UHGV virus genome: UHGV-0084588
Source of the DNA: a virus
DNA length: 64,000 nt
Reading direction: 5' to 3' (one strand)
Shown here: in pieces, positions 1-64,000 of the stretch
How positions within the stretch are numbered: the first letter of the stretch is position 1
Layout: each line of letters opens with the position of its first letter
Notes under the pieces: generated by a model
What the model was told of the DNA's origin: nothing
What the model saw: only the letters and a program-made list of their open reading frames with translations
The model's database searches: none
Made by a program: the position numbers and the translations under genes

Positions 1-32
1 GCGGCTATTCTAATGATTAGGAGAATATAGAG

Positions 33-428
33 ATGACCGCAATATTAGGTATAATGTCAAGAAAAGCTGATGCCATTACGACATTTATTGACCAATATAA
101 CAACTCACCGTATACACGTCTTAGATTGCGTAAACCCCAGAATAGTACAGAATGGGTTCGCTGGTTTAATATTTGGGATAAAACAATAAGTAAAATCAAT
201 CCGTTATTCAGAATTAGGGTTGAGCCTGCTTATTGGATTGTAATGGAAATATCGCTATTACGTATTATCGAAAAACGTCCTATAGACGTAAAGACGATGT
301 TTGGGGTAGATACGTATAAAATGTTGAACAATGGTTTTGTGGGTAATGGGGAACACACGTTGTATCAAGCGATGCTGGAAATGTGTTTGTTCGATTTAGT
401 TACTTACGAATTGGGGATTTCAAAATGA
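33..428 (+). CDS. hypothetical protein
   Basis: 131-aa ORF; AGGAGA Shine-Dalgarno about 7 nt upstream of ATG; stop overlaps next start (ATGA). Confidence 0.6.
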   Translation: MTAILGIMSRKADAITTFIDQYNNSPYTRLRLRKPQNSTEWVRWFNIWDKTISKINPLFRIRVEPAYWIVMEISLLRIIEKRPIDVKTMFGVDTYKMLNNGFVGNGEHTLYQAMLEMCLFDLVTYELGISK

Positions 429-889
429 ATTGCTTCGAATCTAAAGAAATTGTTGAGTTGTTTAAGCAGCGTGAGAAAACCGCTTTCCGTGACCTGTACG
501 ATTCTGATTATCGTCCACTGTTTGCGGTATTAATGCGACTGGATAAAGAACCCGAAGTCGCGTTAGCAGAGGTACAGCACCACCACGTCAGTTTCGTATT
601 AACCGAAAACATGAGCCGGTGGGTAGATGCTATGCTGATCCGTATTGGGCTCTTGGAAACACCACACCGTTGGGAAGTGGTTATTCAGAAATCATTATTC
701 CCACGGGAAGACATTTTCAACAACTATCGTCCGAAACAGTATTACAACCACGACGGGTCGCCGAAACGTGCTTTTCTGGCACCGCAACACTTCGTAACCT
801 ACGTAACGTTGCGTTACAAAGACACCGTGGTGCCGTTTGACACCTACCTGGAAATGCGTGAGATAATTTTAGGGAAGAATCCGTCATGA
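425..889 (+). CDS. hypothetical protein
   Basis: Start moved from 383 to the in-frame ATG at 425, which overlaps the upstream stop (ATGA); translationally coupled chain of small genes. Confidence 0.55.
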   Translation: MNCFESKEIVELFKQREKTAFRDLYDSDYRPLFAVLMRLDKEPEVALAEVQHHHVSFVLTENMSRWVDAMLIRIGLLETPHRWEVVIQKSLFPREDIFNNYRPKQYYNHDGSPKRAFLAPQHFVTYVTLRYKDTVVPFDTYLEMREIILGKNPS

Positions 890-1368
890 TTCAATTTTCC
901 GTTGATGCAGAAAGATTGGCGTCATTTAAAGAGCGTGCTCAGCTTGCAATCAAAAACGGCTATATTGAAAAAGGAGTTCGTGACACCTGTAAGCTAATCA
1001 ACGACCATCCACATTTGGCGACAATGTGGAGTTGTGAAGGCCACGGTATGTATTCTAAGTCACCTGGAAATCTGCATATCGTTTTTGCAACAGACGCTAT
1101 TGGAAGTCAGATTCCAATGCAGATTATGTCTATACTTGCAAAATCGGATTTACCGAATTTCTGGAATCTTAGTTTGTGTCGTCTTTATATACCAGATGCG
1201 TACACGGATTTGGTATATCTTGAACCTGACTACGGATTAAATACCGACGACACTTCTTACTGGTCTTGGAAAATCGGATACATGTGCTTGATTAATCGCC
1301 CTGCGTTAGTTGAGACACGTCAAGCTCTTTATAAAGCATTTCACACAGTATTAGTTGAGAATAAATAA
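886..1368 (+). CDS. hypothetical protein
   Basis: 160-aa ORF; ATGA overlap with upstream gene; TAATG overlap with downstream gene. Confidence 0.6.
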   Translation: MIQFSVDAERLASFKERAQLAIKNGYIEKGVRDTCKLINDHPHLATMWSCEGHGMYSKSPGNLHIVFATDAIGSQIPMQIMSILAKSDLPNFWNLSLCRLYIPDAYTDLVYLEPDYGLNTDDTSYWSWKIGYMCLINRPALVETRQALYKAFHTVLVENK

Positions 1369-2060
1369 TGGCTACCAAACAAAAGAAACCTCGTAACAAA
1401 AAGTATAACCCGAAAGCAGCTGCTAACCGTACCGCGCACACCATCGCTGAAAATGCGTTAAACCGCATTACTTTCGTCGGTAGCTCTATTCGTCCTATCG
1501 GTCCGTACGCAGGTCGTGGTTTCCAGTTTACAACGTCACCGCGTATGCGCATGGCAGCGACTGATATGTTAATCGGTGGTCTGTTTGACGAACCGCGTAA
1601 CTGGAAACTTTGGGTTGCGCATCTCTACGAAACAGATAATGGTGTACAGGCAGAAACCATCGTTGCAACGCTTGACGACTACACGTTAAGTGATTTCTGT
1701 CAGCACGGTGACAAAATCATTAAATCGCTACGTGAGACAGAAGAAAACTACTTCGGTTACGCTTTCGTTGCTGCACCTAACGAACGTTATGATTTTGACC
1801 AGGGAGAAGAACGCTTACTGGAAAACTTCATGCATTCTGGACTGTTAGACAAATCCCTACACTTACCTGAAGAAGAACTGATGGTTACGCGTAAGGATAT
1901 GGTAACGTTGCTGTTAGCCGATCGTGGTCGTTTTGATGTTACCGAATCCCATGTACGTAAAGTACAGAAGCTCGTGGATAAGGTCGACGAAACTGACCTG
2001 GACACTAGTGAAGTCGCAACGCGTATCCAATCGGTAGTCAATCAGGAAGAGGATTACTAA
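1368..2060 (+). CDS. hypothetical protein with basic N-terminus
   Basis: 230-aa ORF; Lys/Arg-rich N-terminus (MATKQKKPRNKKYNPK); start overlaps upstream stop (TAATG). Confidence 0.6.
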   Translation: MATKQKKPRNKKYNPKAAANRTAHTIAENALNRITFVGSSIRPIGPYAGRGFQFTTSPRMRMAATDMLIGGLFDEPRNWKLWVAHLYETDNGVQAETIVATLDDYTLSDFCQHGDKIIKSLRETEENYFGYAFVAAPNERYDFDQGEERLLENFMHSGLLDKSLHLPEEELMVTRKDMVTLLLADRGRFDVTESHVRKVQKLVDKVDETDLDTSEVATRIQSVVNQEEDY

Positions 2061-2062
2061 AC

Positions 2063-2593
2063 GTGATAGCGCGACTTGCGAGTCGGTTTAAGCAACGTCG
2101 GGCAAAGGCGGTCGAATGGCCGCCTATTACGCATGACGAGAAAGTAGTTTCTTTTTTGGAATATAACAAAGACCTGAAAAGATTAGGTGAGTTAATGCAC
2201 TTAACGGAACGTCAGGTTTTTGCTAAGATTTCAAGTAGTGTTTTACGTAAACAGGTAATTCCACACCTATCCTTTTCAGGGCAGGTTTTTGCAATAGCGA
2301 CAGAGGAATTTTTATCGATAGCGGGGAATGAAACCCCACGTATACGGTACTCAGTTACAGGTTCATCAGATGCGGTTGGTACAGTTGATTTCGGACGGTT
2401 GTATCAGAGCATTAAAAGTACGGGCCATATACATGTTAAACGGGTATCAGAAACTTCTGTAGTGATTTATCACCGTACTGAGAATGATTTGTTCGGGCGT
2501 GTTATAAGGCTAACAAACTTACGCAGTTTTTACGTTGATTTGCTTACAGAGTTTTATCCAGAACCATGGTGCTTTATAGATGAAAATAAATGA
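2063..2593 (+). CDS. hypothetical protein
   Basis: 176-aa ORF with GTG start 2 nt after upstream stop; no strong RBS, so the start is uncertain. Confidence 0.45.
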   Translation: MIARLASRFKQRRAKAVEWPPITHDEKVVSFLEYNKDLKRLGELMHLTERQVFAKISSSVLRKQVIPHLSFSGQVFAIATEEFLSIAGNETPRIRYSVTGSSDAVGTVDFGRLYQSIKSTGHIHVKRVSETSVVIYHRTENDLFGRVIRLTNLRSFYVDLLTEFYPEPWCFIDENK

Positions 2594-2792
2594 CGGATAT
2601 ATCATCACGGCAATTGTTTCAACTGCGCTGATTGTAACAATGTTGATGTTCTACGTTAAGACTTCCGACGAATCACGTAAAGAATCTCTTTATCGTGAAT
2701 GTATGGCAGGTACTACGGTAGATAATCCACGCTACGCTGAATTGGTAATGGCGTGTACGGATTACGCTAAACGAATGGGAGGTGGAGGATGA
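2580..2792 (+). CDS. small membrane protein
   Basis: 70-aa ORF with one hydrophobic helix (YIITAIVSTALIVTMLMFYV); conserved Cys pair shared with the next gene. Confidence 0.5.
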   Translation: MKINDGYIITAIVSTALIVTMLMFYVKTSDESRKESLYRECMAGTTVDNPRYAELVMACTDYAKRMGGGG

Positions 2793-2986
2793 AAATTTGG
2801 TTACCGATTCTAGTTTTTATCCTTATCGCAGGAGCACTAGCAAGTGCTGAGTACGATAATCGTGTTCTAGAAACAAAGCGCGAACTGTATCAGGACTGTA
2901 TAAAGGATTACACACCGGGTACAGAGCTTCATGCACAGGCTGTAAAAAGTTGTGCACTGATGGCCGAATCGCAGACTCGTTCCTAA
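2789..2986 (+). CDS. small membrane/secreted protein
   Basis: 65-aa ORF; N-terminal hydrophobic segment (IWLPILVFILIAGALASA); similar layout to 2580..2792, likely a paralog. Confidence 0.5.
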   Translation: MKIWLPILVFILIAGALASAEYDNRVLETKRELYQDCIKDYTPGTELHAQAVKSCALMAESQTRS

Positions 2987-3360
2987 TGCGAATCTGGACG
3001 CTACAACTCGCTAAGTGGCGATTAGCTAAGCAGAAAGGATTTCGCGCAGTGGATATCACTGTGAAGTCAGGGCGAAAGGAACTCGCCCCAGACTGGGATT
3101 TCCTAATGGCGTATAAAAACTCTGCCCAAGACGCCGCCGCTGAGCGTGAATACACGATAAAGTATTTGTACAAACTCGAACGACTGTTAGATACCGATGC
3201 CGAAACGTTGGTCTCGTTGCTTAGACACGAAGATTTGGTTTTGATGTGCTATTGTCCCGCAGGTAAGTTTTGTCATCGTCACCTACTGGCGAACAAACTT
3301 CAAGAAGTGGGAATGACGTTCGGTATCGATGTTGAGTTATGTGGAGAACTAACGGTCTGA
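2986..3360 (+). CDS. hypothetical protein with Cys/His cluster
   Basis: Start set to the ATG at 2986 overlapping the upstream stop (TAATG); C-terminal CYCPAGKFCHRH motif suggests metal binding; followed by a strong terminator. Confidence 0.5.
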   Translation: MRIWTLQLAKWRLAKQKGFRAVDITVKSGRKELAPDWDFLMAYKNSAQDAAAEREYTIKYLYKLERLLDTDAETLVSLLRHEDLVLMCYCPAGKFCHRHLLANKLQEVGMTFGIDVELCGELTV

Positions 3361-3383
3361 TTTGATATTTAGCTGCAAAATGA

Positions 3384-3431
3384 CCGCCTACCGCCCGATT
3401 CTATGGGCGGTAGGTGTTTTTATTTTTTTTT
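3384..3431 (+). terminator. rho-independent terminator
   Basis: GC-rich inverted repeat CCGCCTACCGCCC...GGGCGGTAGGTG followed by a T-tract of about 14 nt. Confidence 0.75.
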
Positions 3432-3447
3432 GATCTGGGAGGTTTTA

Positions 3448-4008
3448 GTGACTGCTTACGTACCTGATTTAAGTTTGTCCTCAGCCGAACTAGTGGTCGC
3501 TTTAATCAACCACGATAACGGTTCACGGTTGTCTCTAAGCGAAATCCGTATTAGCAACACTACGGCAAACCCATCCCCGACCACTTCGCGTCGTAACACA
3601 CTGACAGAGATTACAAAAATCAGGAAACCTGATGGTGCTTCTGTAGTTGTTTATTACGACCGTTTGGATGCGGACGAAGTGTTAGCGTCTGAACCTATTT
3701 TGATTTCGTTAGATGGTACTGAAGACAACCTTCGTGACATTTTAGGTGTTGTAAATGAATTCTGCGGAACGAACTTACAACCCGAGGATTTACGTGCTTC
3801 AGATATCACCTTAGGTAAAGAACCCATTGCTGTCAACGTTGCTGACGATTCCCCTGCGTGGATGAATGCGTTTATGGTGACGTTATTTGATACAACCGAA
3901 CGGGCATTGGCAAACGAAGAAGATGCAATCTTCTGTATTGATGATGAGGCCGTTCTTACCTTTGAGGTTCCAGATGACGGTACGGCTGAAGAAAATCCGG
4001 CTATATGA
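3448..4008 (+). CDS. fibre-associated paralog-family protein (family A, copy 1)
   Basis: GTG start with GGGAGG RBS 5 nt upstream (the ATG at 3403 lies inside the terminator hairpin); paralogous to 10163..10678 (VPDLSL, LINHDNG, CG.NLQP.DL motifs) and more distantly to 18506, 19368, 22511 and 23107. Confidence 0.6.
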   Translation: MTAYVPDLSLSSAELVVALINHDNGSRLSLSEIRISNTTANPSPTTSRRNTLTEITKIRKPDGASVVVYYDRLDADEVLASEPILISLDGTEDNLRDILGVVNEFCGTNLQPEDLRASDITLGKEPIAVNVADDSPAWMNAFMVTLFDTTERALANEEDAIFCIDDEAVLTFEVPDDGTAEENPAI

Positions 4009-4078
4009 GCTTGACGCTTTTACTGGTAATGGAGGCCAAAGTAAACTTTTATCAAGACTTAGTAAACCCAGATCATGA
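3974..4078 (+). pseudogene. truncated remnant of a tail-fibre N-terminal anchor domain
   Basis: 34-codon ORF MTVRLKKIRLYELDAFTGNGGQSKLL... closely resembles the N-termini of the fibre at 4213 (MAKAVKKIRLHDLRPYTGDIGEGVLLF) and of 10678 (MAELVGKVRIHELETLSEDITGVVVLA); overlaps the end of 3448..4008 in another frame, as the intact pair does at 10678. Confidence 0.4.
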
Positions 4079-4157
4079 GAACGCGGAATTGGACATCACT
4101 TTCACGTTAGAAGTTGATGGATTAAAACCAGTATAATAATCCGCTTATAAAAATGTT

Positions 4158-4190
4158 GGGGAGGTGCTTTACCTCCCCAGATCTTTTAGC
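4158..4190 (+). promoter_or_regulatory. stem-loop upstream of the tail-fibre start
   Basis: Perfect 8-bp inverted repeat GGGGAGGT-gcttt-ACCTCCCC followed by a short T-rich stretch, after a TATAAAAA box; terminator or 5' UTR structure. Confidence 0.4.
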
Positions 4191-4212
4191 TCCAGATAGA
4201 GAATTAAATATC

Positions 4213-7200
4213 ATGGCTAAAGCGGTAAAGAAAATACGTTTACACGATTTGCGTCCATACACCGGGGATATCGGTGAAGGCGTTTTACTTTTTTCGAAAG
4301 ACGAAAAAGATTATAAGTTACCCGTCCGCGAAATCGTTGCGGATATTGACACCGTCAGAAACGCGGTTGCTGATGCACAAACAGCTGCAGCCAAATCGCA
4401 GCAGTCTGCAACAGAAGCTACGCAAGCAAAAAATTTAGCGGAAACCGCGAAGCAACAAACTGACACGTTAGCTTCCACAGTCAGTGAGCAAGCGGGAACC
4501 GTTGCCACTAAAACTGCTGAAGTTAACAAAAAACACGCTGAAGTTTTAGCAGCGAAAACTGCCGTAGATACTGTTTCACAATCAGTAAATGAGAAGGCTC
4601 AAGCTGTCGCCACATCCGAACAATCTGTGACGGCTACGGCGGCTGATGTAACTAAGAAAGCAGAAACGGTTACGCAACAGGCCGGACAAGTTCAACAGAC
4701 GGCTACCAGCGTTGAAAATACCGCAGCTTCAGTCGAGGCCAGTAAAGGTGCAGTGGAGAAAATCGCTGCACAGGTCGCGAAAGATAAAGAAAGCTCAGAA
4801 GGGGCAGCTACGCGTTCGGAGTCAGCTGCCCTACGTGCGGAGAAAATCGCTGCCCAAGGATTAGTTGACGCTACTACAACCGGTAAAGGTATTGTTAAAC
4901 TTAACGATACCCTGACAAGCGATTCCGTGACTGAGGCTGCTACACCGTCCACGGTTAAACAGCTGAACGACGATTTACAGTTAAAAGCCAATAAACATTC
5001 GCCGAATTTTACGGGTAACCCGACATCCCCAAAACCGCCGAAGGACTCGAATGACACGAGTATCTCCACAACGTCCTGGGTGCGTGACGCGATTGCGGAA
5101 TTGGTTGGTTCTTCACCCGAGACGCTAAATACCTTAGCGGAATTAGCTGAGGCGTTAGGTAATGACCCTAACTTCGCAACAACGATCACTGAGGAACTTG
5201 CGCAGAAACAACCTCTCAGCCCGTTACTCACCGCTATTGCCGCAGTCACCACAGCGGCAAACAAACTCATGTATTTCACCGGCAGTAATAAAGTCGGATT
5301 AACAGATTTTACAGAAACGGCCAGATCCTTGTTAGCGAAAGGGTCAACTGCGGATATCATTAACTTCCTGGGTTTGAAACCCACCGTTGATAAAGCAAAC
5401 GGCGCATTACAGAAAAACTCTAACGGTGCTGATATCCCAAATAAAGAAACTTTTGCTCGCAACATCGGCCTATCTCCTGATACCTATCTGCGTTTCCGTG
5501 GCGAAATGCCTGTAGATGCTGATATTAACACATTTGCTCCAGATGCTAATTACACAGGAACATGGTCCAAGTCGACATCAACCAATGCGTCGATGGCAAA
5601 ACACTTCCCAGAAGACGGTGCAGTCGGTTATCTGGAAGTGTATAAAGCGGGCAACTACAGTGGAGCGCAACGTTTTACCTGCCGTAATGGTAACGTGTAC
5701 AACCGTATGTTGTCAGGTGCGTGGAACGGAACTAATGGCCCGTGGTCACCGTGGAGAATGGTAACTACCGGTGTACGTCCGTTATCTACATCGATCGATC
5801 TGAACTCCTTAGGCGGCGCTGAGCACATGGGTAACTGGCGTAACTCGTCCAGTTCGTTAGCGGTGTTCGACAGACATTATCCTGAAGAGGGCGGTAATGC
5901 GCAAGGCGTATTAGAAGTCATGGAAGGCGGTCTTTATGGACGGTTGCAACGATACACCACACGACATGGTACGATGTATGTCCGTGGTTTGACTGCGACT
6001 TGGGATTCTTCTAATCCGCAGTGGGAAGATTGGATTCAGGTTGGGTATCAGGTAGACGGTGCCTACTATAAGGGTAGCTTTAACGACTTAACTAAACCGG
6101 GCCGCTTTAGTGTTACCGGTGAGGCTACAGACAGTCCGTTAACAGACTCTGCTGGCGCAACCTTGCTAGGTGTTTGCGAAGTTACCTTACGCTTAGACGG
6201 TTCAGGCGTTGAACAAAATTATACCACATACGGTACAGGCGCAACTTCGAAAGGTCGCAAGTTCCAACGAATTCGTACAGGAAACGCCTGGAGCGAATGG
6301 CGAGAGATTTTCACATCCTATTCACTCCCGTTGACTTTAGGGATCGGTGGGGTTGCTGCTAAGGTCGATCCGTTAGACTGGCAAACATTCGACTTCGTTC
6401 CTGGCCAGATGATAAGTACACCGTTGAATACCATGAAAAATATTCCTGCGGGAATGGATTGGGGTGTTATCGACGGTAACTTGGTCACTATTCTTGTAGG
6501 GGCGTCGGAGGACACCGGTACTGGCCGGAGTATGTTGGTCTGGCGTGGTACAGTGTCTACTGCTAACTATCGCTTCTTTGCTGTTCGCGTCGCTGGTGAA
6601 AAGGGTAAACGTACTATTACTAGCCGCCAGATGCCCGTATTGAATGCAGCGCATACGTGGGCAGAAAAACAGACCTTTGCAAAAGGGTTATCGGGCGAAT
6701 TGACAGGTAATGCGTCAACGGCAACAAAACTGAAAACAGCCCGTTTAATCGGCGGTGTAAGTTTCGACGGTAGCGGCGACATTAGCCTCCCTGGTGTGAA
6801 CCAACAGGGTAATCAAAACACCTCTGGGAACGCGGGAACCGCAACCAAATTACAAACGGCTCGAAACATCAACGGTGTGAAATTTGATGGGTCTAGAGAC
6901 ATCAATATCAACACGTTGGTAGGACGTGGACGTGTTACTGCACTGTCTGGTTCAAACAAAGGTACACCCGGTATTCAGATGTACGAAGTTTACAATAACG
7001 GTTATCCAACCGCTTATGGTAACTTACTGCATTTGGGTGGCGCTACTGCGCTAGGTGAAGGCGAGCTGTTAATCGGATGGCCGGGGACGAGCGGTGCGCA
7101 CGCGCCTGTTTATATTCGTAGTCGACGTGATACGGCTGATGCACCGTGGTCAGATTGGGCACAAGTTTACACTGCCCGTGACAGCATTCCTGGCGTAAAT

Positions 7201-8655
7201 GCCACCGGTAATCAAGATACTACCGGCAACGCCGCTACCGCGACGAAACTGAAAACCGCTCGCAGGATCGGAGGCGTTACCTTTGACGGTACAGGTGATA
7301 TCAATTTACCGGGCGTTAACCAGCAAGGCAACCAGAATACGACAGGTAATGCAGCGACCGCTACTAAGTTACAAACCGCACGTAAGATCGGCGGTGTGCT
7401 TTTCGATGGGACAAAAGACGTTAATCTTCCTGGCGTAAACCAAACCGGTAACCAATCGACTACGGGGAATGCGGCGACAGCGACTAAGCTCCAGACTGCG
7501 CGAAATATAGGTGGTGTAGCTTTTGATGGTACTAAAGACATCAGTTTACCTGGAGTAAACCAAACAGGTAATCAGGCGACTACCGGAAACGCAGCCACGG
7601 CAACAAAGTTGCAAACCGCAAGAACCATTAACGGTATCGCATTTGACGGCACTAGAAATATATCGTTAGGACCTGCCGATATAGGTTGTCCGGCATCGCC
7701 TAGTGGTTGGTTAGAAACTGGCAAAGATGGCGGCGCAATAACTACAGCACAGCTAGTGACGTTATTGAAAAATAACGGCGCATTTACCACAAGATCGTGG
7801 GTTGCTCGCTGTGCATGGGCTTATGCCGCTAGTGCGTCCATACCACACAGCGAGACGGGTTGTGGTGTTATTCCGTTAGCTGGGGCCGTTATAGAAGTGA
7901 TTAGTAACGGTAATAGCACAAACAACTACACGATCCGTATAACGACTGCCACAACGGCGAGCGTCGGTGGCGCACTCACTAATGCGGAGTTTATCTACGT
8001 ATTTAACGGCGATACATACTCACCAGGCTGGCGTCGTGCTTACAATACGAGAAACAAGCCAACTGCTGCAGAAGTGGGTGCACTACCTTCGGGGGGCGGT
8101 ACTATAGGCGGCGATTTAACCGTTAACGGTAAATTGGCCACTAAATACCCTGATTTTCGAATCGCTTACGGTACCTACGGTTTTATTTTACGTAACGACG
8201 GTGCCAATACCTATTTCTTAGTAACCGACGCCGGACAAGCCGCAACGGGTTCCTGGAACGGATTACGCCCGTTGTCTTTTAATAATTCTAACGGCCAAGT
8301 AAACTTTGGACATAACGTTACTGGCAACGGTAACGGTTCGTTTAACGACGTACAGATTCGTTCTGACCGTCGTAACAAACGTAATCTGGTGAAGCTGGAT
8401 AAAGCTTTGGATCGGTTAGAGTTACTAACCGGTTATTTGTACGAAATTCAGCATCCGGATGACGGCTGGCAGACTTCTGTAGGTCTAATTGCTCAGGACG
8501 CATTAGAAGCGTTACCTGAACTTGTGTCTGAGGATGATGATGCCATTTCAGGCGAAAAACGTTTACGTCTAAACTACAATGGCGTTATTGCGCTGTTAGT
8601 AGAGGGTATGAAAGCGTTGCGTCAAGAGGTTAACGAAATTAAAGGAAGATCCTAA
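4213..8655 (+). CDS. long tail fibre protein with C-terminal intramolecular chaperone (S74-like)
   Basis: 1480 aa from the ATG at 4213. N-terminal Ala/Gln/Thr-rich segment; four copies of a W-containing ~70-aa knob-like domain; six 40-aa repeats (GNQNTTGNAATATKLQTAR.IGGV.FDGT.D..LPGVNQ) of the phage tail-fibre repeat type; C-terminal ~97 aa (SDRRNKRNLVKLDKALDRLELLTGYLYE...) resembles the self-cleaving chaperone of T5 pb1 / K1F endosialidase. Confidence 0.85.
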   Translation: MAKAVKKIRLHDLRPYTGDIGEGVLLFSKDEKDYKLPVREIVADIDTVRNAVADAQTAAAKSQQSATEATQAKNLAETAKQQTDTLASTVSEQAGTVATKTAEVNKKHAEVLAAKTAVDTVSQSVNEKAQAVATSEQSVTATAADVTKKAETVTQQAGQVQQTATSVENTAASVEASKGAVEKIAAQVAKDKESSEGAATRSESAALRAEKIAAQGLVDATTTGKGIVKLNDTLTSDSVTEAATPSTVKQLNDDLQLKANKHSPNFTGNPTSPKPPKDSNDTSISTTSWVRDAIAELVGSSPETLNTLAELAEALGNDPNFATTITEELAQKQPLSPLLTAIAAVTTAANKLMYFTGSNKVGLTDFTETARSLLAKGSTADIINFLGLKPTVDKANGALQKNSNGADIPNKETFARNIGLSPDTYLRFRGEMPVDADINTFAPDANYTGTWSKSTSTNASMAKHFPEDGAVGYLEVYKAGNYSGAQRFTCRNGNVYNRMLSGAWNGTNGPWSPWRMVTTGVRPLSTSIDLNSLGGAEHMGNWRNSSSSLAVFDRHYPEEGGNAQGVLEVMEGGLYGRLQRYTTRHGTMYVRGLTATWDSSNPQWEDWIQVGYQVDGAYYKGSFNDLTKPGRFSVTGEATDSPLTDSAGATLLGVCEVTLRLDGSGVEQNYTTYGTGATSKGRKFQRIRTGNAWSEWREIFTSYSLPLTLGIGGVAAKVDPLDWQTFDFVPGQMISTPLNTMKNIPAGMDWGVIDGNLVTILVGASEDTGTGRSMLVWRGTVSTANYRFFAVRVAGEKGKRTITSRQMPVLNAAHTWAEKQTFAKGLSGELTGNASTATKLKTARLIGGVSFDGSGDISLPGVNQQGNQNTSGNAGTATKLQTARNINGVKFDGSRDININTLVGRGRVTALSGSNKGTPGIQMYEVYNNGYPTAYGNLLHLGGATALGEGELLIGWPGTSGAHAPVYIRSRRDTADAPWSDWAQVYTARDSIPGVNATGNQDTTGNAATATKLKTARRIGGVTFDGTGDINLPGVNQQGNQNTTGNAATATKLQTARKIGGVLFDGTKDVNLPGVNQTGNQSTTGNAATATKLQTARNIGGVAFDGTKDISLPGVNQTGNQATTGNAATATKLQTARTINGIAFDGTRNISLGPADIGCPASPSGWLETGKDGGAITTAQLVTLLKNNGAFTTRSWVARCAWAYAASASIPHSETGCGVIPLAGAVIEVISNGNSTNNYTIRITTATTASVGGALTNAEFIYVFNGDTYSPGWRRAYNTRNKPTAAEVGALPSGGGTIGGDLTVNGKLATKYPDFRIAYGTYGFILRNDGANTYFLVTDAGQAATGSWNGLRPLSFNNSNGQVNFGHNVTGNGNGSFNDVQIRSDRRNKRNLVKLDKALDRLELLTGYLYEIQHPDDGWQTSVGLIAQDALEALPELVSEDDDAISGEKRLRLNYNGVIALLVEGMKALRQEVNEIKGRS
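6689..6909 (+). repeat. tandem 120-nt coding repeats (block 1, about 2 units)
   Basis: Repeated nucleotide units encoding ...TGNASTATKLKTAR.IGGV.FDGS.DI.LPGVNQ...; the minus-strand ORF 6567..6782 is a shadow of these. Confidence 0.7.
7189..7669 (+). repeat. tandem 120-nt coding repeats (block 2, 4 units)
   Basis: Units begin at about 7189, 7309, 7429 and 7549 (CCTGGCGTAAAC / CCGGGCGTTAAC ... GGTAA.CA...AC.AC.GG.AA.GC.GC.AC.GC.AC.AA); the minus-strand ORF 7212..7541 is a shadow. Confidence 0.8.
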
Positions 8656-9437
8656 TGGCAGTTGTCGGCGTAGGTGGTTGGATTGGTTCTTCAGCAAAAG
8701 CTGAAGCTGGTAACGAATGGATGTCTGGCGCGATGCGCACACTTGGTGTGCCGGTTCCAGGCTGGATGTCGCAATTGGCGGGAAAATCAAAAGAGGTCCA
8801 TTATTCTATTGGTGCTAACCATAGCTATAATAAGGATACTCTTATTAACTATTTACGTTCTTTAGGCTCTACTGCTGTCGTTGTGACTATTACGGGGGAT
8901 TTAGTGTCCCATAGTAGCACGGTTCCTTGTTTAGAATTCCCTAGCAATCTTCCAAATTCGTATATTACCCTCATCATCAATCCTGGGGTTACAGTATACG
9001 GCAGAGGAGGCAACGGCGGTTCTAACTCACCAGGCGGTGCAGGTGGAACCGCAATACAGAACGGAATAGGAAACAGACTGCGTATAACCAACCGTGGCGC
9101 TATTGCCGGAGGCGGTGGCGGCGGTGGCGGCGGTAACAGGGGTAGACTAACATTTGGTGGTGGCGGTGGTCGCCCATTCGGTGCTGGTGGGTCTTCCTCT
9201 CATATGAGTTCCGGTGCGGCTGCTGGTACTATTTCCGCTCCTGGTAGAGGATCTGTTGGTGAGGGGTCTCTTAGTGCATATACAGGCGGTTCGGGTGGTA
9301 ATGTCGGTGCTGCTGGAGGAAGATGTAATACTCATGGTAACGGTACAGAATATAACGGCGGAGCAGCTGGTAAAGCTGTTACTGGTAATGCGCCAAGATG
9401 GGACGCAGTAGGTGCAATATATGGTTCACGTGTTTAA
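8655..9437 (+). CDS. gp38-like tail-fibre adhesin with glycine-rich motifs
   Basis: N-terminus MAVVGVGGWIGSSAKAEAGNEWMS and the YGRGGNGGSNSPGGAGG / GGGGGGGGG / GGGGGRPFGAGGS segments match, from memory, the T2/T6-type gp38 adhesin; start overlaps the fibre stop (TAATG). Confidence 0.75.
   Translation: MAVVGVGGWIGSSAKAEAGNEWMSGAMRTLGVPVPGWMSQLAGKSKEVHYSIGANHSYNKDTLINYLRSLGSTAVVVTITGDLVSHSSTVPCLEFPSNLPNSYITLIINPGVTVYGRGGNGGSNSPGGAGGTAIQNGIGNRLRITNRGAIAGGGGGGGGGNRGRLTFGGGGGRPFGAGGSSSHMSSGAAAGTISAPGRGSVGEGSLSAYTGGSGGNVGAAGGRCNTHGNGTEYNGGAAGKAVTGNAPRWDAVGAIYGSRV
9108..9170 (+). repeat. GGC/GGT codon run encoding poly-glycine
   Basis: ggaggcggtggcggcggtggcggcggt... low-complexity triplet repeat inside the gp38-like gene. 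Confidence 0.6.
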
Positions 9438-9497
9438 TTTGAAAAAGTATGGGGGTACTCACTCCCCTCCTCGCATCTTTCAAAAGGTGGGGGTAAA

Positions 9498-10010
9498 ATG
9501 GCGGTAGCATCAGGATGGGTCGGATCTTCAGCTAAGAATGAAACTGGCGAACAATGGATGAGCGCTGCGGGTAGTAAATTAGGATTGGGTAGACCATTTA
9601 TGATGAGTCAAATGGTGGGCCGATCTACGGGTTGTAAAATTGCGACCGCTTACTACAAAGGGAATCCTCCTGATAAAGTTGAAAACTGGGGGGCCGTAGG
9701 TTCAGATTGGCCATTGGCTGAAAAGAACAAAGGCACAATTACTGGTGCTTCGAGCTGTGGTTTAGGTCGTTTAGTGGGGATCGTACTTACGCAAGCTCAC
9801 TACATTTCTGGTGTTCCACCCACTGCGGCTTTATACATCGCAGGAGGAAGGGCAAGTAATATTACAGTAACAGTTGGTGGGGTCTCACAAGTTTTCACCT
9901 ATAATAGTGTTATTAACGGTTTTCACTATTACTGGCAAGGAACACCTAGTTCGGCCTTTATAGCAGCAATGAAGAGAACGGGTGTTACACAAGATTTGAA
10001 AATTAGTTAA
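9498..10010 (+). CDS. gp38-like adhesin paralog (no glycine-rich region)
   Basis: N-terminus MAVASGWVGSSAKNETGEQWMSAAG parallels 8655..9437, with a different C-terminal domain; GGGGGTAAAATG RBS. Confidence 0.6.
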   Translation: MAVASGWVGSSAKNETGEQWMSAAGSKLGLGRPFMMSQMVGRSTGCKIATAYYKGNPPDKVENWGAVGSDWPLAEKNKGTITGASSCGLGRLVGIVLTQAHYISGVPPTAALYIAGGRASNITVTVGGVSQVFTYNSVINGFHYYWQGTPSSAFIAAMKRTGVTQDLKIS

Positions 10011-10162
10011 CTAATTGGGGTAAAACGACAACTAATGCTAGTAAAATAAGAGTTAGTGAATTCGTAATTCAATAATTTTTTATAGAAAGGCTGATTTATT
10101 AGAATCGGAGGGGGTAAGATGTTGCTAGAAACATTTCACCCCCTACCATAGGGAGTAAGCTT

Positions 10163-10678
10163 ATGGGGCAATTCGTGCCGGATTTGTCGTTAACTTCACT
10201 TAACATGGTTATTTCACTGGTTAACCATGACCTCCAGCTCGACTTGCAAGAGAACGAGGTTGAAGTCAGCGACGTAAAGACCAGTAACGAAATGGATCGT
10301 GACACCACTGCTGTTGTAAAGATAAAACGTCCGGACAACAGAACGTTGCAGATATATTACAACCGTTTAACCGCAGAGCGGTGGTTAAACCAGCAACCTA
10401 TCCTAGTAAAGGTTTCCGGTAATGGCTTTACCGCACACGATCTAATCGACGGAATTAACGCGGCTTGTGGTTGTAATTTACAACCCGACGATCTTACCGA
10501 CGAATCATTTACCGTAGGGAAAGACGCTGTAACGTTACAGGTTTCACCCAACTCGTTAGGTTATAAAGGCCAATTCTCCGTTCTGGTTTTCGGTAACGAT
10601 GAAGAAGCTGCTGTAGTAAAAGACAACGATTTAATCGTTACCGCAGATAACCGTGTCTTAACATTCGGAGGCCGCTAA
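10163..10678 (+). CDS. fibre-associated paralog-family protein (family A, copy 2)
   Basis: Paralog of 3448..4008; AGGGAG RBS; stop overlaps the next start (TAATG). Confidence 0.6.
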   Translation: MGQFVPDLSLTSLNMVISLVNHDLQLDLQENEVEVSDVKTSNEMDRDTTAVVKIKRPDNRTLQIYYNRLTAERWLNQQPILVKVSGNGFTAHDLIDGINAACGCNLQPDDLTDESFTVGKDAVTLQVSPNSLGYKGQFSVLVFGNDEEAAVVKDNDLIVTADNRVLTFGGR

Positions 10679-11298
10679 TGGCTGAACTGGTAGGAAAGGT
10701 GCGCATTCATGAACTGGAGACACTTTCAGAAGACATCACGGGTGTAGTAGTCTTAGCGTCTAAGGAACAAACTGAATACCAACTCCCGATTGAGAAATTA
10801 GGGGGTACCGAGGTTACAGTGAGTCCGTCAGCGAATAACATCCTTAAGTCTAACAACGATGGGTTGTTTGTTGACGGCACTCATCCGATTATACCAAAAA
10901 TGGATGCAAAAACCTTATCGGGAAATATGGTGGTAGAAAAAACGTTGACAGGTGGTGCGGTAATCTGCAAAACAACAGTTGACGTTAATAATAGACTGGG
11001 GGTTTCGCAATTATCTGGAGTGTCAATTTATAGCCAGTGTCTGTTGGAAAATAAATTGGTTTATCTGGGAGAAGACGGCAGTATTATTGATGCGTACTTC
11101 TACATTAGTAATACAAAGACCACAGCCAGTACAATAACCCACACCATTCGTGTTGTTTTAGCGAAGATACCCTCTAAAGTTATCGATATCACCGATTTGT
11201 CTGAAACCGAAGTACAATACGAGAATAGTAATTTACCTGTTAAGATCGTTATTAAACATCTTGCAGGGACAACACTTTCCCAGAACGGAATGAAATAA
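10678..11298 (+). CDS. short fibre-like protein sharing the N-terminal anchor of the long tail fibre
   Basis: N-terminus MAELVGKVRIHELETLSEDITGVVVLASKEQTEYQLP aligns with the first ~40 aa of 4213..8655; followed by a strong terminator. Confidence 0.6.
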   Translation: MAELVGKVRIHELETLSEDITGVVVLASKEQTEYQLPIEKLGGTEVTVSPSANNILKSNNDGLFVDGTHPIIPKMDAKTLSGNMVVEKTLTGGAVICKTTVDVNNRLGVSQLSGVSIYSQCLLENKLVYLGEDGSIIDAYFYISNTKTTASTITHTIRVVLAKIPSKVIDITDLSETEVQYENSNLPVKIVIKHLAGTTLSQNGMK

Positions 11299-11303
11299 AT
11301 TTT

Positions 11304-11350
11304 AGGTAGTAGGGGCTTAAGCCCCTACTACCTTTTCTTTTTTTTATTTT
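11304..11350 (+). terminator. rho-independent terminator
   Basis: AGGTAGTAGGGGC-ttaa-GCCCCTACTACCT hairpin followed by a T-run. Confidence 0.8.
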
Positions 11351-11353
11351 TTC

Positions 11354-11379
11354 TCAGATATATATTACCTAGGGGAGAG
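11354..11379 (+). promoter_or_regulatory. conserved 26-bp promoter-like motif (copy 1) with downstream hairpin
   Basis: TCAGATATATATTACCTAGGGGAGAG, one of four near-identical copies; followed by a hairpin and about 70 nt upstream of the ATG at 11426. Confidence 0.5.
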
Positions 11380-11425
11380 TGAAATTTACATTCACTCCAT
11401 TAGTTATAGCCGAAAGGAGGATTAG

Positions 11426-12277
11426 ATGTATCACCCGTATTATCTCCCGCGTATTCTAGCAAATAGGGACCCTGGTTATTACTACGAACAAACAAAGGGG
11501 TCTTTTAATCGACTTTACATTCGTGAATTTAATACCGACGAAATGACCGATGACCAGTATCTGGAGTATCTAAAAGACCTTTACAGTTTTTCAAAATCGA
11601 ATAAAGATGGCTTTGGACGTTCCGCAGTCATTAGAGATGGTGAATATCGCCATTTGGCTAAGCCTGTTACGTACCCTATTGTTACGCGAGCTTATACGTC
11701 GGATAGGCAATATATTGCTGAACTAAAATTTCCTTTACGGATAGACGGGCCTCAAATTAGCGCTATAGAAGTAGAAATTCAACCAATTGCTGAAAACTAT
11801 ATTGAGGACTACTTCAAGAAAGCTAAAGACGTACTCGACGAGGGTTTAAGTTACTCTGAAGAAGGCACGATTTGTCTTCTCTCGTTACTCACGAAGACTT
11901 ACGTCACGGCAAATTTCCGTGTCTCTGATTCCAGTAACTACAATACACTTACTCCCTCTAAGACAAAATCGGTTTATTGGGACGATCGGTTAGTCGACAG
12001 ACAACGCTGGCTTACTATCTTAGATAGAGTAAAATTCGAACCCCCTAAACACACCGAAGACAATTTTATTTTATTGCACAACTTCGAACCAATTTATATT
12101 CCAACGCATTTTGATCAAGCCTTACGTCATCGGTTGAAGTATGTGTTGGAATTACGGTACGGAAAGATAAACGGACTAACCTGTTCCGGTGAATTGGGTG
12201 AAGAAGAACGCGAGAAGATAAAAATCGTGTTTGATAAGTTGGTTGAAGATTACATTAAGAAGGAAGGGCAATTATGA
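11426..12277 (+). CDS. hypothetical protein
   Basis: 283-aa ORF; AAAGGAGG RBS. Confidence 0.65.
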   Translation: MYHPYYLPRILANRDPGYYYEQTKGSFNRLYIREFNTDEMTDDQYLEYLKDLYSFSKSNKDGFGRSAVIRDGEYRHLAKPVTYPIVTRAYTSDRQYIAELKFPLRIDGPQISAIEVEIQPIAENYIEDYFKKAKDVLDEGLSYSEEGTICLLSLLTKTYVTANFRVSDSSNYNTLTPSKTKSVYWDDRLVDRQRWLTILDRVKFEPPKHTEDNFILLHNFEPIYIPTHFDQALRHRLKYVLELRYGKINGLTCSGELGEEEREKIKIVFDKLVEDYIKKEGQL

Positions 12278-12717
12278 AACCAAATACTACTAACGGCATT
12301 ATGCTACTTTGTGATTCTGAAACGTTAGCAAATCGCATTCGTGGTTTGATGCAAGTACGTTGGCGGCAGAAAGTTCTCGTGGATTACGATGCACCGTTTG
12401 TTCACATTACCTGGCTGCCAGAAGCTAGTGATTTCAAAGAACGTATAACCACGAGAAGAATTAAAGAATGGTTATCGGCAATCATTAATAAACAGATTAC
12501 CGTTATCAATTTCCAACTTTTCGGTACCGCTGAAGAACATGAAATCTTGAAGCAGTGTTTAAGAGACTTGGGTCTTTCCTCTTCTGTTCGTGGTAGCTGC
12601 TACACGGCTTACTTTATCGGTTCACTTGAACTGTTTAAGAATACACTAATGCTTCAACTAAAAGACGACTACAAACTTTTAGATAAAATCGATTTCGAAT
12701 TCCCAGGCATGATTTAA
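12274..12717 (+). CDS. hypothetical protein
   Basis: 147-aa ORF; ATGA overlap with the upstream gene. Confidence 0.6.
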   Translation: MKPNTTNGIMLLCDSETLANRIRGLMQVRWRQKVLVDYDAPFVHITWLPEASDFKERITTRRIKEWLSAIINKQITVINFQLFGTAEEHEILKQCLRDLGLSSSVRGSCYTAYFIGSLELFKNTLMLQLKDDYKLLDKIDFEFPGMI

Positions 12718-12763
12718 GGAATCATAGCTTAATCACCCCACCATTTACCTAAAGGAGCATTAA

Positions 12764-13279
12764 ATGTCAGTAAATATTAACATGAATCTTTATACTAAAC
12801 GTGAACGTCAGATTCTGGCGAATCAACCTGGTGTTACGACTATCGACGGTAAACCTATTGACCGTTTAAAAGTTATCGTTGCGCGAAATTGTCATGAACA
12901 CGATTGGGACATTACCTACTTCCGTTGTTGTTCGGTCGCAAATGCGCTTACTCAACTCTCTAACTACCACTCAGGACCGCTATTAAAAGACTGGGTTTGG
13001 TTAGTGCCAAGAACACCCACAGCAATTGAGTATCCCGCTGGACTAGTTTATATTCGACCTGTCGCTTATCCAGAGCGTCTGAAAGAATATCTTGAAGTTA
13101 TCTGGAACCGTCCTCGTAAAGAGCTGGTGACGATTATTAATTTACTGCAGCAGATCGAAATCCCCGGCGTTTCGAATTTGAAACTCACGTCTCGCGATAT
13201 TAACCAGGCTTACTGGGAACTGGAGTGGACAGAACCGAAATTCGAAAACACTAACCGTATTTTCTTGCACCGGGGGTAA
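12764..13279 (+). CDS. hypothetical protein
   Basis: 171-aa ORF preceded by the conserved TTTACCTAAAGGAGCATTAAATG initiation context. Confidence 0.65.
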   Translation: MSVNINMNLYTKRERQILANQPGVTTIDGKPIDRLKVIVARNCHEHDWDITYFRCCSVANALTQLSNYHSGPLLKDWVWLVPRTPTAIEYPAGLVYIRPVAYPERLKEYLEVIWNRPRKELVTIINLLQQIEIPGVSNLKLTSRDINQAYWELEWTEPKFENTNRIFLHRG

Positions 13280-13281
13280 AA

Positions 13282-13563
13282 ATGTTAGATTGGTTGTTGG
13301 GTTTAATTAACACACGTCAACAGGAGCTTTATAAAGAAAACACGCGATTACGGCAGGAGCTTAGTAACAATCGTCAGACCAAACGACAATTAATTCGGAT
13401 GGTAAAACAACAGGCGCGTTGTATACGTGATATCGATTATCAGTATCACCGTCTGAATACCTTAGACCCAACAACAAAAGCCCTCGGTGGGACAATCGGA
13501 CACGCACGTAAAGTCAGTCACGATGCGTTAGTTCGATTAGATACAATAGAAGAGAAACTGTGA
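13282..13563 (+). CDS. hypothetical coiled-coil protein
   Basis: 93-aa ORF; GGGGGTAAAA RBS; predicted helical (NTRQQELYKENTRLRQELSNNRQTKRQLIRMVKQQ). Confidence 0.55.
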   Translation: MLDWLLGLINTRQQELYKENTRLRQELSNNRQTKRQLIRMVKQQARCIRDIDYQYHRLNTLDPTTKALGGTIGHARKVSHDALVRLDTIEEKL

Positions 13564-13605
13564 TATAACCCCTCTCAGGAAATCCTGAGAGGGGGGAGTA
13601 ACGAT

Positions 13606-13980
13606 ATGTCATTACTGTTATACAAATTCAGATGTTGGCTAGACACTTCGTTTAAAACCTGGGCTTGCGGCAAGAATGTCACAACGGTAGTTAAATCGGG
13701 TGACTGGTATACGGAAATTATTACATTAGCAAATGGAGGATTGCAAAACGTACAAGTTCGTAACGTAGTTGTTAGAATAGGACGTGAAGGAGGTGCAATC
13801 TTCAACTCTGAATACTATCAAGTTTCTGCCCTGGAGTTAAAAAACGGTCCGATTTTATTTATCGGTACAGCACAACACCTTTACGATACAGTTGTTAAGT
13901 TTGCTGAAAGGGTAAAACGTTTAAATGATTCGCTTAGTAAGTTTATTAAAGAAACTGAACGAACTACGGTGGAGATTTAA
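13606..13980 (+). CDS. hypothetical protein (tandem paralog 1)
   Basis: 124 aa; shares WACGKNVTTVVKSGDWYTE...NG.L.NV.VR.V.V..GR.GG..F.SE and LF..TAQ..YD with 13984..14370. Confidence 0.6.
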   Translation: MSLLLYKFRCWLDTSFKTWACGKNVTTVVKSGDWYTEIITLANGGLQNVQVRNVVVRIGREGGAIFNSEYYQVSALELKNGPILFIGTAQHLYDTVVKFAERVKRLNDSLSKFIKETERTTVEI

Positions 13981-13983
13981 AAG

Positions 13984-14370
13984 ATGCGTTTATTTTACTT
14001 AAAAAGGCGTTTGTCATTAAAAGCCCAACTGTTTGTTAACGAGAAAGTTAAAAACTGGCTGTGCGGTAAAAGGGTACAATATGTCGTTAAAGAAGGAGAC
14101 TGGTATACGGAGGTTGTGACTTCCCCTAACGGTGAACTTATAAACGTTACTATTCGTGACGTTATGGTTAAGGTTGGTAGGGGTGGCGGTCGGTTGTTTG
14201 AATCGGAAACTATAAGAGTCGCTGCTAAACAATTGAAAGATGGTCGAGTTTTATTCAATGTTACCGCCCAGAAATACTACGACAATTTATTCGAGTGTCA
14301 ACGAGCAATGGACAGAATGACCCGTGAGATGCGAAGAATGCACATTACGGAGATCACAATAGGAGTTTAA
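13984..14370 (+). CDS. hypothetical protein (tandem paralog 2)
   Basis: 128 aa; paralog of 13606..13980. Confidence 0.6.
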   Translation: MRLFYLKRRLSLKAQLFVNEKVKNWLCGKRVQYVVKEGDWYTEVVTSPNGELINVTIRDVMVKVGRGGGRLFESETIRVAAKQLKDGRVLFNVTAQKYYDNLFECQRAMDRMTREMRRMHITEITIGV

Positions 14371-14681
14371 TGATGGAAAATAAAATCGCGAACACATCGG
14401 CACCTGAGAACATTGTCAATTATATTCTCAGAGGCGGGTTATTAGAAGACAACAAAGAAACGTGCGATAAACTCGTTTCTCAACTACTGCCTATTCGTTC
14501 AGAATACTGCGAAATCGTTATCTTAGGTTCCGAGTATTGTGTACGCTCTTACTGCCGACGTTTCGAAGCCCTACGTGTACCTCGTACGTTAGGTGGTGTG
14601 ATCTTACTGATCTCATCTTTTCAAGACGCCCATGTGCGTGTGGCGACCTGGATTGCCAGAGGAGGTAACAGTGGTTTTTAA
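14370..14681 (+). CDS. hypothetical protein
   Basis: 103-aa ORF; start overlaps the upstream stop (TAATG). Confidence 0.55.
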   Translation: MMENKIANTSAPENIVNYILRGGLLEDNKETCDKLVSQLLPIRSEYCEIVILGSEYCVRSYCRRFEALRVPRTLGGVILLISSFQDAHVRVATWIARGGNSGF

Positions 14682-14979
14682 ATTGCTAGGTTTCGGAAAA
14701 TGCAAAGAGTGCGCAAAGCACGAAGAATTTATCAAGCTATTAGAAGAAACAGTTGAAACACAACAAGAACTCATTTCTGAATACCGTGCGAAAACTGGTT
14801 CAGTAGAATATCTGACCATCCTTGTTTGTGCTATTGCTGAGTTGGGTTGTGAGGGGGAATTGCCTAAAGAGGAGATATTAAAACTATTAAAAGAAAAAAC
14901 GTCGTTTTACCGTAAAGATATTGAAGCGTGTAAACGTGAGGTTAAAAGAGCTAACTGGGAGGTTATCAATGAAGCGTGA
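14671..14979 (+). CDS. hypothetical protein
   Basis: GTG start with GGAGG RBS 5 nt upstream; the ATG at 14632 has no RBS; Lys/Glu-rich with a CKEC motif. Confidence 0.45.
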   Translation: MVFKLLGFGKCKECAKHEEFIKLLEETVETQQELISEYRAKTGSVEYLTILVCAIAELGCEGELPKEEILKLLKEKTSFYRKDIEACKREVKRANWEVINEA

Positions 14980-15250
14980 AACTATTGTATTTTGTCAAAA
15001 CGGTGATGTAAAACAATACCGGGGCAAGAAGTTAATTCGTACGTTAGATTATCGCGAAGCAAAACGTTTCGTTGAAGAGTGTGCGTGGTTAATGCATTAC
15101 GAAGGGAACTATCGCGCCATCTTAGAAGCACCGCGTTTAGAACGTGCAGTTGCGCAGATGGCAATAGGTAATCCTAAGAACTGTTACCTGGCCCGTAAGC
15201 CCAAATACCTACAGCGTGTCTCGCTAGGCAGTTTTATTGCGGGTTTTTAA
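14969..15250 (+). CDS. hypothetical protein
   Basis: Internal ATG at 14969 with GGGAGG RBS, overlapping the upstream stop, preferred over 14921. Confidence 0.5.
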   Translation: MKRETIVFCQNGDVKQYRGKKLIRTLDYREAKRFVEECAWLMHYEGNYRAILEAPRLERAVAQMAIGNPKNCYLARKPKYLQRVSLGSFIAGF

Positions 15251-15261
15251 TAAAAATATTT

Positions 15262-15287
15262 TCAGATATATATTACCTAGGTGAGAG
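15262..15287 (+). promoter_or_regulatory. conserved 26-bp promoter-like motif (copy 2) with downstream hairpin
   Basis: TCAGATATATATTACCTAGGTGAGAG followed by the perfect hairpin GTGAGAGT-tcagtt-ACTCTCAC; 70 nt upstream of the ATG at 15332. Confidence 0.5.
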
Positions 15288-15331
15288 TTCAGTTACTCTC
15301 ACTTAACGAAACCATTTTAGGAGAATATACC

Positions 15332-15826
15332 ATGAACTTCACTAGACTTGATTACACTAACGAATTAGTCGACAAAGAAAAATACAAATTCACGATTGAC
15401 TTGGGTTACGGGCTGTGGGACGTAGAAAAAGATATTCTACACAAAGAATTCCGTGAGCAATTCGGTGCATTATTCTGCGCAGGATTCCGTAGAAATTCTA
15501 TTGATATCGGTTATGGTGCAACACCGTATAGCGACGAAGAAATGTTTACGCTGATAACACAGATTATCGGAACTCGTGTGGCTAAACGTTTTAATTATTC
15601 TAACGAACTTGTTTCGAAAGAACATTACAAGTTCACTGTTAGACTACCTGTTCCTCTCTTTAAAGAAGATAAGAATAGACTCTATAAAGCCCTACAAACC
15701 GAATTCGGTAAAACGCTCAAAATAGGGTTCCGCAGTCGTAGTATCGATATCGGAATTAGCGTAGACGTGTGCAGTGACGATGACCTTTACGAATTAGTTT
15801 CGGAAGTTATCGGAAAACACCTCTAA
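15332..15826 (+). CDS. hypothetical protein with internal tandem duplication
   Basis: Start at the ATG at 15332 (TAGGAGAATATACC RBS). Two ~85-aa halves repeat (YTNELVDKEKYKFTIDLGYGLW vs YSNELVSKEHYKFTVRLPVPLF; GFRRNSIDIGYG vs GFRSRSIDIGIS). Confidence 0.6.
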   Translation: MNFTRLDYTNELVDKEKYKFTIDLGYGLWDVEKDILHKEFREQFGALFCAGFRRNSIDIGYGATPYSDEEMFTLITQIIGTRVAKRFNYSNELVSKEHYKFTVRLPVPLFKEDKNRLYKALQTEFGKTLKIGFRSRSIDIGISVDVCSDDDLYELVSEVIGKHL

Positions 15827-15870
15827 GCGTAAATTAACGCTTCAGCTTGTAAAACCAAAAGGAAAATAAA

Positions 15871-16647
15871 ATGAAAACTATCGAGTTTAAGAATAGTAGT
15901 CTTTGGGCATACACGCACATCATTACGAGTTTCCTGAGAAACGTTACTCCACATCTTGCTTATCAGATTTATGGGAATGAGCTCACTATCGGTGGTTTTA
16001 ACGAGGATGAATTAAAACGAGCAAAAGAGTTCATTGACGATGTTCTTCGTGGTGAAGCAACGTGTTTAGTTGCAAGTTACGTTGCTAAAGACAAAGGAAG
16101 ATTAAACGTCATGGCAATTTTCAGATCGTTCTCCGAAAAAGTATACGAAGTTGAGAAGATTAGTCATACCGTTTATATTGTTTACTTTAAACGTTCGGCG
16201 GAGAAAAACGCTGATAAAATTCTGGAGTATTTCGACTGTAACCCGGGGGAAGGTATGGATGTCTATACGCTCGGTTACGATGGGGTACCTCACCGGAATA
16301 ACCTTATTCGCATTGACGAACCTTTTTCAGTCAATGACGATTCCTCGCCTATAGAGATGGTTCTGGTACACAAAGATCGTTTCGCGCATTACGACTCTGA
16401 TACTATTCAACGTGTCCTGAACAACGTTAATATACAGTTTTCACAAACCGAGCACTTAGTACGTGCATGTCTTAGGTCTAATGGCACAACATCATTTTTC
16501 TTCGAACGTCAAACCGTTTGGCAAACTTATCTGGCTCTGATGGAAGAACTTGATAGGATCGAGCCAGTTCAGGTTGGTGCAAATTGCTTATATTGGATAA
16601 AAACAAAAGGGTTCATGAATGAAAACGCTCAATTCAGATTTGCGTGA
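15871..16647 (+). CDS. hypothetical protein
   Basis: 258-aa ORF; AAAAGGAAAATAAA-ATG context. Confidence 0.6.
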   Translation: MKTIEFKNSSLWAYTHIITSFLRNVTPHLAYQIYGNELTIGGFNEDELKRAKEFIDDVLRGEATCLVASYVAKDKGRLNVMAIFRSFSEKVYEVEKISHTVYIVYFKRSAEKNADKILEYFDCNPGEGMDVYTLGYDGVPHRNNLIRIDEPFSVNDDSSPIEMVLVHKDRFAHYDSDTIQRVLNNVNIQFSQTEHLVRACLRSNGTTSFFFERQTVWQTYLALMEELDRIEPVQVGANCLYWIKTKGFMNENAQFRFA

Positions 16648-17047
16648 TTACATCCGTCAGTACCCAGCCAGTATTCCTGTACTGGCTTCACTTACGCTTT
16701 CAGGTACTGACGTTAACATCTTAACGGTGGAACAGTTCCACGAGATAATAAAAACCGCCTATAACTCCATTACCGCAACGTCAGTACGTAAACGTTGCGA
16801 TTATCCCGACGGGGATTTCGGCACCGAGATGTTTACCGATTACGCAGTTGCGTTTCTGTTAGGACGACACTGCCTCGATAAACTTAACACTGCAGTAGAA
16901 GGGGAAACAGTGACGGAAATAGTCAACGCTTGGCAGCAACGTATTCTGAGCGACCCTTACTGCCGCCAGGCGTTAAAACGAATGTCCACAACGGCGATTA
17001 CAAACGACCAGCGTGCTTTAGAGTTCTTTAAGCACAACTACAGCTAA
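16619..17047 (+). CDS. hypothetical protein (paralog of 17908..18339)
   Basis: 142 aa; N-terminal LNSDLRDYIRQYP.SIPVLA parallels LNDEIRNYIRNNPIALGVLA of 17908. Confidence 0.55.
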   Translation: MKTLNSDLRDYIRQYPASIPVLASLTLSGTDVNILTVEQFHEIIKTAYNSITATSVRKRCDYPDGDFGTEMFTDYAVAFLLGRHCLDKLNTAVEGETVTEIVNAWQQRILSDPYCRQALKRMSTTAITNDQRALEFFKHNYS

Positions 17048-17069
17048 TTTACCAAAAGGAAAAAATGAC

Positions 17070-17831
17070 ATGTTTAATATCGAAATTACCCCGCTCGTTA
17101 AAACTGAAATCCGTCCGGTTCCTGAAGCACAGTTACTCGATCAACTTTATCGCATATTCCTGGATAAAGGTGTACATTTCCGTGTAGAGCAGGTCAACGA
17201 TGAAAGCATCGTATTCTACTGGACTCACTGCAACGATTATCTTTGCGACACTATTGCGAAAGAAATCGGTGAGTTACTCAACTCAGCAGAAGGTACCACG
17301 AACACTCGGGTGGAAACGACCGAGACTGAACAACCGAAAGTAGAAGAACAGCAGAAAGACGAACCACACGTCCTCTGGTACGAAGGTAAGAAGATTAAGG
17401 AAATTAAAGAAGCGTTAGAGACCCTCTATCCCGACGATTTAGGTATTTATTCGGATAACGATAAGATCGTCGTTCGATTGAAGAAAGACGATCGTAATCT
17501 CATGGAAGAAATTAGTTCCATCGCTGAGCTGATCGATAACGATGCCGTTCGACTTATTTCGATTCATGGTATCGGAAAAGATACCGCTGATGAACTCATG
17601 CGTGTGGCTGTGCACGAACACAAGGAGAAAATTCATCAATCCGTTTACAAAGGTGAAACACTCACCGTTTTGATCGACAACGATGTTGAGGTTTTCAAAT
17701 CATTAACGAACTTTTTGCGAATTGTTTCAACGGATTCTTATATCGAAAAAGCACGTGCCTTGGTTCTCGAAAAGCTTTTTAATATTTACAACAAAGATTG
17801 CGATTGTCCTAATTGTCAAAAACGTCGTTAA
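17070..17831 (+). CDS. hypothetical protein with helix-hairpin-helix-like motif and C-terminal Cys cluster
   Basis: 253 aa; LISIHGIGKDTADELM resembles an HhH DNA-binding motif; C-terminal CDCPNCQKRR. Confidence 0.5.
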   Translation: MFNIEITPLVKTEIRPVPEAQLLDQLYRIFLDKGVHFRVEQVNDESIVFYWTHCNDYLCDTIAKEIGELLNSAEGTTNTRVETTETEQPKVEEQQKDEPHVLWYEGKKIKEIKEALETLYPDDLGIYSDNDKIVVRLKKDDRNLMEEISSIAELIDNDAVRLISIHGIGKDTADELMRVAVHEHKEKIHQSVYKGETLTVLIDNDVEVFKSLTNFLRIVSTDSYIEKARALVLEKLFNIYNKDCDCPNCQKRR

Positions 17832-17854
17832 TTAACGACATTCTAAATTCAACC

Positions 17855-17885
17855 AAGGGGTGGTTTACCGCCCCTCTATTATTGT
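17855..17885 (+). terminator. rho-independent terminator
   Basis: AGGGGTGG-ttta-CCGCCCCT hairpin followed by a T-rich tract. Confidence 0.6.
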
Positions 17886-17907
17886 ATTTACCTAAAGGAG
17901 TATTAAA

Positions 17908-18339
17908 ATGTTTTTCGTATTAAATGATGAAATCCGTAACTACATTCGTAACAATCCGATTGCTCTGGGCGTTTTAGCAGGTTTCTGTCGCCCAAATACT
18001 GACTTCGATTTAGTTAAGTTAGAAGAATATCAGGAAATTGTGAATACTAACTACATGCACATCTGTAGCTGGGGTAAACGTCCTCGTGAAGAGTACCCTG
18101 TAGGTGAGTTAGGTGACACTATGCATCGTGACCAGAATCTGATGCACGAATTCGTTGAATACACACTGGAAAATCTTAACTATCCGCTTCTGGTCGACAC
18201 TGTACCAGAAATGGTTGACGAATGGTTAAGTCGTGTTTACAATGACCCTACTACCAACAAGTTACTGAGTCAGATGTCGCAAACTTCTCGTGATATCGAC
18301 ACTCGCACCCTAATGTACTTAGCACACAACGTTCGCTAA
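17908..18339 (+). CDS. hypothetical protein (paralog of 16619..17047)
   Basis: 143 aa; preceded by the conserved TTTACCTAAAGGAGTATTAAAATG context. Confidence 0.6.
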   Translation: MFFVLNDEIRNYIRNNPIALGVLAGFCRPNTDFDLVKLEEYQEIVNTNYMHICSWGKRPREEYPVGELGDTMHRDQNLMHEFVEYTLENLNYPLLVDTVPEMVDEWLSRVYNDPTTNKLLSQMSQTSRDIDTRTLMYLAHNVR

Positions 18340-18346
18340 CCTCACT

Positions 18347-18400
18347 CCGCTATAGACCGAAGTCTATAGCGGAATTAATTTTCTTTCCCTTTTCTTTTTT
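18347..18400 (+). terminator. rho-independent terminator
   Basis: CCGCTATAGAC-cgaa-GTCTATAGCGG hairpin followed by a long T-rich tract. Confidence 0.75.
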
Positions 18401-18505
18401 GTTATTTTGACGCTACGTTACTTACCTTCTACTCGGCTATTCCTATGCTGGCTGAGGGATGTAAAACGACCTCTTAAACCTTTTTACTTATTGTGAGTTA
18501 ACGCG

Positions 18506-19354
18506 ATGTCTCTTACGTCAAAACAGAAACTGCTAAAACTCATCAACACTGAAAACAATATTGTTCCGCCATTGACCTTCAGTGATGTTGATATCGGCGA
18601 ACCTACTGGTACTGGGGTTGATACCCAGGTGGTTCTGACTTCTAAACTCAAAGGCGATGAGTCTACTACTTTAACGGTGACTTACCATCGTCGTAATTTG
18701 CCAGAATACCTAACAGGCGAGTTGGTATTCGGTAACGACGGTGTTGTAACTGCTGCAGATTTGCTTAATGCAATCAACGCAAAATACGATTTAAATATTC
18801 TGCCGTCAGATATCGTTGATGCGAAAGTTGAAGGTAAAACCCACCAACTTGCCGCTAACGAGAAATCCTACGAGTGGTGTGGCGAAGTGACACTTACGCT
18901 ACGCGATCCTATTGATCTGGCTAAACTGCTACCTGTTACTCAATTAGAAAACCTGGTAGAGTATCCGTCCACCAAGAAAGGTAACGCTGCGGTTTATTCT
19001 TATCCGATTGACTTCACCGCAGAAAAAGATTACCTTGATCCGATTACCATTAACGACACCGTAGACTTAGTAGAGTTAGCTACTAAACTGACTAACGTTG
19101 TTGACGAGAAATGGGTAAGCGTACCTAAGAACGCTGCTAATAACTTGTTCGGTGCTAAGGTTATCTACGATGGCCCTACCGCAGGTTTCGAAGGCGCAAA
19201 TGCGAAGTACACGCGTGTGCTGGTACTCGCCCTAAGCGGTATGTGTTCTAACCTGACCGGTAAACTGTTAATTCACTTTAACGGAACCGATCGTCCGAAG
19301 TCGAAGATTGAATTAGCCAAGACTAATTCGGTCTTACCGGGATTCTTAGATTAA
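18506..19354 (+). CDS. paralog-family protein (family A-related)
   Basis: 282 aa; N-terminus LINTENN...FSDVDIGEPTG...TLTVTYHRRNL...DLLNAINAKYDLNILPSDI aligns with 3448, 10163, 19368, 22511 and 23107. Confidence 0.6.
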   Translation: MSLTSKQKLLKLINTENNIVPPLTFSDVDIGEPTGTGVDTQVVLTSKLKGDESTTLTVTYHRRNLPEYLTGELVFGNDGVVTAADLLNAINAKYDLNILPSDIVDAKVEGKTHQLAANEKSYEWCGEVTLTLRDPIDLAKLLPVTQLENLVEYPSTKKGNAAVYSYPIDFTAEKDYLDPITINDTVDLVELATKLTNVVDEKWVSVPKNAANNLFGAKVIYDGPTAGFEGANAKYTRVLVLALSGMCSNLTGKLLIHFNGTDRPKSKIELAKTNSVLPGFLD

Positions 19355-19367
19355 GAGGATTACAGTA

Positions 19368-19844
19368 ATGACCAGTCAAGAAACTATCTTCGACCTTATT
19401 AAAAAGGCTAACCCAGACGCCGAGCTCGACACCGCCAAAGTCACATTGGGTGAGCCCGTCGTAAGTACCGGTACGTACAACACCGAAATTACGGTTGCGC
19501 CGGTGAAGAATCTCGGTTATGTTAATAAGCAAACGTTCCAGTATAACCGCATTGATGCAGGTTTGTATTTCCTCAACGTATTGCCGAAACTGTTAGTTGA
19601 AACAGCCACCACGACTGCGGACTTGCTGCCTGTAATTAACGAGCAGTATGGCTTAACCCTTACCGAAGACGATGTGTGGGTAGAGCAGGTTGGTGCGTTA
19701 CCGCTAGACGGCAGTGCAATCGAGCACGGTATTTTCTTCCGCCCAGAGTGTCTAACCTGGGTCGGTGGTTTTACAGTGCGTGTTGCGCGTAAACCGTCTG
19801 TCGAGACACCGCCAGCTAAGCCATCGCGCGCTAAGAAGAAATAA
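19368..19844 (+). CDS. paralog-family protein (family A-related)
   Basis: 158 aa; same motif series (DLIKKANPD...VTLGEP...QYNRID...ADLLPVINEQYGLTLTEDDV). Confidence 0.6.
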   Translation: MTSQETIFDLIKKANPDAELDTAKVTLGEPVVSTGTYNTEITVAPVKNLGYVNKQTFQYNRIDAGLYFLNVLPKLLVETATTTADLLPVINEQYGLTLTEDDVWVEQVGALPLDGSAIEHGIFFRPECLTWVGGFTVRVARKPSVETPPAKPSRAKKK

Positions 19845-19848
19845 CTAC

Positions 19849-19882
19849 AGGGTGGGGTAATCCCACCCTCTTTTCTTTTTTT
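19849..19882 (+). terminator. rho-independent terminator
   Basis: AGGGTGGGG-taat-CCCACCCT hairpin followed by a T-run. Confidence 0.8.
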
Positions 19883-19906
19883 GTGTAAAAAGAGGAGTTA
19901 AACAAA

Positions 19907-20497
19907 ATGGCCGAACGTTGGACTAAAGAAGGTATTATTGAATCAAAAACAGATTTAGAGGGTGGGTACGTGAACGACCCTGACGATAAAGGTGGGGAAA
20001 CCTGTCACGGGGTAACACTGACAACTGCACGCGAATACGGGTACAAAGGAAGAATGAAAGATCTGACCCGTGCGCAAGCGTTTGATATTTACGATCGTGG
20101 TTGGTGGAAGAAACTTAAACTCGATGAGATTTTCGCTATCTCGCCGATACTCGCAGACCGGATGTTTGATTTTGGTATTAACTCTGGCCGTGTTAACTGT
20201 GTGAAATCATTACAACGTATTCTCAACGTTTTAAATAACGAAGGGAAACTTTACGCAGATATTGACACCGACGGTGGCATGGGCCCTAAAACGCTAGGTG
20301 CCCTGAATGCTTATCTGAATTACCGTAAAGGCGAGGGATTAGGCATCTTAATCTTTGCGTTAATCTCACACCAGGTAACCTACTACACGGAAATCTCCGA
20401 AAAGCGTAAGAAGAATGAAAAATTCGCTTACGGCTGGTACGGACGCGTGTACAGGGAAATGCCGGATTATGTAGTGAAGGCGGGGTTAGTAAAATGA
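19907..20497 (+). CDS. GH108-type lysozyme with peptidoglycan-binding domain (putative endolysin)
   Basis: N-terminal EGGYVNDPDDKGGETCHGVT matches the GH108 signature; C-terminal part resembles PG_binding_3; AGAGGAG RBS. Confidence 0.7.
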   Translation: MAERWTKEGIIESKTDLEGGYVNDPDDKGGETCHGVTLTTAREYGYKGRMKDLTRAQAFDIYDRGWWKKLKLDEIFAISPILADRMFDFGINSGRVNCVKSLQRILNVLNNEGKLYADIDTDGGMGPKTLGALNAYLNYRKGEGLGILIFALISHQVTYYTEISEKRKKNEKFAYGWYGRVYREMPDYVVKAGLVK

Positions 20498-20598
20498 ATT
20501 GGTTTGCTAAACTCTTAGCACTATTGTGGAAAGCGTTAACGTCTGGACGGAAACGTAAAGACGAAAAGCGTGGGTACGAATTTTTCTGGTTTCTATAA
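20494..20598 (+). CDS. small amphipathic peptide (34 aa), possible lysis accessory
   Basis: ATG overlaps the lysozyme stop (ATGA); MNWFAKLLALLWKALTSGRKRKDEKRGYEFFWFL; absent from the ORF track because it is under 60 aa. Confidence 0.3.
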   Translation: MNWFAKLLALLWKALTSGRKRKDEKRGYEFFWFL

Positions 20599-20613
20599 GG
20601 GAAGGTGTGGGTA

Positions 20614-21279
20614 ATGGAGAAGCTTCAATATAAACGTTTAGACAATAAGTGGTTTGTATTAACGGAGGATTACCATTATCCGTTTACGTTACGCGAGATT
20701 TATCACGACCACGTACACTTAGACCGTGCGGTTTATTTAACGGGTGTATTGCCTGACACGCAACTGTGGTTAACAGCACCGAAAGGGTTCGTTACCGATT
20801 TAGCGTCAATTCCTGATCACCTCCAGGGAATTTTCCATCCTGACGGACCGTGGGCACCTGCGGCCTGTATTCACGACTTACTCTATCAAAAATGCAACAC
20901 AGAGCGTAGCTATCCCATGACACCGGGTGGTAACGTTTCGCGTTTTATCGATAAAGAGTTCTCTGACTTAACTTTCCTGCGTATTATGCAGTCGTTGGAA
21001 ATCTCGCCTTATATCTGCCAAACATTTTATAAGGCTGTTGTTGAATTCGGCTGGGATGCCTACGTAGATCCTAATGCAAAGCCATCCTACAACACTAACG
21101 CGTTTCGTACGTTAGATTACAATCGAAACTATTTATTCGTTCGCGAGTTTAAGGAACCTGCAATCCCTGACCACGAACGTATTGATATCACCACAGATTG
21201 TCCCGTTAATGTCAAATACCTGAACATCAAACGGGCATTTCTGTCTGGGAGGGAAGATGTTTCATCCAAATCCGAGTAA
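20614..21279 (+). CDS. DUF1353-like protein
   Basis: Start at the ATG at 20614 (AGGGAAGG RBS); GFVTDLASIPDHLQGIF...AACIHDLLYQ resembles the DUF1353 motif as recalled. Confidence 0.45.
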   Translation: MEKLQYKRLDNKWFVLTEDYHYPFTLREIYHDHVHLDRAVYLTGVLPDTQLWLTAPKGFVTDLASIPDHLQGIFHPDGPWAPAACIHDLLYQKCNTERSYPMTPGGNVSRFIDKEFSDLTFLRIMQSLEISPYICQTFYKAVVEFGWDAYVDPNAKPSYNTNAFRTLDYNRNYLFVREFKEPAIPDHERIDITTDCPVNVKYLNIKRAFLSGREDVSSKSE

Positions 21280-21772
21280 CTTTAAACTCAGAGAGTTAGT
21301 ACCACAGTCCTATATTGCCAAATACGGTGATTCCGCAATTCGGTTTATGAATCCGTTGTTAATGATTTCCCTACAACAGATTCGTAACCGTTTCGGTAGA
21401 ATGGTGATTAACTCAACTGCCGCACAACAGCGCGGACTAAGAACCTTAGATTTCTTTATTAATCAAGAAAAGCCTAAGGGTGGTAGTTATAAACAACGTG
21501 CGTTGCAGCTTTACGCCGATTCAGGAAGTCAACACAAATTCGGTAACGCTATTGATGCAACGTTGTTGGATAGCACCGTAAAACAGGTTCACGACTATAT
21601 CGCTGCTAACCCTGACGAGTTTCCGTTCATTCACTTTATTGAATGTGATATCAGTTGGTTACACATCGACGTTCGTAACCAACCTAACATTACTTTCTGG
21701 TCACCAAACCGTGGCACTGTGAAGGTTGTTAAGCAAAAGCCAATCGATTGGAGCGCCTTAGTCGAGATTTAA
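21257..21772 (+). CDS. peptidase M15 family (LAS superfamily) peptidoglycan hydrolase
   Basis: GSQHKFGNAIDA fits the S-x-H-x-x-G-x-A-x-D zinc-binding signature, with a downstream WLHIDVR histidine. Confidence 0.6.
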   Translation: MFHPNPSNFKLRELVPQSYIAKYGDSAIRFMNPLLMISLQQIRNRFGRMVINSTAAQQRGLRTLDFFINQEKPKGGSYKQRALQLYADSGSQHKFGNAIDATLLDSTVKQVHDYIAANPDEFPFIHFIECDISWLHIDVRNQPNITFWSPNRGTVKVVKQKPIDWSALVEI

Positions 21773-21855
21773 CTATTTCTAAGGTGTTTATACCTTATTT
21801 TGTATAAAGACGCTTAGAATGCGTTTTACGCACGATTTGGCGGTTAAAATGAATA

Positions 21856-21890
21856 TACCCTACTCCCGTTAAGGAGTAGGGTACTTTTTA
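21856..21890. terminator. bidirectional terminator between convergent genes
   Basis: TACCCTACTCC-cgttaa-GGAGTAGGGTA hairpin flanked by A/T-rich runs, between the plus gene ending at 21772 and the minus gene ending at 21888. Confidence 0.7.
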
Positions 21891-22370
21891 TTGTTCCGCA
21901 GGATGGAGCATTGTTCCAGTGTCAGGCGCTACACCTTCTATACAGCGGAAGAAAGTAATGCCTTTACCATCGCCCGTTTTATATTCTAAAGTAGAATACG
22001 CAAATGTTGGTGTTTTTGAAAGCAAACCATTTACACGGTAGTAACGTTGTCCCGTGATAGGATCAATATTCCCATTAACTTTACCTAATAAATCTTTATA
22101 AAGTTGGGGCGACTCAATCTTACCATTTGGCCAAGTGGCTACCCAATTAGCACCAGTATCGACTACGGTTACTGAGCCTAACATTAGATTAGTCGAGCTG
22201 ACGACAGGTTTGTAATTTGCAAAATCTTGCTCTACACCCATGCAGGTGTAAATAACCATGTCGTGTGGCTCCACCGGCACAGTCGAGAATTGGCCGTTAC
22301 CATTTGGTTGTAAGGCACATCCTGCTAATGAAAAAACACCAAGCATAACGATAAGAAAACGCTTTATCAT
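21888..22370 (-). CDS. lipoprotein
   Basis: Start taken at the ATG at 22370 (AAGGTG RBS); MIKRFLIVMLGVFSLAGC carries a lipobox before the Cys; convergent with the lysis-like block. Confidence 0.6.
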   Translation of the reverse strand: MIKRFLIVMLGVFSLAGCALQPNGNGQFSTVPVEPHDMVIYTCMGVEQDFANYKPVVSSTNLMLGSVTVVDTGANWVATWPNGKIESPQLYKDLLGKVNGNIDPITGQRYYRVNGLLSKTPTFAYSTLEYKTGDGKGITFFRCIEGVAPDTGTMLHPAEQ

Positions 22371-22433
22371 ACTTTTCACCTTTTTTATAAAAAGTTAAAA
22401 AAAATATTTTTACAGACAACCCTTACTGCCGAC

Positions 22434-22463
22434 TGTCATAACAATTAACACCACTTCTATAAT
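22434..22463 (+). promoter_or_regulatory. possible sigma70-type promoter (perfect -10)
   Basis: TATAAT at 22458..22463 about 47 nt upstream of the ATG at 22511; the -35 region matches poorly. Confidence 0.3.
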
Positions 22464-22510
22464 CCGAACAATACTATGCAATCCACCCTGCCAACCACGA
22501 GGTAAATACG

Positions 22511-23041
22511 ATGGCTAAAACCTTCCAACAGCAACTTATTGACGCTGTTAATACCAAAAACAGTACCCTGGACCCCGCACTCACCGTAGCTGATGTTGAC
22601 TTTGGTGCTGTTGCTGAGTTCACCGGAGAAGCTGGCCGCAACACTAAAATTACCCTGACCGCCAAGGAAGAAAGCCAGCACTTCAAGGGCGAGAAAGAAT
22701 TCCACTATACTCGTCTTTCATGCGACATCGTTGGTGAAGTTGAAGTAACTGCACCTGCTACCGATTTCGATTCAGCAGCGAAAATCCTGGCGAAAGTTAA
22801 CGCAGCCATGGCTGAGAAAGGGTACACCGATGACGAGTTCGGTGAAAACGACCTGCAAAGTATTTCTCGTGAAGAAGAAGGCAAAACCATTTACGTAGTA
22901 ACTGTTGTGGCCGGACACCTGAAGTTCCTGCCAGGCACTGTTGCAACGTATAAAGTTACTCCTCCGGCTCCTGAGAAAGTAGCACTGGACGGTCTGGAAG
23001 GTGAACTGGATAGCTTCACTGCACCGCTTCCTAAAGAGTAA
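22511..23041 (+). CDS. paralog-family protein (family A-related)
   Basis: 176 aa; paralog of 23107..23637 and of the 18506/19368/3448/10163 family. Confidence 0.6.
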   Translation: MAKTFQQQLIDAVNTKNSTLDPALTVADVDFGAVAEFTGEAGRNTKITLTAKEESQHFKGEKEFHYTRLSCDIVGEVEVTAPATDFDSAAKILAKVNAAMAEKGYTDDEFGENDLQSISREEEGKTIYVVTVVAGHLKFLPGTVATYKVTPPAPEKVALDGLEGELDSFTAPLPKE

Positions 23042-23046
23042 TTGAA

Positions 23047-23080
23047 CCGGGGGGGGGGTAACCTCCCCCGATATTTCTTT
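23047..23080 (+). terminator. hairpin terminator containing a G10 homopolymer
   Basis: CCGGGGGGGGGG-taa-CCTCCCCCG followed by a T-rich stretch. Confidence 0.5.
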
Positions 23081-23106
23081 AACCCGCATTTTAAGGATTT
23101 AAGATA

Positions 23107-23637
23107 ATGGCCGCTACTAACCAGATGATGTTGGTCGCGCTTTATAATGCTGCTAACACTGAGCTACCACATCAGATTACTGATAAAGAAGTGTCCTTTG
23201 GTCTCCCTACTGCGCTGGAAGGCAAAAGTAAGAATACCAAAGTTACCATGACTGCACTACCGGGTTCTGAGAATTTCAAAGGCGCAATCGAGCTGCATTA
23301 CGATCGTCTGGAGCCGGGTGTTGTAGGACGTATTGAACTAACTGACGATTTGTCTCGTTGGGAAGATCAAAACGAATTGCGCGCATGGTTACAATATTAC
23401 ATCAACAAAGTAAAACCTGACGACGCTATCGCACCTGGTGACGTTGTGTACAGCACCGAAGACCAGAAAGACGAACATGATAACGTCACACTGCGTACGG
23501 TAACGTGCACCGTTACTGAAAAGAACCTCCGTTATAAACCGGGTGTAATGGCAACTTTCGTAATTACGCCGAAAGTTGTTGACAATCGTATTGACCTGGC
23601 CACTACCAACGGCGAGCTGGACGGCTTTACGTCCTAA
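23107..23637 (+). CDS. paralog-family protein (family A-related)
   Basis: 176 aa; TAAGGATTTAAGATAATG context. Confidence 0.6.
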   Translation: MAATNQMMLVALYNAANTELPHQITDKEVSFGLPTALEGKSKNTKVTMTALPGSENFKGAIELHYDRLEPGVVGRIELTDDLSRWEDQNELRAWLQYYINKVKPDDAIAPGDVVYSTEDQKDEHDNVTLRTVTCTVTEKNLRYKPGVMATFVITPKVVDNRIDLATTNGELDGFTS

Positions 23638-23639
23638 GA

Positions 23640-23692
23640 AAAATAAAAAAATACCTACCTCCCGTAATAGGAGGTAGGTATATCTTTTTTTC
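23640..23692. terminator. bidirectional terminator
   Basis: A-run, then ATACCTACCTCC-cgtaata-GGAGGTAGGTAT, then T-run, between convergent genes. Confidence 0.8.
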
Positions 23693-23700
23693 ACTGTCGA

Positions 23701-24372
23701 TTACAGCCCTTGCTCTAACGCAAACGCTTTTATCGAATCGTAATCACGCGCCTCAGCCCAAGCCCTGACTTCTTTTTTCTGCTCAGACATTGCGTGGTGT
23801 AGTCTTTGATCACGCGCAACGATTGCTGCCATCAGCGCTTTGCACTGCTCTAACGAAAAAGGTTCGATGCGGGTGTTAGCCGTGTCCAACCAATAACTCG
23901 GTGCTGTTTCAGACTGGATATACTGGCCCAACATTTGACGAGACGTTTCGTCCGCTTGGAAGTAGCGACCATCGACTTCAATATATCCGTGGCGCTGATC
24001 TTCATAACGGTGTTCCATCTCCAACATGATTTTCTGGATATCGAGATAGATGTAACGCGCCGTCGAACGCATATTCGTTCGAATCTCTTCCAGGTTAATC
24101 TCCAGAACGTCAGTAATGAATTCTTTTGCTTTGTTCAGTGTAAACTTCGACTCGATAGGAGACATTTCGTAAGTTTTCATCTGGGCTAAAGCTTCTTCAT
24201 CACTCATCCCTTCAATCAACTTGTAGTGCAGTAATGCACAGAACCCCGTACGTCCACGGTCTTCGTTACCTACACGTTCCATGTAGTTACCATGGCGGTC
24301 AATTGGTAGATCGTGCGCGAAATAACGTGCGCGAATCTCTTCTTTCGTTAAGCTTTTGTTAGAAGCAGACAT
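23701..24372 (-). CDS. hypothetical protein (last gene of the radical SAM block)
   Basis: 223-aa ORF overlapping the upstream gene by about 25 nt. Confidence 0.55.
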   Translation of the reverse strand: MSASNKSLTKEEIRARYFAHDLPIDRHGNYMERVGNEDRGRTGFCALLHYKLIEGMSDEEALAQMKTYEMSPIESKFTLNKAKEFITDVLEINLEEIRTNMRSTARYIYLDIQKIMLEMEHRYEDQRHGYIEVDGRYFQADETSRQMLGQYIQSETAPSYWLDTANTRIEPFSLEQCKALMAAIVARDQRLHHAMSEQKKEVRAWAEARDYDSIKAFALEQGL

Positions 24373-24914
24373 TCTTCTTCTCCAACCATACCTAATTCTT
24401 GCAGCAAGCCAAAATCAATCAACTGGAAGGTTTCAGAGAGATCGTTTGACCACACCACGTTTGCAATGTCGCGTTCTTCATCGGATAATTGCGGTAACAC
24501 ATTTTCGTTGAACGTCTGATGCTCTACGTAATAAGCATCGTAGATAGACGTAGAACGCAAGCAACGGATTGGCAGTCTTGGGAAAGACACCGCTAATGCA
24601 GCAATAGATGCGCTGCTCGGATTCTCCGCAGAATAGCGAAGCAATTCGATTTTGTGGCGCGGATAGTCCAGTACGCGTTGCTCGAAACCCGGATTACGTT
24701 TTTCGATTTCAACAACGGACTCATGACCTGTTTCTGTACAGTAAACGGGAATCATCACGTTTAGCCCGTACTTAATTAACAGAGGTTTAATCTCATCTGT
24801 AAAGTCTTCGCCAGGGATAATGGCGTGAACGTTATAGAGTTTATGTTTGCGCAGAAAACGCTCAACCAGATGGAGTTTACGCTTCGTAAAATTGTGGATC
24901 AGAATTGATTTCAT
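24348..24914 (-). CDS. hypothetical protein
   Basis: Start taken at the internal ATG at 24914 (GAGG about 9 nt upstream); overlaps the 3' end of the radical SAM gene. Confidence 0.45.
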   Translation of the reverse strand: MKSILIHNFTKRKLHLVERFLRKHKLYNVHAIIPGEDFTDEIKPLLIKYGLNVMIPVYCTETGHESVVEIEKRNPGFEQRVLDYPRHKIELLRYSAENPSSASIAALAVSFPRLPIRCLRSTSIYDAYYVEHQTFNENVLPQLSDEERDIANVVWSNDLSETFQLIDFGLLQELGMVGEEECLLLTKA

Positions 24915-26211
24915 TATTTGCCTCAGTAGGTTGTGCATTTAAAGCACGTTTAGCTTGCTCACGCTCACGCGTACATTTCGGACAGTAACAAACAGACGAA
25001 TCGTGCAGTGACGATGCGTGGACGGTACCCGTACGTTGACGCCAGTATTCTGCTGCCATCAGTTTTGCGGTCGTCCAGCCACATTGACGACGTTCAGCGT
25101 GGTACGCCTTACGGTCTTCCAGTGTCCCTTCACCGTTTTCGTAGGAAGCAGCTGCACAGCTGCCACAACCGTGTTTCATCGGACAGCCTAAGCACGTTTC
25201 AGGGTAGTTAGTATATTGCGTCTGAATCTCTTCCAGCAGCTTCCCGTCATCTAAACTAACGAACTCGCGACCAACTAATTCAAACACCGCAGAACGTGAC
25301 GTTACCGTTGACATAAAACGGTTACAACCGTATACCTTGCGGTCAAAACCTAAACAGGTCATGAACGTTAACGTACCACAGAACGGACGTAGGCGATCTG
25401 GGTTATAACGATGCGTGTCGTCATACAGCAGCTTATCGCGCCAATCTGGGTCCCAAATCTGACGGAAATCCAGACCTTCGGGAATGATATGTGACAACAC
25501 GTTACGTGGATTGGTGTGCAACCCTTTCTCAATCCAATAATCCATCACGTCGATCATCTGCAACGCAATATCCGTTGCCATGCTCCGTGGAAGAATATCT
25601 TCGTACGTAACGTTACCTGAAATCGTACCGCCACCGGCAACATCGATTAGCGATTTCATACTCGCTGCATAATGCGGTAACGTTTCGGTCGTAAAGGTTG
25701 CCTTGATACCCAGTTCAGCAATACCGACTTCTTTTAAGTAGTTATAGCCACGAACAGCGGCTTCGTAAGAACCTTGACGCGTCGTGGTAAAGATACGATA
25801 GCGGTCATGGACTTCTGGTAAACCGTCGATAGAAACACCGATGGAGAGTTTGTCTTTCCAACGCTCAACAATCTCACGGTTTAACGGGCGATCTAACAAC
25901 GTACCGTTAGTTGAGATACTGAACATATACGGGCGATTGTGCTCCTTACACAACTGTTCTGCGGTTTCGAACGCCGCTAACAGCAGTTTCGGTTGCATAA
26001 AAGGCTCACCGCCGATGATATCAATAATGACGTCGATGTTCGGAATATCTTTATCGCGCTCAAAACACGCGTGTAAGAAATCCACGATATCCGCCGCTTT
26101 GTTATTACGCGGATACTTACGTTCGTAACAATACTCACAGTCTAAGTTACAAGACAGATTCGTTACCACCTGGTAAGTACGTTGAGAACGTGGTGCTTCA
26201 TTATTGCTCAT
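24877..26211 (-). CDS. radical SAM enzyme with C-terminal SPASM-like Cys cluster
   Basis: CNLDCEYC (CxxxCxxC) at residues 21-28, GGEPF SAM-binding motif, and C-terminal CLGCPMKHGCGSC plus additional Cys, as in SPASM maturases. Confidence 0.75.
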   Translation of the reverse strand: MSNNEAPRSQRTYQVVTNLSCNLDCEYCYERKYPRNNKAADIVDFLHACFERDKDIPNIDVIIDIIGGEPFMQPKLLLAAFETAEQLCKEHNRPYMFSISTNGTLLDRPLNREIVERWKDKLSIGVSIDGLPEVHDRYRIFTTTRQGSYEAAVRGYNYLKEVGIAELGIKATFTTETLPHYAASMKSLIDVAGGGTISGNVTYEDILPRSMATDIALQMIDVMDYWIEKGLHTNPRNVLSHIIPEGLDFRQIWDPDWRDKLLYDDTHRYNPDRLRPFCGTLTFMTCLGFDRKVYGCNRFMSTVTSRSAVFELVGREFVSLDDGKLLEEIQTQYTNYPETCLGCPMKHGCGSCAAASYENGEGTLEDRKAYHAERRQCGWTTAKLMAAEYWRQRTGTVHASSLHDSSVCYCPKCTREREQAKRALNAQPTEANNEINSDPQFYEA

Positions 26212-27118
26212 CTTTGCTTATCCTTTTACGCTCTGCATAAATCACGCGTTTAATGTACTCGTAAGCACCTACTCCAATAGAGCAAGCGAGCTGATTGCAG
26301 CCACCGTTTAAGATAGCTGGGGCATTCTGAAGCTGATGTTCTGTTCCATCTGCGTTCAAATACAACTCTTCGCTACAAACATTACACTCGTTTTCGAAAA
26401 TCTTGCTGACAGACACGCCGCACGATTCTCCAGTTTGGACGTTCAACCGTTCCATATTCTCCTGAATTTTTAAATAGCCATAAACGAAGTTCATGACGTG
26501 ATCAGGAGACAATGGTTTTGGCATCTGCGCATCAAACATTAGAGAAAACGCACGGGGACGATAGTGGTACATCGCACGATGCAAATCCACAATATCTTCA
26601 TACCAGCGCTTATCCGCTAACTGGTCACGCGTAATCACAGCCCAGGTTTGGAAATTATCGAGTTCGTATAACGCTTCCAATGCTTCGTGGCTATCCTCTT
26701 CAATAAAGCGCATAAAAGGGCGCTCAGAACGCTTGTAGCCATCAATTGATACAAACACATGCTCAAAGTCTTTTAGCAGCGTAAGATGCGATTTACGCAG
26801 TTTTAAGCCGTTGGTATACAAGTGATGCTCAAGGTGCGGATGAGACACTTTCAATTCGTTAACGAAATCCTCAATCTTACGTTGGACGAGTAGCGGCTCG
26901 CCACCGGTCCAATGTATTTCCTTAATAGCCGGATTCTCTTGTAGTAATTCCAGGATACGTTCGCGTTGAAAAGCACGAGACGAATCTTCACGATTCATGT
27001 AGTAGGCTCCACCGCAGAAACTACAATCTAGGTTACACTTAGACGTCGTAACTACGGACAATATAGTGGGTTTATCGTACAACTTCGTCGAGATCCTGGA
27101 TTCCACATTGTCTATCAT
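26201..27118 (-). CDS. radical SAM enzyme (second, shorter)
   Basis: CNLDCSFC (CxxxCxxC) near the N-terminus, GGEPLL motif, and a C-terminal Cys cluster (CNVCSEE...GGCNQLACS); overlaps the downstream gene by 11 nt. Confidence 0.7.
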   Translation of the reverse strand: MIDNVESRISTKLYDKPTILSVVTTSKCNLDCSFCGGAYYMNREDSSRAFQRERILELLQENPAIKEIHWTGGEPLLVQRKIEDFVNELKVSHPHLEHHLYTNGLKLRKSHLTLLKDFEHVFVSIDGYKRSERPFMRFIEEDSHEALEALYELDNFQTWAVITRDQLADKRWYEDIVDLHRAMYHYRPRAFSLMFDAQMPKPLSPDHVMNFVYGYLKIQENMERLNVQTGESCGVSVSKIFENECNVCSEELYLNADGTEHQLQNAPAILNGGCNQLACSIGVGAYEYIKRVIYAERKRISKDEQ

Positions 27119-27138
27119 TGCAGGTTGCTCCAGTATTT

Positions 27139-28026
27139 TTAAATATAATCGATGGCGAATAAAGGATCTTCGTCGAAGTTAACACCTGGTTTTAAAATCA
27201 GTGGTGAATTATACGCTTCCAGTAAACGGTTAAGTTCGTTGTAGCGGCTATTCATCCGTTTGAGGTCTTCTAAGGTTACAACACGGTCCAGCATCGGTTT
27301 AACCGCTGCGGCTTCCTCGTCAGTCAATTTAACTTTCGACAACAGGAAACTGACGAGTTTAGAAATGTCCGCTTCGGTGGCTGGACTCTGACCGAAACGT
27401 ACCTGAACCATGTGCTGCATCCACGGTTTACGAATGCGTTTCGTAATCACGTGTTCGTCAGTAATGGCTTTCCAAACCGAACGCTCACGAATCCATTCAA
27501 ACTTATAGCTGTACGCCATTAAGTCAGCCAGATGCGTAATTCCGAGTTCTTGATAACCTTCAATATCGATATACGGTTCCGTATCAAAATACTCTTTGGT
27601 ATCCTTTTCAACCAAAGCGTAGTAGTTAGGGAACGCACCCAGGTAGTCTGGGCTCCACCAACGACGGGCCATCGGTTTAGCATCGAGTTCTTCAAACGGC
27701 GTGAACATAAGTTCTAAGTCAACTGTATTATTTAACACACCGTCGCTAAAGAAATATTTGCCGTCGATAAGTTTACCGCGTTGTGAGTTATCACCGGTAA
27801 AGACAACAATGCTTTCGCCAACCATATCACGAATTTTAAACGTGTTCTCAACCGTAAAGTTGTCACGATTAGCGATATGACGGCCGCGCACTTTCGGCCA
27901 TTCCCCAGGAATCATGGCAATTAAACGTACGTCGTCGGCAAGATGGTGACGTACCGAATCAGGGGAAGAGATGTGAAGTGGATGATTGAACGTTGTCGTA
28001 TATGCAAGATGTAGATCGTTCTTCAT
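27139..28026 (-). CDS. hypothetical protein
   Basis: 295-aa ORF between the Cys-rich genes and the radical SAM genes. Confidence 0.55.
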   Translation of the reverse strand: MKNDLHLAYTTTFNHPLHISSPDSVRHHLADDVRLIAMIPGEWPKVRGRHIANRDNFTVENTFKIRDMVGESIVVFTGDNSQRGKLIDGKYFFSDGVLNNTVDLELMFTPFEELDAKPMARRWWSPDYLGAFPNYYALVEKDTKEYFDTEPYIDIEGYQELGITHLADLMAYSYKFEWIRERSVWKAITDEHVITKRIRKPWMQHMVQVRFGQSPATEADISKLVSFLLSKVKLTDEEAAAVKPMLDRVVTLEDLKRMNSRYNELNRLLEAYNSPLILKPGVNFDEDPLFAIDYI

Positions 28027-28094
28027 TGATTACTCCAATTATTTCACGGTCAAACGGTCATTCAGGCTATAGAGTCTACCACTGGAGGGTTTAC

Positions 28095-28301
28095 TTACCT
28101 TCCCCCCGCACCTTTACTACAGCTACCACTGCACGCCCAGCTACAACTGCCGTTACAGTTATAGTGGGTTAATGGTAATCCTGCCAAGTTATTCGTCGTG
28201 GACACCGTACCTTGGTTAGCGATGTAGTTATTCGCGTCTGAGGTTTTGATGTAGCCTTCAACCTGACCGATTCTGTCTCGAATATTTTTGAGGGAAATCA
28301 C
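28095..28301 (-). CDS. Cys-rich leader/core small protein 3 (short core)
   Basis: GTG start with AGGAGGTGA RBS; leader MISLKNIRDRIGQVEGYIK..., then HYNCNGSCSWACSGSCSKGAGGR. Confidence 0.6.
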   Translation of the reverse strand: MISLKNIRDRIGQVEGYIKTSDANNYIANQGTVSTTNNLAGLPLTHYNCNGSCSWACSGSCSKGAGGR

Positions 28302-28311
28302 TTCTCACCTC

Positions 28312-28707
28312 CTATCGTCCTGTACACGCTGAGCAACCGCCAGTACAGCTACTGGAACACGATGCTGTGCACCCGCCAGAACAAGTGCCTGAGCACAGGT
28401 TAGCACACCCACCTGAACAACTCCCCGAGCACCCTGAACACGAAGTGGAACACCCTGACGTACAGTTTGCAGAACATGAGGAACCACAACCGCCGGACGC
28501 GTTCCCAGTACACCCACCAGAACAACTCGAACAGGTAAACGAACACGTACCCGCACAGTCGTAATGCGCACGATTCTGACCGCCGAACAGGTCTGCGTTA
28601 TTCGTACCTTTATTGCGGATATAGTTCTGTACACCCGTGGTATTTTTCAGTGCGATACTATCGACGTTATTAAGACGTCTTACTAATTCAGATAAACCGA
28701 CTGCCAT
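28312..28707 (-). CDS. Cys-rich leader/core small protein 2
   Basis: Leader MAVGLSELVRRLNNVDS... then an ~80-aa core of C-[ST]-x-x-C repeats (HYDCAGTCSFTCSSCSGGCTGN...); GGGGGAAG RBS. Confidence 0.65.
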   Translation of the reverse strand: MAVGLSELVRRLNNVDSIALKNTTGVQNYIRNKGTNNADLFGGQNRAHYDCAGTCSFTCSSCSGGCTGNASGGCGSSCSANCTSGCSTSCSGCSGSCSGGCANLCSGTCSGGCTASCSSSCTGGCSACTGR

Positions 28708-28716
28708 TTCTTCCCC

Positions 28717-29109
28717 CTATCGTCCAGAGCATCCGCCGGAGCAAGCACCCGAACAGTTATGCGAACAACGTCCAGTACAACTTCCGGTACAGGTACTTGT
28801 ACAACTGCTAGAACAACCGCCAGAACAGCCAGAGCATCCTGAACAGTTACCCCCACAGGACGAAGAACAGCTACCCACACAAGCGGCTGAACAGTTACCT
28901 GAACAGCTAGAGCAACCGTGACTACATCCGTTAGAACATGTCCACGAACACGTTCCTCCGCAGTCTAAACGTGAAGGTGTCCAACCAGAAAACGAATCTG
29001 CCGCGTTATGCGCTTTCGATGCGACCTGCGCATCGACACGAGGGCCGGTAGCGACTGTATTTTCTACTACGGTTAACCGATCGCGCATTTGTTTAACACT
29101 AATCGCCAT
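28717..29109 (-). CDS. Cys-rich leader/core small protein 1
   Basis: Leader MAISVKQMRDRLTVVEN... then SRLDCGGTCSWTCSNGCSHGCSSCSGNCS... ending GCSGR; AAGGAAG RBS. Confidence 0.65.
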   Translation of the reverse strand: MAISVKQMRDRLTVVENTVATGPRVDAQVASKAHNAADSFSGWTPSRLDCGGTCSWTCSNGCSHGCSSCSGNCSAACVGSCSSSCGGNCSGCSGCSGGCSSSCTSTCTGSCTGRCSHNCSGACSGGCSGR

Positions 29110-29113
29110 TACG

Positions 29114-29164
29114 CTTCCTTAAAATTAAAATAGAGGAGGAACCAGCCATAAGCATAGTTCCTCC
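29114..29164 (-). terminator. hairpin/terminator between the fibre genes and the Cys-rich cluster
   Basis: 8-bp stem GGAGGAAC/GTTCCTCC with a 14-nt loop; on the minus strand it is followed by TCTATTTTAATTTT. Confidence 0.5.
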
Positions 29165-29174
29165 TGTAATAAAA

Positions 29175-30374
29175 TTATCTCGTACCTGCTTCTGCCTGAA
29201 CGTCATCACGGGACGTCAAGTTAGCGTTAACGTGCACTGAAGCCTGAACCACACCGCCGTATTTCTTGTGCAGGTAACCTGTGTGTGGGTTATCCGCCGC
29301 AATATGGTTTTGTAGGTTCTGATTCGCCTGACTGATTGCGTTCGTGTTATTCGCAACCTGTTGTTTAAGCGCATCCAAGTTTTGTTGCAGATTATCAATT
29401 TTCTGATCGGTCTCATTACCCCGCTGTTCTAACGCAGCAATGCGCTGAATCGCTTGGTTGAGCTTGGTGTTCAGATCGTTGATATTTTTCTGTAACTGTA
29501 ACACTAACGAGTTTAGGTTCGCCAGTGCCAGTGCCATTTTCTGGTAGTTTTGTGCAACGACGTTAAGTTGGTCGTTCCACGCTTCCAGAGATTTGACAAC
29601 AGCATCAATACGTTTTCCTAACGCTTCGTCCGCTTTCTTCAATGCGTTGATTTCAGTAATCGTTGCATCAATGGCAGACTGCACGTCGCGGATAAGCGCA
29701 CGGATTTCCGTTTCCGTTAACCCGTTAACCTGATGAATATCCAGATGGTGGACATTACCAGTGGAGTTAATGTGCGCGTTCAGCGCGTCCAGGAAATCGT
29801 TTTTCAGGCTATCGAGAATCGCTTTGATGTTCTCAAGCTGTACAGCATCGCCCGCAGTTATCGCATCTTTAATACCGGCGAGCACTGTAATGATGTATTC
29901 GAAGCCGTAGATATCGCCGACGTCTTTATACGTTGGTGCCGAAGGAAACGTGTCCGGCACATTTCGCAAGTCTTTAAAGCCAACAGTTCGATTATCGAGA
30001 TTCAACTCGGCAATCGCTTGCTCAATCGCGGTCACAACTGCAGACTGTGGACCACCAACTACTTGCGCCGATACCGTGATATCGGTCGGAATCGCGGTGT
30101 TCGTTACAACAACCGCCATTACTACTTCCCGGTTCTTCGTCAATTTCTCGTAAGCCGGGTGTGCAAAAATCAGCTCATAGTCCGTTCCACGCTCATACGT
30201 CGCTCCAGGTCGATTGGCAACCCGCAAGCGGAACGTATCGGCATAAAACGGGCCATCAGGGAAAGCAAACGCACGGTTAACTTTACCTGTACCTAACGTA
30301 ATCTGACGCTCCACGGCGTTAGAGGTTAGGGTTCCCGTTAAATCTAAAGGGTATTGGTATACAATGGAGGCCAT
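29175..30374 (-). CDS. fibre-like protein with N-terminal anchor motif and coiled-coil shaft
   Basis: Start at the ATG at 30374 (AAGGAGAG RBS); N-terminal FAFPDGPFYADTFRLRV...GTDYELIF shared with the three giant tailspikes; long heptad-like region. Confidence 0.6.
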   Translation of the reverse strand: MASIVYQYPLDLTGTLTSNAVERQITLGTGKVNRAFAFPDGPFYADTFRLRVANRPGATYERGTDYELIFAHPAYEKLTKNREVVMAVVVTNTAIPTDITVSAQVVGGPQSAVVTAIEQAIAELNLDNRTVGFKDLRNVPDTFPSAPTYKDVGDIYGFEYIITVLAGIKDAITAGDAVQLENIKAILDSLKNDFLDALNAHINSTGNVHHLDIHQVNGLTETEIRALIRDVQSAIDATITEINALKKADEALGKRIDAVVKSLEAWNDQLNVVAQNYQKMALALANLNSLVLQLQKNINDLNTKLNQAIQRIAALEQRGNETDQKIDNLQQNLDALKQQVANNTNAISQANQNLQNHIAADNPHTGYLHKKYGGVVQASVHVNANLTSRDDVQAEAGTR

Positions 30375-30414
30375 GGCCACTCTCCTTAATCCGAGACGTC
30401 CTTGTCTCGTGGCG

Positions 30415-33400
30415 TTAAGATGTAAACATAAGATTGAACTGGAGCTTATCGATATCGCGAGTTTGTGCTGGGTTAACCGCATCGTACGTGGTTGCCACGT
30501 AGACCGTTAACGTGCCGTCAGAAAACGCGGTTTTCACCGGTGGTGTAGTCCCTGTCTGTCCATCAGTTACAATGACGACAGGTTGAGCCGGGAGTTGACG
30601 AAACTGACTCTTAACCGCTTTATACACCAAACCAGATTGTGCCGCTTGCTCTGTGGCGGTGTACACGATAAACGGTGTGTCGATATCTGTCTGTTTAATG
30701 ACAGTGTTCGTCTCAACGTCAATCAGCTGAACAGCACCAAATTTGGTCCGGTAACTATCGTATTCATTTTTTGGAATGACAAACGTAGCATGAAGGCGGA
30801 CTTCGGCGGCTGGCTTAAATCCCGCGTGTTCTTTTTCCAGGTAACTGTTAGCAGTTAGCGTTACTGTCTGTTCAGTCATCGTACCGCCAGACTGATTTAG
30901 CCCGTAACGAACTTGAGTTATACCTGTCGGGGCCGCAAGCCTGATTTTCAGTCGACGATTAGTAGTACCAGGATCGCCAGGTACTTTAACACGCAGACTC
31001 AATGCCAGATATGCATACTCGCCGGTAGTCGGTTTCGTATACGCACCCAACCACTTCATGTTCGCGGTTGCTGCTTGTTTGTTCTCAGAAGCAGTAGCCG
31101 CTGCAACGTTCGCAGCAACCGCTTTCTGCCAGAACTGGTCAGCGCAGTTCTCATACGCCACCCTGCTGATACTTTTATAACCTGAATAGGTTTCCTGTAC
31201 CGGCAACCTGGGCCGCGTTGCAATCCCGGACAACGTATTCCATTTCTGGCCATCGACATACCCAGCACCCTTGCTCGCAGATGCTGTAATGGCTTTAACG
31301 GGTTTATTAACCACTGTTAATAGTGGACCAGTTTTCCTGTCGAACGCCTGCGCCACATCGTGCTGATCAACAACCGAGGCATGATTTTCCAGCTCTTTTA
31401 CACGACCTAACCGTTTTACTTTATCGATACTGATATCCGTAATACGGTTCGAATCAGTGGTTACTGTCCCAACAAACAGTCTCGACGAGGTATCAGCTAA
31501 CTGCTCTAAACCGATGCGGTATTGGGCAGTAGAACCGACCACTTCAGCATAAACGTAGAATGTCTGGTTAGCGTGATTAGTCGGGAATTCATCGCTTAAA
31601 TCAACGGACCATCTTGGAACGGTATATCTTTTATTTCCAAAACTTAACTCGGTTTCCTCCGTCAGATAGAAATTCCAACCGCTCTGTGTTTGTACGCCGC
31701 CAATAATAATCTTATCGATAACAGTATATTTTTTGTTAAACAAATCAGAGATTCTATACTGTTCGCCACCGAGATACAACTCGTTTAAATCTTCCGAGTT
31801 ACAAGTCAATAGCGCGATGCCCGAGAGATCGGGTATATAGACTTCAGATGTATTATTCAGCGTATACGTATAGCCCCACGCCCGATGAATTTCGCCGGTA
31901 AACCATTCTCCTTTTTTAGTCAAGTTTATCCCAAAAGCAAAAGAAATCTCTGATCCTACAAGATTCCCGCCAACCAGGTTATGTATTGAGAATCTGAACT
32001 TTTGTCCGTCTTGCGAATAAAGGAAAACTTGACCGGAGCGTTGTTTAAGTTCACCATTAAAAGCTGTGGGTGAGAGATTAATGGCGTTACTGGCCACTTT
32101 TTCCCTGAACGTCATCATTCTCGCTTCCGAACTAACGAACCTTATGACCCCGTTGGTTATAGTCGGTTTTACCTGAAAGAAGTAAAAAGCAAACTTATTT
32201 ACCCCGTCAGTGTCTTTATAGATAAGACTCACTATCGCGATACAAAGCGGACCACCAGACATCGTTTGACCAAGCACCCAAAAGGACAAACTGTAGTTGT
32301 TCTTTTTGGTCTTAGCTACGCTAATCCGCTCATAGGCGTTGCCGTTAGAAGCCCCAGAGAACTGGCTGGACTGAACAATATTAGTCAACTTCGCCCATTC
32401 TGCCGCATCGATAGACAACCGATCACTAGCCACCGTAGTGGTACCGTAAACAACTTTACATGGTTTACTTTCAGCACCGATAAAGTAAGCCCCATCTAGT
32501 AGACCTTTCGGTATGTCTGGCGTAACAACCAGCGGTATATTTGTCAATACGCCGTATTCGTTCGCTTTTTTTTCAACACGGCGGGATGTTGGTCCAAACC
32601 CGCCGTATCCAGGATAACCATAAGTCGTATCTTTATCATATTCGGCTTCAATGAAATAAGCCGTTTTTTGATGTTTAAGCCATACTTTGTTTGTTCCTGG
32701 GAAGAACAATGGGAAGGTCATAGACGGTTTCCACACCGAACCCACCACAGGGTTTATCCGATTTTCAAACGTAGATTGCCCCTCATACCCCGCACTCAAC
32801 TTAACATAGTCCAGATAACTAACTCCTTCTGGGAGTTTCTGGTAATGGAGAGATGGTGCAAGTTGTTTTTCTGTCGAACAGCAGCAAGAATAAACCATAT
32901 CACCGACACAGATTCTATTGTCGGCCATATAGCCAGAACTTCGAGTAGCCCATTTCCATTTCAGCTCTATTTTTGTTCCGTCTTTTAAGTAGCAACCTGT
33001 AGTATCGATTTTGATTGGGAAGATGTTAGTTGTCTCTAACCCAACCTCCCCGGTTAATAGGTCGAGACGATAAGCACCATTCCATGGCCCGAATGTGGTA
33101 CCTTTCGTTGAAGAAAAACCAAGACAAACGCCAGACACGCCGACGGTTAACAAGTGACCGTCCTTAACAACGGGCGTTATCCATCTTGACACCCCTCTAG
33201 TTAATTGTAAATTCACTGTCCACAACGCTTTGCCTTCCGCAGTGAAGTAGGCAAGACGCTTCGTATTCGGATTATCTACATCGAACGCGCCAGGTTCAAC
33301 CAAATCGGCACACTTACCGATTTTTCGTGTAGAGCTTAAATCAACCTGTTCAAACCGATCGGTTTTATTAAGCCGCAATAACCCAACACGGAACATAGGT

Positions 33401-35601
33401 TGCGGAGTATCCTTAATGTAGTCCACCAGACTATTGTTTTTCAGATCGGCCATTAGCATCGTACGCAAAACATAAACGCCATTATCGGCTATGACCACAC
33501 GATCCATGAACATATTCGGCACAAATTCCCATGTTGTTTCTGAAACAAATTCTGAGAAAGTTACCAACCTGACATCGGTATGTTTGGTGTAATCCATTGA
33601 ACCGTTCAGTTTAACTAAATAATAATTATCGTCGCTGCCCTTCGCTATAAATGCTTCGGTACCAGTAACGGTAATTTCTTTTAGTTCCACCCCCGGATAA
33701 TTCGTCTCTAACCCTTTCGGCTTATAACGGAAAGTTGTTTTGTAAATTTCACCGAGACTTTTGTCGTTTTTTAACCCAGCAACAGCGTAATAAATACCCT
33801 CAGTTCCCGGAAGGGCAGATTTAGAACTAATTAAAGCATAAAGCTTACCTTGTTGTACCCCTATAACCATCTGGAGCGCATCCATGTTTTTACCATAACC
33901 TTCGTAATTACCCATCGACAAGATCGGCAATATCGAATTGTTGGTATATTTGCTCCCGGCCGTTGTCCATGCGGGCAAGAGGGTATTCAGTTTATCAGAG
34001 ACCTTCTTAATCTCTTTTGCGAACAACCACCCTTGGCGTGATGTGACGGCTTTATCATTCGTGGTATCAATCGCATCCCACAGCTGTAAGATACCGTCCA
34101 CTGTTGCGCTACCGATCGGGACATTATCCAAATCAGCGGTAGTGTGCGTGTGTACCTTCAAACTTTTATTTTTCAGCACGTTCGCTAATGCTTTTGTTAC
34201 CGGTTTAGCGATGGGTGTGGTGTTATTCATCTTATCGATACCGAAATCGGCCTTCGTTAAGGTTAACACCATGTTGTCGCCTGTCTTAACAAACCCTTTA
34301 CCGTTAACCGTGTAGTCGTCGTCAACGTACAAGTCCAACCGGTCTTTTAATTCGGTCACAGCCTTTTGGGAAATAGCAGTGCCTAGCGCTACAGAGGTTG
34401 CGATATTCGTAATCGAAAACACCCCATAAACCGACTCGGTTGCTGTGGGAATATTCGCATTCAACGTTAGTGGGTTAGACTGCTTCGCTGTACCGTACGG
34501 TTTTACGGTGTCAGACGATTTGAAATAGGCGTTCGCTTCAAGTAACGTTACAGACGTCAGGTACATGTTCACCATTTCTGGTGTAACCAAATACACAGAG
34601 TTATAGACCGGTGCTAATACATCCTGTTCTGACCCAGAATGTACCCAAAGCGTATTCAGCCCCGCACTAAACTCAACCGCCAAACCGGATTCGTTGTTGT
34701 CTTGGTCTGCTTTAATCACTAACGGTTGTGGTGAAGTAATTAACCACTTATCACCACGGATGCTGATGATGTGTCCACCCGGTGTTTTAAACGTTAGTTC
34801 ATTACCGTTCGTGGTACCCCAACGACCGTAAACGGTACCGAGGGCTTCGCCCATTAACTGTTCAACGTCTGATTGCTCAATGCCCGCCGAACCCATCAGC
34901 GTAGCCAGTTGGTCAATTGTCAACCCAAACGCTTTTGTAGCGTCAACAGCACGTCCTAAAACCGGAAGGGCCCCAACGTCATTGGTCGTATACTGGTGAG
35001 CGTTAGGATTAAGGTGGTGTTGGTATAGTTCTTCATCGAAAATCTTTTTACCGTTCTCGTAAATCAGGTTAGTGACTTCGGTGAAGGCCGCATCTAACTC
35101 TGTTGAACGCTGAATGATTTTCTTGCGGATATCGTTCAACGCTTTAACGACCTCGTCCCTCAGAATCGCTTCTTCTAAGTTAGCAGGGGGGTCGATTGGT
35201 TGAATAACCGGCGCGTACGCCATTAACTCCGACCAGTCCACGTTACGTGGGTCTTTCAGGTCAGTACGAACTAAGAACTTCCCGATTTCAGATTGCGGTA
35301 CACGGTATTGACGTGCTACCCCTAAAATCTCATATTCGATTTCTGTTGCAGTAAGCAACATAAACCCGCCATAAATCTGATCTTGTTCAGCTTCTGCGAG
35401 TTCTTTAAAGTAATAGCCTAAATAGTAGTCCAACCCCTCAATCAGAGTACGACGTCCGTTAGGCGCGGTATCGTCGGCTACTGTGAGTTTTAATCCGATA
35501 CGATAAAAAGGTCCTTCAGGCGGAATGACCACGTTAAATCGGTTAGGGTACGTCGTTGTGCTTAGCGTACCGTTAAACTGCGCCGCGTCTTCTCTCGGCA
35601 T
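30415..35601 (-). CDS. giant tailspike/tail-fibre protein (1728 aa)
   Basis: N-terminal VIPPEGPFYRIGLKLTV...LIEGLDYYL anchor motif (T7 gp17 / T4 gp10-like as recalled); a tail-fibre-type segment with KVHTHTTADL; AGGAG RBS. Confidence 0.75.
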   Translation of the reverse strand: MPREDAAQFNGTLSTTTYPNRFNVVIPPEGPFYRIGLKLTVADDTAPNGRRTLIEGLDYYLGYYFKELAEAEQDQIYGGFMLLTATEIEYEILGVARQYRVPQSEIGKFLVRTDLKDPRNVDWSELMAYAPVIQPIDPPANLEEAILRDEVVKALNDIRKKIIQRSTELDAAFTEVTNLIYENGKKIFDEELYQHHLNPNAHQYTTNDVGALPVLGRAVDATKAFGLTIDQLATLMGSAGIEQSDVEQLMGEALGTVYGRWGTTNGNELTFKTPGGHIISIRGDKWLITSPQPLVIKADQDNNESGLAVEFSAGLNTLWVHSGSEQDVLAPVYNSVYLVTPEMVNMYLTSVTLLEANAYFKSSDTVKPYGTAKQSNPLTLNANIPTATESVYGVFSITNIATSVALGTAISQKAVTELKDRLDLYVDDDYTVNGKGFVKTGDNMVLTLTKADFGIDKMNNTTPIAKPVTKALANVLKNKSLKVHTHTTADLDNVPIGSATVDGILQLWDAIDTTNDKAVTSRQGWLFAKEIKKVSDKLNTLLPAWTTAGSKYTNNSILPILSMGNYEGYGKNMDALQMVIGVQQGKLYALISSKSALPGTEGIYYAVAGLKNDKSLGEIYKTTFRYKPKGLETNYPGVELKEITVTGTEAFIAKGSDDNYYLVKLNGSMDYTKHTDVRLVTFSEFVSETTWEFVPNMFMDRVVIADNGVYVLRTMLMADLKNNSLVDYIKDTPQPMFRVGLLRLNKTDRFEQVDLSSTRKIGKCADLVEPGAFDVDNPNTKRLAYFTAEGKALWTVNLQLTRGVSRWITPVVKDGHLLTVGVSGVCLGFSSTKGTTFGPWNGAYRLDLLTGEVGLETTNIFPIKIDTTGCYLKDGTKIELKWKWATRSSGYMADNRICVGDMVYSCCCSTEKQLAPSLHYQKLPEGVSYLDYVKLSAGYEGQSTFENRINPVVGSVWKPSMTFPLFFPGTNKVWLKHQKTAYFIEAEYDKDTTYGYPGYGGFGPTSRRVEKKANEYGVLTNIPLVVTPDIPKGLLDGAYFIGAESKPCKVVYGTTTVASDRLSIDAAEWAKLTNIVQSSQFSGASNGNAYERISVAKTKKNNYSLSFWVLGQTMSGGPLCIAIVSLIYKDTDGVNKFAFYFFQVKPTITNGVIRFVSSEARMMTFREKVASNAINLSPTAFNGELKQRSGQVFLYSQDGQKFRFSIHNLVGGNLVGSEISFAFGINLTKKGEWFTGEIHRAWGYTYTLNNTSEVYIPDLSGIALLTCNSEDLNELYLGGEQYRISDLFNKKYTVIDKIIIGGVQTQSGWNFYLTEETELSFGNKRYTVPRWSVDLSDEFPTNHANQTFYVYAEVVGSTAQYRIGLEQLADTSSRLFVGTVTTDSNRITDISIDKVKRLGRVKELENHASVVDQHDVAQAFDRKTGPLLTVVNKPVKAITASASKGAGYVDGQKWNTLSGIATRPRLPVQETYSGYKSISRVAYENCADQFWQKAVAANVAAATASENKQAATANMKWLGAYTKPTTGEYAYLALSLRVKVPGDPGTTNRRLKIRLAAPTGITQVRYGLNQSGGTMTEQTVTLTANSYLEKEHAGFKPAAEVRLHATFVIPKNEYDSYRTKFGAVQLIDVETNTVIKQTDIDTPFIVYTATEQAAQSGLVYKAVKSQFRQLPAQPVVIVTDGQTGTTPPVKTAFSDGTLTVYVATTYDAVNPAQTRDIDKLQFNLMFTS

Positions 35602-35619
35602 CGTAAAGACTCCTACTTT

Positions 35620-35658
35620 TAAATAAAATGGATACCCCTCCCCATTACAGGGAGGGGT
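35620..35658 (-). terminator. hairpin between tailspike genes
   Basis: ACCCCTCC-ccattacag-GGAGGGGT, followed on the minus strand by a U-rich stretch and the RBS of the next gene. Confidence 0.5.
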
Positions 35659-35695
35659 TACCTACGGACACACAACTGCCCGCAGGCAGTCTGTC

Positions 35696-38600
35696 CTAAG
35701 TACGATCCCCTAACTGCTTCCCGTTAAGTTCTCGTTTCAGTACAGCCAGAATCCACTTCCACGCTTTACTCGTGATGTGGTACGGGTTGCGTTTCTCCAT
35801 TAAGAACTGACTTTCGCCGCTACGGAGTTCGAAACTCTGTGCATTGAGTTGATCTTGACGGACGCTTTTCTCGTCAGTGACATCTAACGAACAAGCGAAG
35901 TTAAGTTCATAACCTTCTGGATTATTGCCGGGTGGTTCTAAGACAATATAAATGTCCTGACCTACACGTAAGTCCTTTGGCGTAAGAGTAATCGCTTTAC
36001 CTGTATCAGAGGCGGTCGAAAGCGCAAAAGATACGCTATCAATAGCCGATACATACGGGTCCTTCCCGGCATCACCGATAATCACTTTACCCGGCCAGTT
36101 AGACTTCACCGTCCCGGCCACTTTTGCAACGCGATACTGCTGTTTATCAGCACCTTGTGCAAAGCGTAAAATGAGTTTATGGCGATAACGACTCGCAGCA
36201 GCTTTAGTCGTGCTCCACTCATTATTCCAGGAAGCGTTGAGTTCACCTTTCTTGGCCATCAAGGCACCACGAGACAGCTTACGGTCAAAGAACTGCGCAG
36301 GCAACTGACCGTCATGGGAAACAGCAACACTTCCCTGTCCGGTTGGCAGCGCGATGCTTTCTGTAACGCGGTATTTTTGACTAACCTCATAAGTCGCAGG
36401 GTCAATCACAGACTGACTAAAATCAACGTCTTTGGTATCAGCCAAATACCCAACGGACGAATCCAGATACGATTCGAACAACGAACGTAAGTAATGGTAC
36501 TTATCAATGTCGACGTTACTCGTAGCCGGATCAATCAGCGCGTGACTAATCGTTACACGGCATTTCGCAGACAGTTCTTTAAACGACAATCCCACACCGT
36601 CGCCAGTGAAATAATCCACTAAATCGAACGGGAATTGAATCTCCAGCTGTCGATGTTTAACTGTTGTCGTTCCGAACTGTGAGAACGTCAGTGCTAAACG
36701 TAATACCCGACTGTTTACGTTGTAACGATAGCGAATCATGCCACGAGGTGCATGGTTTGCAGAAATTTTATCTCGACCGGCACCCCAACCTATCAAGTCG
36801 AGCGTCGCCGCGTTGGTTTCCTCACCGTTGAACAACACATCCTTAAACGTTGCGGCCACTGCCGTTTCCCCAGACTCCTCCATCACTAACGGAATATCCG
36901 TAACAGCAGAATCTGAACGGGAACCAATCCCCAACTTACAGGTTTTGGTAGTTAGGTCAATGCGCAGATAGCGACGTTTAACGCTGCTACCTTGCGTTGA
37001 CGTGCATAGAACCAAATCCGGCGCAGCAGCAAGGGCTTGCGTTCCACCAACATCGTCAACATCGAACGCAAACGAGCCTTCGAATGTCGGTGCGTTGTTT
37101 TCTTTCGGGTTAAATGGTGTAAACCAACAATACGGCGTAGCACCTTCAGGTATCACAACGTATTGAAGACTCGACTTCACGTTTTGGTTGTGTGCGTAGG
37201 TATAAAGGCCGCGACTGACAAGATGGAAAACATCCCCTGTAGCGGTTGCTAACGGTTTCCTAAAGATACACGCTCTTGGTTCAGCAATAGCACGGTTTAA
37301 TAACGGCAGCCGTGGGTTATCCGTTAACGCCCAGTCAACAGCGCTGAGTCCGTGTGCCTTACGAGTGCTGATGTGCTCGCTAACTTCCGCACTTTTCCCG
37401 AAATCAAACGTGGTTTCAAACCCCACAGTTTTATTCGCGTAAGACTGACCAGGAACGATATCAACATATCCGATATAACCGCGCTCTGGGTCAACGGCAA
37501 TACTCTGAATCGGTTCAGCACGCGAATACAGAGAGCCTGTGAGCATGTTAACGTATAAATAGTGACGAACCCCTACGTGCGTTGTAACAAACTCCTGGAG
37601 AAGCTCTACGCGCGTTTCAGGACCACTGAAATAAACGGGGTAATCACCATCGTAAACTTCGAACTGTACCGCTGCGGATTTAGTCGTGTCGCTACACTCG
37701 GCTTTAACCGCCACTGTGTAATTTTCAACGTCTGCTGACGTTTCATACACCGCGACGAGTGGAGACTCGCCTGAAGCGGCCTGGATACCGTTAATGTAAA
37801 CCGTAACCTGACCACCCCCAGCAGCATAAACCCAGAGCTTCGGTTGGTATGCTTTTACACGCGTTTTTGCCAATACAGTAATAACTGACTGGTCACCCAT
37901 CTGTGTAGCAGTCTTACCTACCGGGACAGACTGGAACCCCATCAATGGCGGTTCTTCAATACCCGTCCAGTTGATCCCCGTACCGTTACTCACCTTACCC
38001 GTAGCCCAAGTCAGCTCAAGTTGGTTATTCGGTGAGAACCAGTTAAACATCGGGGTGGTTTGCAGGTCAATCGCACCGGTAACGGTACTGTCACCTTTCG
38101 TGCCGTCCAGCAAATAGAAATATTTCAAATCCTGAACGGAGATTGCCGTACCCTGGCTATTAAATCGCCAGTCTGCGCCTTTTACAGCAGCGAAATCCGT
38201 GACTGTTCCTTCTTTCGCATTTGCAATTGCCGCAGCGACCACACTTAAACGTGCCGAAAGCTCTTTTAAGATGTTCGGTACCACTGCACGGTTTTCAACC
38301 AAACCGTTCTGGTTAGTTGCATAACGACCAATACCGTAAACAGATTGAGAAGCTTTATAAATGCCTAACTCCGACCAATCGTGATGATGGCCTACATCTG
38401 CTAGACCGCTAACCGCCTTAGTTAACTCGGTTGACAACGGTTTGTCAAGGTCTGCGGTGTTATCCGCTTGCCCTAACCCCAGGTCAGCTTTCGTGATTGT
38501 CCTGGAGCCGTCATTCATTGGCTTACCGTTAATCATGGTCGTTTTAGCCACATACCCTGATAGGTCGGTCGAATAAGGTGTTAATGACGCTGGCGTTGCT

Positions 38601-39880
38601 GCAACCCCAACCGTTTCTGTACCTTTACCAGTTTTAAGCTTAACAACACCTTTTTCAGCGGTTGTCGCTTTCGTCGGGTCGATAGTACCCACGATAGGAT
38701 CGGTCCGAGAGCCTTTACCGGTGAAGCTAATCCCATTACGGCCTTCGATGTACACCTTCGAGTCATCAGGGTCACCGCCGCCGCTCCCGCCAGCATCAGG
38801 ATCTTGTTGGTATTCCATCAACGCCGTGGTAGTCAGTAACGGGTTACCATTCAGGGTGAGTTTGTTCATCCCTAAAGCATCGCCGGTTGACTCGATACGT
38901 AAGGTGTTTTTACCAGCACGCCAGTTAATGTAACGTCCTGCACCCGTTCCCTCCAGATGCCCTACCGCCAACACCACAGAACCGTTGGATTTTAACGTAA
39001 AGCCATCATTCGCAAAAATGATTTCTGACTCACCGTTTTTTGAGCGGAATTGTGCACGGTTTCCTGACACCGTACAGTTAAACACACCCCGTACTTCTGA
39101 AGAAATCCAGTGGGAGATATACGTGTCAATAACTGACTGTGGTAAACGAAACGCTTTCAGTTCATCCGTCAGTGCTTTCAACTTTAACCCGTACGCCATA
39201 AAGGTGTCGGGTGTTTTCAAGTTAACAGGATGTGCGCTAATCTGTGCAGAAGTAGTTTGGTGCGGGTTGGTTTCCGCGATGTGTGCCGGGTAGTTAAATG
39301 CTTCGATTTCTTTACCCAGAGCGGTGACTAACGCTTTAACTTCGGCTAATTTATCTTTAATTAGTTGGTTAGCGTCGTCGGTTTTCAATTCAACATCGTG
39401 GACCGCTGACGCTAAATATTTTTTGTTCAGCAAATCCGCCCAGGACGTTGCCGCAGGCGTAGCCGGGTATAACGACGGTCTGCCTTCTAATAACAGCCAA
39501 TCAGCGCTGACTGGGTTATTCAAATATTTCACCAGCTCATCGAGAATGTCAACAAACGGGTCGTAGAACGTACCACCGAGCATTTGTCCTTCAAAGGTTA
39601 CGATGCCCTTGATGGATGGGTTGATAAGGTGTACCCCACAATACACGTTGGCTGCTACCGAGTCATCCAGTTCTGTCAGTTGGTATTGCAGTTCGTAGTC
39701 CACCCCACGACTCAGTGGGGTGGTTGAACCTGGTTGTCTGACGACTAAATCTTCAAAGAACGGGCGATGGTCTAAAATCACCACCCGATCGTTGTTGTTT
39801 TCTGACCCGATGATACGCTCCTCTAAGAAGTGATTCTCGGTTTTCGTCCCCCGAGGATCGTAAGGATACGCTTTCATCAA
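35696..39880 (-). CDS. giant tailspike/tail-fibre protein (1394 aa)
   Basis: N-terminal RVVILDHRPFFEDLVVRQPG...GVDYELQY anchor motif; internal tail-fibre-repeat-like segment (ATTAEKGVVKLKT...TKADLGLGQADNTADLDKPLS) with VGHHHDW. Confidence 0.75.
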   Translation of the reverse strand: MMKAYPYDPRGTKTENHFLEERIIGSENNNDRVVILDHRPFFEDLVVRQPGSTTPLSRGVDYELQYQLTELDDSVAANVYCGVHLINPSIKGIVTFEGQMLGGTFYDPFVDILDELVKYLNNPVSADWLLLEGRPSLYPATPAATSWADLLNKKYLASAVHDVELKTDDANQLIKDKLAEVKALVTALGKEIEAFNYPAHIAETNPHQTTSAQISAHPVNLKTPDTFMAYGLKLKALTDELKAFRLPQSVIDTYISHWISSEVRGVFNCTVSGNRAQFRSKNGESEIIFANDGFTLKSNGSVVLAVGHLEGTGAGRYINWRAGKNTLRIESTGDALGMNKLTLNGNPLLTTTALMEYQQDPDAGGSGGGDPDDSKVYIEGRNGISFTGKGSRTDPIVGTIDPTKATTAEKGVVKLKTGKGTETVGVAATPASLTPYSTDLSGYVAKTTMINGKPMNDGSRTITKADLGLGQADNTADLDKPLSTELTKAVSGLADVGHHHDWSELGIYKASQSVYGIGRYATNQNGLVENRAVVPNILKELSARLSVVAAAIANAKEGTVTDFAAVKGADWRFNSQGTAISVQDLKYFYLLDGTKGDSTVTGAIDLQTTPMFNWFSPNNQLELTWATGKVSNGTGINWTGIEEPPLMGFQSVPVGKTATQMGDQSVITVLAKTRVKAYQPKLWVYAAGGGQVTVYINGIQAASGESPLVAVYETSADVENYTVAVKAECSDTTKSAAVQFEVYDGDYPVYFSGPETRVELLQEFVTTHVGVRHYLYVNMLTGSLYSRAEPIQSIAVDPERGYIGYVDIVPGQSYANKTVGFETTFDFGKSAEVSEHISTRKAHGLSAVDWALTDNPRLPLLNRAIAEPRACIFRKPLATATGDVFHLVSRGLYTYAHNQNVKSSLQYVVIPEGATPYCWFTPFNPKENNAPTFEGSFAFDVDDVGGTQALAAAPDLVLCTSTQGSSVKRRYLRIDLTTKTCKLGIGSRSDSAVTDIPLVMEESGETAVAATFKDVLFNGEETNAATLDLIGWGAGRDKISANHAPRGMIRYRYNVNSRVLRLALTFSQFGTTTVKHRQLEIQFPFDLVDYFTGDGVGLSFKELSAKCRVTISHALIDPATSNVDIDKYHYLRSLFESYLDSSVGYLADTKDVDFSQSVIDPATYEVSQKYRVTESIALPTGQGSVAVSHDGQLPAQFFDRKLSRGALMAKKGELNASWNNEWSTTKAAASRYRHKLILRFAQGADKQQYRVAKVAGTVKSNWPGKVIIGDAGKDPYVSAIDSVSFALSTASDTGKAITLTPKDLRVGQDIYIVLEPPGNNPEGYELNFACSLDVTDEKSVRQDQLNAQSFELRSGESQFLMEKRNPYHITSKAWKWILAVLKRELNGKQLGDRT

Positions 39881-39890
39881 AAAATTCTCC

Positions 39891-42800
39891 TTAATCGCGA
39901 ATGATTACCGCCTGCACTTTATTGTTGGTGTCGATAAACGACATTACGCGCTCCTTGTTAAGATAAGGAGGTATCGGTAACGCAGCGTAATCCGCCAGGC
40001 TGTTATTAAATTCAGTTGCCACTAACGCATTAAGCGTTTCGGGGTCTGAGCTGACACCGGCCAATTCCATGACGCGTACTCGATTTAATGAGGAATAGTT
40101 GCTAATATAGTCCAACAACGTACCGTAGACTTTATTCGCAGTTGCGCTGTCTGCTGTAGAGCGGATGTTGGCACGAACCTCATCCTCATAAAGTCCCCCT
40201 AAACCGTAGTAAATAGGGGTATACGGATCATTAACAATAGGTTCGATATTGAACCCGGTTAAACGGTCGACTAATGGGATTTTCTGCGTAGTTCCCCCTG
40301 CTGCCGTACAGCTTACGTATTTATCTGTCGTGGATAAAAACACCACGATAGTATACACAGTGCCAGCTAAAGTCAGCGATGCATTAAACGTTATTGCGTT
40401 GTTTGCACCACGGGTGTGGGTAAACGTTACGTCAGGTTGTAATGAACTCCACGGTGCAGCTGTAACACGCTTCGTTGGTGTGAAACCTACCACTACCGAT
40501 TTCCCGCTACCGAAGTTCAAACCGAACCCTGCGTAACAATATTCACCGTTACTGTCAGTTAAACGATAACCGCGAGTGATGAGTAATGACAACCGCATAA
40601 ACTCGCCGTCGGTGTTCTTCCAACAACCTAAAACAGTTTCTAACACTGTTCCGGTTTTTGCGTTGCTTTCTGTTTCCCAACTTACCCGCATTCCTGCGTT
40701 TTTGAAAGTCGGGAATAAGTTGTGAATAAAACCATGAAGGTTATCACTTACCCCTTTCGCATCGAAAACCCACTTTGATGCGAGCTGGTCGTATTTCACC
40801 CCGTCTAAGGCTCTATACTGTCCACCGACGACATAACGCCAATCTGCTTCACCACGTACTACTGCCTGGAGTCCCGAAGCCCAGCAGGGCGCACCTACCG
40901 TTAAGTTAGCTAACCCAAGCACTGCACGTGTCGTGGAGCGGTGAATATGCGCGTTATCGTCAGCAGCGTGATCTTTCAGTTCACGGAAATCGTCCAGCCG
41001 TGTGACGTTACGCATCTCTGTAACGAACACTTCAGAAAGGTCATTGACGCCGATTAATCCCACACGCGTCATGGTATCCGTTTCAGCCTGACTGTAGCTG
41101 TCGTGAATAATGTACTTCGCTTTGTTGTCAACAATATCAACAAAAATCCCCGCGTAGATTTCTGTATTCAACTTCGGAAAACGTTCACTGACGTTAATCG
41201 TCGTCAACGGCACGGTGTATGTTTCGCCACCGATAAAATACGTTGATGCTGGAAGTGTAACCAGTATTTTGTCTTTGACCGTAACATCAATTAAGTCGTT
41301 ACCAGACTTACCAAAACGTATAATGTCGAGACGTGCCTCCGAGTCAACACCCCCGACAGCACTTTCCAATTTTTCAATCTGGGTAGTCTGCGCCATTACC
41401 ACACTGCCATCGAGTGCTAAAGTCGCGTCGTCCACATCCAGACCAAATTTAATCAAGCCACGTTTCGCGGTGGTTGCGTTCCCGGTACCAAATGCGGTAA
41501 ATGGGTGGTGGTGTACTTTAGGCGAATATTTATCTAACTCCGCCTGCTGTGCTGTGGAGATCGGCAAATCGACATCGGGTGTATTCGCAACGTTACCCAA
41601 ACCAAAGGTAATTTTGTCGATAGTAACTGAGCTGGTAAGTTGCATGTCGTTAATGTACGATTTAGCTGCAACTAGTTTACCGGTAAACTCAGCGTCCAGT
41701 TTTTCAATCAATGCGGGGGTTGCTGCGAGATTTTCAGCCGTACCGAATTCGTCCGTTAACTGCCAACACGCTAACGTAGTAACGTCTTCGGCAACCGGAA
41801 GAATAAACGTTGCTACGAATGGCGATGCTTTAATCCCACTACCGGTAAGTTCCACCGTAGCTGTAGATGCACCGTAGAATAATCCCGTACCACCTGCAGT
41901 ATTGCCCGGCAAATACGGCGCTACCGTGGTGGGGTCTAAGAGCTTCTTACCACGCCACAGTAATCCTCGGTCATCGGGATATAGCACAAGCTGGTTGTCG
42001 CCCGCTTGCAACGTTACCGGGTTGTTACCCACGTTAACATCAGTAGAACCTTGGCCGATGAACTTAATGGATTTCGGGTCAACGACAAACTGGGCACCTA
42101 AACGGGTCCCGTCAACGACATCGGGCGCTTTCTTAATGGTAACCGTGTTACCTTTATTCCCCGAGCTAATAGTGACGTTGTCAGCAACATTACCGATCAA
42201 TGATTTAAAGTGGTGGCTATTCTCCAATGCTTCTAGTGCAGCGTCCATGTTAGTGAAGTTAACACGTGCACTATATGTCTTGCCGTTTATGGTAATAACG
42301 ACATCAAACACGTTCCCTGTGCGTTTCAGTTGAAAACGCAGCGTAAAATCCCCATCCGGTATTGCTGGATTAGGAGCTTGGGAAAGATACTGAACTTCCG
42401 GTGTGGGATTCGAAAAACCGTTCAGTTCCAACTTAACGCCGACTTTACCCGCAGAAATTTCACCTGTAAGCTGGATAAATTTTCCAGAGTTAGTACCAGG
42501 TTTCTGATAGAAACGTAGGCTAACCGTACCGACGGCTTCATTACCAGACGCTGTTTTACGTCCGGTAACAATAAAGTCAATATCTTGCAGGTTAGCAGGT
42601 ACCGCATTAAAAGAAGTGGTGAATCCACTCTTCGTTCCTGTGTAACGAAGCGCACCGTGATACCTGTGACCATTACTAACGTAGCTTTCGCTAAAACGAG
42701 GACTCACGTATTTCGACATTGACACCGGGTCAACTTCCGTCGTGAACGAAGTAAAACCGGGCAGCGTTCCAATAGTTCCGTTAGCCGTTTTCGTAGCTGA

Positions 42801-44213
42801 CGTGCGTAATAGTTTCTTTTGTGCTGTCAACGTCGCTTGTGTTGGATACTTAGCATTAACATAGTCCGTTAACTGCGGCTTCGTTTTTCCGTAAGCTAAT
42901 GCTGCATCCGACGCAATGCCGTTCAACTCTAACGCACGGATCGGACCCCACGTATCTGTGTGTGGGTTGTCCTTACGTGTAACGTGTTCGTGCGCAGGCG
43001 CATTACGATACAGCTGCTCAACTAACTGATGATACTTAACTATTAACTGGTAAACATCGTTATCGACGTCGGGCTCCGGCGCACCGGGTAAAGAACGAAT
43101 TTGAACATAATCGTTTTCAGCCGCATACCAGTTCAGGTTAATGTTCGTTTTAGACTTCAACCATTTGGCTACATTCGTTTTCGAATACCCTGCCGAGAAC
43201 TCATCAGGCGGCGTATCGACGTTGAATGTATAATCCATGGTCTGTTTATTTGTTTTTACTACGATTACGTAAACGCCGTTTCCGGGCTGACGGGTTACAC
43301 TAAAATCGATATCGTTTTTTAACTCATCGTCAGTTAAACCGTTGATTAAAGTATAATCGTAGTTTGTTGAACCACTGCCAATAGCGACAGTTAAGACCAG
43401 TGAGATTTTGCGCTGTTTTAGCTGTAACCGTAGAATGCTTGCACCGCCGTTGGCATAACAGAGCATCCAATCGATCTGCTCGTTCGGATTCAACTTTGTC
43501 ATGTCTGGCAGAATAGCAGGAATTCTGTGTTTCACCGACAGGGAATAGTCGTTAAAGGTTGTCGCGTTATAACTCAGGCTATAACGGTGGCGAGCTGTGT
43601 TGTAGGTGAAACCGCCTTTATTATCGTACGCGGCATACTGCTCGGAAGTGATAACCTTGCTATTAGCACGATATTCCAAATCCAGTGTGTTGCGTGCGAT
43701 TGGGTTAAGCCGACTCACGACTTCCCCTAACGAATCGCCTACCCCAGCAATGGCCTGCATTAGCTCCAGTTCACCTTTCCAATTCTCCCAATCGAACTGG
43801 ATATCGACCGGTGGAAAGTAAACGTCTCCGATAACGGTGTCCCACTGACACGCGGAAGGGTATTTACCTTTATTAAGCTCGCGCTCTGCGGTAATCTGCT
43901 CTTGGGTTGCTTCACCGCAACCAACGGCATGGTAATCTACAGTAAAGTTCGATTTGTATTTGTCATTAACAATCCAAATCATCCCGTGAATGAGATAGGC
44001 TGTGCGCAACATACCAGTCTCGTACGGGTGTGTAATAACGTAATCGTCGCCTAAGGTCAGTATTTTGCCGCCGCTCTTGACCACCAGGGATGTGGTGAAA
44101 AAAGGGGCGTGGGCAGGTACCAACATTCGGTATTTCGTACCAATGACGGCGACCGCTTCACCGGTTATTTTATTCCCCGGTTTTTTGAAGTGTGGGTCTA
44201 AGACGACAGCCAT
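39891..44213 (-). CDS. giant tailspike/tail-fibre protein (1440 aa)
   Basis: N-terminal YRMLVPAHAPFFTTSLVVKSGGKILTLGDDYVITHPY anchor motif; FGLGNVANTPDVDLPIS and KVHHHPF segments. Confidence 0.75.
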   Translation of the reverse strand: MAVVLDPHFKKPGNKITGEAVAVIGTKYRMLVPAHAPFFTTSLVVKSGGKILTLGDDYVITHPYETGMLRTAYLIHGMIWIVNDKYKSNFTVDYHAVGCGEATQEQITAERELNKGKYPSACQWDTVIGDVYFPPVDIQFDWENWKGELELMQAIAGVGDSLGEVVSRLNPIARNTLDLEYRANSKVITSEQYAAYDNKGGFTYNTARHRYSLSYNATTFNDYSLSVKHRIPAILPDMTKLNPNEQIDWMLCYANGGASILRLQLKQRKISLVLTVAIGSGSTNYDYTLINGLTDDELKNDIDFSVTRQPGNGVYVIVVKTNKQTMDYTFNVDTPPDEFSAGYSKTNVAKWLKSKTNINLNWYAAENDYVQIRSLPGAPEPDVDNDVYQLIVKYHQLVEQLYRNAPAHEHVTRKDNPHTDTWGPIRALELNGIASDAALAYGKTKPQLTDYVNAKYPTQATLTAQKKLLRTSATKTANGTIGTLPGFTSFTTEVDPVSMSKYVSPRFSESYVSNGHRYHGALRYTGTKSGFTTSFNAVPANLQDIDFIVTGRKTASGNEAVGTVSLRFYQKPGTNSGKFIQLTGEISAGKVGVKLELNGFSNPTPEVQYLSQAPNPAIPDGDFTLRFQLKRTGNVFDVVITINGKTYSARVNFTNMDAALEALENSHHFKSLIGNVADNVTISSGNKGNTVTIKKAPDVVDGTRLGAQFVVDPKSIKFIGQGSTDVNVGNNPVTLQAGDNQLVLYPDDRGLLWRGKKLLDPTTVAPYLPGNTAGGTGLFYGASTATVELTGSGIKASPFVATFILPVAEDVTTLACWQLTDEFGTAENLAATPALIEKLDAEFTGKLVAAKSYINDMQLTSSVTIDKITFGLGNVANTPDVDLPISTAQQAELDKYSPKVHHHPFTAFGTGNATTAKRGLIKFGLDVDDATLALDGSVVMAQTTQIEKLESAVGGVDSEARLDIIRFGKSGNDLIDVTVKDKILVTLPASTYFIGGETYTVPLTTINVSERFPKLNTEIYAGIFVDIVDNKAKYIIHDSYSQAETDTMTRVGLIGVNDLSEVFVTEMRNVTRLDDFRELKDHAADDNAHIHRSTTRAVLGLANLTVGAPCWASGLQAVVRGEADWRYVVGGQYRALDGVKYDQLASKWVFDAKGVSDNLHGFIHNLFPTFKNAGMRVSWETESNAKTGTVLETVLGCWKNTDGEFMRLSLLITRGYRLTDSNGEYCYAGFGLNFGSGKSVVVGFTPTKRVTAAPWSSLQPDVTFTHTRGANNAITFNASLTLAGTVYTIVVFLSTTDKYVSCTAAGGTTQKIPLVDRLTGFNIEPIVNDPYTPIYYGLGGLYEDEVRANIRSTADSATANKVYGTLLDYISNYSSLNRVRVMELAGVSSDPETLNALVATEFNNSLADYAALPIPPYLNKERVMSFIDTNNKVQAVIIRD

Positions 44214-44282
44214 TATCTACTCCTATAGTCCGTGGGCGTCGAAGTTCATACTATGACTTGAATCTATAGAGGAAAAAGAGCT

Positions 44283-45545
44283 GTGACTACTGCTTATCAA
44301 GTGCGGCCCGACAGCGCTTTTGGCTTCTCTCGAGAGTCCCGTACCTGGGGAGCCATCGATGTCACGCAACCCTTAACTACGTTGTGTTCAGACTACCACA
44401 CCTTTGAGATCGGTTTAAGTGCACTTGGTAAAGACTATACGTTAATCAGTCAATACCATCTTGCTGAACTACAAAACCGAACAGACACTTTACAAGATTG
44501 GTTAAATGAAAAGGCCGGAAACGTCATTCCCACTCTAAAAGCCGGATTGCCGAAACTGGAATTCAGTTGGGCACATTACCAATCAATTAATGCCGATGTA
44601 CCTGTCGAAACATATCTGTGTCCACCAGGGTACCACCACAGTCAAGATTTCAGCCTAGACGATGCTGATGACGTTGTCGTCGTTTGTGAGGACAAGTGGA
44701 AAGACAAATACCGTAATAGTGTGCTGTACAACATTAACGGTCAATGGGTACCGCACCAGACGGATACCGTAGGTGTGCGATTGCCTGGGGCCGGTAAAAT
44801 CGTACGGAGAGCATGTACGCCAGATATTGGCTGTATGGTTTTTGGTCAGCTAGGGAATGTTAAAACCTATCCAATCGCCAACCTTACGCTAAACAAGCTC
44901 GACACTACACGCGACTATTACTCCACGTTAATGATATCGCTGCCTGAGTCTATTACGGGGAAAACCGTGGGTTTCGTCATAGGCGGATTGTTACGTTGGT
45001 TGCCCCCGGACGGTTATTTCTCTGACCGTGCGATCATGATTTCTTTACCGAATTTTGATCTTGCACGGACCGTTCTGGAAACCCGCCGTTATTACGACTG
45101 GGATAGCATCGGTGTAGGGGATTTATCATCGCCTACCAACGTTCAACGTATTCGTAACCCTGAAACACTGAAGGCGCTTTTACTCCACGAATCCTCTTTT
45201 ATCTTTACGGTAGATAATCCGTATTTAGAAGAAGAAGTTGTGGGTGTTTCGCATAACGCCGTTTGGGGACGCTGTTACCTCAAGGACCCCAACGATCCTG
45301 ATTCTGAAAAACCATTAGGGTACTTAAATAATCGATTTGGTAAGACGGTAGGTTATTGGCCTACGTGGGAGGAAGGTGAGTGGGTATTTAACACTACCGA
45401 ATTCGACAGTCAAAACTACGTCTTTCGTGAAGCCCGGTGGTATAATCAGAAGAAGATTAACGATGCTCAAGCAATCGTTGGTCCATTCGGTCCCTGGGAA
45501 AAAGTGTATTTAGAAATGCATCGCTTTAAAGCACGAAAAAAATAA
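44283..45545 (+). CDS. hypothetical protein
   Basis: 420-aa ORF with GTG start (GAGGAAAAAGAG upstream); divergent from the tailspike block; followed by a strong terminator. Confidence 0.5.
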   Translation: MTTAYQVRPDSAFGFSRESRTWGAIDVTQPLTTLCSDYHTFEIGLSALGKDYTLISQYHLAELQNRTDTLQDWLNEKAGNVIPTLKAGLPKLEFSWAHYQSINADVPVETYLCPPGYHHSQDFSLDDADDVVVVCEDKWKDKYRNSVLYNINGQWVPHQTDTVGVRLPGAGKIVRRACTPDIGCMVFGQLGNVKTYPIANLTLNKLDTTRDYYSTLMISLPESITGKTVGFVIGGLLRWLPPDGYFSDRAIMISLPNFDLARTVLETRRYYDWDSIGVGDLSSPTNVQRIRNPETLKALLLHESSFIFTVDNPYLEEEVVGVSHNAVWGRCYLKDPNDPDSEKPLGYLNNRFGKTVGYWPTWEEGEWVFNTTEFDSQNYVFREARWYNQKKINDAQAIVGPFGPWEKVYLEMHRFKARKK

Positions 45546-45550
45546 AGTAA

Positions 45551-45593
45551 CCTCCTACCCTCTAAGAGGGTAGGAGTAGCACGTTTTTTTTTT
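45551..45593 (+). terminator. rho-independent terminator
   Basis: CTCCTACCCTC-taag-AGGGTAGGAG hairpin followed by a T-run of about 11 nt. Confidence 0.8.
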
Positions 45594-45597
45594 TCGC

Positions 45598-45807
45598 TTA
45601 GTCTTTTTTGTAGACAATCGCGTTACCGTGCAGTTTGTTGTTGCCGGAAATACCGATAACTTTGAATGCGTCGCCGCCAATTTTTTCGGCTTCAGCAGCC
45701 AGTTTACCAGTTACATGATCAACGGTATCGCCGAAAGCGCTGACGTTACCGATTTTCTTAAACTCTTCTGGAATATGCTCAGCAGAAGAGAACTCTTTAA
45801 TAGACAT
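45598..45807 (-). CDS. DUF1471 (BhsA/McbA/YdgH-like) domain protein lacking a signal peptide
   Basis: Start at the ATG at 45807 (GGAGAG RBS); C-terminal ...GDAFKVIGISGNNKLHGNAIVYKKD parallels the BhsA C-terminus (...SFRITSVTGPNTLHGTAVIYK) as recalled. Confidence 0.55.
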   Translation of the reverse strand: MSIKEFSSAEHIPEEFKKIGNVSAFGDTVDHVTGKLAAEAEKIGGDAFKVIGISGNNKLHGNAIVYKKD

Positions 45808-46013
45808 AACAGCTCTCCATTTCAAAAGGTTAGTGGTCTAAGACCGACGTGTGTTACAACCGAAGCATAAGATAGCTCCTCCCCGTAGGGAGGAGTAGAG
45901 TGCGCGAAAAAAGTGGCCTGCTTAACTAAACGATGGGTTTAAGAAAAGTGTTGATAAAAAGTTTTACCAACGTCAGGTCACAATATATAAAAACAACGTA
46001 AGAAAAAGGGGAA

Positions 46014-46979
46014 TTATTGCGGAGGTGATGTCGGGCCATGTTTACCTTGGTGAATGTGAACGCTAAAGGTAATACCAGAAATAACGGCATCTTTAACCGT
46101 AAAGACACCGACGCCTTTGCCAGTACCGCCGTATTTGAAGTTCTTAGCGATTTCCAGATTACCGGTGAACATCGCTTCATTCCCTTCTTGTTTAAAGTTC
46201 GGCGTTTTAAATGTTGTCGAACTCCCTGCTTCCGTTAACCAGGTTTGTGTTTTAAACGTAACGGATTTCGCTGCTTCCGTATTGCGAACTTCGCATTTTT
46301 CATTAATTGTTTTCGTTTCCAGGTTAATAGAACGCTTTGAATAAATGAACGCATCTTCTTTGTTGATGTTCACTTTTGAAAGCATCGCATTCTCAAAACC
46401 TAAATCGTCTTCCACCGAGTTAATGTAATACTTATTCCCTTTGTGGTCAACACACTGCCACGTGCCATTTGCATTATCAAACTGAAATAACCACGCCGCT
46501 TTCTCGCCGTTCACCATACTTGTTCTTAGCGTGATATGTTTGTCAATCGTCGAGATATTCAACACATACGCATTGGACAGGTCATCCGCCATCTGGTTTT
46601 CAGGGTCAGCAGACCACGCGTAAACCGCATCCTCTAATCGCTTAACGTTAGCGAAGTTCAGATCAATCCAAAAATAAATATCGGTTTTCCCCAAACGTAA
46701 CAAGATAACGTAATCTTCTCGTTTAACGTCAGGGGAATTAATTCGGTTGGAGTTAAACTTCCACCACTTTGCTGTTATCGTGTTACCCGTCTTAATGGTT
46801 AGGTTATCTGTTGCACCAGACGTTTCATGCGTCTTTTCAGTTGCTGAAGAAACAGATTGCACCACGGTAGGGTTAGCAAAGTTGGTTTCAATTGGTATCA
46901 CTTTTACCCGATCTGTACCACGGGGTTTGTCTTCCGCGACGATACCAATTGAGAAAAAATCAACACTGGATTTCTCCAT
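46014..46979 (-). CDS. possible baseplate central spike protein (gpV/gp138-like)
   Basis: 321 aa; N-terminal GIVAEDKPRGTDRVKVIPIE resembles the OB-fold start of spike proteins; C-terminal SVHIHQGKHG His cluster as at spike tips. Confidence 0.4.
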   Translation of the reverse strand: MEKSSVDFFSIGIVAEDKPRGTDRVKVIPIETNFANPTVVQSVSSATEKTHETSGATDNLTIKTGNTITAKWWKFNSNRINSPDVKREDYVILLRLGKTDIYFWIDLNFANVKRLEDAVYAWSADPENQMADDLSNAYVLNISTIDKHITLRTSMVNGEKAAWLFQFDNANGTWQCVDHKGNKYYINSVEDDLGFENAMLSKVNINKEDAFIYSKRSINLETKTINEKCEVRNTEAAKSVTFKTQTWLTEAGSSTTFKTPNFKQEGNEAMFTGNLEIAKNFKYGGTGKGVGVFTVKDAVISGITFSVHIHQGKHGPTSPPQ

Positions 46980-47007
46980 CGGGACGTTCCTTAGATCGGA
47001 ATTGAAT

Positions 47008-47033
47008 TCAGATATATATTACTTAAGTGAATA
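47008..47033 (+). promoter_or_regulatory. conserved 26-bp promoter-like motif (copy 3) with downstream hairpin
   Basis: TCAGATATATATTACTTAAGTGAATA followed by an 11-bp stem (TAGGGACTGAA/TTCAGTCCCTA); unlike the other copies it lies about 390 nt upstream of the next ATG. Confidence 0.45.
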
Positions 47034-47398
47034 GGGACTGAAGTACCAGTTCAGTCCCTACGGACACGTTTCATTCGAAACGGATTGATTAAACCATTTG
47101 GGGAGACAGATCATGTCTACTAAAAAAAGAAAGTCTCAATGAGCTGCTCAAACGTCTTAAAGACTACACTCCATTTAGTACCTTCCGATAACAGGTACTA
47201 AAATTTTACAGTCTGCCCCTTTATTCTGCTACTCGGGATACCGGTAGGGGGTAGGGGGCATTATGTATACGGATATAAATAGCGGAGGTATACGTAGTAT
47301 ACCGACATACTCTTCCCAGAGGAACGTAGTGACTTCCTTATTCCTCTTCTGCAATCCATAATAATAGACTCCCCTTTATTGAGATTAGCGAGTAAATC

Positions 47399-48136
47399 AT
47401 GAGAGAATTATTAGACGATATCTTTACTAACACCAGTTTAGAACTTTCTTCTACCGTTGTTAACGAACTATTAAAACAATCGCAACCTGCTAAGTTAATC
47501 GATGCTGGAACAATTAAACCTGAAGATTATCCAGACAGTGACGTTATCGACTGTATGATTGACGAATACGTGATAGGCAGTTACGCCAACCGCGTCTTCT
47601 TCGTTATTAATACCGAAACCAGTGTCATGTTAATCTATAAGTTGATCAGTGATGCCGAACTTGAAGTTGTGGCTGACCACATTCGTCTTCTTGCGAACAC
47701 GCCTACTAGTATCGATGATGTGCTTATTGGGAACGGTTGGGCTTTACCACCACTATTCTCTTACTTCCCTCTGTTTAGAAATGGGATAGGGTTACTCCGA
47801 AATGCAGAAAAGCTTCCCGATAACGTCGAGTTATCACTGCTTGGACCCGGCATCGATCTTTGTCCATTAGAAGACGAGGGCACGCTATATGGTTTGCGCA
47901 TCTATGTTTCTGTGTTAAAGGGTTACCGCGTTATTGAACTGATTGCATCCGACTTAGCAAAACAGATCCCAGATGTGGAAACGATTTCTAAAGCCACCCA
48001 CCTGGTTGAGATTAACTCAGACGATCCCTTATTGAAATATCACGAGAAAATTGATCTTCGTAAAATCGCCACGATGAGAGGGTGGAGTTGTGCTGAGATT
48101 ACGAAGGACTATCTGCTGTTAATTAAAACCGCGTAA
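47399..48136 (+). CDS. hypothetical protein (paralog array member 1)
   Basis: 245 aa; C-terminal ...RGWSCAEITKDYLLLIKTA is related to the GW...QLLF.AD ends of the next three genes. Confidence 0.55.
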   Translation: MRELLDDIFTNTSLELSSTVVNELLKQSQPAKLIDAGTIKPEDYPDSDVIDCMIDEYVIGSYANRVFFVINTETSVMLIYKLISDAELEVVADHIRLLANTPTSIDDVLIGNGWALPPLFSYFPLFRNGIGLLRNAEKLPDNVELSLLGPGIDLCPLEDEGTLYGLRIYVSVLKGYRVIELIASDLAKQIPDVETISKATHLVEINSDDPLLKYHEKIDLRKIATMRGWSCAEITKDYLLLIKTA

Positions 48137-48166
48137 TTAAGAAAACCGAAAAAAGGAGAATATACC

Positions 48167-48721
48167 ATGTTTCAAACTGAACTGAAAAATGAAATTATCC
48201 AAACCCTTGAAAAAGGCGTAGGCGAACATTTCTTTGTCCGTCCTTATACCGTACTGACCAATACCATTATCCAGCCAGGTGCGATGATAGTAGGGGTAAG
48301 TGTACAAGCTGTAGAGGAAGCCCCGCTGCGTCGTAACATCACACGTAAAAACCATATTCCATTTAGAACGGGTTTTACAAATTACTTTCAGAGCTTACTG
48401 AAAGATAGCGTTTGGAAAACAGGCAGCTTCTTCCACGAAGGGAAGACTTCCACGCTGGTTTATAAAGAGAACACCAAGTATCTGGTTGATTTTCTCTTAG
48501 CGCGTCAATACGATTTCTTTCCTTCACCCACCGGTCTCACCCCAGACAATCCGAGTAAGCTGTTAAACCAAGACGAAGCTGAAGCACTGCGTGCACAACT
48601 GAGAAAAGAAGGTTGTGATGTCGATGACCATGAAACCTTAATCGGGGTTGCTAAAGCACACGGTTGGTATACCGTGCGTGTATTTGGGCGTCAGATGTTG
48701 TTCTTAGCTTATAACGTTTAA
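48167..48721 (+). CDS. hypothetical protein (paralog array member 2)
   Basis: 184 aa; AAAAGGAGAATATACC-ATG; C-terminal AHGWYTVRVFGRQMLFLAYNV. Confidence 0.6.
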   Translation: MFQTELKNEIIQTLEKGVGEHFFVRPYTVLTNTIIQPGAMIVGVSVQAVEEAPLRRNITRKNHIPFRTGFTNYFQSLLKDSVWKTGSFFHEGKTSTLVYKENTKYLVDFLLARQYDFFPSPTGLTPDNPSKLLNQDEAEALRAQLRKEGCDVDDHETLIGVAKAHGWYTVRVFGRQMLFLAYNV

Positions 48722-48732
48722 AGGATGGTATC

Positions 48733-49860
48733 ATGCATATCTGTCATAACGCACCGTCGCACAAACTTTATCTTGAATTGCTTTTCGAGGACTACAAGAA
48801 AGGGGTGCCGAAAATATTACTTAGCATCCCGCCTGATACGCAAACTGAATTGTTCGGTCGCGTTTTTGGTTGTACCGTTAACGCTTTGCCAGAACCAATC
48901 TGTGCGCCTGTGGATAATTGTGTTTTCGACGAACGAATTGAGGATTTTCAATTCACCTTTTACGTAAACGATTCTTTACTGTACGATAAACTCTATGTTC
49001 GTGAGTTGAAATCAAATCAGCGGTTAATGTACCGCGTCTATCCGCCCCACAGAGGGTCGATACTAGAGTATAAAATCAGACGGCTACCTTACGAGGGTGT
49101 GAATTTACTCGACCAGCAGGATATGGCTTTTCTGGAAGAACTCTGTGGATTTGAAATTGAGAAGATTCACGTAACCCAGGAAATATCCCGAAACGTACCT
49201 AGTCGTCATACCCCTTACGGTGGGTTTCCGTACGAGTTCACCGACACAGGACTAAGGCTCGTAACCGAATTTAACGACGTAATGTATTACGCAGTGTGTA
49301 TTGAACGTAAAGTAGTGGAGAAAGAAATGACAAGTACATTGAAAGAAGAATTAGCCCAATTCATTCGTGATGTTGAAGAGAAAAGCAAGAGCGATCACAT
49401 TTTCTCACAACGTTATCCTGAACTTATTGACGAAACCACCGATAGTGTCGTCGATGGTATACGCATTTTCCCAAGTGGTCTTGCAATTTACCGACTGCCT
49501 AGTGTTAATCAGCTTAAAGTCATGGAAATGCTAAAAGACGTTTTAGCAGAAGCAGGTTGGGAATATCGTTTCGATTGCAATTTCGAAGGGATGGCGTTAT
49601 TCGTTACAAAGAAAAATTATACGTTGTCAATCGATCTGCCCAAAAGTCAATATTACAGTTTCTTCCCGAAAGCGGATGACCGCACTGAAAAAGAACCTGC
49701 GATGTTACTTGATGCGGCAGAGTCCAATACGCTAATGATACATCTGCGGACGATTGATAAAGAGTTAACTACCAGTCATTTAACGACGATCGGTAAAGAT
49801 TACGGTTGGAAATCTGTCGAACCGTATGGCAGTCAGCTACTGTTTGTTGCTGACCTCTAA
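48733..49860 (+). CDS. hypothetical protein (paralog array member 3)
   Basis: 375 aa; C-terminal DYGWKSVEPYGSQLLFVADL. Confidence 0.6.
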   Translation: MHICHNAPSHKLYLELLFEDYKKGVPKILLSIPPDTQTELFGRVFGCTVNALPEPICAPVDNCVFDERIEDFQFTFYVNDSLLYDKLYVRELKSNQRLMYRVYPPHRGSILEYKIRRLPYEGVNLLDQQDMAFLEELCGFEIEKIHVTQEISRNVPSRHTPYGGFPYEFTDTGLRLVTEFNDVMYYAVCIERKVVEKEMTSTLKEELAQFIRDVEEKSKSDHIFSQRYPELIDETTDSVVDGIRIFPSGLAIYRLPSVNQLKVMEMLKDVLAEAGWEYRFDCNFEGMALFVTKKNYTLSIDLPKSQYYSFFPKADDRTEKEPAMLLDAAESNTLMIHLRTIDKELTTSHLTTIGKDYGWKSVEPYGSQLLFVADL

Positions 49861-49886
49861 TAAGTGAAACTACACTTTCTCTAACT

Positions 49887-49910
49887 GCCGCGCTTTAGTC
49901 GCGGCTTTTG
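49887..49910 (+). terminator. weak hairpin terminator
   Basis: GCCGCG-cttta-gtCGCGGC followed by TTTTGTT. Confidence 0.4.
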
Positions 49911-49928
49911 TTAAGAAGGAAAAAAGAA

Positions 49929-50708
49929 ATGAAAATCCATTTAGACGACCTCTTTAAAACTGAACCGTACATGGTTAAAGGTTCGCTGGCTTCATTGTTG
50001 CTAGACGATAGATACCATCGAACGCTACAATTACAATCGGTAGAAACCGCGCCAACGGGAATTGAAGACGTGGGTCTTTACCAACGTATCACTCACACAC
50101 GTGGAGAATATCGTCGATATAAACCCGATACACTGACCGTTAAGCTTTGGCAAGTGGGCACAGGCAAGGTATTAAGTTATCGCGCCGTTGGTCTGTACCA
50201 CGTTGAACGTGCTTACACATGGTTAGAAGAAGTTAAAGAAATGGATTACGACCAGCTAAGCAAAAGACTTCGTGACCATAACGCCAGTTTACCGTTACGT
50301 AATTATTTCTCCACAGTTGAAAATAGTCGTTGTTTCGTTTCTCGCGAATCCATGATATTACCTGGAACTGACGTTCAGACGACGCTAAAAGACGTGGTTG
50401 TAAAGAAAGTCTTTCATGAGTCTGAACACGTTGGGTTTCGTATCTATTTAACCCACAAGAGACCATTTACCGTGATTCATGTTGTTACCGTACCCGAAGG
50501 ATCAGCAGTCTCTCGGGAACTTCCTGATGCTCGCGACCGTTGCCCTAATGAGCCGCTCTACTTAATGTCAGGAACAAAATCAACCGCGTTGATGTCTCGT
50601 TACAGCATGATAGATGTTGTTGACGCTGCTATGAAGCTAGGTTGGAAAGAAGTGCAGCAACACGGTAAACAGTTGCTGTTTATTGCCGATGTAAAACTTA
50701 ATTATTAG
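49929..50708 (+). CDS. hypothetical protein (paralog array member 4)
   Basis: Start at the ATG at 49929 (AAGGA RBS); C-terminal KLGWKEVQQHGKQLLFIADV. Confidence 0.55.
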   Translation: MKIHLDDLFKTEPYMVKGSLASLLLDDRYHRTLQLQSVETAPTGIEDVGLYQRITHTRGEYRRYKPDTLTVKLWQVGTGKVLSYRAVGLYHVERAYTWLEEVKEMDYDQLSKRLRDHNASLPLRNYFSTVENSRCFVSRESMILPGTDVQTTLKDVVVKKVFHESEHVGFRIYLTHKRPFTVIHVVTVPEGSAVSRELPDARDRCPNEPLYLMSGTKSTALMSRYSMIDVVDAAMKLGWKEVQQHGKQLLFIADVKLNY

Positions 50709-50720
50709 TGAGGTGGAACC

Positions 50721-51299
50721 GTGTACCGATTAATAGAAATGCGAAAAGACGTTTGGTTGGAAAATCTCGTCGATGGGGAGCTTGAGGGAGTTGGGCTTTC
50801 CTTACCAGAAAGGGCGGACACGGTATTAGCCTTTCTGATAAAGCGGGCAGCGAATGAACCTGTGGGGATTTTCGACGTGGATTACAAAGAACCGCGCGGA
50901 ATTCGTTTACGTAACATCTGTTGTGGTTTAGAGAACTTGACGGCAAGTCCTTTCGTAAACTACGCAAAACGTAAACTCCAGCCAGGGCAACATCTCTGGG
51001 TAGTTCTAGCGCCAGATATTCGCATTATGCGAGACGACCTGACTGCGTTTGTGCAAGCAACGAAAGTCAGTTTGTACAATCCTAATGCGGAACGTACCGA
51101 TATGCCGTTTACAATCACCTTAGAAGACGATGGAACGCAAGAGGGCATTGAGGCGATTACGGAATTAGTAAACTCTTATCCGGTTGCATCTATCGAGTTA
51201 GAAAACCCAAACCGATTACCGTTGGGGGATTTACTCGAATGGATTGAGCTGAATACTGAGTTCCTCATTAACTCCCGACAATATCGGTTCGATGTATAA
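50721..51299 (+). CDS. hypothetical protein
   Basis: 192-aa ORF with GTG start (GAGGTGG RBS). Confidence 0.5.
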   Translation: MYRLIEMRKDVWLENLVDGELEGVGLSLPERADTVLAFLIKRAANEPVGIFDVDYKEPRGIRLRNICCGLENLTASPFVNYAKRKLQPGQHLWVVLAPDIRIMRDDLTAFVQATKVSLYNPNAERTDMPFTITLEDDGTQEGIEAITELVNSYPVASIELENPNRLPLGDLLEWIELNTEFLINSRQYRFDV

Positions 51300-51303
51300 C
51301 GTC

Positions 51304-51336
51304 GGTGGGGGTAAACCCCCACCTTTTATTTTTTGT
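51304..51336 (+). terminator. rho-independent terminator
   Basis: GGTGGGGG-taaa-CCCCCACC followed by TTTTATTTTTTG. Confidence 0.8.
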
Positions 51337-51357
51337 TCGTCAACATTAAAAATAATT

Positions 51358-51383
51358 TCAGATATATATTACTTAGGTGAGAG
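51358..51383 (+). promoter_or_regulatory. conserved 26-bp promoter-like motif (copy 4) with downstream hairpin
   Basis: TCAGATATATATTACTTAGGTGAGAG followed by GAGTTA-tgat-TAACTC; 72 nt upstream of the ATG at 51430. Confidence 0.5.
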
Positions 51384-51429
51384 TTATGATTAACTCATTT
51401 ATACATTAACGCCTTAAAGGAGCAAAACA

Positions 51430-51891
51430 ATGAAATTTTTTACTTCCTTTTTAACCATCCTCTTAACGCTGGGTCTCAATACTGCACACGCAGCAATCAA
51501 TAGCTGGGAACAAATCCAGTCTCCAGACCAAGCCATCTACGAAATCGAAGACACTGAAGGCAACAGCCTCTCTATCAATTGCAGTACAGAAACCGCCAAT
51601 CGTAAATTTTACGGGCACAATGTTTGGTATTACGGAGAACCTGCAGGGGCAACAAACGCTGAGGATAACGCGCTCGATATTGTCGTAAATGGTAAAAAAT
51701 ACCGTATCCCTACCATCGACGGTAGCGACCGTTCAGAACAAGCCTGGGCGGATTTCATTAAAGCGGTCGGTGGGGCAAACCATTTTAGCTTGCTTATTAA
51801 CGATAACGTGGCAGCAGGGTTTACCGTAGAAGGCGAACGCCTTAACGAAACGTTTTTCCAGAACTGTGGACACAGCCGTCCTAACAAATAA
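51430..51891 (+). CDS. secreted protein (signal peptide)
   Basis: MKFFTSFLTILLTLGLNTAHA-AINSW is a typical Sec signal peptide with an AHA cleavage site; AAAGGAG RBS. Confidence 0.65.
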   Translation: MKFFTSFLTILLTLGLNTAHAAINSWEQIQSPDQAIYEIEDTEGNSLSINCSTETANRKFYGHNVWYYGEPAGATNAEDNALDIVVNGKKYRIPTIDGSDRSEQAWADFIKAVGGANHFSLLINDNVAAGFTVEGERLNETFFQNCGHSRPNK

Positions 51892-51919
51892 ATATTAATC
51901 TTTTTTAGAGTGCGTGAAA

Positions 51920-52306
51920 ATGAATATCAGAACTATACTTTATACTATCATTATTTTCTGTGCGGTCGGAATTACTGGCACTTATGCTTTCGGTGATTCG
52001 GATGTCCGCTATTACGAACCGGCTCCTGACTCACCCATTATCAACCCGGATGAGTCCCCTACGTTAATGCGCAGTTTCGGTAAACTGCAAGTTTATCGTT
52101 TAGTGCGTGGTGAAACGTGTACGGGATTACTCATTGCTGACACCCGTGCACAAGTCTACCAACGTCTAACCGATATTGCTTGCGAACAACCGAAAGTAAT
52201 GTCAGTTAGTATCCATCCGCTATCAGTTGGTAACTATACCGCTGTGGACTTCTTTCATAACGCCGAATTAATTGGCCGTGTTACTTTAAATCGTCCTGCT
52301 GAATAA
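51920..52306 (+). CDS. secreted/membrane-anchored small protein
   Basis: MNIRTILYTIIIFCAVGITGTYAFG N-terminal hydrophobic segment; an alternative GTG start exists at 51914. Confidence 0.5.
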   Translation: MNIRTILYTIIIFCAVGITGTYAFGDSDVRYYEPAPDSPIINPDESPTLMRSFGKLQVYRLVRGETCTGLLIADTRAQVYQRLTDIACEQPKVMSVSIHPLSVGNYTAVDFFHNAELIGRVTLNRPAE

Positions 52307-52324
52307 TCTAAAGGAGTAGTTGCA

Positions 52325-52810
52325 ATGAAACGTTTACATACGCTGATGTTCTTTCTGGTTTTCTTGTTTATCGGTGCCACACCAACTGTAGATGCGGCCT
52401 CCGTAGACGAATTACTTACCTGTGATGGAAACGCTTGGGAAGGTCAGCCAAATGCGTGCCCGAACATCAACGACTTGTACGATACCGATAAGTCATTTAA
52501 AGCTGTTGTTGATAAAACACTAGACCCGGTGGGACTGGATGGTATGTTCGGCTCTAAAGGTTACATGGATGGTCCTGGCGGTAACATGTATCCGGTAAAC
52601 ATCAACAACAAAATCTGGATTGAAAGTGGTGGTTGTAAAGCTAATGCTTGTGGCTGGGAATACATCGTAACGCTATACAACCCACACACCAAGAAACTCG
52701 TCGGTTATTACTACAACATCGACCCCGGTTATCTGATTTGGTTCGGTGATATCGGTGTTGCTGAATTCGCTTACCTGGTTAAGAAATACGCGGAACAATC
52801 TAAATACTAA
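52325..52810 (+). CDS. secreted protein (signal peptide)
   Basis: MKRLHTLMFFLVFLFIGATPTVDA-ASV; AAGGAG RBS; several Cys in the mature part. Confidence 0.65.
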   Translation: MKRLHTLMFFLVFLFIGATPTVDAASVDELLTCDGNAWEGQPNACPNINDLYDTDKSFKAVVDKTLDPVGLDGMFGSKGYMDGPGGNMYPVNINNKIWIESGGCKANACGWEYIVTLYNPHTKKLVGYYYNIDPGYLIWFGDIGVAEFAYLVKKYAEQSKY

Positions 52811-52821
52811 GGACTTTTATC

Positions 52822-53232
52822 ATGAAAACTATCATCAACACTCTTCTCATTGCAATTGCTATTCTGTTCTCTGTTAACGTATCAGCAAAAACAATACAGT
52901 TGCCAGACGGTATTAAGTACGTCAATAGCACCGACGATTTCTACTGTACGGAAATTGACGGTCTGTACTGCCAGGCGAAGAACCTGTTTAAATACAAAGG
53001 TAGCAGATACGTGTTCATCGTTGAGCAAGGTGGTGCCTGGTGCTACGACAGCCCAATGTCTGTACTCAACCTCGAAACGTGGAAGGCACAACGTCTTGAA
53101 TACAACGACAAACATTTGTGCTCAGGCAACAACAAACCATTCTTCAAAGTCGTAGATGGTGTACCGATGGTAGGGATATTAGACACTTCGGAAAAACCTA
53201 TCGTTGTAGCTATGGATAAACTTAAAATTTAA
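52822..53232 (+). CDS. secreted protein (signal peptide)
   Basis: MKTIINTLLIAIAILFSVNVSA-KTIQ; Cys-containing mature part. Confidence 0.65.
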   Translation: MKTIINTLLIAIAILFSVNVSAKTIQLPDGIKYVNSTDDFYCTEIDGLYCQAKNLFKYKGSRYVFIVEQGGAWCYDSPMSVLNLETWKAQRLEYNDKHLCSGNNKPFFKVVDGVPMVGILDTSEKPIVVAMDKLKI

Positions 53233-53242
53233 GGAGTAACTC

Positions 53243-53632
53243 ATGCGTCTCATCTGCGCTTTAGCATTCTTCTTCTCCCTGGGTGTAGCGGCATCTACTC
53301 AAGTTAACGATTTACTGCTAACCCCAAACAACAATACCGATTACCAGTACAATCCTCCGGGGTTTGAAGTTTGTGAAGTCGGTGAAACAATCTGCCAAGA
53401 AGTCGGCGCAGACGGGCGCTATATTCTGGTAAAAGCTGATGGTGGCACAATGTGTCCCGCAGGTTATTACTTTCTTCTCGATTCCGTTGCAAGAGAGGTT
53501 CTTCCTATCACCACGAAAACGTGCGACCCTACTGTTGTCTTAACTCTCGCTAAAAGCAAATCTCGCGACCGTTATCTGATCGTTATCGAAGAACGGGGCA
53601 AGATGGCTGGCGCTATCGAATTAGATCATTGA
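53243..53632 (+). CDS. secreted protein (signal peptide)
   Basis: MRLICALAFFFSLGVAAS-TQV; AAGGAG RBS; followed by a terminator. Confidence 0.65.
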   Translation: MRLICALAFFFSLGVAASTQVNDLLLTPNNNTDYQYNPPGFEVCEVGETICQEVGADGRYILVKADGGTMCPAGYYFLLDSVAREVLPITTKTCDPTVVLTLAKSKSRDRYLIVIEERGKMAGAIELDH

Positions 53633-53642
53633 GTGTAGTCTT

Positions 53643-53670
53643 GGCCCCGGAATGTCCGGGGTCCTTTTTT
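53643..53670 (+). terminator. rho-independent terminator
   Basis: GCCCCGG-aatgt-CCGGGGT followed by CCTTTTTT. Confidence 0.75.
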
Positions 53671-53700
53671 ACGACATGTTTTACCTAAAGGAGTATTAAA

Positions 53701-54177
53701 ATGCAATTATCTAACGTCTATCAAGCTGCGCAATTTCATCATGACCTGTCGGCTAAACCTGAACAAATTCGCCACAACTTAACGGTGGCCTGGAAACTGC
53801 TGCGCATCGCAGAAGCCGCACGCCTTAACGATCAGTCAACGATTATCGACACTGTGCGCACATTACATCCAGTTGACCTGGAAACAATCTGGACATTTGA
53901 TTTAACCCGAATTTATCATCGCCGTTTTAATGCGGCGGTTGACGCAATCCGGCCTTACTTTCACCACCTGCGGACAACACGCGAAAATGACACCGCGCTC
54001 GAATGGGTATTGGTACAAAGCGTATGGAGCGACTACATTTATCTCCTTTCTTTAGAGACGGGTGAATGTATCGTTGCTAACGAAGTTTTTTCAAGTAACG
54101 CAGAAATGTATCGTTCCTTCGCGACGATTAAAGGTGAAACACAGCCTATTTTATCACTCACGCACTTAGGGCTATAA
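53701..54177 (+). CDS. hypothetical protein
   Basis: 158-aa ORF preceded by the conserved TTTTACCTAAAGGAGTATTAAAATG context. Confidence 0.6.
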   Translation: MQLSNVYQAAQFHHDLSAKPEQIRHNLTVAWKLLRIAEAARLNDQSTIIDTVRTLHPVDLETIWTFDLTRIYHRRFNAAVDAIRPYFHHLRTTRENDTALEWVLVQSVWSDYIYLLSLETGECIVANEVFSSNAEMYRSFATIKGETQPILSLTHLGL

Positions 54178-54180
54178 TTA

Positions 54181-54213
54181 GCCCGGCCCCGTTTATTCGG
54201 GGCTTCTTTTTTT
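54181..54213 (+). terminator. rho-independent terminator
   Basis: GCCCCG-tttattc-GGGGC followed by a T-run. Confidence 0.75.
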
Positions 54214-54233
54214 GATCTAAAAGGAAAGACCAG

Positions 54234-54842
54234 ATGAACGAAATTACCTTAGTTCGTTTTCTTGAAGCGATGCAAAATGCAGAGCGTTTTTCGCATACGC
54301 CTTTATTCATCGACTTAATGGAAGAGGAAGTAGAGGGCTTCCTGGCGTATCCACGCTTACGGGAGTATTTTAAACGTAAAACGCCGAATGCTTACGAAAA
54401 ATTGGTTTACGCACTTGAGAACAGTTCAACATTGTTAACGACGCCTTTCAAGGCGTTGGAGGCTTTAGACCCGGCTGGTACCACAAGTATCCCACAACGT
54501 GTTGTGTTCTACTATATCGACCACGATCGAATTAAAGCCGATGTTGTTAACTGGATCTCTGAAAACGCAGTTCCAGAAACACGCACTTTTAATCTCTGTC
54601 CTGTAGAAGAAGGGTGGAAGGTCGGCAATCACTATTCTTATCCATACCAATCCATTAAATCACCGTTTTTATACCCGGTTTATCTGGACGACGTTACGCC
54701 AGGAAATTGCATTCCGGTAACAAACCTGATCTGTGCACTGACAATGGAAGTCTTAGCCACAAAGGCGGGACAGGTTTGGGTAGAAAACGCGAAGAACATC
54801 GATTATTGGACTTCAATGGGTTATCACCCATATACCAAATAA
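54234..54842 (+). CDS. hypothetical protein
   Basis: 202-aa ORF; AAAGGAAAGACCAG-ATG. Confidence 0.6.
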   Translation: MNEITLVRFLEAMQNAERFSHTPLFIDLMEEEVEGFLAYPRLREYFKRKTPNAYEKLVYALENSSTLLTTPFKALEALDPAGTTSIPQRVVFYYIDHDRIKADVVNWISENAVPETRTFNLCPVEEGWKVGNHYSYPYQSIKSPFLYPVYLDDVTPGNCIPVTNLICALTMEVLATKAGQVWVENAKNIDYWTSMGYHPYTK

Positions 54843-54847
54843 CGTTT

Positions 54848-54890
54848 GGGAGAACCTTCGGGTTCTCCCTTCTCTGTTTTTTTTTCTTTT
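54848..54890 (+). terminator. rho-independent terminator
   Basis: GGGAGAACC-ttcg-GGTTCTCCC followed by a long T-tract. Confidence 0.8.
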
Positions 54891-54921
54891 TACACCACAC
54901 TCCGTCTTTATGGAGGTGGGT

Positions 54922-57426
54922 ATGCTAAAAGTTGAACGCATTATACTCAAAGGTTTTACGGGGATGGGATTACATGAAATTGAAACTTTCGATTTCACTA
55001 TCCAGTCTCCAACAACAATTATCCTGGGTGGGAACGGTTGCGGGAAAACCAGTCTACTGTCTGTATTCTTACCCTTAGCACCGGCTAAAACTGAATTCAG
55101 AGACGGCGGTTCTTACACGAACTACTGTTTAGTTGGTGATCAACGGTATCGATTCAAAGTTGCCCGTAAAGGTAACTCTTTGGTTTGCGATATTGAAAAT
55201 CTGACCACGGGAGCAAAGATCGTCGAGCAAGGTAATGCGAAGGTCTACAACTCCCGTGTTGAAGAAATCACGGGTATTACGAAAGAAATTAAAGAACTAT
55301 TAAATGGTGATGTTTTGTTAACCGATGCGGGAACCGAATTACGCCGTAAATGGTTTTACCGTTTAAGTACCTCTGATCTCACATACGCGTTAGGGTTTTA
55401 TCAACGTTTGCGTAAAAACCTTACCGCCTTAAATGGGGGTATTGAAATCACCAGTCGCAAGATTGCCGAATTACGGACGCGTGTTATTGAGAACGAGGAA
55501 GAACGACAACAATTAGCAACGAGATTAAAAGGTCTGGAATCGGATTTACGTGAACTGAACCGAGAAATCGAACAGTTGCCAGGATTAAATCGTGCTGTCA
55601 CGATCGAAACAATCCAAGCGTTATTAAACGGTTTGGGTCCAACCATCGACGCAATATTACAACATCGTGGTGGGTTGCCTACTGATGAACAGATACTGGT
55701 CGCCCGACAAAATGAAGCGACAGCCCGCGAAGCCGTCGTTTCTACCGAAACAGAGGTATCGATGTTGAATAAAGATTTATCGCTATTGATGGATGAGTCA
55801 ACACGACAAGACTACCTGATGCGGAATCACGAAGGTCTCAAGAATACACTGGCACGTTTACGTGAGTTACTTACCAAGTGGGACACCGAACATCTCTTTC
55901 CAGGTTTATTTAACGATAACGTTAATTTAGACCAACTTCGTGCGGCTACCGATGCGCGTGTTTGGGGACAACGGTTGGGGACAACACTGGACGCTATTCA
56001 TTCAACCGAGAAACTCAATGTTTTGGAAGAACGTCTTCTGGTGATGGATCAAAAAACCGCAGGATTACGGGATAGACTCCAGCGAGTGGAGAACGTTTTA
56101 CAGAATTTAAATCACGAGCGTAACCACTACTTAGAAACGGCAGAAGTGGATTGTCCGCAGTGTCGGTTTAAGTTTCGGCCAGGTGTTACGCGTTCTTTAC
56201 CTGAACTCGAGTCATCGATTCGTGGACAACAACAGCAGCGGACGGAACTGCAAACGCAGTTAGAGACTTTATTACGCGATCGTGTTGAATTAGAATCTGA
56301 TGTAACTTATATGCGGCAGGTTCGTGAGATTGTACTGACGTATTCAAAAGACCCTGTATTGAGCATGTTCTTTAAGCGTTTGCAAGAACGTAACGTTTTC
56401 ACAGAGTCTCGCGAGCAGTTCGGGAGTCTATGCGCAGCGTTTGACGGTGAGTTGTACTCTGCTATTGAGTACCATGAAACCCGACAACGGTTAGTGAAAG
56501 CGGAAAAAGAATGGCAGGATGCCGTGGCGGCCGTTGGTAACGTCGATGGTGCTTTACAACAAAAGATCGCCTTCCAACAGTCACGGTTAGGTAAAGCCAC
56601 AGAGATGCTCTCAATGCGTCGTAGAGAGCACGAACTGGCTAACACGACACTTACCTATCTAGTGAATGTTAAACGTGCTGTAGATGATTTCAGTGCGTTA
56701 TTCGAACGGTTAGAGAGTGATGTTAAGGTTACTTTGACAAATACGGTCGTCGAGGAGCTCTTACGAGTGCGGGAAGGGAAGCTGGATGCTTTTACAACTG
56801 CACGCGAACGTTATCGTCAGATGGAAAACGAATTGAATCAGCTCAACAGTTTGGAGCGCGAACTTACAGACTTACAAGCCCAACAGTTCAATAACAAACT
56901 GATGATTCAAGCCTTCTCGCCAGAAAAGGGTGTACTTAGAAAGTATTTTTACAACGCTATCGTTAGAATCACAGAGTTAATGACGCGTTATATCGAACAG
57001 GTCTGGACGTACCCCATGCGCGTTATGCCCTGTGATCTCACTGACGGTGATTTGGATTATACTTTTCCTGTCCAGCTAAAAACGCACCCTGAGCCTGTTC
57101 CTGACGTGCGTAAAGGGTCTAAGGCACAGCGTGCTATATTTAATCTGATGTTCAGACTGACTGCGTACAAAGCGTTGAAGTTGCATCAGTTTCCGTTGCT
57201 TTTGGATGAGCCTTCGGAAGGCATGGACGAGGAGCACCGTAATAACCTGGTCGGCTTTATTAAAACGTTAGCAAACTCGGGAGAATTTTCACAGCTGTTG
57301 GTAGTCTCCCACGAAGCCGAGGTTCATTCTAAACTTAATGAAGCATCGTACTGTGTCATCGAACCGGAAGGAGTGACATTGCCTGCGGTGTATAACGAAG
57401 GAGTAAAAATTGTTTATGCAAACTGA
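54922..57426 (+). CDS. SMC/Rad50/RecN-like ABC-type ATPase with long coiled-coil
   Basis: Start at the ATG at 54922 (GGAGGTGGG RBS). N-terminal Walker A ILGGNGCGKTSLLSVF; about 550 aa of Glu/Leu/Arg/Gln-rich coiled-coil with a central CPQC hook-like motif; C-terminal Walker B LLLDEPSEGMD and VVSHEAEV. Confidence 0.65.
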   Translation: MLKVERIILKGFTGMGLHEIETFDFTIQSPTTIILGGNGCGKTSLLSVFLPLAPAKTEFRDGGSYTNYCLVGDQRYRFKVARKGNSLVCDIENLTTGAKIVEQGNAKVYNSRVEEITGITKEIKELLNGDVLLTDAGTELRRKWFYRLSTSDLTYALGFYQRLRKNLTALNGGIEITSRKIAELRTRVIENEEERQQLATRLKGLESDLRELNREIEQLPGLNRAVTIETIQALLNGLGPTIDAILQHRGGLPTDEQILVARQNEATAREAVVSTETEVSMLNKDLSLLMDESTRQDYLMRNHEGLKNTLARLRELLTKWDTEHLFPGLFNDNVNLDQLRAATDARVWGQRLGTTLDAIHSTEKLNVLEERLLVMDQKTAGLRDRLQRVENVLQNLNHERNHYLETAEVDCPQCRFKFRPGVTRSLPELESSIRGQQQQRTELQTQLETLLRDRVELESDVTYMRQVREIVLTYSKDPVLSMFFKRLQERNVFTESREQFGSLCAAFDGELYSAIEYHETRQRLVKAEKEWQDAVAAVGNVDGALQQKIAFQQSRLGKATEMLSMRRREHELANTTLTYLVNVKRAVDDFSALFERLESDVKVTLTNTVVEELLRVREGKLDAFTTARERYRQMENELNQLNSLERELTDLQAQQFNNKLMIQAFSPEKGVLRKYFYNAIVRITELMTRYIEQVWTYPMRVMPCDLTDGDLDYTFPVQLKTHPEPVPDVRKGSKAQRAIFNLMFRLTAYKALKLHQFPLLLDEPSEGMDEEHRNNLVGFIKTLANSGEFSQLLVVSHEAEVHSKLNEASYCVIEPEGVTLPAVYNEGVKIVYAN

Positions 57427-57595
57427 TTGGTTCCGTCGTTTTATGGACGCGGCGGGGTTTGGTTTCATGTCCATTCTAGCGGTTCTTTATGTCATGTTTT
57501 GCGTGGTGATGATTTTATGGGTAGTTTCATCTTATCTGATTAAACTATCGTGGGGTTCAATTTGGCGTCAACGTGAATGCGAATGGCGGAATTAG
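57410..57595 (+). CDS. small membrane protein
   Basis: 61 aa with a hydrophobic core (FGFMSILAVLYVMFCVVMILWVVSSYLI); TTG at 57410 or ATG at 57416 as start; overlaps the end of the ATPase gene. Confidence 0.45.
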   Translation: MFMQTDWFRRFMDAAGFGFMSILAVLYVMFCVVMILWVVSSYLIKLSWGSIWRQRECEWRN

Positions 57596-57606
57596 GAGAA
57601 GGGAAT

Positions 57607-57705
57607 ATGGTTGAAGGGGTTCTGTTAACACTTGGTGCGATGTGGTTAATCGGTAAAGGTTTAAACTTGCTGGTTAAACAACACAGATGGGCGTTTGAAG
57701 ATTAA
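57607..57705 (+). CDS. small membrane peptide (32 aa)
   Basis: AGGAGAAGGG RBS then ATG; MVEGVLLTLGAMWLIGKGLNLLVKQHRWAFED; under 60 aa, so not in the ORF track. Confidence 0.35.
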   Translation: MVEGVLLTLGAMWLIGKGLNLLVKQHRWAFED

Positions 57706-57762
57706 ACGCCCAAATAATCCGGAAAATACCCTCCGGCGTGAGGGTATTACTAGGAGCAGAAA

Positions 57763-57891
57763 ATGACCTCGATAAACACTACGAATGTAGCGATATCCGC
57801 ATTATACGATGCGGAACTTTCATGGGGTGGATTAATAATCACCACGGCCATATTAGCCGCAGCGGCATTCGTCATCGCGCGTTGGTTTTAA
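57763..57891 (+). CDS. small membrane peptide (42 aa)
   Basis: TAGGAGCAG RBS then ATG; MTSINTTNVAISALYDAELSWGGLIITTAILAAAAFVIARWF; preferred over the overlapping 57738..57941 track ORF, which has no RBS. Confidence 0.35.
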   Translation: MTSINTTNVAISALYDAELSWGGLIITTAILAAAAFVIARWF

Positions 57892-57922
57892 TTTTACTTT
57901 TTTGCGTCTCTAAGGTTTGCAA

Positions 57923-58366
57923 ATGGAAATTTATTTGTTGAACGCATCTTCTAAAGTCGGCGAACGACAAGCTGCCGATTTACTCAAACTACACTACCGT
58001 TACTTGGACCACCAGGCTACATTACTAAAAATCAAAACGTCGGTACCGAAATTAAAAGCTCGACAACTGATCGAAGGTAACTGCATAGTTCTGGTGTATC
58101 AGGATGATGTCGCGGTAGGATACTGTAGTTATCGGAATCGTAACGGTTCACTTAAGATACGTTCGGTATACGTGCTCCCAGACTATCGTCAGCGGGGTGT
58201 AATGAAAGAGATTTTCAAAGCAATTGCCGCCGATGAAGTTTTCGGTGAAATTGTTACTGGCATGTATGCGAAATGTAAAGAAGCAAAAGAGTATTTCATC
58301 CGACGCGGTTATCAGGCGGTTTACTCACACGATCGTGAGTGGGTCGATTTTAGCAAAACATTCTAA
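57923..58366 (+). CDS. GNAT-family acetyltransferase-like protein
   Basis: SVYVLPDYRQRGVMKEIFKAI resembles GNAT motif A (acetyl-CoA binding, Q/R-x-x-G-x-G/A); 148 aa from the ATG at 57923. Confidence 0.45.
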   Translation: MEIYLLNASSKVGERQAADLLKLHYRYLDHQATLLKIKTSVPKLKARQLIEGNCIVLVYQDDVAVGYCSYRNRNGSLKIRSVYVLPDYRQRGVMKEIFKAIAADEVFGEIVTGMYAKCKEAKEYFIRRGYQAVYSHDREWVDFSKTF

Positions 58367-58432
58367 AACAATAAAAGCTCTCTTGGCGTACCTCACTATG
58401 AGTGTGAGAAATTTACGTCAGGAGAGCTAATT

Positions 58433-58678
58433 ATGTTAAAATCGTACGGAGTGGGTGGTTTGGATACGAGTATTTGTTGGAAAGAATACGAACGTGCAAA
58501 AGCGTTCTTACAACATCCCAATGTAGGGACAATAGGTAAGGTCTGTTTCGGCAAACCTACGTTGACAGCTTGTATCCAAGGGGCTTTAGGAACGTTGCCA
58601 CCCGAAACACATTTCGAGCCTGAGGAGAATACGAATGTTCACAGAGAACCCATCAATTTACGGCATACCGTTGAATGA
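58433..58678 (+). CDS. hypothetical protein
   Basis: 81-aa ORF; GGAGAG RBS. Confidence 0.5.
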   Translation: MLKSYGVGGLDTSICWKEYERAKAFLQHPNVGTIGKVCFGKPTLTACIQGALGTLPPETHFEPEENTNVHREPINLRHTVE

Positions 58679-59003
58679 AATTGACATTCTACAAATTTGT
58701 TATCAGTGCGACGACTTTGGTAACACGCAGGTAACAGAGCTAGTTAAGCTTTTAGGTTACTTACCTGAAATCGAGCTACCTTTTGTTAAACCCAGCTTGG
58801 TTCGTCGTGCATCGTGTCGCGAAGCTTATTTGTTGTGGAAACACAATATTTCAGTAGAGAAGGTCTGGGACCGCATGAACGATCATCAGTTCCGTGAACA
58901 GGTTGTGCACACGCTCAATTTGGCACTGACTATGCAACGGCTGGGCTTACAACACGAAGGTTTAGAAGCGGCGGTCAAACAATGGATTACAAAAAATCGC
59001 TAA
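58635..59003 (+). CDS. hypothetical protein
   Basis: 122-aa ORF; GAGGAG RBS; overlaps the upstream gene. Confidence 0.55.
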   Translation: MFTENPSIYGIPLNEIDILQICYQCDDFGNTQVTELVKLLGYLPEIELPFVKPSLVRRASCREAYLLWKHNISVEKVWDRMNDHQFREQVVHTLNLALTMQRLGLQHEGLEAAVKQWITKNR

Positions 59004-59090
59004 TGGGTAAAACATATATCGCTATACTTGTCGAGCTATCAATCGGCGGTACACGTTTTAATACTACACATCAACTACGGCCGATTCGTT

Positions 59091-59588
59091 ATGTTAACGG
59101 TACGTAAAGAATCTGAAATTGGTAACGATCTTTTTAATGCGCCCGAAGACTATAAAGTCGTTACCATTAACTGTGTAGGAGCAATGGGTCGCGGTATTGC
59201 GCTGGCGTGCCGTGAACGCTACCCCAACCTTTATCAAGATTACCGTAAGCGGTGTCGCGAAGACGAAATTAAGATTGGAAGTGTTTACGTTTACCCTGAT
59301 GAAAAGTGCATCTTGCTCCCCACGAAAACACATTGGCGTTTAAAGTCCCAGGTTTCTTATGTTACTGCGGGCATTACCGCATTAGCAGATTGTATTGAAG
59401 AACTGGATACCAGCGTTGCTATCCCTCCACTGGGAATGGCAAATGGGTGGTTAGATTCCTGGGAAAGACAAGAAATCTTCTTGTGGCTTTACAAAAAACT
59501 TGAACCGAGGAGGCAACGCTACACGTTATACTTACCCGATAAGCTGTACCGAGAAGCAGAGTCATTAATTCCAAACTCTTTTAAATAG
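59091..59588 (+). CDS. macrodomain protein (TARG1/OARD1-like ADP-ribose hydrolase)
   Basis: From the ATG at 59091: GNDLFNAPEDYKVVTINCVGAMGRGIALACRERY...AIPPLGMANGWLDSWERQ parallels human TARG1 ([34 protein letters not shown]...SMPRIGCGLDRLQWENV) as recalled; no clear RBS, so the start is uncertain. Confidence 0.55.
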   Translation: MLTVRKESEIGNDLFNAPEDYKVVTINCVGAMGRGIALACRERYPNLYQDYRKRCREDEIKIGSVYVYPDEKCILLPTKTHWRLKSQVSYVTAGITALADCIEELDTSVAIPPLGMANGWLDSWERQEIFLWLYKKLEPRRQRYTLYLPDKLYREAESLIPNSFK

Positions 59589-59688
59589 ATATTATCATTA
59601 GGGCACACAACAAAGGAGTATTAGCTGTCCGCGCCGTCATTTCGTCTTACGGAATACGGAAATGTATAAATCCAACTGGAGAAACAAA

Positions 59689-60387
59689 ATGTTTCGTATC
59701 TTCTTTCTTTTACTGGTAACACTTTTCGCGTTTAACGCACAGGCGTCAACGTCAACGCCGCAAACTAAACATCAGCGTGAATTTACACAAATCCAACATC
59801 GGTTCGAAAAGGTCAGTCCGTTAATTGTGGAAATCTCACGAAAGCAAGGCGTTGATCCTAAGCTGATGATTACGCTGATTTATCGCGAATCGCGTTTTGA
59901 TCCCAAGGCTTACAACAAAAGCACACGAGCGCACAGCCTAGTACAGATGCTTCCAAGTACCAAGCGCAATCTGCTAAAGCTTTATGGAAAAGAATTAGGT
60001 CTTAGTCAGAACGCTGATTTGTATAATCCGCGTAACGCTGTTTTGCTGGCTACCGCGTATGTTAAACATCTTGAGAAGGGGTTAACCAAACGACTCAAAC
60101 GCAAGCCCACCATGGCTGAAGTTGCGTTAGCTTACCACTGGGGTGAAAGTGGCGCTCACACGCGAATCAAAAGCAAATCTCGAGCAGCACAACGAGAAAT
60201 GGCAGGCTTTATGAAAGACGCCGCGTTCTATAGCGCGAAAATCGATGTGCCTGTTGTTGTGGGCTCGGCCCCACGTCAGCTTGCGTTTGCGAAGAAAACA
60301 CCACGTCAGATTCAATTGGCGGAAGTTAGTAAAATTTGGGATACGATAAACACGAGTTTTCCAATCAATAGAGGAGTTACCCTTTGA
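59689..60387 (+). CDS. secreted lytic transglycosylase (SLT domain)
   Basis: Start at the ATG at 59689: signal peptide MFRIFFLLLVTLFAFNAQA, then ESRFDPKAYNKSTRAHSLVQMLPST matching the SLT catalytic motif (E-S...GLMQ-x-MP-x-T). Confidence 0.65.
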   Translation: MFRIFFLLLVTLFAFNAQASTSTPQTKHQREFTQIQHRFEKVSPLIVEISRKQGVDPKLMITLIYRESRFDPKAYNKSTRAHSLVQMLPSTKRNLLKLYGKELGLSQNADLYNPRNAVLLATAYVKHLEKGLTKRLKRKPTMAEVALAYHWGESGAHTRIKSKSRAAQREMAGFMKDAAFYSAKIDVPVVVGSAPRQLAFAKKTPRQIQLAEVSKIWDTINTSFPINRGVTL

Positions 60388-60893
60388 GCATCGTTGTAAC
60401 CGATTGGTATAAAGGCATTACAAAAGCCGCACAACTAACCGCGAAAGATATTTACGGTATCGTCCGAAGCAGCATCGAAGACGAGATTAAATCGGATGAA
60501 GAATTCGCAGAGAAACACGAATTTTACGATGCTTTACCTACAGCATTCGGTGATGACGAAGAAGAAGGTTTAGAGTTTGACTGGAATGTCAACCTTGCCT
60601 TGCTGTGGATTTGTGGTTTACGTCCAACGGTAAAAGAAACCGAAGAAGGGAAAGTCTTGCTTTGGAATTTTACCGGACAGTATAACCGTAGCCTAGTCTT
60701 TAAACAGGCGTATATGGACGCTACTGTAGAACTTCAGAAACTGCTACTTGGCGAAAACACATACTGCCAGCGTAGTTTTCTAACGATTCTGGAAAAACTT
60801 GTGTTAACACACAAAGTCTGGCGTAAAGAAGACGCCCCAGAGCACATGTTCATTTTAGAGTACGCTGTCATTCCAAATCAGCCGTTCTTCTAA
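60384..60893 (+). CDS. hypothetical acidic protein
   Basis: 169-aa ORF with TTG start (AGAGGAG upstream); overlaps the upstream stop. Confidence 0.45.
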   Translation: MSIVVTDWYKGITKAAQLTAKDIYGIVRSSIEDEIKSDEEFAEKHEFYDALPTAFGDDEEEGLEFDWNVNLALLWICGLRPTVKETEEGKVLLWNFTGQYNRSLVFKQAYMDATVELQKLLLGENTYCQRSFLTILEKLVLTHKVWRKEDAPEHMFILEYAVIPNQPFF

Positions 60894-60898
60894 TCTCT

Positions 60899-60937
60899 AC
60901 CCCTTACCCTTTACGGAGTAAGGGGTAATTTTATTTT
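60899..60937 (+). terminator. rho-independent terminator
   Basis: CCCCTTAC-cctttacgga-GTAAGGGG followed by TAATTTTATTTT. Confidence 0.7.
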
Positions 60938-60959
60938 CATTCCCTAAAGGAACAGAGAT

Positions 60960-61439
60960 ATGATAAAATTCATTTGGCGTTACCCAACACGTTTTTGGTT
61001 TGTGGTGCTTGAACTGTGTATGGTTCTTGTAGCGGTTACTTTTATCGATGCACCTGCCTCACAGTTGACCATTTTCTGTCTTTTCGTGGCAGTTCCTGTA
61101 TGGGTTATTGCGAAGGCTATTAAGTTCGCCATGGTGAGTTGGGCGAATTATACGTGTCCGTATAAACCTAGACAAATCATGAACTGGTTAATGTTTATTG
61201 AAGAACGTTTACCGGCGCAACGTAAATTACTGGGCTGGTCGTCAATGTTAGATATTGCGCTAGAAACCAATGCAAAGTTCCCCGGCGCGAAAAACCCGTA
61301 TTTGCTGTTGGCGGTAATTGTTGCGCAACAAAAACTGGTAGGCGATCGTTGGTTGCCAGAAGAAGCGAAAGCGTATATCCGTAAACATCCAAAAGCTTTT
61401 TACTCGGTAGGTCAATGGCGTAACTTACCACTATTTTAA
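60960..61439 (+). CDS. membrane protein
   Basis: 159 aa; two N-terminal hydrophobic helices (FWFVVLELCMVLVAVTFI; IFCLFVAVPVWVIAKAI). Confidence 0.6.
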   Translation: MIKFIWRYPTRFWFVVLELCMVLVAVTFIDAPASQLTIFCLFVAVPVWVIAKAIKFAMVSWANYTCPYKPRQIMNWLMFIEERLPAQRKLLGWSSMLDIALETNAKFPGAKNPYLLLAVIVAQQKLVGDRWLPEEAKAYIRKHPKAFYSVGQWRNLPLF

Positions 61440-61492
61440 CTTTTTACATAACCCTTAGTTGATTTGAACAAACCTAAAAGAGGACTATTAAA

Positions 61493-62425
61493 ATGACTTT
61501 TCCATCTGAAGTAATTTACGAACTGGCTAACACTCTACGTCGTCGTTATAGCTACCATATGCTGCAAACCAGCGTAGGTCCAACCGCTGCTTTTCTGCGT
61601 AACCATTTCCTAGGCAGCAATCAGTCTTCAATTACGCAGGAAACGATTTTCTCTATCGATCGTACCACCGATATTCTTCCGATTGACTGTGCAATTGCGG
61701 TTCAAAATGGGGATACGTTCAACTTCGCCATGGGAATGCGCCATACAACCGTTACTGTTGACCCAAGCGTGGGGATCGAACATTCTTTCATGCGTAATCC
61801 GTATCCACTGTCGGATAACTGGTTCGTTGTTGTAGAACAAGGCGTGAATAAGTACGAAGTTGTTGCGGCGCACGACGAATCTTTCTTTGGTTTGGGGGAG
61901 ATTTCACGTCCCCTGGAAATTGCTCTCGAACTTCGACAGGGTAATATCGGATTAAATGGGGGTGTTGTCTACTTCATCCTGAGCAACTGGGCGCATGTGA
62001 GCCACGTCCTGAGAAAAGCTGACGCAACGTTCCATGCAACAAAAGTAAGTTACTTCTCCGCTGAGAATAAAGTTCAAGACGAAGAAGAAACAGTACCTGG
62101 CACAGAAGTCGCCGTTTGTGAAAACTACGACGATCTGAAATCTGTACTCGTTAAGCGTGATGTTTTCGAATCGTTAAACCTGGATTTCCCTGGTGACGAA
62201 AATGAAATATCCGTAGCTGATCTGGTAGAAGCATTGTGTCAGAAAGACCAAGCTAACGAAATTAGCGACGAAGAAGCGGAACTCTTCCAAGTTCAACAAC
62301 TCGTCAGCAAGGTTATCGGTGGCCAGGAAATCGTTGACACCCTTATGGCTTTACCGCCGAAGAAACGTACTCAAAAGTACATTCGTGAACTGGTTCTTGA
62401 CAAGCTGGGCCAAACCAAAAAATAA
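61493..62425 (+). CDS. hypothetical protein (paralog of 62487..63035)
   Basis: 310 aa; N-terminal FPSEVIYELANTLRRR...FLRNHFLG parallels the next gene; acidic C-terminal tail. Confidence 0.6.
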   Translation: MTFPSEVIYELANTLRRRYSYHMLQTSVGPTAAFLRNHFLGSNQSSITQETIFSIDRTTDILPIDCAIAVQNGDTFNFAMGMRHTTVTVDPSVGIEHSFMRNPYPLSDNWFVVVEQGVNKYEVVAAHDESFFGLGEISRPLEIALELRQGNIGLNGGVVYFILSNWAHVSHVLRKADATFHATKVSYFSAENKVQDEEETVPGTEVAVCENYDDLKSVLVKRDVFESLNLDFPGDENEISVADLVEALCQKDQANEISDEEAELFQVQQLVSKVIGGQEIVDTLMALPPKKRTQKYIRELVLDKLGQTKK

Positions 62426-62431
62426 TCTAAG

Positions 62432-62468
62432 ACCCCTACTCCTCCGGGAGTAGGGTTAATTCTTTTTC
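62432..62468 (+). terminator. rho-independent terminator
   Basis: CCCTACTC-ctccgg-GAGTAGGG followed by TTAATTCTTTTT. Confidence 0.8.
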
Positions 62469-62486
62469 CATCTTAGGAGTATTAAA

Positions 62487-63035
62487 ATGTTTCCATCGTC
62501 TGAATATTTAACTCATCTGGCTTACGGTATTCGCCGTGGTTCTGTTTTCCGCACACGTTTAAAGGATATAAATTTCCTGGCTAATTTCTTATATAACCAT
62601 TTTGGTGATGGAACTAACGTTTACAAAAAGATCACCTCAACACAACTTTATTCCCTTATAGCGGCGTCTGAAATCGTACCTACAGATATTTGGCGATTCA
62701 AACGTTATAACGGAGATATTACAATCAGTTTTCTTGATCATTCCCCTATTACCGTTGAAATCGCCGATCGTATTGACATTAATAGTGAAATGTCTGGTTG
62801 GAAGATTCTGTTTGATTGTGGCAATCGTTATGCGGTACTTGGCTCCTCTGATGAACGTGACTTCCCATTCGACAGGCCCTACTATTACCTTAGCGAAGAT
62901 GATTTCCCGGATAAAGAATCCAATATCTATTTAAACGGGGATACCGTTTACTTCATTTTTCGTACTTGGAACGACGTTGCTGCTATGATTGCTCAAGGCG
63001 TCATCGATTACCGTAAGCTAGAAGTCGACATTTAA
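62487..63035 (+). CDS. hypothetical protein (paralog of 61493..62425)
   Basis: 182 aa; TAGGAGTATTAAAATG context. Confidence 0.6.
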   Translation: MFPSSEYLTHLAYGIRRGSVFRTRLKDINFLANFLYNHFGDGTNVYKKITSTQLYSLIAASEIVPTDIWRFKRYNGDITISFLDHSPITVEIADRIDINSEMSGWKILFDCGNRYAVLGSSDERDFPFDRPYYYLSEDDFPDKESNIYLNGDTVYFIFRTWNDVAAMIAQGVIDYRKLEVDI

Positions 63036-63078
63036 AATAAAAGCTACCCTACTCCTTCTGGAGTAGGGTAATCTTTTT
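63036..63078. terminator. bidirectional terminator between convergent genes
   Basis: A-run, then TACCCTACTCC-ttct-GGAGTAGGGTA, then T-run; same stem sequence as the hairpin at 21856. Confidence 0.8.
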
Positions 63079-63700
63079 AGTTAACTAACCCGTTAGCTTT
63101 AAGAATCTCTAACATTTGGTTGTTTAACTCTTTTAATTTTTTGTTTTCTTCTGTCAACGCAGCAACTTTCTCGCCTAACGGAATAGACTCACGAATTTTA
63201 TTTTTTCGTGCCGCTTCCATCTGCAAGTGTTGTTCCTCCGTTACCTTCCCCTCATACTCGAGAGTTGTAATTTCAACTTTCGGTTCAATCCCCAGAGTAT
63301 GCGTGAGAATATCTGAAACGTCTTTTGTTATAGACGACACTTTCACGTAATCCGGTACTAGTGCCAAATCTACCACTAACACATTTCGTTGATACGTGAT
63401 CCCGGATAAACCTGGGTACGATTCCAGGTAGGTGTCAGGTATGTATACAACTTGACCATCACGAGATTTAAATGTCAAAATCGACGCACTAACATTCGCA
63501 TCTGCTAAATATTCTTCACGCCCTAGCCCTGCTGGCTGGTAATACGAATTATAAACGTCGATATTCTGACGTACTAAATCTGGGAAGGTACGCGATGCCT
63601 CTACCGTATAAATGACTGTCTCGGCTAAAGTAAATGGTGTTTTTACTTTAAACAGACCCGTGGTGTTGACTGGTACCTGTAGTGGTAAACGCGTAGCCAT
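63077..63700 (-). CDS. hypothetical protein
   Basis: 207-aa ORF with a C-terminal coiled-coil-like tail (EKVAALTEENKKLKELNNQMLEILK). Confidence 0.6.
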   Translation of the reverse strand: MATRLPLQVPVNTTGLFKVKTPFTLAETVIYTVEASRTFPDLVRQNIDVYNSYYQPAGLGREEYLADANVSASILTFKSRDGQVVYIPDTYLESYPGLSGITYQRNVLVVDLALVPDYVKVSSITKDVSDILTHTLGIEPKVEITTLEYEGKVTEEQHLQMEAARKNKIRESIPLGEKVAALTEENKKLKELNNQMLEILKANGLVN

Positions 63701-63703
63701 TCA

Positions 63704-63916
63704 TTACTCCTCGTCTAACTCGCTGTACCATTTCGCTTTCCGAGACAGGATTCGATATTCCACATTATCGTACTCAAATACCCAGAAATAGTTATCGGGG
63801 TCTGCCTCATCGACCAGTTTTACAATGTCTAAGCTGGTTTGATACGGGTGGTATTCTTCCGCAGCAATAAGTGCCTGGAAGAATAACGCCAACCATTCGG
63901 TCGTTGTTTTCGACAT
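63704..63916 (-). CDS. hypothetical small acidic protein
   Basis: 70-aa ORF immediately upstream of 63077..63700 on the minus strand. Confidence 0.5.
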   Translation of the reverse strand: MSKTTTEWLALFFQALIAAEEYHPYQTSLDIVKLVDEADPDNYFWVFEYDNVEYRILSRKAKWYSELDEE

Positions 63917-64000
63917 ACGTGCAATATCAGGGTTAGTCGTCGCAATTAACGCATAATCCGGGATAGTTTCGTGTAAGGTCGCTTTCCGCGTATCATTTTC

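What the first reader, a model, noticed from the sequence alone, without database searches (positions are those of the whole stretch)
46014..47398. Isolated spike-like gene with C-terminal His cluster and an unusually long, hairpin-rich upstream intergenic region
The 321-aa protein has a gpV/gp138-like N-terminal OB-fold signature and an H-x-H-x-x-x-H tip-like motif, but sits apart from the other structural genes. The divergent 420-bp intergenic region 46980..47398 contains a promoter-motif copy, three perfect 7-11-bp hairpins (including AGTACCT/AGGTACT and GGTATAC/GTATACC), a GGTAGGGG direct repeat and a TATAAATA box, suggesting a structured leader or small RNA.
Basis: partly seen in the sequence, partly recalled or inferred. 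Interest (0 to 1): 0.45.

Follow-up and report, generated by a model that had tools for sequence, protein, structure and literature searches.

The report
Jumbo-phage tail spike, conserved upstream element
The gene is the ordinary central tail spike of an SPN3US-like jumbo phage in its usual place, but the long gap upstream of it holds an unannotated, single-copy, about 145-base element whose hairpin is kept by compensating mutations across several phage genera; it is probably a structured RNA of unknown function.

Summary
ORF 46014..46979(-) is the central baseplate spike of an SPN3US/phiEaH2-like (phiKZ-related) jumbo phage. It is homologous in sequence and fold to phiKZ gp164 and carries a fused Mu gp45-like tip with an invariant HxH. 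It is not isolated: the spike's left-hand neighbours keep the same order and orientation in all nine annotated relatives read that carry the element (seven records plus phiEaH2 and SPN3US).

The 419-bp gap has three parts:
- A clade-specific rightward cassette: an early-promoter motif, the 5' hairpin that follows every copy of that motif, and a 25-codon small ORF. The ORF is intact in three sister phages, frameshifted here and deleted in a fourth.
- A 10-bp hairpin at the end of that ORF.
- "Element X" (about 47204..47348).

Element X has conserved boxes (TTTTAC, GGGGG-N-GGGGG, CGGAGG, CGAC-NTCCTT) separated by variable hairpins. It occurs once per genome, next to the spike, in five named genera (Seoulvirus, Erskinevirus, Machinavirus, Wellingtonvirus, Derbicusvirus), the unclassified window clade and a Shewanella-associated contig. 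It has no Rfam match and is unannotated in most records. One hairpin covaries strongly (48 double-changed cells against 15.5 in shuffles, 0/500).

Best reading: a structured RNA on the + strand, either a small RNA or a leader. The function and the transcript are inferred, not shown.

The parts
46014..46979 (-). Central tail (baseplate) spike gene, 321 aa: N-terminal OB-fold, beta-helix, fused C-terminal apex with HxH (His308, His310)
   Evidence: - PHROG 3216, E 9e-114.
- phmmer against PDB: phiKZ gp164 (6orj), E 1.6e-21; Mu gp45 tip, E 1e-3 over residues 268-320.
- AF2 model, pLDDT 79. Foldseek top hits are 9xph_I (E 1.4e-16) and 6orj (E 2e-15).
- HxH is invariant in 11 relatives.
45876..45895 (-). 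Terminator-like GC hairpin (CTCCTCCC-cgta-GGGAGGAG) just downstream of the spike stop
   Evidence: (I20). Function inferred.
47011..47029 (+). Early (virion-RNA-polymerase type) promoter-like motif GATATATATTACTTAAGTG, pointing rightwards, away from the spike
   Evidence: - Four copies in the window, all on the + strand and upstream of + ORFs; 0 expected by chance.
- The same motif recurs in intergenic DNA of PCH45, CR5, EarlPhillipIV and others.
- It fits the AT-rich, roughly 10-nt early consensus described for jumbo phages (PMC7598289).
- The transcription start is not mapped.
47032..47060 (+).
   Evidence: - Every one of the four promoter copies is followed at once by a stem-loop.
- The stem is kept by compensatory changes in sister phages: GGGAC/GTCCC, GGAGC/GCTCC, GGGGT/ACCCC, GGGGC/GCCCC.
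47067..47082 (+). Second small hairpin CGTTTC-attc-GAAACG
   Evidence: Conserved in L004-L006; predicted in the MFE and centroid folds.
47113..47191 (+). Remnant of a 25-codon small ORF behind an SD-like GGGGAG. Frame 0 gives MSTKKRKSQ*. The +1 frame from 47135 gives LNELLKRLKDYTPFSTFR*. The frameshift lies at the A7 run 47122-47128.
   Evidence: - Intact 25-aa ORFs at the same place in L004/L006 (MSTEKKSGLDEVIELFKRYNPAIPR) and L005 (MFAEQKDGIEEVVRLFRHYSPYLPR).
- Deleted in L003.
- A homopolymer sequencing error cannot be excluded.
47174..47202 (+). 10-bp hairpin TTTAGTACCT/AGGTACTAAA over the end of the small ORF, followed by AAAATTTT; a possible weak terminator
   Evidence: I12. Sister phages have a different hairpin (GTAAT/ATTAC) at the same spot. 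The consensus terminator scan did not report it.
47204..47348 (+). Element X, a conserved single-copy noncoding element. Its pieces, in order:
- TTTTAC, 47204-09
- pyrimidine box Y1, 47215-29
- hairpin H0, 47229-47
- G-box GGGGGTAGGGGG, 47247-58
- hairpin H1, 47261-82 (contains TATAAATA)
- CGGAGG, 47283-88
- hairpin H2 GGTATAC-gta-GTATACC, 47287-303
- GACA
- a second copy of the core unit (GAGGAA-CGTAGTGAC-TTCCTTATTCC), about 47318-47348
   Evidence: - Found next to the spike in all relatives down to about 42% spike identity.
- H2 covariation.
- Covariance model: a single hit in the window, 47243-47320(+), 67 bits. The model recovers the held-out Phobos, Derbicus and Shewanella contig copies.
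- One copy per genome; no annotated feature under it in most records.
- No Rfam match.
47399..48136 (+). First rightward gene (245 aa, no family match), head of a run of paralogous genes. Relatives have a different gene here.

Best explanation
**Shown.**
- The window comes from an SPN3US/phiEaH2-like nucleus-forming-type jumbo phage.
- ORF 46014..46979(-) is its central baseplate spike. It belongs to the phiKZ gp164 family but, unlike phiKZ, has a fused HxH apex of the kind found in Mu gp45 and P2 gpV. It would therefore need no separate tip protein.
- It sits at the right-hand edge of the virion-protein block, where transcription diverges.
- The upstream gap is long because two things are stacked in it.

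**First component: a clade-specific rightward early-gene cassette.** It consists of the early promoter motif, the 5' stem-loop that accompanies every such promoter, a second hairpin, an SD, a 25-codon ORF and a closing hairpin. The cassette was inserted between the spike start and the ancestral upstream region. The small ORF is frameshifted in this phage.

**Second component: element X (47204-47348).** It is an ancient, single-copy, non-coding element that relatives carry directly upstream of the spike.

**Inferred.**
- X works as a structured RNA made from the + strand, diverging from the spike. Conserved purine boxes (GAGGGA, GGGGG-N-GGGGG, CGGAGG) and pyrimidine boxes (Y1; CGAC-NUCCUUUAUUCUU, which resembles the 16S anti-SD) are held in place by variable hairpins H0, H1 and H2.
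- The 3' part (GGAG-H2-CGAC-NUCC followed by a U-rich run) looks like a terminator. The most likely product is therefore a discrete small RNA of about 110-150 nt, or a terminating leader.
- The G-box can pair with either the upstream or the downstream pyrimidine box.
- What X regulates is unknown.
For: **Spike.**; phiKZ gp164 is the spike in the cryo-EM atlas (PMC13250141); the HxH rule comes from PMC12407873.

**Synteny.**

**Cassette.**
- Motif statistics.
- A hairpin follows all four promoter copies.
- Compensatory changes in the stem, and the small ORF intact, frameshifted or deleted in sister phages.

**X is real and functional.**
- The boxes are recognisable across five named genera (Seoulvirus, Erskinevirus, Machinavirus, Wellingtonvirus, Derbicusvirus), the unclassified window clade and a Shewanella-associated contig.
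- Within the window clade, X is 95-96% identical over 130 nt, while the spike gene is 86-95% identical.
- There is one copy per genome in 35 + 16 phage records and one in this window.
- Its distance to both neighbouring genes varies: about 27-40 nt from the spike ATG in relatives, 225 nt here. On the other side it lies about 45-150 nt from the next gene, sometimes with an early promoter in between. That argues against a fixed-distance promoter element.

**X is RNA-like.**
- H2: 6 of 7 pairs show double-sided changes. 48 double-changed cells against 15.5 +/- 3.1 in shuffles (0/500). Covariation 0.37 against at most 0.16 when the partner is slid (41 against 13.2 on the MAFFT alignment).
- RNAalifold finds H2 on its own.
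- Hairpins come and go as whole stem-loops at fixed sites. Derbicus has the bare core CGGAG-CGTAG-CGAC.

**Strand.**
- Local H0/H1 folds are more stable on the + strand in 32 of 39 cases and use many G.U pairs.
- A U.G pair in SPN3US becomes U.A in SPFM4.
- The alifold energy is -17.3 on the + strand and -11.7 on the - strand.
- The whole leader gives z = -4.1 on the + strand and -2.5 on the - strand.

**Terminator-like 3' part.** A hairpin of -5 to -16 kcal/mol is followed by at least 7 U in 12 nt in 17 of 26 sequences. The length of the U-run varies among SPN3US-like phages.
Against: - No transcript, transcription start or 3' end is known for X in any phage. No RNA-seq for this clade was found in the library.
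- Only H2 has formal covariation. H0 and H1 rest on hand-read stems and are weak or absent in the Kwan-type, Erskinevirus and Derbicus sequences.
- The G-box/pyrimidine-box pairings never vary, so they carry no covariation. The minimum-energy fold differs between clades.
- Whole-element MFE z-scores are modest: mean -1.2 on the + strand and -0.6 on the - strand.
- The + strand advantage is partly compositional, since that strand is G- and U-rich.
- H2 itself has no G.U pairs, so it does not name a strand. A DNA hairpin would covary in the same way.
- The consensus terminator scan reported nothing inside the gap.
- In the window clade and in Erskinevirus, the first core unit is not followed by a U-run.
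- No promoter for X has been identified. TTTTTAC is enriched in intergenic DNA (9 of 22 sites), but it may simply be terminator T-runs.
Confidence: 0.5

Rival explanations
1. Element X acts as double-stranded DNA. It is the control region of the divergent promoters: a binding site for a phage transcription factor or for the non-virion RNA polymerase, serving the spike and/or the rightward genes.
For: - X lies exactly at the point where leftward late (virion) genes and rightward genes diverge.
- Relatives have a phiKZ-type late start TATG about 20 nt upstream of the spike ATG, next to the TTTTTTAC end of X (motif from PMC7598289).
- The most conserved parts are short sequence boxes that never vary.
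Against: - The distance from X to the spike ATG changes from about 27-40 nt to 225 nt in the window clade. X nevertheless stays 95-96% identical there.
- The distance to the rightward gene also varies, and in L012, Derbicus, Phobos and the Shewanella contig a separate early promoter lies in between.
- Spacers of 5 to 17 nt between fixed boxes are tolerated only when they form a hairpin. That pattern is expected for a single strand, not for duplex recognition.
- No second copy occurs at any other promoter.
Confidence: 0.2
2. Element X is (part of) a replication origin of the R-loop type: a promoter followed by a G-rich non-template strand whose transcript stays hybridised and primes DNA synthesis, as at the phage T4 oriF/oriG origins.
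For: - X is single-copy per genome.
- It has two G5 runs on the + strand, with AT-rich hairpins beside them.
- It lies at a divergence of gene orientation, at the local minimum of cumulative GC skew (46-48 kb).
Against: - GC skew here simply follows gene orientation.
- There are no iterons, DnaA-like boxes or extended AT-rich unwinding region.
- The Shewanella copy lacks the G-box (GAGGAGGC in its place) yet keeps the rest.
- Related jumbo phages L155 and L162, and the more distant OBP, Kc263 and SPLA10, lack X altogether.
- The T4 analogy is from memory and was not tested here.
Confidence: 0.08
3. One reading: the whole 419-bp gap is a long structured 5' leader of the spike mRNA (- strand).
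For: - In sister phages L004-L006, the far side of the inserted cassette still carries the ancestral spike-proximal sequence (GTAAA..TACTATGATTACCGAGGAA, with TATG and an SD-like GAGGA). A spike transcript could therefore start about 215 nt upstream.
- The - strand also folds better than shuffles, z = -2.5.
Against: - In this window and in L003 the TATG is lost.
- In relatives, TATG lies between X and the spike, so X would sit outside such an mRNA.
- The stems with G.U pairs become C.A mismatches on the - strand.
- The promoter motif, the small ORF and its SD all read the other way.
Confidence: 0.07
4. The gap is decaying DNA, for example the wreck of the 105-aa gene that relatives carry there, and the hairpins are incidental.
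For: - Relatives (phiEaH2 gp096, SPN3US gp092) have a 105-aa gene right of X that this phage lacks.
- The small ORF here is frameshifted.
Against: - tblastn finds no trace of the 105-aa gene anywhere in the window.
- X lies upstream of that gene in relatives and is not part of it.
- X is conserved across genera and has a covarying stem.
- Hairpin lengths differ by non-multiples of 3, so X is not coding.
Confidence: 0.03

Closest known systems
phiKZ gp164 central spike (PDB 6ORJ, 9XPH)
   Same: Homologous over residues 4-259 (E 1.6e-21). The predicted fold matches: OB-fold plus beta-helix (Foldseek E 1e-16). Both are the baseplate central spike of a phiKZ-related jumbo phage.
   Different: phiKZ gp164 ends in a flat beta-helix capped by a separate tip protein, gp163.1. 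This protein carries its own C-terminal apex with HxH. The window clade also has a 15-residue insertion in the helix.
Iron-loaded HxH spike apex of Mu gp45 / P2 gpV / phi92 gp138
   Same: The C-terminal 53 residues align with the Mu gp45 tip: HIHQGKHG against HIHRGDSG, E about 1e-3. HxH is invariant in relatives. An HxH near the C-terminus predicts a tip-less spike with a buried Fe (PMC12407873).
   Different: The N-terminal two thirds are of the phiKZ type, not the Mu/P2 type. The apex is modelled with low confidence (pLDDT below 50, monomer model). Metal binding is untested.
Early promoters of RNA-polymerase-encoding jumbo phages (virion RNAP; phiKZ, AR9)
   Same: A highly conserved AT-rich motif upstream of presumed early operons, found repeatedly in intergenic DNA on the coding strand (description in PMC7598289).
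   Different: The sequence is clade-specific (CAGATATATATTACYTARGTGA). Here it is always followed directly by a stem-loop, a feature I did not find described. No transcription starts have been mapped for this clade.
Terminator-ended bacterial and phage small RNAs, and multi-GGA sponge RNAs (RsmY/RsmZ, CsrB)
   Same: About 110-150 nt, with several stem-loops and a 3' hairpin plus U-rich tail in most copies. GGA motifs occur at 4.5 per copy against 2.3 expected, several of them in hairpin loops (UUGGAUG, ACGGAUA).
   Different: There is no Rfam match to any such family. The GGA enrichment is only twofold, and GGA is not present in every loop. No promoter or transcript is known.
Attenuator or riboswitch-type leaders with alternative pairings
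   Same: A G-rich segment can pair with either an upstream or a downstream pyrimidine box. The downstream box also closes the terminator-like hairpin. Minimum-energy folds choose one or the other in different phages.
   Different: The alternative pairings are not supported by covariation, and no ligand or factor is known. In several phages X is separated from the next gene by that gene's own promoter.
Phage 'morons' (self-contained promoter-gene-terminator inserts)
   Same: The 47011-47202 cassette (promoter, 5' hairpin, SD, small ORF, closing hairpin) is present only in the window clade. It is inserted between conserved neighbours and is variably intact, frameshifted or deleted.
   Different: It is driven by a phage early promoter rather than a host one, and it encodes only 25 residues of unknown function.

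Membership tests
phiKZ gp164-type central spike | Significant sequence homology to gp164 and its relatives | tested here: met
   phmmer against PDB: 6orj, E 1.6e-21. PHROG 3216, E 9e-114. 290 jumbo-phage records by tblastn.
phiKZ gp164-type central spike | OB-fold followed by a beta-helix | tested here: met
   AF2 model, pLDDT 79, all-beta. Foldseek: 9xph_I E 1.4e-16, 6orj E 2e-15, followed by VgrG/PVC/AFP spikes.
phiKZ gp164-type central spike | Trimer at the centre of the baseplate, in the virion | not testable with these tools
   Shown for phiKZ by cryo-EM (PMC13250141). Here it is inferred from homology and synteny.
HxH iron-loaded apex spikes (P2 gpV, Mu gp45, phi92 gp138) | [quoted passage not shown] | tested here: met
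   His308 and His310 are invariant in 11 sequences. The third His (314) is not conserved.
HxH iron-loaded apex spikes (P2 gpV, Mu gp45, phi92 gp138) | Apex-domain homology or fold | tested here: inconclusive
   Sequence match to Mu gp45 residues 47-99, E 1.3e-3. The monomer AF2 model is unreliable there (pLDDT 36-43). Foldseek to 3vto gives E about 0.1.
HxH iron-loaded apex spikes (P2 gpV, Mu gp45, phi92 gp138) | Buried Fe ion bound by three HxH motifs | not testable with these tools
   Needs a trimer structure or metal analysis.
Jumbo-phage early (virion RNAP) promoter | Conserved AT-rich motif of about 10 nt repeated upstream of early operons | tested here: met
   Four copies in 64 kb, all on the + strand upstream of + ORFs; 0 expected. 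The motif is shared with related phages.
Jumbo-phage early (virion RNAP) promoter | Transcription start about 10 nt downstream, early timing | not testable with these tools
   No transcriptome for this clade was found.
Any described RNA family (Rfam 15) | Covariance-model match | tested here: not met
   - No hit at the gathering threshold in the window.
- No hit inside 46980-47398 at E up to 10.
- No hit on X in five relatives at E up to 5.
- No tRNA or tmRNA.
Structured functional RNA (generic) | Base pairs kept by compensatory changes | tested here: met
   Met for H2 only. 6 of 7 pairs show double changes. 48 cells against 15.5 +/- 3.1 (0/500). Slid controls reach at most 0.16 against 0.37.
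Structured functional RNA (generic) | Structure specific to one strand | tested here: inconclusive
   The + strand is favoured by G.U pairs, by 32 of 39 local folds and by the alifold energies (-17.3 against -11.7). Part of this is base composition, and H2 carries no G.U pairs.
Structured functional RNA (generic) | A discrete transcript | not testable with these tools
   No expression data are available.
Intrinsic terminator | GC-rich stem directly followed by a U-run | tested here: inconclusive
   The consensus scan finds none in the gap. In a custom test, the GGAG-H2-CGAC-NUCC hairpin (-5 to -16 kcal/mol) is followed by at least 7 U in 12 nt in 17 of 26 copies, but not after the first unit in the window.
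CsrA/RsmA-titrating sRNA (CsrB, RsmY/Z) | Many GGA motifs, mostly in hairpin loops | tested here: inconclusive
   4.5 GGA per copy against 2.3 expected, and 118 against 54 on the opposite strand. Some lie in loops, but not in all lineages.
CsrA/RsmA-titrating sRNA (CsrB, RsmY/Z) | Homology to a known family, or CsrA binding | tested here: not met
   No Rfam match. Binding cannot be tested here.

The most novel reading that the evidence does not exclude
Element X is a previously undescribed phage-encoded regulatory RNA, conserved across several genera of phiKZ-related jumbo phages of Enterobacterales. It presents SD-like/GGA purine boxes and a 16S anti-SD-like tail on a scaffold of hairpins. 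It would act in trans, for example as a decoy for a host RNA-binding factor such as CsrA or for the 30S subunit. Alternatively it would act as a bistable switch, with the G-box pairing to either pyrimidine box, that gates early rightward expression.
Probability: 0.25. Interest if true: 0.75.

Novelty: new member of a known kind. Interest (0 to 1): 0.45.

Why it matters
The spike itself adds nothing new beyond one point. This clade fuses a Mu/P2-type HxH apex onto a phiKZ-type spike, whereas phiKZ uses a separate tip protein.

The useful result is the upstream element. Non-coding DNA that stays recognisable across phages whose spike proteins are only about 42-72% identical is rare in phage genomes.
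- It is single-copy and shows textbook compensatory changes in one stem.
- It is missing from Rfam and carries no annotation in most of the 51 GenBank records that hold it.
- Nothing is known about RNA-level regulation in SPN3US-like jumbo phages.
- SPN3US has a genetic system, so X is a concrete, testable candidate.

The finding that every early-promoter copy is fused to a 5' stem-loop is also a simple, checkable rule for annotating early transcription units in this clade.

Tried and rejected
- **Nearest-relative searches.** megablast of the locus against phage genomes found no match, so the nearest relatives had to come from IMG/VR. blastn of the gap found only the promoter motif and one weak 43-nt match. 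X is too interrupted for word-based search across genera.
- **Loose IMG/VR pattern scan.** CGGAGGT-N7-14-ACCGACAT returned mostly unrelated contigs and wasted one scan.
- **Tighter metagenome pattern scan.** It returned 35 stretches, of which only 5 scored as real copies (46-72 bits, all on 240-249 kb jumbo-phage contigs or a short fragment). The rest scored 16-25 bits because the pattern forces the boxes. No new diversity was gained.
- **Remnant of the relatives' 105-aa gene.** None found.
- **Coding potential of X.** Rejected: there are stops in all frames, and hairpin lengths differ by 1-2 nt between phages.
- **A single consensus fold for all of X.** Not obtained. Minimum-energy and constrained folds differ between clades, and the meaning of my '<' and '>' folding constraints was unclear, so I draw nothing from the energies. 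mafft-qinsi was unavailable.
- **Whole-element stability.** The z-scores are weak.
- **TTTTTAC as a promoter.** It is enriched in intergenic DNA, but this cannot be told apart from terminator T-runs.
- **Dam/GATC clusters.** Present in ChrisDB-type copies but absent from the window copy, so dropped.
- **CRISPR-repeat mimic.** Considered from memory of I-E/I-F repeats. No convincing resemblance was seen, and it was not tested.
- **SPFM7-type records.** They show X in scrambled pieces. I treated these as assembly problems and did not use them.
Full report
**1. What the window is**

No phage in GenBank is close at the DNA level. The protein of ORF 46014..46979(-) finds 290 jumbo-phage records by tblastn. 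The best are Erwinia phages Stratton and phiEaH2 (72%), then Asesino, Salmonella SPAsTU and SPN3US (62%). IMG/VR holds four closer contigs (L003-L006, 93-98% protein identity). A 93%-identical protein cluster occurs in Salmonella enterica assemblies. The window is therefore an undescribed member of the SPN3US/phiEaH2 group of phiKZ-related jumbo phages.

**2. The protein**

- Pfam gives nothing. PHROG 3216 ('baseplate assembly protein') matches at E 9e-114.
- Against PDB sequences, residues 4-259 match phiKZ gp164 (6orj/9xph) at E 1.6e-21. Residues 268-320 match the C-terminal tip of Mu gp45 (3vtn/3vto/9ki1) at about 1e-3, with HIHQGKHG aligned to HIHRGDSG.
- An AlphaFold2 model built on 43 sequences (pLDDT 79) is all-beta. 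Its best structural matches are the phiKZ baseplate central region (9xph_I, E 1.4e-16) and the phiKZ central spike (6orj, E 2e-15), followed by VgrG, PVC and AFP spikes. The last 13 residues are modelled poorly, as expected for a monomer model of a trimeric apex.
- In the phiKZ cryo-EM atlas, gp164 is the trimeric central spike and is capped by a separate tip protein, gp163.1 (PMC13250141).
- Spikes with an HxH near the C-terminus are proposed to carry their own iron-binding apex and to lack a tip protein (PMC12407873). His308 and His310 are invariant in 11 relatives.

**3. Is it isolated?**

No. To its left lie:
- a terminator-like hairpin (45876-45895);
- a 75-aa YdgH/BhsA-like gene;
- a 420-aa protein (PHROG 3337, annotated as a virion structural protein in several relatives);
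- four virion structural proteins of 435-1728 aa.

These left-hand genes have the same order and orientation in phiEaH2, SPN3US, SPAsTU, Asesino, pEa_SNUABM_29, pEa_SNUABM_8, Kwan, Phobos and Derbicus. The spike is the last gene of the leftward virion block. To its right, genes run rightwards.

**4. The gap, checked**

- The + strand from the promoter to the next gene folds at -110.2 kcal/mol (z = -4.1). The - strand gives z = -2.5.
- There is no Rfam family, tRNA or tmRNA.
- All six frames contain stops.

**5. What relatives have there**

phiEaH2 and SPN3US have about 180 bp and then a 105-aa gene diverging from the spike. That gene has left no trace in the window.

The 180 bp, however, share a set of boxes with the window's 47204-47348. 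The same boxes turned up upstream of the spike in every relative down to about 42% spike identity, and in a Shewanella-associated contig at 47%. Segmenting 26 distinct copies at the boxes gives a clean picture:

TTTTTTAC(R) - about 35-45 nt (a pyrimidine-rich stretch, then a small hairpin H0, often with a GNRA-like loop and a GAGGGA box) - GGGGG-N2-4-GGGGG - 9 to 26 nt (hairpin H1, or nothing) - CGGAG - 5 to 17 nt (hairpin H2) - CGAC-N-TCCTT(T)ATTCTT.

I call this element X.
- Derbicus and Phobos have the bare core CGGAG-CGTAG-CGAC. Other clades carry a stem inserted around that CGTAG.
- In the window clade and in Erskinevirus, the core unit is duplicated in tandem.
- More distant jumbo phages (OBP, Kc263, SPLA10, Yong MS32) have an SbcC/SMC gene 20-70 nt from the spike and no X.
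- Two metagenomic relatives at 43% also lack it.

**6. Is X more than sequence conservation?**

- On a MAFFT alignment of 20 copies, H2 plus the three invariant flanking pairs are 88% paired. Six of the seven H2 pairs show changes on both sides: 41 such cells against 13.2 +/- 3.0 in shuffles (0/500). The covariation score is 0.43, against at most 0.20 when the partner is slid.
- On 26 distinct copies aligned to a covariance model, the figures are 48 against 15.5 +/- 3.1 (0/500), and 0.37 against at most 0.16.
- RNAalifold predicts the base of H2 on its own.
- Stem variants include GTATAC/GTATAC, GTATCC/GGATAC, GTGAC/GTCAC, GTAGC/GCTAC, GTACTCT/AGAGTAC, GTACCC/GGGTAC, GAG/CTC, GGG/CCC, TCT/AGA and GAT/ATC.
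- The model, built without Phobos, Derbicus and the Shewanella contig, finds each of them at the expected place and orientation (E 3e-6 to 5e-8). It finds exactly one hit in the 64-kb window (47243-47320, + strand, 67 bits) and none in phages judged to lack X or in control loci.
- blastn with the SPN3US and ChrisDB copies finds 35 and 16 phage records. Each has one place per record, most with no annotated feature under the match.
- A metagenome pattern scan added only jumbo-phage contigs.
- Within the window clade, X is 95-96% identical over 130 nt, while the spike gene is 86-95% identical.
- Across genera, X is not more conserved than the spike overall (46-73% against 55-69%). What persists is the boxes and the hairpin positions.

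**7. Which strand, and RNA or DNA?**

In favour of + strand RNA:
- Local folds of H0 and H1 are more stable on the + strand in 32 of 39 cases and use many G.U pairs. The ChrisDB H1, for example, has 12 bp with 4 G.U, against 7 bp on the other strand.
- Homologous H1 pairs differ between ChrisDB and SPN3US by C.G to U.G and G.U to A.U. A U.G pair in SPN3US is U.A in SPFM4 and SPLA1a.
- RNAalifold on my anchored alignment gives -17.3 for the + strand and -11.7 for the - strand.
- Whole stem-loops are present or absent at fixed sites between invariant boxes. That is how structured RNAs vary, and it is hard to reconcile with recognition of duplex DNA.
- The distance from X to either neighbouring gene is not fixed.

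Against:
- Only H2 has formal support, and it has no G.U pairs.
- Whole-element z-scores are modest.
- The + strand is G- and U-rich, which favours folding in any case.
- Predicted global folds differ between clades. The G-box pairs with the downstream pyrimidine box in some and with the upstream one in others.
- No transcript is known.

**8. Hints about mechanism (all inferred)**

- The 3' part, GGAG-H2-CGAC-NUCC followed by UUUAUUCUUUU, resembles an intrinsic terminator in 17 of 26 copies. The U-run length varies among SPN3US-like phages.
- In L012 a further hairpin with a T-run, and then an early promoter, follow X. X cannot be the leader of the next gene there.
- The downstream box equals or resembles the 16S anti-SD (Phobos has GACCUCCUUA), and the purine boxes are SD-like.
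- GGA motifs occur at twice the expected rate.

These features fit a small RNA of about 110-150 nt, or a terminating leader, with competing purine-pyrimidine pairings. None of them identifies a target.

**9. The rest of the gap**

*The promoter motif and its hairpin.* The motif at 47011-47029 has three further copies in the window, all on the + strand ahead of + ORFs, and it recurs in related phages. It fits the description of jumbo-phage early promoters (PMC7598289). Each of the four copies is followed immediately by a stem-loop. In sister phages its stem is kept by compensatory changes.

*The small ORF.* Next come a 6-bp hairpin, an SD-like GGGGAG and an ATG at 47113.
- In L004/L006 and L005 this opens a 25-codon ORF. 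The two peptides are 48% identical, have the same length, and both end in PR.
- In the window, the ORF is frameshifted at an A7 run and continues in the +1 frame to 47191.
- In L003 it is deleted.

*How the cassette got there.* In L004-L006, the sequence just left of X still resembles the relatives' spike-proximal TATG..GAGGA. The cassette therefore looks like an insertion between the spike ATG and its ancestral upstream region. Where the spike promoter now lies in the window clade is unknown.

**10. Verdict**

The protein part of the finding is correct but ordinary. 'Isolated' is wrong. The non-coding part is real and more interesting than described.
- One hairpin belongs to a promoter module.
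- One belongs to a decayed mini-gene.
- The third hairpin, together with the 'direct repeat' and the 'TATAAATA box', belongs to a conserved, single-copy element that is unannotated in most records and has a covarying stem.

I rate the reading of X as a + strand structured RNA at about 0.5. The main rival is a DNA-level control region. The function is open.

Noticed in passing
window 47113-47191 (+): A 25-codon small ORF is frameshifted at an A7 run (47122-47128). It is intact in sister contigs L004-L006 and deleted in L003. This could be real decay, a homopolymer sequencing error or, less likely, slippage.
   Followed up: partly
window 47399-50708 (+): Four consecutive genes (245, 184, 375 and 266 aa) share a C-terminal domain ending in about GW..V...G.QLLF.A (blastp E 1e-3 to 4e-10). 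The same C-terminus is in SPN3US gp091 and phiEaH2 gp097. There is no Pfam match. This is a paralogous family of unknown function right of the spike locus.
   Followed up: partly
window 45598-45825 (-): A 75-aa YdgH/BhsA/McbA-like (DUF1471) protein (Pfam E 1.7e-9) lies between the spike and the virion-protein block. It is conserved at this spot in SPN3US, SPAsTU, Kwan and others, and Kwan-type phages have two or three copies. This is a bacterial stress/biofilm-type small secreted protein in a jumbo phage.
   Followed up: no
window 11357, 15265, 47011, 51361 (+): Every early-promoter motif copy is followed within 2-5 nt by a 7-11-bp stem-loop. An SD and a start codon then follow: 69 nt (11357, 51361), 78 nt (15265) or 102 nt (47011) from the start of the motif. 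The mechanical ORF start GTG 15281 overlaps the motif. The real start is probably the ATG near 15343.
   Followed up: partly
window 46014-46979 (-), residues ~255-269: The window clade's spike has a 15-residue insertion (STTFKTPNFKQEGNE-like) in the distal beta-helix relative to all other genera, plus a clade-specific third histidine (HIHQGKH).
   Followed up: no
L163 (Salmonella phage SPFM7, LR535904.1 79199-82380): In SPFM7, and in several other SPFM records, element X and the spike region appear as scrambled, partly inverted pieces with odd 'hypothetical proteins' called across them. This is probably misassembly rather than biology.
   Followed up: partly
window, whole: TTTTTAC occurs 22 times. 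Nine of these are in intergenic DNA, which makes up about 8% of the window. Six of the nine lie on the + strand 20-100 nt ahead of + genes (18481, 22407, 47203, 53666, 54887, 61441). It could be a second promoter class or just terminator T-runs.
   Followed up: partly
L004-L006, just left of element X (equivalent to window ~47170-47203): On the spike strand, these sister contigs keep GTAAATTTTAAGTAATACTATGATTACCGAGGAAT. This resembles the relatives' spike promoter/SD region (TATG ... GAGGAGG), now stranded about 215 nt from the spike ATG. The window and L003 have lost the TATG.
   Followed up: partly
P0001: The 93%-identical spike protein cluster has 275 member sequences, many labelled Salmonella enterica, with contigs up to 220 kb. 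This suggests that phages of this clade are often co-assembled with Salmonella isolates (carrier state or contamination).
   Followed up: no
window 2594-3402, 57427-57916, 13280-13605, 28027-28311: Other long gaps between ORFs of at least 100 aa (809, 490, 326 and 285 nt) were not examined. They may hold small genes or further non-coding elements.
   Followed up: no
window 45552-45576 and 45876-45895 (-): Two GC-rich hairpins with T-rich tails lie on the - strand after the BhsA-like gene and after the spike. This suggests that each of these genes is a separate transcription unit.
   Followed up: no

Follow-up and report, generated by a model that had tools for sequence, protein, structure and literature searches.

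A five-gene unit of predicted exported proteins, one of them distantly Ivy-like, in the genome of an SPN3US-like jumbo phage

Bacteriophage T4 produces Spackle, an early, periplasmic and disulfide-bonded protein which inhibits the tail lysozyme gp5 and causes superinfection exclusion (PMC7677548). The known proteinaceous lysozyme inhibitors are mostly β-sheet proteins in which a loop is inserted between strands (PMC7677548). Ivy, which carries a disulfide-closed CKPHDC loop (PMC3660660), inhibits c-type lysozymes as well as lytic transglycosylases (PMC3660660; PMC10139938; PMC2267010). Work on jumbo phages has so far been concerned with the cytoplasm (phage nucleus, early infection vesicle and phage RNA polymerases), and the terms periplasm, secreted, signal peptide and superinfection are all absent from a 2026 review of jumbo-phage biology. 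The proteins gp180-gp183 of the phage SPN3US and their orthologues (PHROGs 9424, 8968 and 5248) are all annotated as hypothetical, and our literature search found neither experiments nor expression data on SPN3US gp180-183. It also found no functional work on the E. coli protein YfjT. Here we describe a locus in the virus genome UHGV-0084588, of which a stretch of 64,000 nucleotides was analysed (the window; all positions refer to it).

Organization of the locus

Five adjacent open reading frames, all on the + strand, occupy positions 51430-53632 and encode proteins of 153, 130/128, 161, 136 and 129 amino acids. A preliminary description of this DNA had listed five adjacent small genes here, and its coordinates and strand match our ORF check. 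The genes are spaced by 10-22 nucleotides and each is preceded by a strong Shine-Dalgarno site. The block is a discrete unit made up of a terminator, a promoter motif, the five genes and a second terminator. The intrinsic terminator of the upstream operon (51304-51335, + strand; GGTGGGGGTAAACCCCCACC followed by a T-run) has a stem of 8 bp with 7 GC pairs and the tail TTTTATTTTT. The one closing the five-gene operon (53643-53672, + strand; GGCCCCGGAATGTCCGGGGTC followed by CTTTTTT) has a stem of 9 bp, again with 7 GC pairs, and obtained the top score in a 10-kb terminator scan. All five genes are under purifying selection, with dN/dS values of 0.05-0.10 against the relative L014. These values, the PHROG matches described below and synteny in SPN3US-like phages are the reasons for regarding the genes as real.

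The block had also been described as following a copy of a conserved promoter motif, which is borne out by the motif at 51346-51387 (+ strand; core TCAGATATATATTACTTAGG at 51358-51377). The sequence TCAGATATATATTACYTAGG is present in four copies in the window, 4/4 on the + strand, against 0.01 expected. The 42-nt motif is 100 % identical in the Erwinia phages phiEaH2 and Stratton, and the proteins are only ~45 % identical. It is found upstream of the gp180 cassette in six phages (SPN3US, SPAsTU, pEa_SNUABM_29, pSal-SNUABM-04, phiEaH2 and Caitlin), directly upstream in SPN3US and with at least one intervening gene in the other five. By analogy, it is probably an early promoter read by a virion RNA polymerase, the early class being taken from a review statement on other jumbo phages. 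Directly 3' of the promoter core lies a short inverted repeat, GAGTTA-tgat-TAACTC (51381-51396, + strand), which probably forms a 5' hairpin of the transcript. The inverted-repeat arms at the motif copies near 11370 (GGAGAGTGAA and TTCACTCC) and near 15275 (GTGAGAGT and ACTCTCAC) differ from this repeat yet are self-complementary.

Predicted export signals and conserved cysteines

A Sec-type signal peptide had been reported for each of the five proteins. At the sequence level our analysis agrees, since n-, h- and c-regions and a small-x-small site are recognizable in all of them and conserved in the orthologues. The N-termini with their predicted cleavage sites (slash) are MKFFTSFLTILLTLGLNTAHA/A for gene 1, M(KM)NIRTILYTIIIFCAVGITGTYA/F for gene 2, MKRLHTLMFFLVFLFIGATPTVDA/A for gene 3, MKTIINTLLIAIAILFSVNVSA/K for gene 4 and MRLICALAFFFSLGVAA/S for gene 5. 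The n-regions contain one or two basic residues each, the hydrophobic cores comprise 8-10 strongly hydrophobic residues by the heuristic (13-14 uncharged residues by eye), small residues occupy positions -3 and -1 in 5/5 proteins, and none of the five has a lipobox. Scoring was done with a crude n/h/c heuristic. This heuristic passes 8 of 71 non-overlapping ORFs in the window. Five of the eight are the consecutive genes of the operon. The remaining three comprise a lipoprotein, a questionable case and an SLT endolysin, which is likewise predicted to be exported. The sole lipobox protein in the window is encoded at 21888-22379.

The numbers of mature cysteines in the products of genes 1 to 5 are 2, 2, 4, 4 and 4, always even, and the orthologue alignments show them to be invariant or almost invariant. 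The earlier suggestion that several products have multiple cysteines, and hence are disulfide-bonded periplasmic proteins, is thus upheld by even, invariant cysteines combined with signal sequences, a result of sequence analysis only. Altogether, all five products have the appearance of exported proteins that reside in the periplasm of the host.

Families represented in the cassette

Sequence comparison divides the five genes into four apparently unrelated families. The idea that they are tandem paralogues of one gene was rejected, relatedness being demonstrable only for genes 4 and 5. None of the five proteins matched PADLOC anti-phage defence profiles at E<=0.1.

Gene 1 (51430-51891, + strand; 153 aa, predicted exported, signal peptide 1-21, two mature cysteines) was placed through the Pfam matches of its homologues and through BLASTP to E. 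coli K-12 YfjT. Homologues P0017-P0023 carry a precomputed match to PF27224 (YfjT), which is present in 10 of the 12 homologues found (57-98 % identical) and in all seven of those covering 99-100 % of the query (61-98 % identical). BLASTP against K-12 YfjT (b2637, CP4-57) gives 27 % identity over 116 aa with an E of 2e-15, and C51 and C146 are invariant. These sequence matches assign gene 1 to the YfjT family (PF27224). No homologue was found among 50,697 phage records. The YfjT profile also gave many matches to immunoglobulin lambda V domains, which were set aside as too weak (best E 0.004). The match runs through a segment of the form '…S-I-x-C-T-G…W-Y' and may hint at an Ig-like sandwich.

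Gene 2 (51914-52306, + strand; predicted exported, two mature cysteines) encodes 130 aa if read from GTG at 51914 and 128 aa if read from ATG at 51920. The ATG, and with it a protein of 128 aa, is more likely the start, and the L014 orthologue begins at a matching ATG. Gene 2 matches phrog_9424 (E 1.4e-40), gene 4 (52822-53232, + strand; 136 aa, predicted exported, signal peptide 1-22, four cysteines) matches phrog_8968 (E 6.9e-32) and gene 5 (53243-53632, + strand; 129 aa, predicted exported, signal peptide 1-17/18, four mature cysteines) matches phrog_5248 (E 5.7e-30), each with near full-length coverage. By these profile matches, genes 2, 4 and 5 are members of the SPN3US gp180, gp182 and gp183 families, respectively, and six phages share their gene order and flanks. 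In a tblastn search gene 2 was recovered in 53 phage records at 33-52 % identity. Its C69 and C90 are invariant.

Comparison of the mature parts by hhalign connects the gp182 family with the gp181 family (97.6 % probability, E 4e-12) and with the gp183 family (78.8 % probability, E 1.7e-5), so that genes 4 and 5 are linked partly via gp181 (E 4e-12, 2.5e-7 and 1.7e-5). The four cysteines of gene 4 are conserved across this gp181/182/183 superfamily. No significant similarity connects gene 2 with genes 4 and 5 (hhalign E 0.03-0.5, probability <2 %). Its two cysteines can be placed on cysteines 3 and 4 of the gene 4 and 5 families, and the PHROG cross-matches are weak. The structure prediction for the superfamily was based on an alignment of homologues from the representative search, and a mixed alignment of genes 4 and 5 was left out of the profile search because its C-terminal half was misaligned. 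The model of gene 5 is all-β, and modelling suggests that the gp182/gp183-type proteins form a phage-specific all-β family. The most conserved element of this type is a turn, GG-x-x-C-P-x-G-Y, which is predicted to be pinned by a disulfide. Genes 2, 4 and 5 gave no match to known inhibitor families, the fold matches being to generic propeller blades, and a search of the PDB with the gp180 family found nothing. A match between the superfamily profile and the designed β-trefoil 'ThreeFoil' (E 3.9e-7, a sum over three identical repeats, each with an E of 4-7) is regarded here as a common β-hairpin motif whose signal is raised by the repeats, and not as homology.

Gene 3 (52325-52810, + strand; 161 aa, predicted exported, signal peptide 1-24, four cysteines) appears from sequence profiles and modelling to be a divergent, distant relative of Ivy that falls below threshold in every sequence test. 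It has no Pfam match at E<=1, and phmmer against the PDB returned only noise. Against the NCBIfam Ivy model NF007443 it scores 18.6 bits (E 0.0013; cut-off 180), it lies below the curated Ivy threshold (PF08816/NF007443), and hhalign gives a probability of 26.6 % for the comparison with Ivy. With the Pfam Ivy model (gathering score 21), the E. coli homologues P0002, P0003 and P0006 reach 14.4-16.8 bits, and Ivy is their sole match. The link surfaced only via NCBIfam, family profiles and fold search. The model of gene 3 is α/β with a mean pLDDT of 64, and its best structural match in the PDB is Ivy. The segment C104-K-A-N-A-C109 aligns on the C-K-P-H-D-C of Ivy in three independent alignments, and the cysteine pair and the lysine of the loop are invariant in 12 members of the gene 3 family. 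Gene 3 therefore has a six-residue C-K-x-x-x-C loop between two strands, predicted to be closed by a disulfide as in Ivy. The full CKPHDC consensus is not present in the phage protein, which has Asn in place of His (CKANAC). The histidine is kept in some of the E. coli island homologues (CKAHAC in P0002, P0004 and P0007). In Ivy, the central histidine of the loop contacts the lysozyme active site.

Canonical E. coli Ivy has a tblastn match in only 1 of 50,697 GenBank phage records, and the divergent family of gene 3 in none of them. Of 5,426 complete genomes, 138 encode the Ivy-like protein of 160 aa that is known from E. coli islands. Genes 1 and 3 are both related to E. coli CP4-57-type island genes.

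Close relatives differ in this cassette by gain or loss of whole genes, by allele replacement and by a swap in the signal-peptide region. A second YfjT paralogue is present in some relatives and absent from others. Among relatives, the segment of mature gene 3 and gene 4 is also exchanged for a gp181-like domain, with a breakpoint ~50 nt into the signal-peptide coding region. The Ivy-like alleles of two phages are 63 % identical, and the flanking cassette genes of the same phages are 78-94 % identical. One phage Ivy-like allele is 85 % identical to P0009, which has the N-terminal extension of the E. coli island forms. The best reading of these sequence comparisons is that the cassette carries the signature of a fast-changing conflict locus. 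Several features of the locus had gone unnoticed earlier: the division of its genes into four families, gp180/182/183 as a conserved set of three, the occurrence of YfjT-like and Ivy-like genes in E. coli cryptic-prophage-type islands, and the variable content of the cassette.

Possible roles and comparison with known systems

Because the five products look exported and one of them appears to be a distant relative of Ivy, the block most likely protects or re-tools the envelope of the infected cell. We tentatively favour the reading that an early unit of an SPN3US-like jumbo phage loads the periplasm with five Sec-exported binding or inhibitor proteins, shielding the envelope, although its probability is somewhat short of even. 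By analogy with known inhibitors we infer inhibition of peptidoglycan-cleaving enzymes or superinfection exclusion. The preliminary description had pointed to superinfection exclusion, to the masking of receptors or to disturbance of host functions in the periplasm. Its structural part (operon, signal peptides and cysteines) stands, and its functional part is plausible, with one support in the relation of gene 3 to Ivy.

The mechanism that we infer, from early timing through export, cleavage and disulfide formation to inhibitor function and all targets, would be as follows. The injected virion RNA polymerase would read the promoter at 51346-51387, with transcription starting a few nucleotides 3' of TATATTAC. 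The resulting polycistronic mRNA, with terminators at both ends, would be translated from the strong Shine-Dalgarno sites. Each product would be exported and its signal peptide cut at the AxA-type site, after which DsbA would oxidize it and one or two disulfides would lock each mature protein. Once in the periplasm, the proteins would stoichiometrically bind or inhibit enzymes that act on the envelope. If gene 3 belongs to the Ivy superfamily, its target is most likely an enzyme that cleaves peptidoglycan. This lysozyme or lytic transglycosylase could belong to the tail of a superinfecting phage, come from the surroundings or be one of the cell's own. The products of genes 4 and 5 might work similarly against different targets. 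Overall, the wall of the infected cell would be protected and competitors would be excluded through the long jumbo-phage cycle, in analogy to T4 Spackle. Pfam searches with the large structural genes of the window found no tail-associated muralytic domain as a candidate target of the inhibitor; they identified a tail fibre and a radical-SAM protein.

Other explanations are conceivable. It is most improbable that the N-terminal segments are uncleaved signal anchors of inner-membrane-tethered factors with an unrelated function, for example in lysis or DNA entry. The uncharged stretch of 21 residues in gene 2 (TILYTIIIFCAVGITGTYAFG) could span a membrane, and the signal-sequence evidence comes from a heuristic. 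However, the cores are short, with 8-10 strongly hydrophobic residues by that heuristic, small-x-small sites follow them in 5/5 proteins and in the orthologues (VEA/N and SFA/E in gp180 orthologues), and the cysteine-rich domains would face the periplasm even when anchored. An identity as spanins or holins is not indicated: none of the five proteins has a lipobox, and the endolysin lies 6 kb away. That endolysin candidate, an SLT protein of 241 aa (59662-60387; N-terminus MFRIFFLLLVTLFAFNAQA/S; Pfam E 4.6e-15) located 6 kb downstream, raises the question of lysis timing. Its orthologues are annotated as putative endolysins and its N-terminus, a predicted Sec-type signal peptide, is conserved; early periplasmic proteins, above all the Ivy-like one, could fill the periplasm with inhibitors beforehand and restrain it until excess or a trigger releases it, given that Ivy inhibits lytic transglycosylases (PMC3660660; PMC10139938). 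We regard this as unlikely. SPN3US, phiEaH2 and the close relatives L015 and L017 have no Ivy-like gene, which is therefore not required with the conserved endolysin. With 141 phage records for the endolysin family and 53 for the gp180 family, the two do not strictly co-occur. The cassette lies apart from the endolysin gene and has an early-type promoter in front of it.

A role in envelope takeover apart from peptidoglycan hydrolases, with periplasmic or outer-membrane host components being bound or colicins and type VI effectors being neutralized, seems unlikely. Candidate targets would be receptors, Tol-Pal, proteases and stress sensors, and the outcome would be that receptors are masked, host envelope defences blocked and killing by competitors prevented. 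It is very doubtful that the genes are 'moron' genes which benefit the host in a carrier or pseudolysogenic state by helping it to withstand animal lysozyme or stress on its envelope in the gut. Ivy guards E. coli from lysozyme once the outer membrane is permeabilized and an Ivy homologue is missing from Salmonella serovars (PMC2267010), and a closely related phage is present as a 223-kb contig in a Salmonella enterica assembly (L015), which is compatible with carriage. However, the phage protein lacks the histidine of the lysozyme-binding loop (CKANAC), only 1/5 genes has a link to lysozyme, the unit shares its motif with other presumably early lytic operons, and SPN3US-like phages are described as lytic.

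A bolder version of the envelope-shielding reading is a 'periplasmic shield' of modular exported decoys or inhibitors, recombined within the signal-peptide coding region and traded with E. coli islands, in which gp181/182/183-type proteins assemble a propeller; we hold it to be improbable. A single export leader would serve different mature domains, and Ivy-like and YfjT-like modules would pass in both directions between the phages and the cryptic-prophage islands of E. coli. Each protein of the gp181/182/183 type would supply two propeller blades, and homo- or hetero-oligomers of these fragments would form a complete periplasmic β-propeller. This propeller would trap the muralytic or penetration apparatus of incoming phages, or other weapons directed at the envelope. 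If true, superinfection-exclusion devices would gain a class not described before, and a jumbo phage of the nucleus-forming type would for the first time be assigned a function in the periplasm.

The genes of this operon are 'hypothetical' in every deposited genome examined. The operon suggests that one whole group of jumbo phages (Seoulvirus, Erskinevirus, Machinavirus and relatives) directs early effort to the periplasm as well, and that three to four exported proteins would be the conserved core of the set, to which swappable modules are added. An Ivy-like gene is identified in a jumbo phage, and two orphan E. coli island genes (YfjT and Ivy-like) would be linked to phage-phage or phage-host conflict. 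If the proteins do inhibit muralytic enzymes, cross-exclusion would matter for the design of phage cocktails, and the application of phage lysins would be affected too.

Among known systems, the SPN3US gp180-gp183 region is similar in that genes 2, 4 and 5 are orthologous to it, in the same order and genomic position and with the same promoter motif, the site lying between the gp174-179 block and gp184-185 plus an SMC-like gene. It differs in that an Ivy-like gene, unrelated to gp181, fills the gp181 slot here, in that a YfjT-like gene is added in front, and in that identities are only 30-52 %. E. coli K-12 YfjT has family, signal peptide and two conserved cysteines in common with gene 1. However, identity is 27 %, and yfjT is part of an island operon, in which it comes after yfjS, a lipoprotein gene, whereas gene 1 heads a phage operon. 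Ivy (PF08816, NF007443; PDB 1GPQ, 1XS0, 1UUZ) compares with gene 3 only. Both are periplasmic (predicted for gene 3), with ~135 mature residues, a helix followed by a β-sheet (modelled for gene 3) and a six-residue loop starting with C-K at the same alignment position, flanked by similar strands (…CGWEYIVTLYNP…VGYYYNID versus …CGSQRIAVMWSE…TGLFSTID). In contrast, identity is ~19 %, none of the curated family thresholds is reached, the phage protein does not keep Pro, His and Asp of the Ivy loop, an additional N-terminal disulfide (C33-C45) is predicted for gene 3, and its family sits in a jumbo phage and in E. coli islands and not at the ivy locus.

The inhibitors MliC/PliC, PliG and PliI are small, periplasmic and mainly β-sheet, and insert a loop into the muramidase active site. 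Genes 4 and 5 match none of these families by profile or fold, and the analogy suggests a similar loop mode for them. T4 Spackle (gp61.3) has no sequence or fold relation to the present proteins, being an α-helical bundle of 75 residues. Here there are five proteins of four families, with α/β (gene 3) or all-β (gene 5) models and no PHROG or Pfam link to the Spackle family. However, Spackle is an early phage product with a cleaved export signal and a periplasmic disulfide, which inhibits the tail lysozyme gp5 (PMC7677548), and by analogy it would be the closest functional counterpart of the role proposed here.

Organization and probable early context of the cassette

The five open reading frames reported in the preliminary description are present exactly as given, all on the + strand between 51430 and 53632. 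They comprise gene 1 (51430–51891, YfjT family), genes 2, 4 and 5 (51914–52306, 52822–53232 and 53243–53632, orthologues of gp180, gp182 and gp183 of Salmonella phage SPN3US) and the Ivy-like gene 3 (52325–52810). Successive genes are separated by 22, 18, 11 and 10 nt, and four of the five carry a Shine-Dalgarno sequence (AAGGAG or AAGGA) 6–9 nt 5' of the ATG. For gene 2, the ATG at 51920 is the likelier start, matching the called orthologue in L014, a locus from a relative. A GC-rich hairpin with a T-run (51304–51335) ends the preceding operon, while the terminator after gene 5 (53643–53672) has the top score in a 10-kb scan. The conserved motif, also described earlier, sits between the first terminator and gene 1. 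Terminators on both sides, the motif and the close packing of the genes therefore define the block, here called the cassette, as one discrete transcription unit, and this anatomy is well supported. The preceding operon (47008–51299, +) lies behind another copy of the motif and its products are partly paralogous; those of 375 and 266 aa share a C-terminal region ending in …GW..V...G.QLLF(V/I)AD (BLASTP E 2e-8), and their SPN3US relatives are gp175–178.

The window contains four copies of the motif, TCAGATATATATTACyTAGGTGAG, all of them on the + strand and ahead of + strand runs of small genes. Both copies examined closely (at about 11354 and 51358) follow a terminator-like hairpin with a T-run. 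A shorter core, TATATTAC, has no match on the − strand of the window, where the large structural genes are located. This motif also lies ahead of the orthologous cassette in six related phages. According to a review of jumbo-phage RNA polymerases (PMC7598289), every jumbo phage that encodes such a polymerase has a recognizable conserved AT-rich motif 5' of its presumed early operons, which in the cases tested serves the virion polymerase as the early promoter. From the motif distribution and this review, we infer by analogy that the cassette is expressed early. A short inverted repeat directly follows the motif copies (51378–51398, about 11370–11400 and about 15275–15300). Its arms vary by copy with complementarity kept (GAGTTA/TAACTC, GGAGAGTGAA/TTCACTCC and GTGAGAGT/ACTCTCAC) and a similar repeat is found upstream of SPN3US gp180, which suggests a conserved 5' hairpin on motif-driven transcripts.

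Matches to known phages at the DNA level are restricted to this motif: 42 nt are shared at 100% identity with Erwinia phages phiEaH2 and Stratton, and identity with SPN3US-like Salmonella phages is 84–89% over 52–71 nt. Proteins are collinear with those of Salmonella phages SPN3US and pSal-SNUABM-04 and Erwinia phages phiEaH2, pEa_SNUABM_29 and Caitlin, the common order being the paralogous-protein block, the cassette, two conserved small genes and an SMC-like gene (52–60% identity). The window thus represents a previously undescribed member of the SPN3US group of jumbo phages. Its closer relatives are metagenome or assembly contigs only, one of them a 223-kb contig within a Salmonella enterica assembly. 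Elsewhere, a 1,500-aa tail-fibre protein (4153–8655, +) contains a Gp34 trimerisation domain and an endosialidase-chaperone domain, and its gene carries six copies of a 38-nt repeat, spaced mostly by 120 nt (6703–7619). A small ORF (45598–45825, −) occupies the position of a gene that in close relatives matches a YdgH/BhsA-like Pfam family and that bears the name bhsA in phage SPAsTU. As read, this candidate family member has no signal peptide, whereas BhsA-type proteins of bacteria are exported.

Export signals and protein families

As previously proposed, all five proteins have predicted Sec-type N-termini, with one or two basic residues, a hydrophobic core and a small-x-small site. The putative sites are, in gene order, AHA|A, TYA|F, VDA|A, VSA|K and VAA|S, and none of the five has a lipobox. 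Of 71 non-overlapping ORFs in the window, eight satisfy a simple n/h/c rule, and genes 1–5 are among them. Equivalent sites are retained in otherwise divergent orthologues (e.g. VEA|N and SFA|E in those of gp180), and the products of genes 1–5 are probably cleaved. The reported multiple cysteines are also borne out: the mature parts carry 2, 2, 4, 4 and 4, all at invariant columns of the respective family alignments, a pattern expected for DsbA-oxidised periplasmic proteins. The dN/dS values against L014 are 0.05–0.10, similar to flanking genes, and genes 1–5 are under strong purifying selection. The sole lipobox protein found in the window is a predicted lipoprotein of 163 aa (21888–22379, −; MKSMIKRFLIVMLGVFSLAG|C), which may act as an o-spanin or in receptor masking.

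The five genes fall into four families rather than a single one. Genes 2, 4 and 5 match phrog_9424, 8968 and 5248 (E 1e-40 to 1e-30). In profile-profile comparison, mature parts link gp182, gp183 and gp181 as related families (E 4e-12, 2.5e-7 and 1.7e-5), which have in common F-x-C…C…(strand)-GG-x-x-C-P-x-G-Y-(strand)…C; the gp180 family of gene 2 is not joined to them. The gp183 family is tiny, with 14 cluster representatives at E<=1e-3 among 1.84 billion proteins. Ten of these are short (about 110–135 residues), and nearly all of the ten open with a signal peptide; the remaining four are much longer, at 763–3,767 aa. Gene 1 belongs to the YfjT family, since its homologues carry precomputed PF27224 hits and BLASTP against E. 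coli K-12 YfjT gives E 2e-15; in K-12, yfjT follows yfjS, which encodes a lipoprotein, within the cryptic prophage CP4-57. Immunoglobulin lambda V domains are hit weakly by the YfjT-family profile (best E 0.004), by way of a '…SI.C.G…W.Y' stretch surrounding the first of its conserved cysteines; this may hint at an Ig-like sandwich or be chance. No functional homology whatever was found for genes 1, 2, 4 and 5.

Gene 3 matches nothing in PHROG or Pfam and has no relative among 50,697 phage records. Five results point to Ivy, which acts in the periplasm to inhibit c-type lysozymes. Gene 3 matches NCBIfam NF007443 (E 0.0013); its family profile matches PDB Ivy entries 1GPQ and 1XS0 over the same 48 residues; hhalign aligns 81 columns with E. 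coli Ivy (E 6.9e-4); an E. coli homologue, P0002, matches Ivy by BLASTP (pairwise E 6e-7); and Pfam Ivy is the sole family matched by the E. coli homologues (14–17 bits). Furthermore, C104-KANA-C109 of gene 3 aligns on CKPHDC, the disulfide-closed loop of Ivy. The lysine and both cysteines of this loop are invariant in the gene 3 family, whereas the histidine is replaced by asparagine in phage gene 3 and retained in some island homologues (CKAHAC). All Ivy sequence scores for the family fall below curated thresholds, and gene 3 is accordingly classed here as a divergent Ivy-superfamily protein outside the curated family.

The E. coli homologues of gene 3 (58–65% identity) are chromosomal, occur in 138 of 5,426 complete genomes and are annotated as hypothetical every time. 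In the CP4-57-type islands that house them (8001–8483 in loci L008–L013), they are flanked on the upstream side by dynamin-like GTPase, YjcZ and patatin genes and on the downstream side by a DUF932-antirestriction-RadC-CbeA/CbtA module. Some strains have longer forms of 223–227 aa, produced by in-frame fusion to an upstream ORF that carries a signal-like N-terminus of its own.

Exchange of cassette modules

Cassette composition varies. Four genes, gp180-181-182-183, make up the cassette in SPN3US, phiEaH2 and kin, and three do so in Machinavirus-type phages; the window has YfjT-like, gp180, Ivy-like, gp182 and gp183 genes. A second YfjT paralogue is added in relatives L014 and L016 (a 530-nt indel relative to the window). 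In the close relatives L015 (7427–7903) and L017 (1489–1941), compared with L014 (7429–8334), the mature Ivy-like part and all of gene 4 are replaced by a single gp181-like domain with only two cysteines. With the breakpoint about 50 nt inside the sequence encoding the signal peptide, the Ivy-type leader MKRLHALMF… is re-used before a different mature protein. Another relative, L020, has the five-gene layout of the window; its Ivy-like allele shares only 63% identity with that of the window, compared with 78–94% for the flanking cassette genes, and is 85% identical to P0009, an allele of unrecorded source, which bears an N-terminal extension like the E. coli island forms. Judged from sequence comparison, this pattern indicates repeated exchange between phages and host islands, as is typical of conflict loci.

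Proposed role in envelope protection

The best-supported model, held with no more than moderate confidence, is that the cassette would equip the periplasm early on with stoichiometric binders or inhibitors shielding the wall and envelope of the infected cell. For genes 1, 2, 4 and 5, an inhibitor role is an idea drawn from analogy and location. Bacterial lytic transglycosylases are also inhibited by Ivy (PMC3660660, PMC10139938), and a second candidate target is the phage's own endolysin; in this rival model the cassette would act in lysis timing. The 241-aa endolysin (59662–60387, +) has an SLT lytic-transglycosylase domain (Pfam PF01464, E 4.6e-15) and a Sec-type signal peptide (…MFRIFFLLLVTLFAFNAQA|STS). 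In SPN3US-like phages the orthologues carry the annotation 'putative endolysin' and retain the N-terminus. Endolysin export in these phages thus appears to run via Sec, raising the question of how the activity of the enzyme is restrained. However, the lysis-timing model is weakened because many phages sharing the endolysin lack the Ivy-like gene.

Envelope protection remains the preferred reading, and the proposal is directly testable. Among the records examined, cassette genes have no annotation beyond 'hypothetical', and periplasmic functions are not discussed in the searchable jumbo-phage literature. The strongest single argument for protection is the probable relationship of gene 3 to Ivy, combined with the example of T4 Spackle, which is made early, exported and disulfide-bonded and which stops the tail lysozyme of a superinfecting phage from acting (PMC7677548). 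Phage-encoded periplasmic proteins defending the infected cell are already known; new here are a conserved multi-gene, probably early cassette in jumbo phages, its divergent Ivy-like and YfjT-like modules, a phage-restricted two-disulfide beta family and module exchange that preserves the leader.
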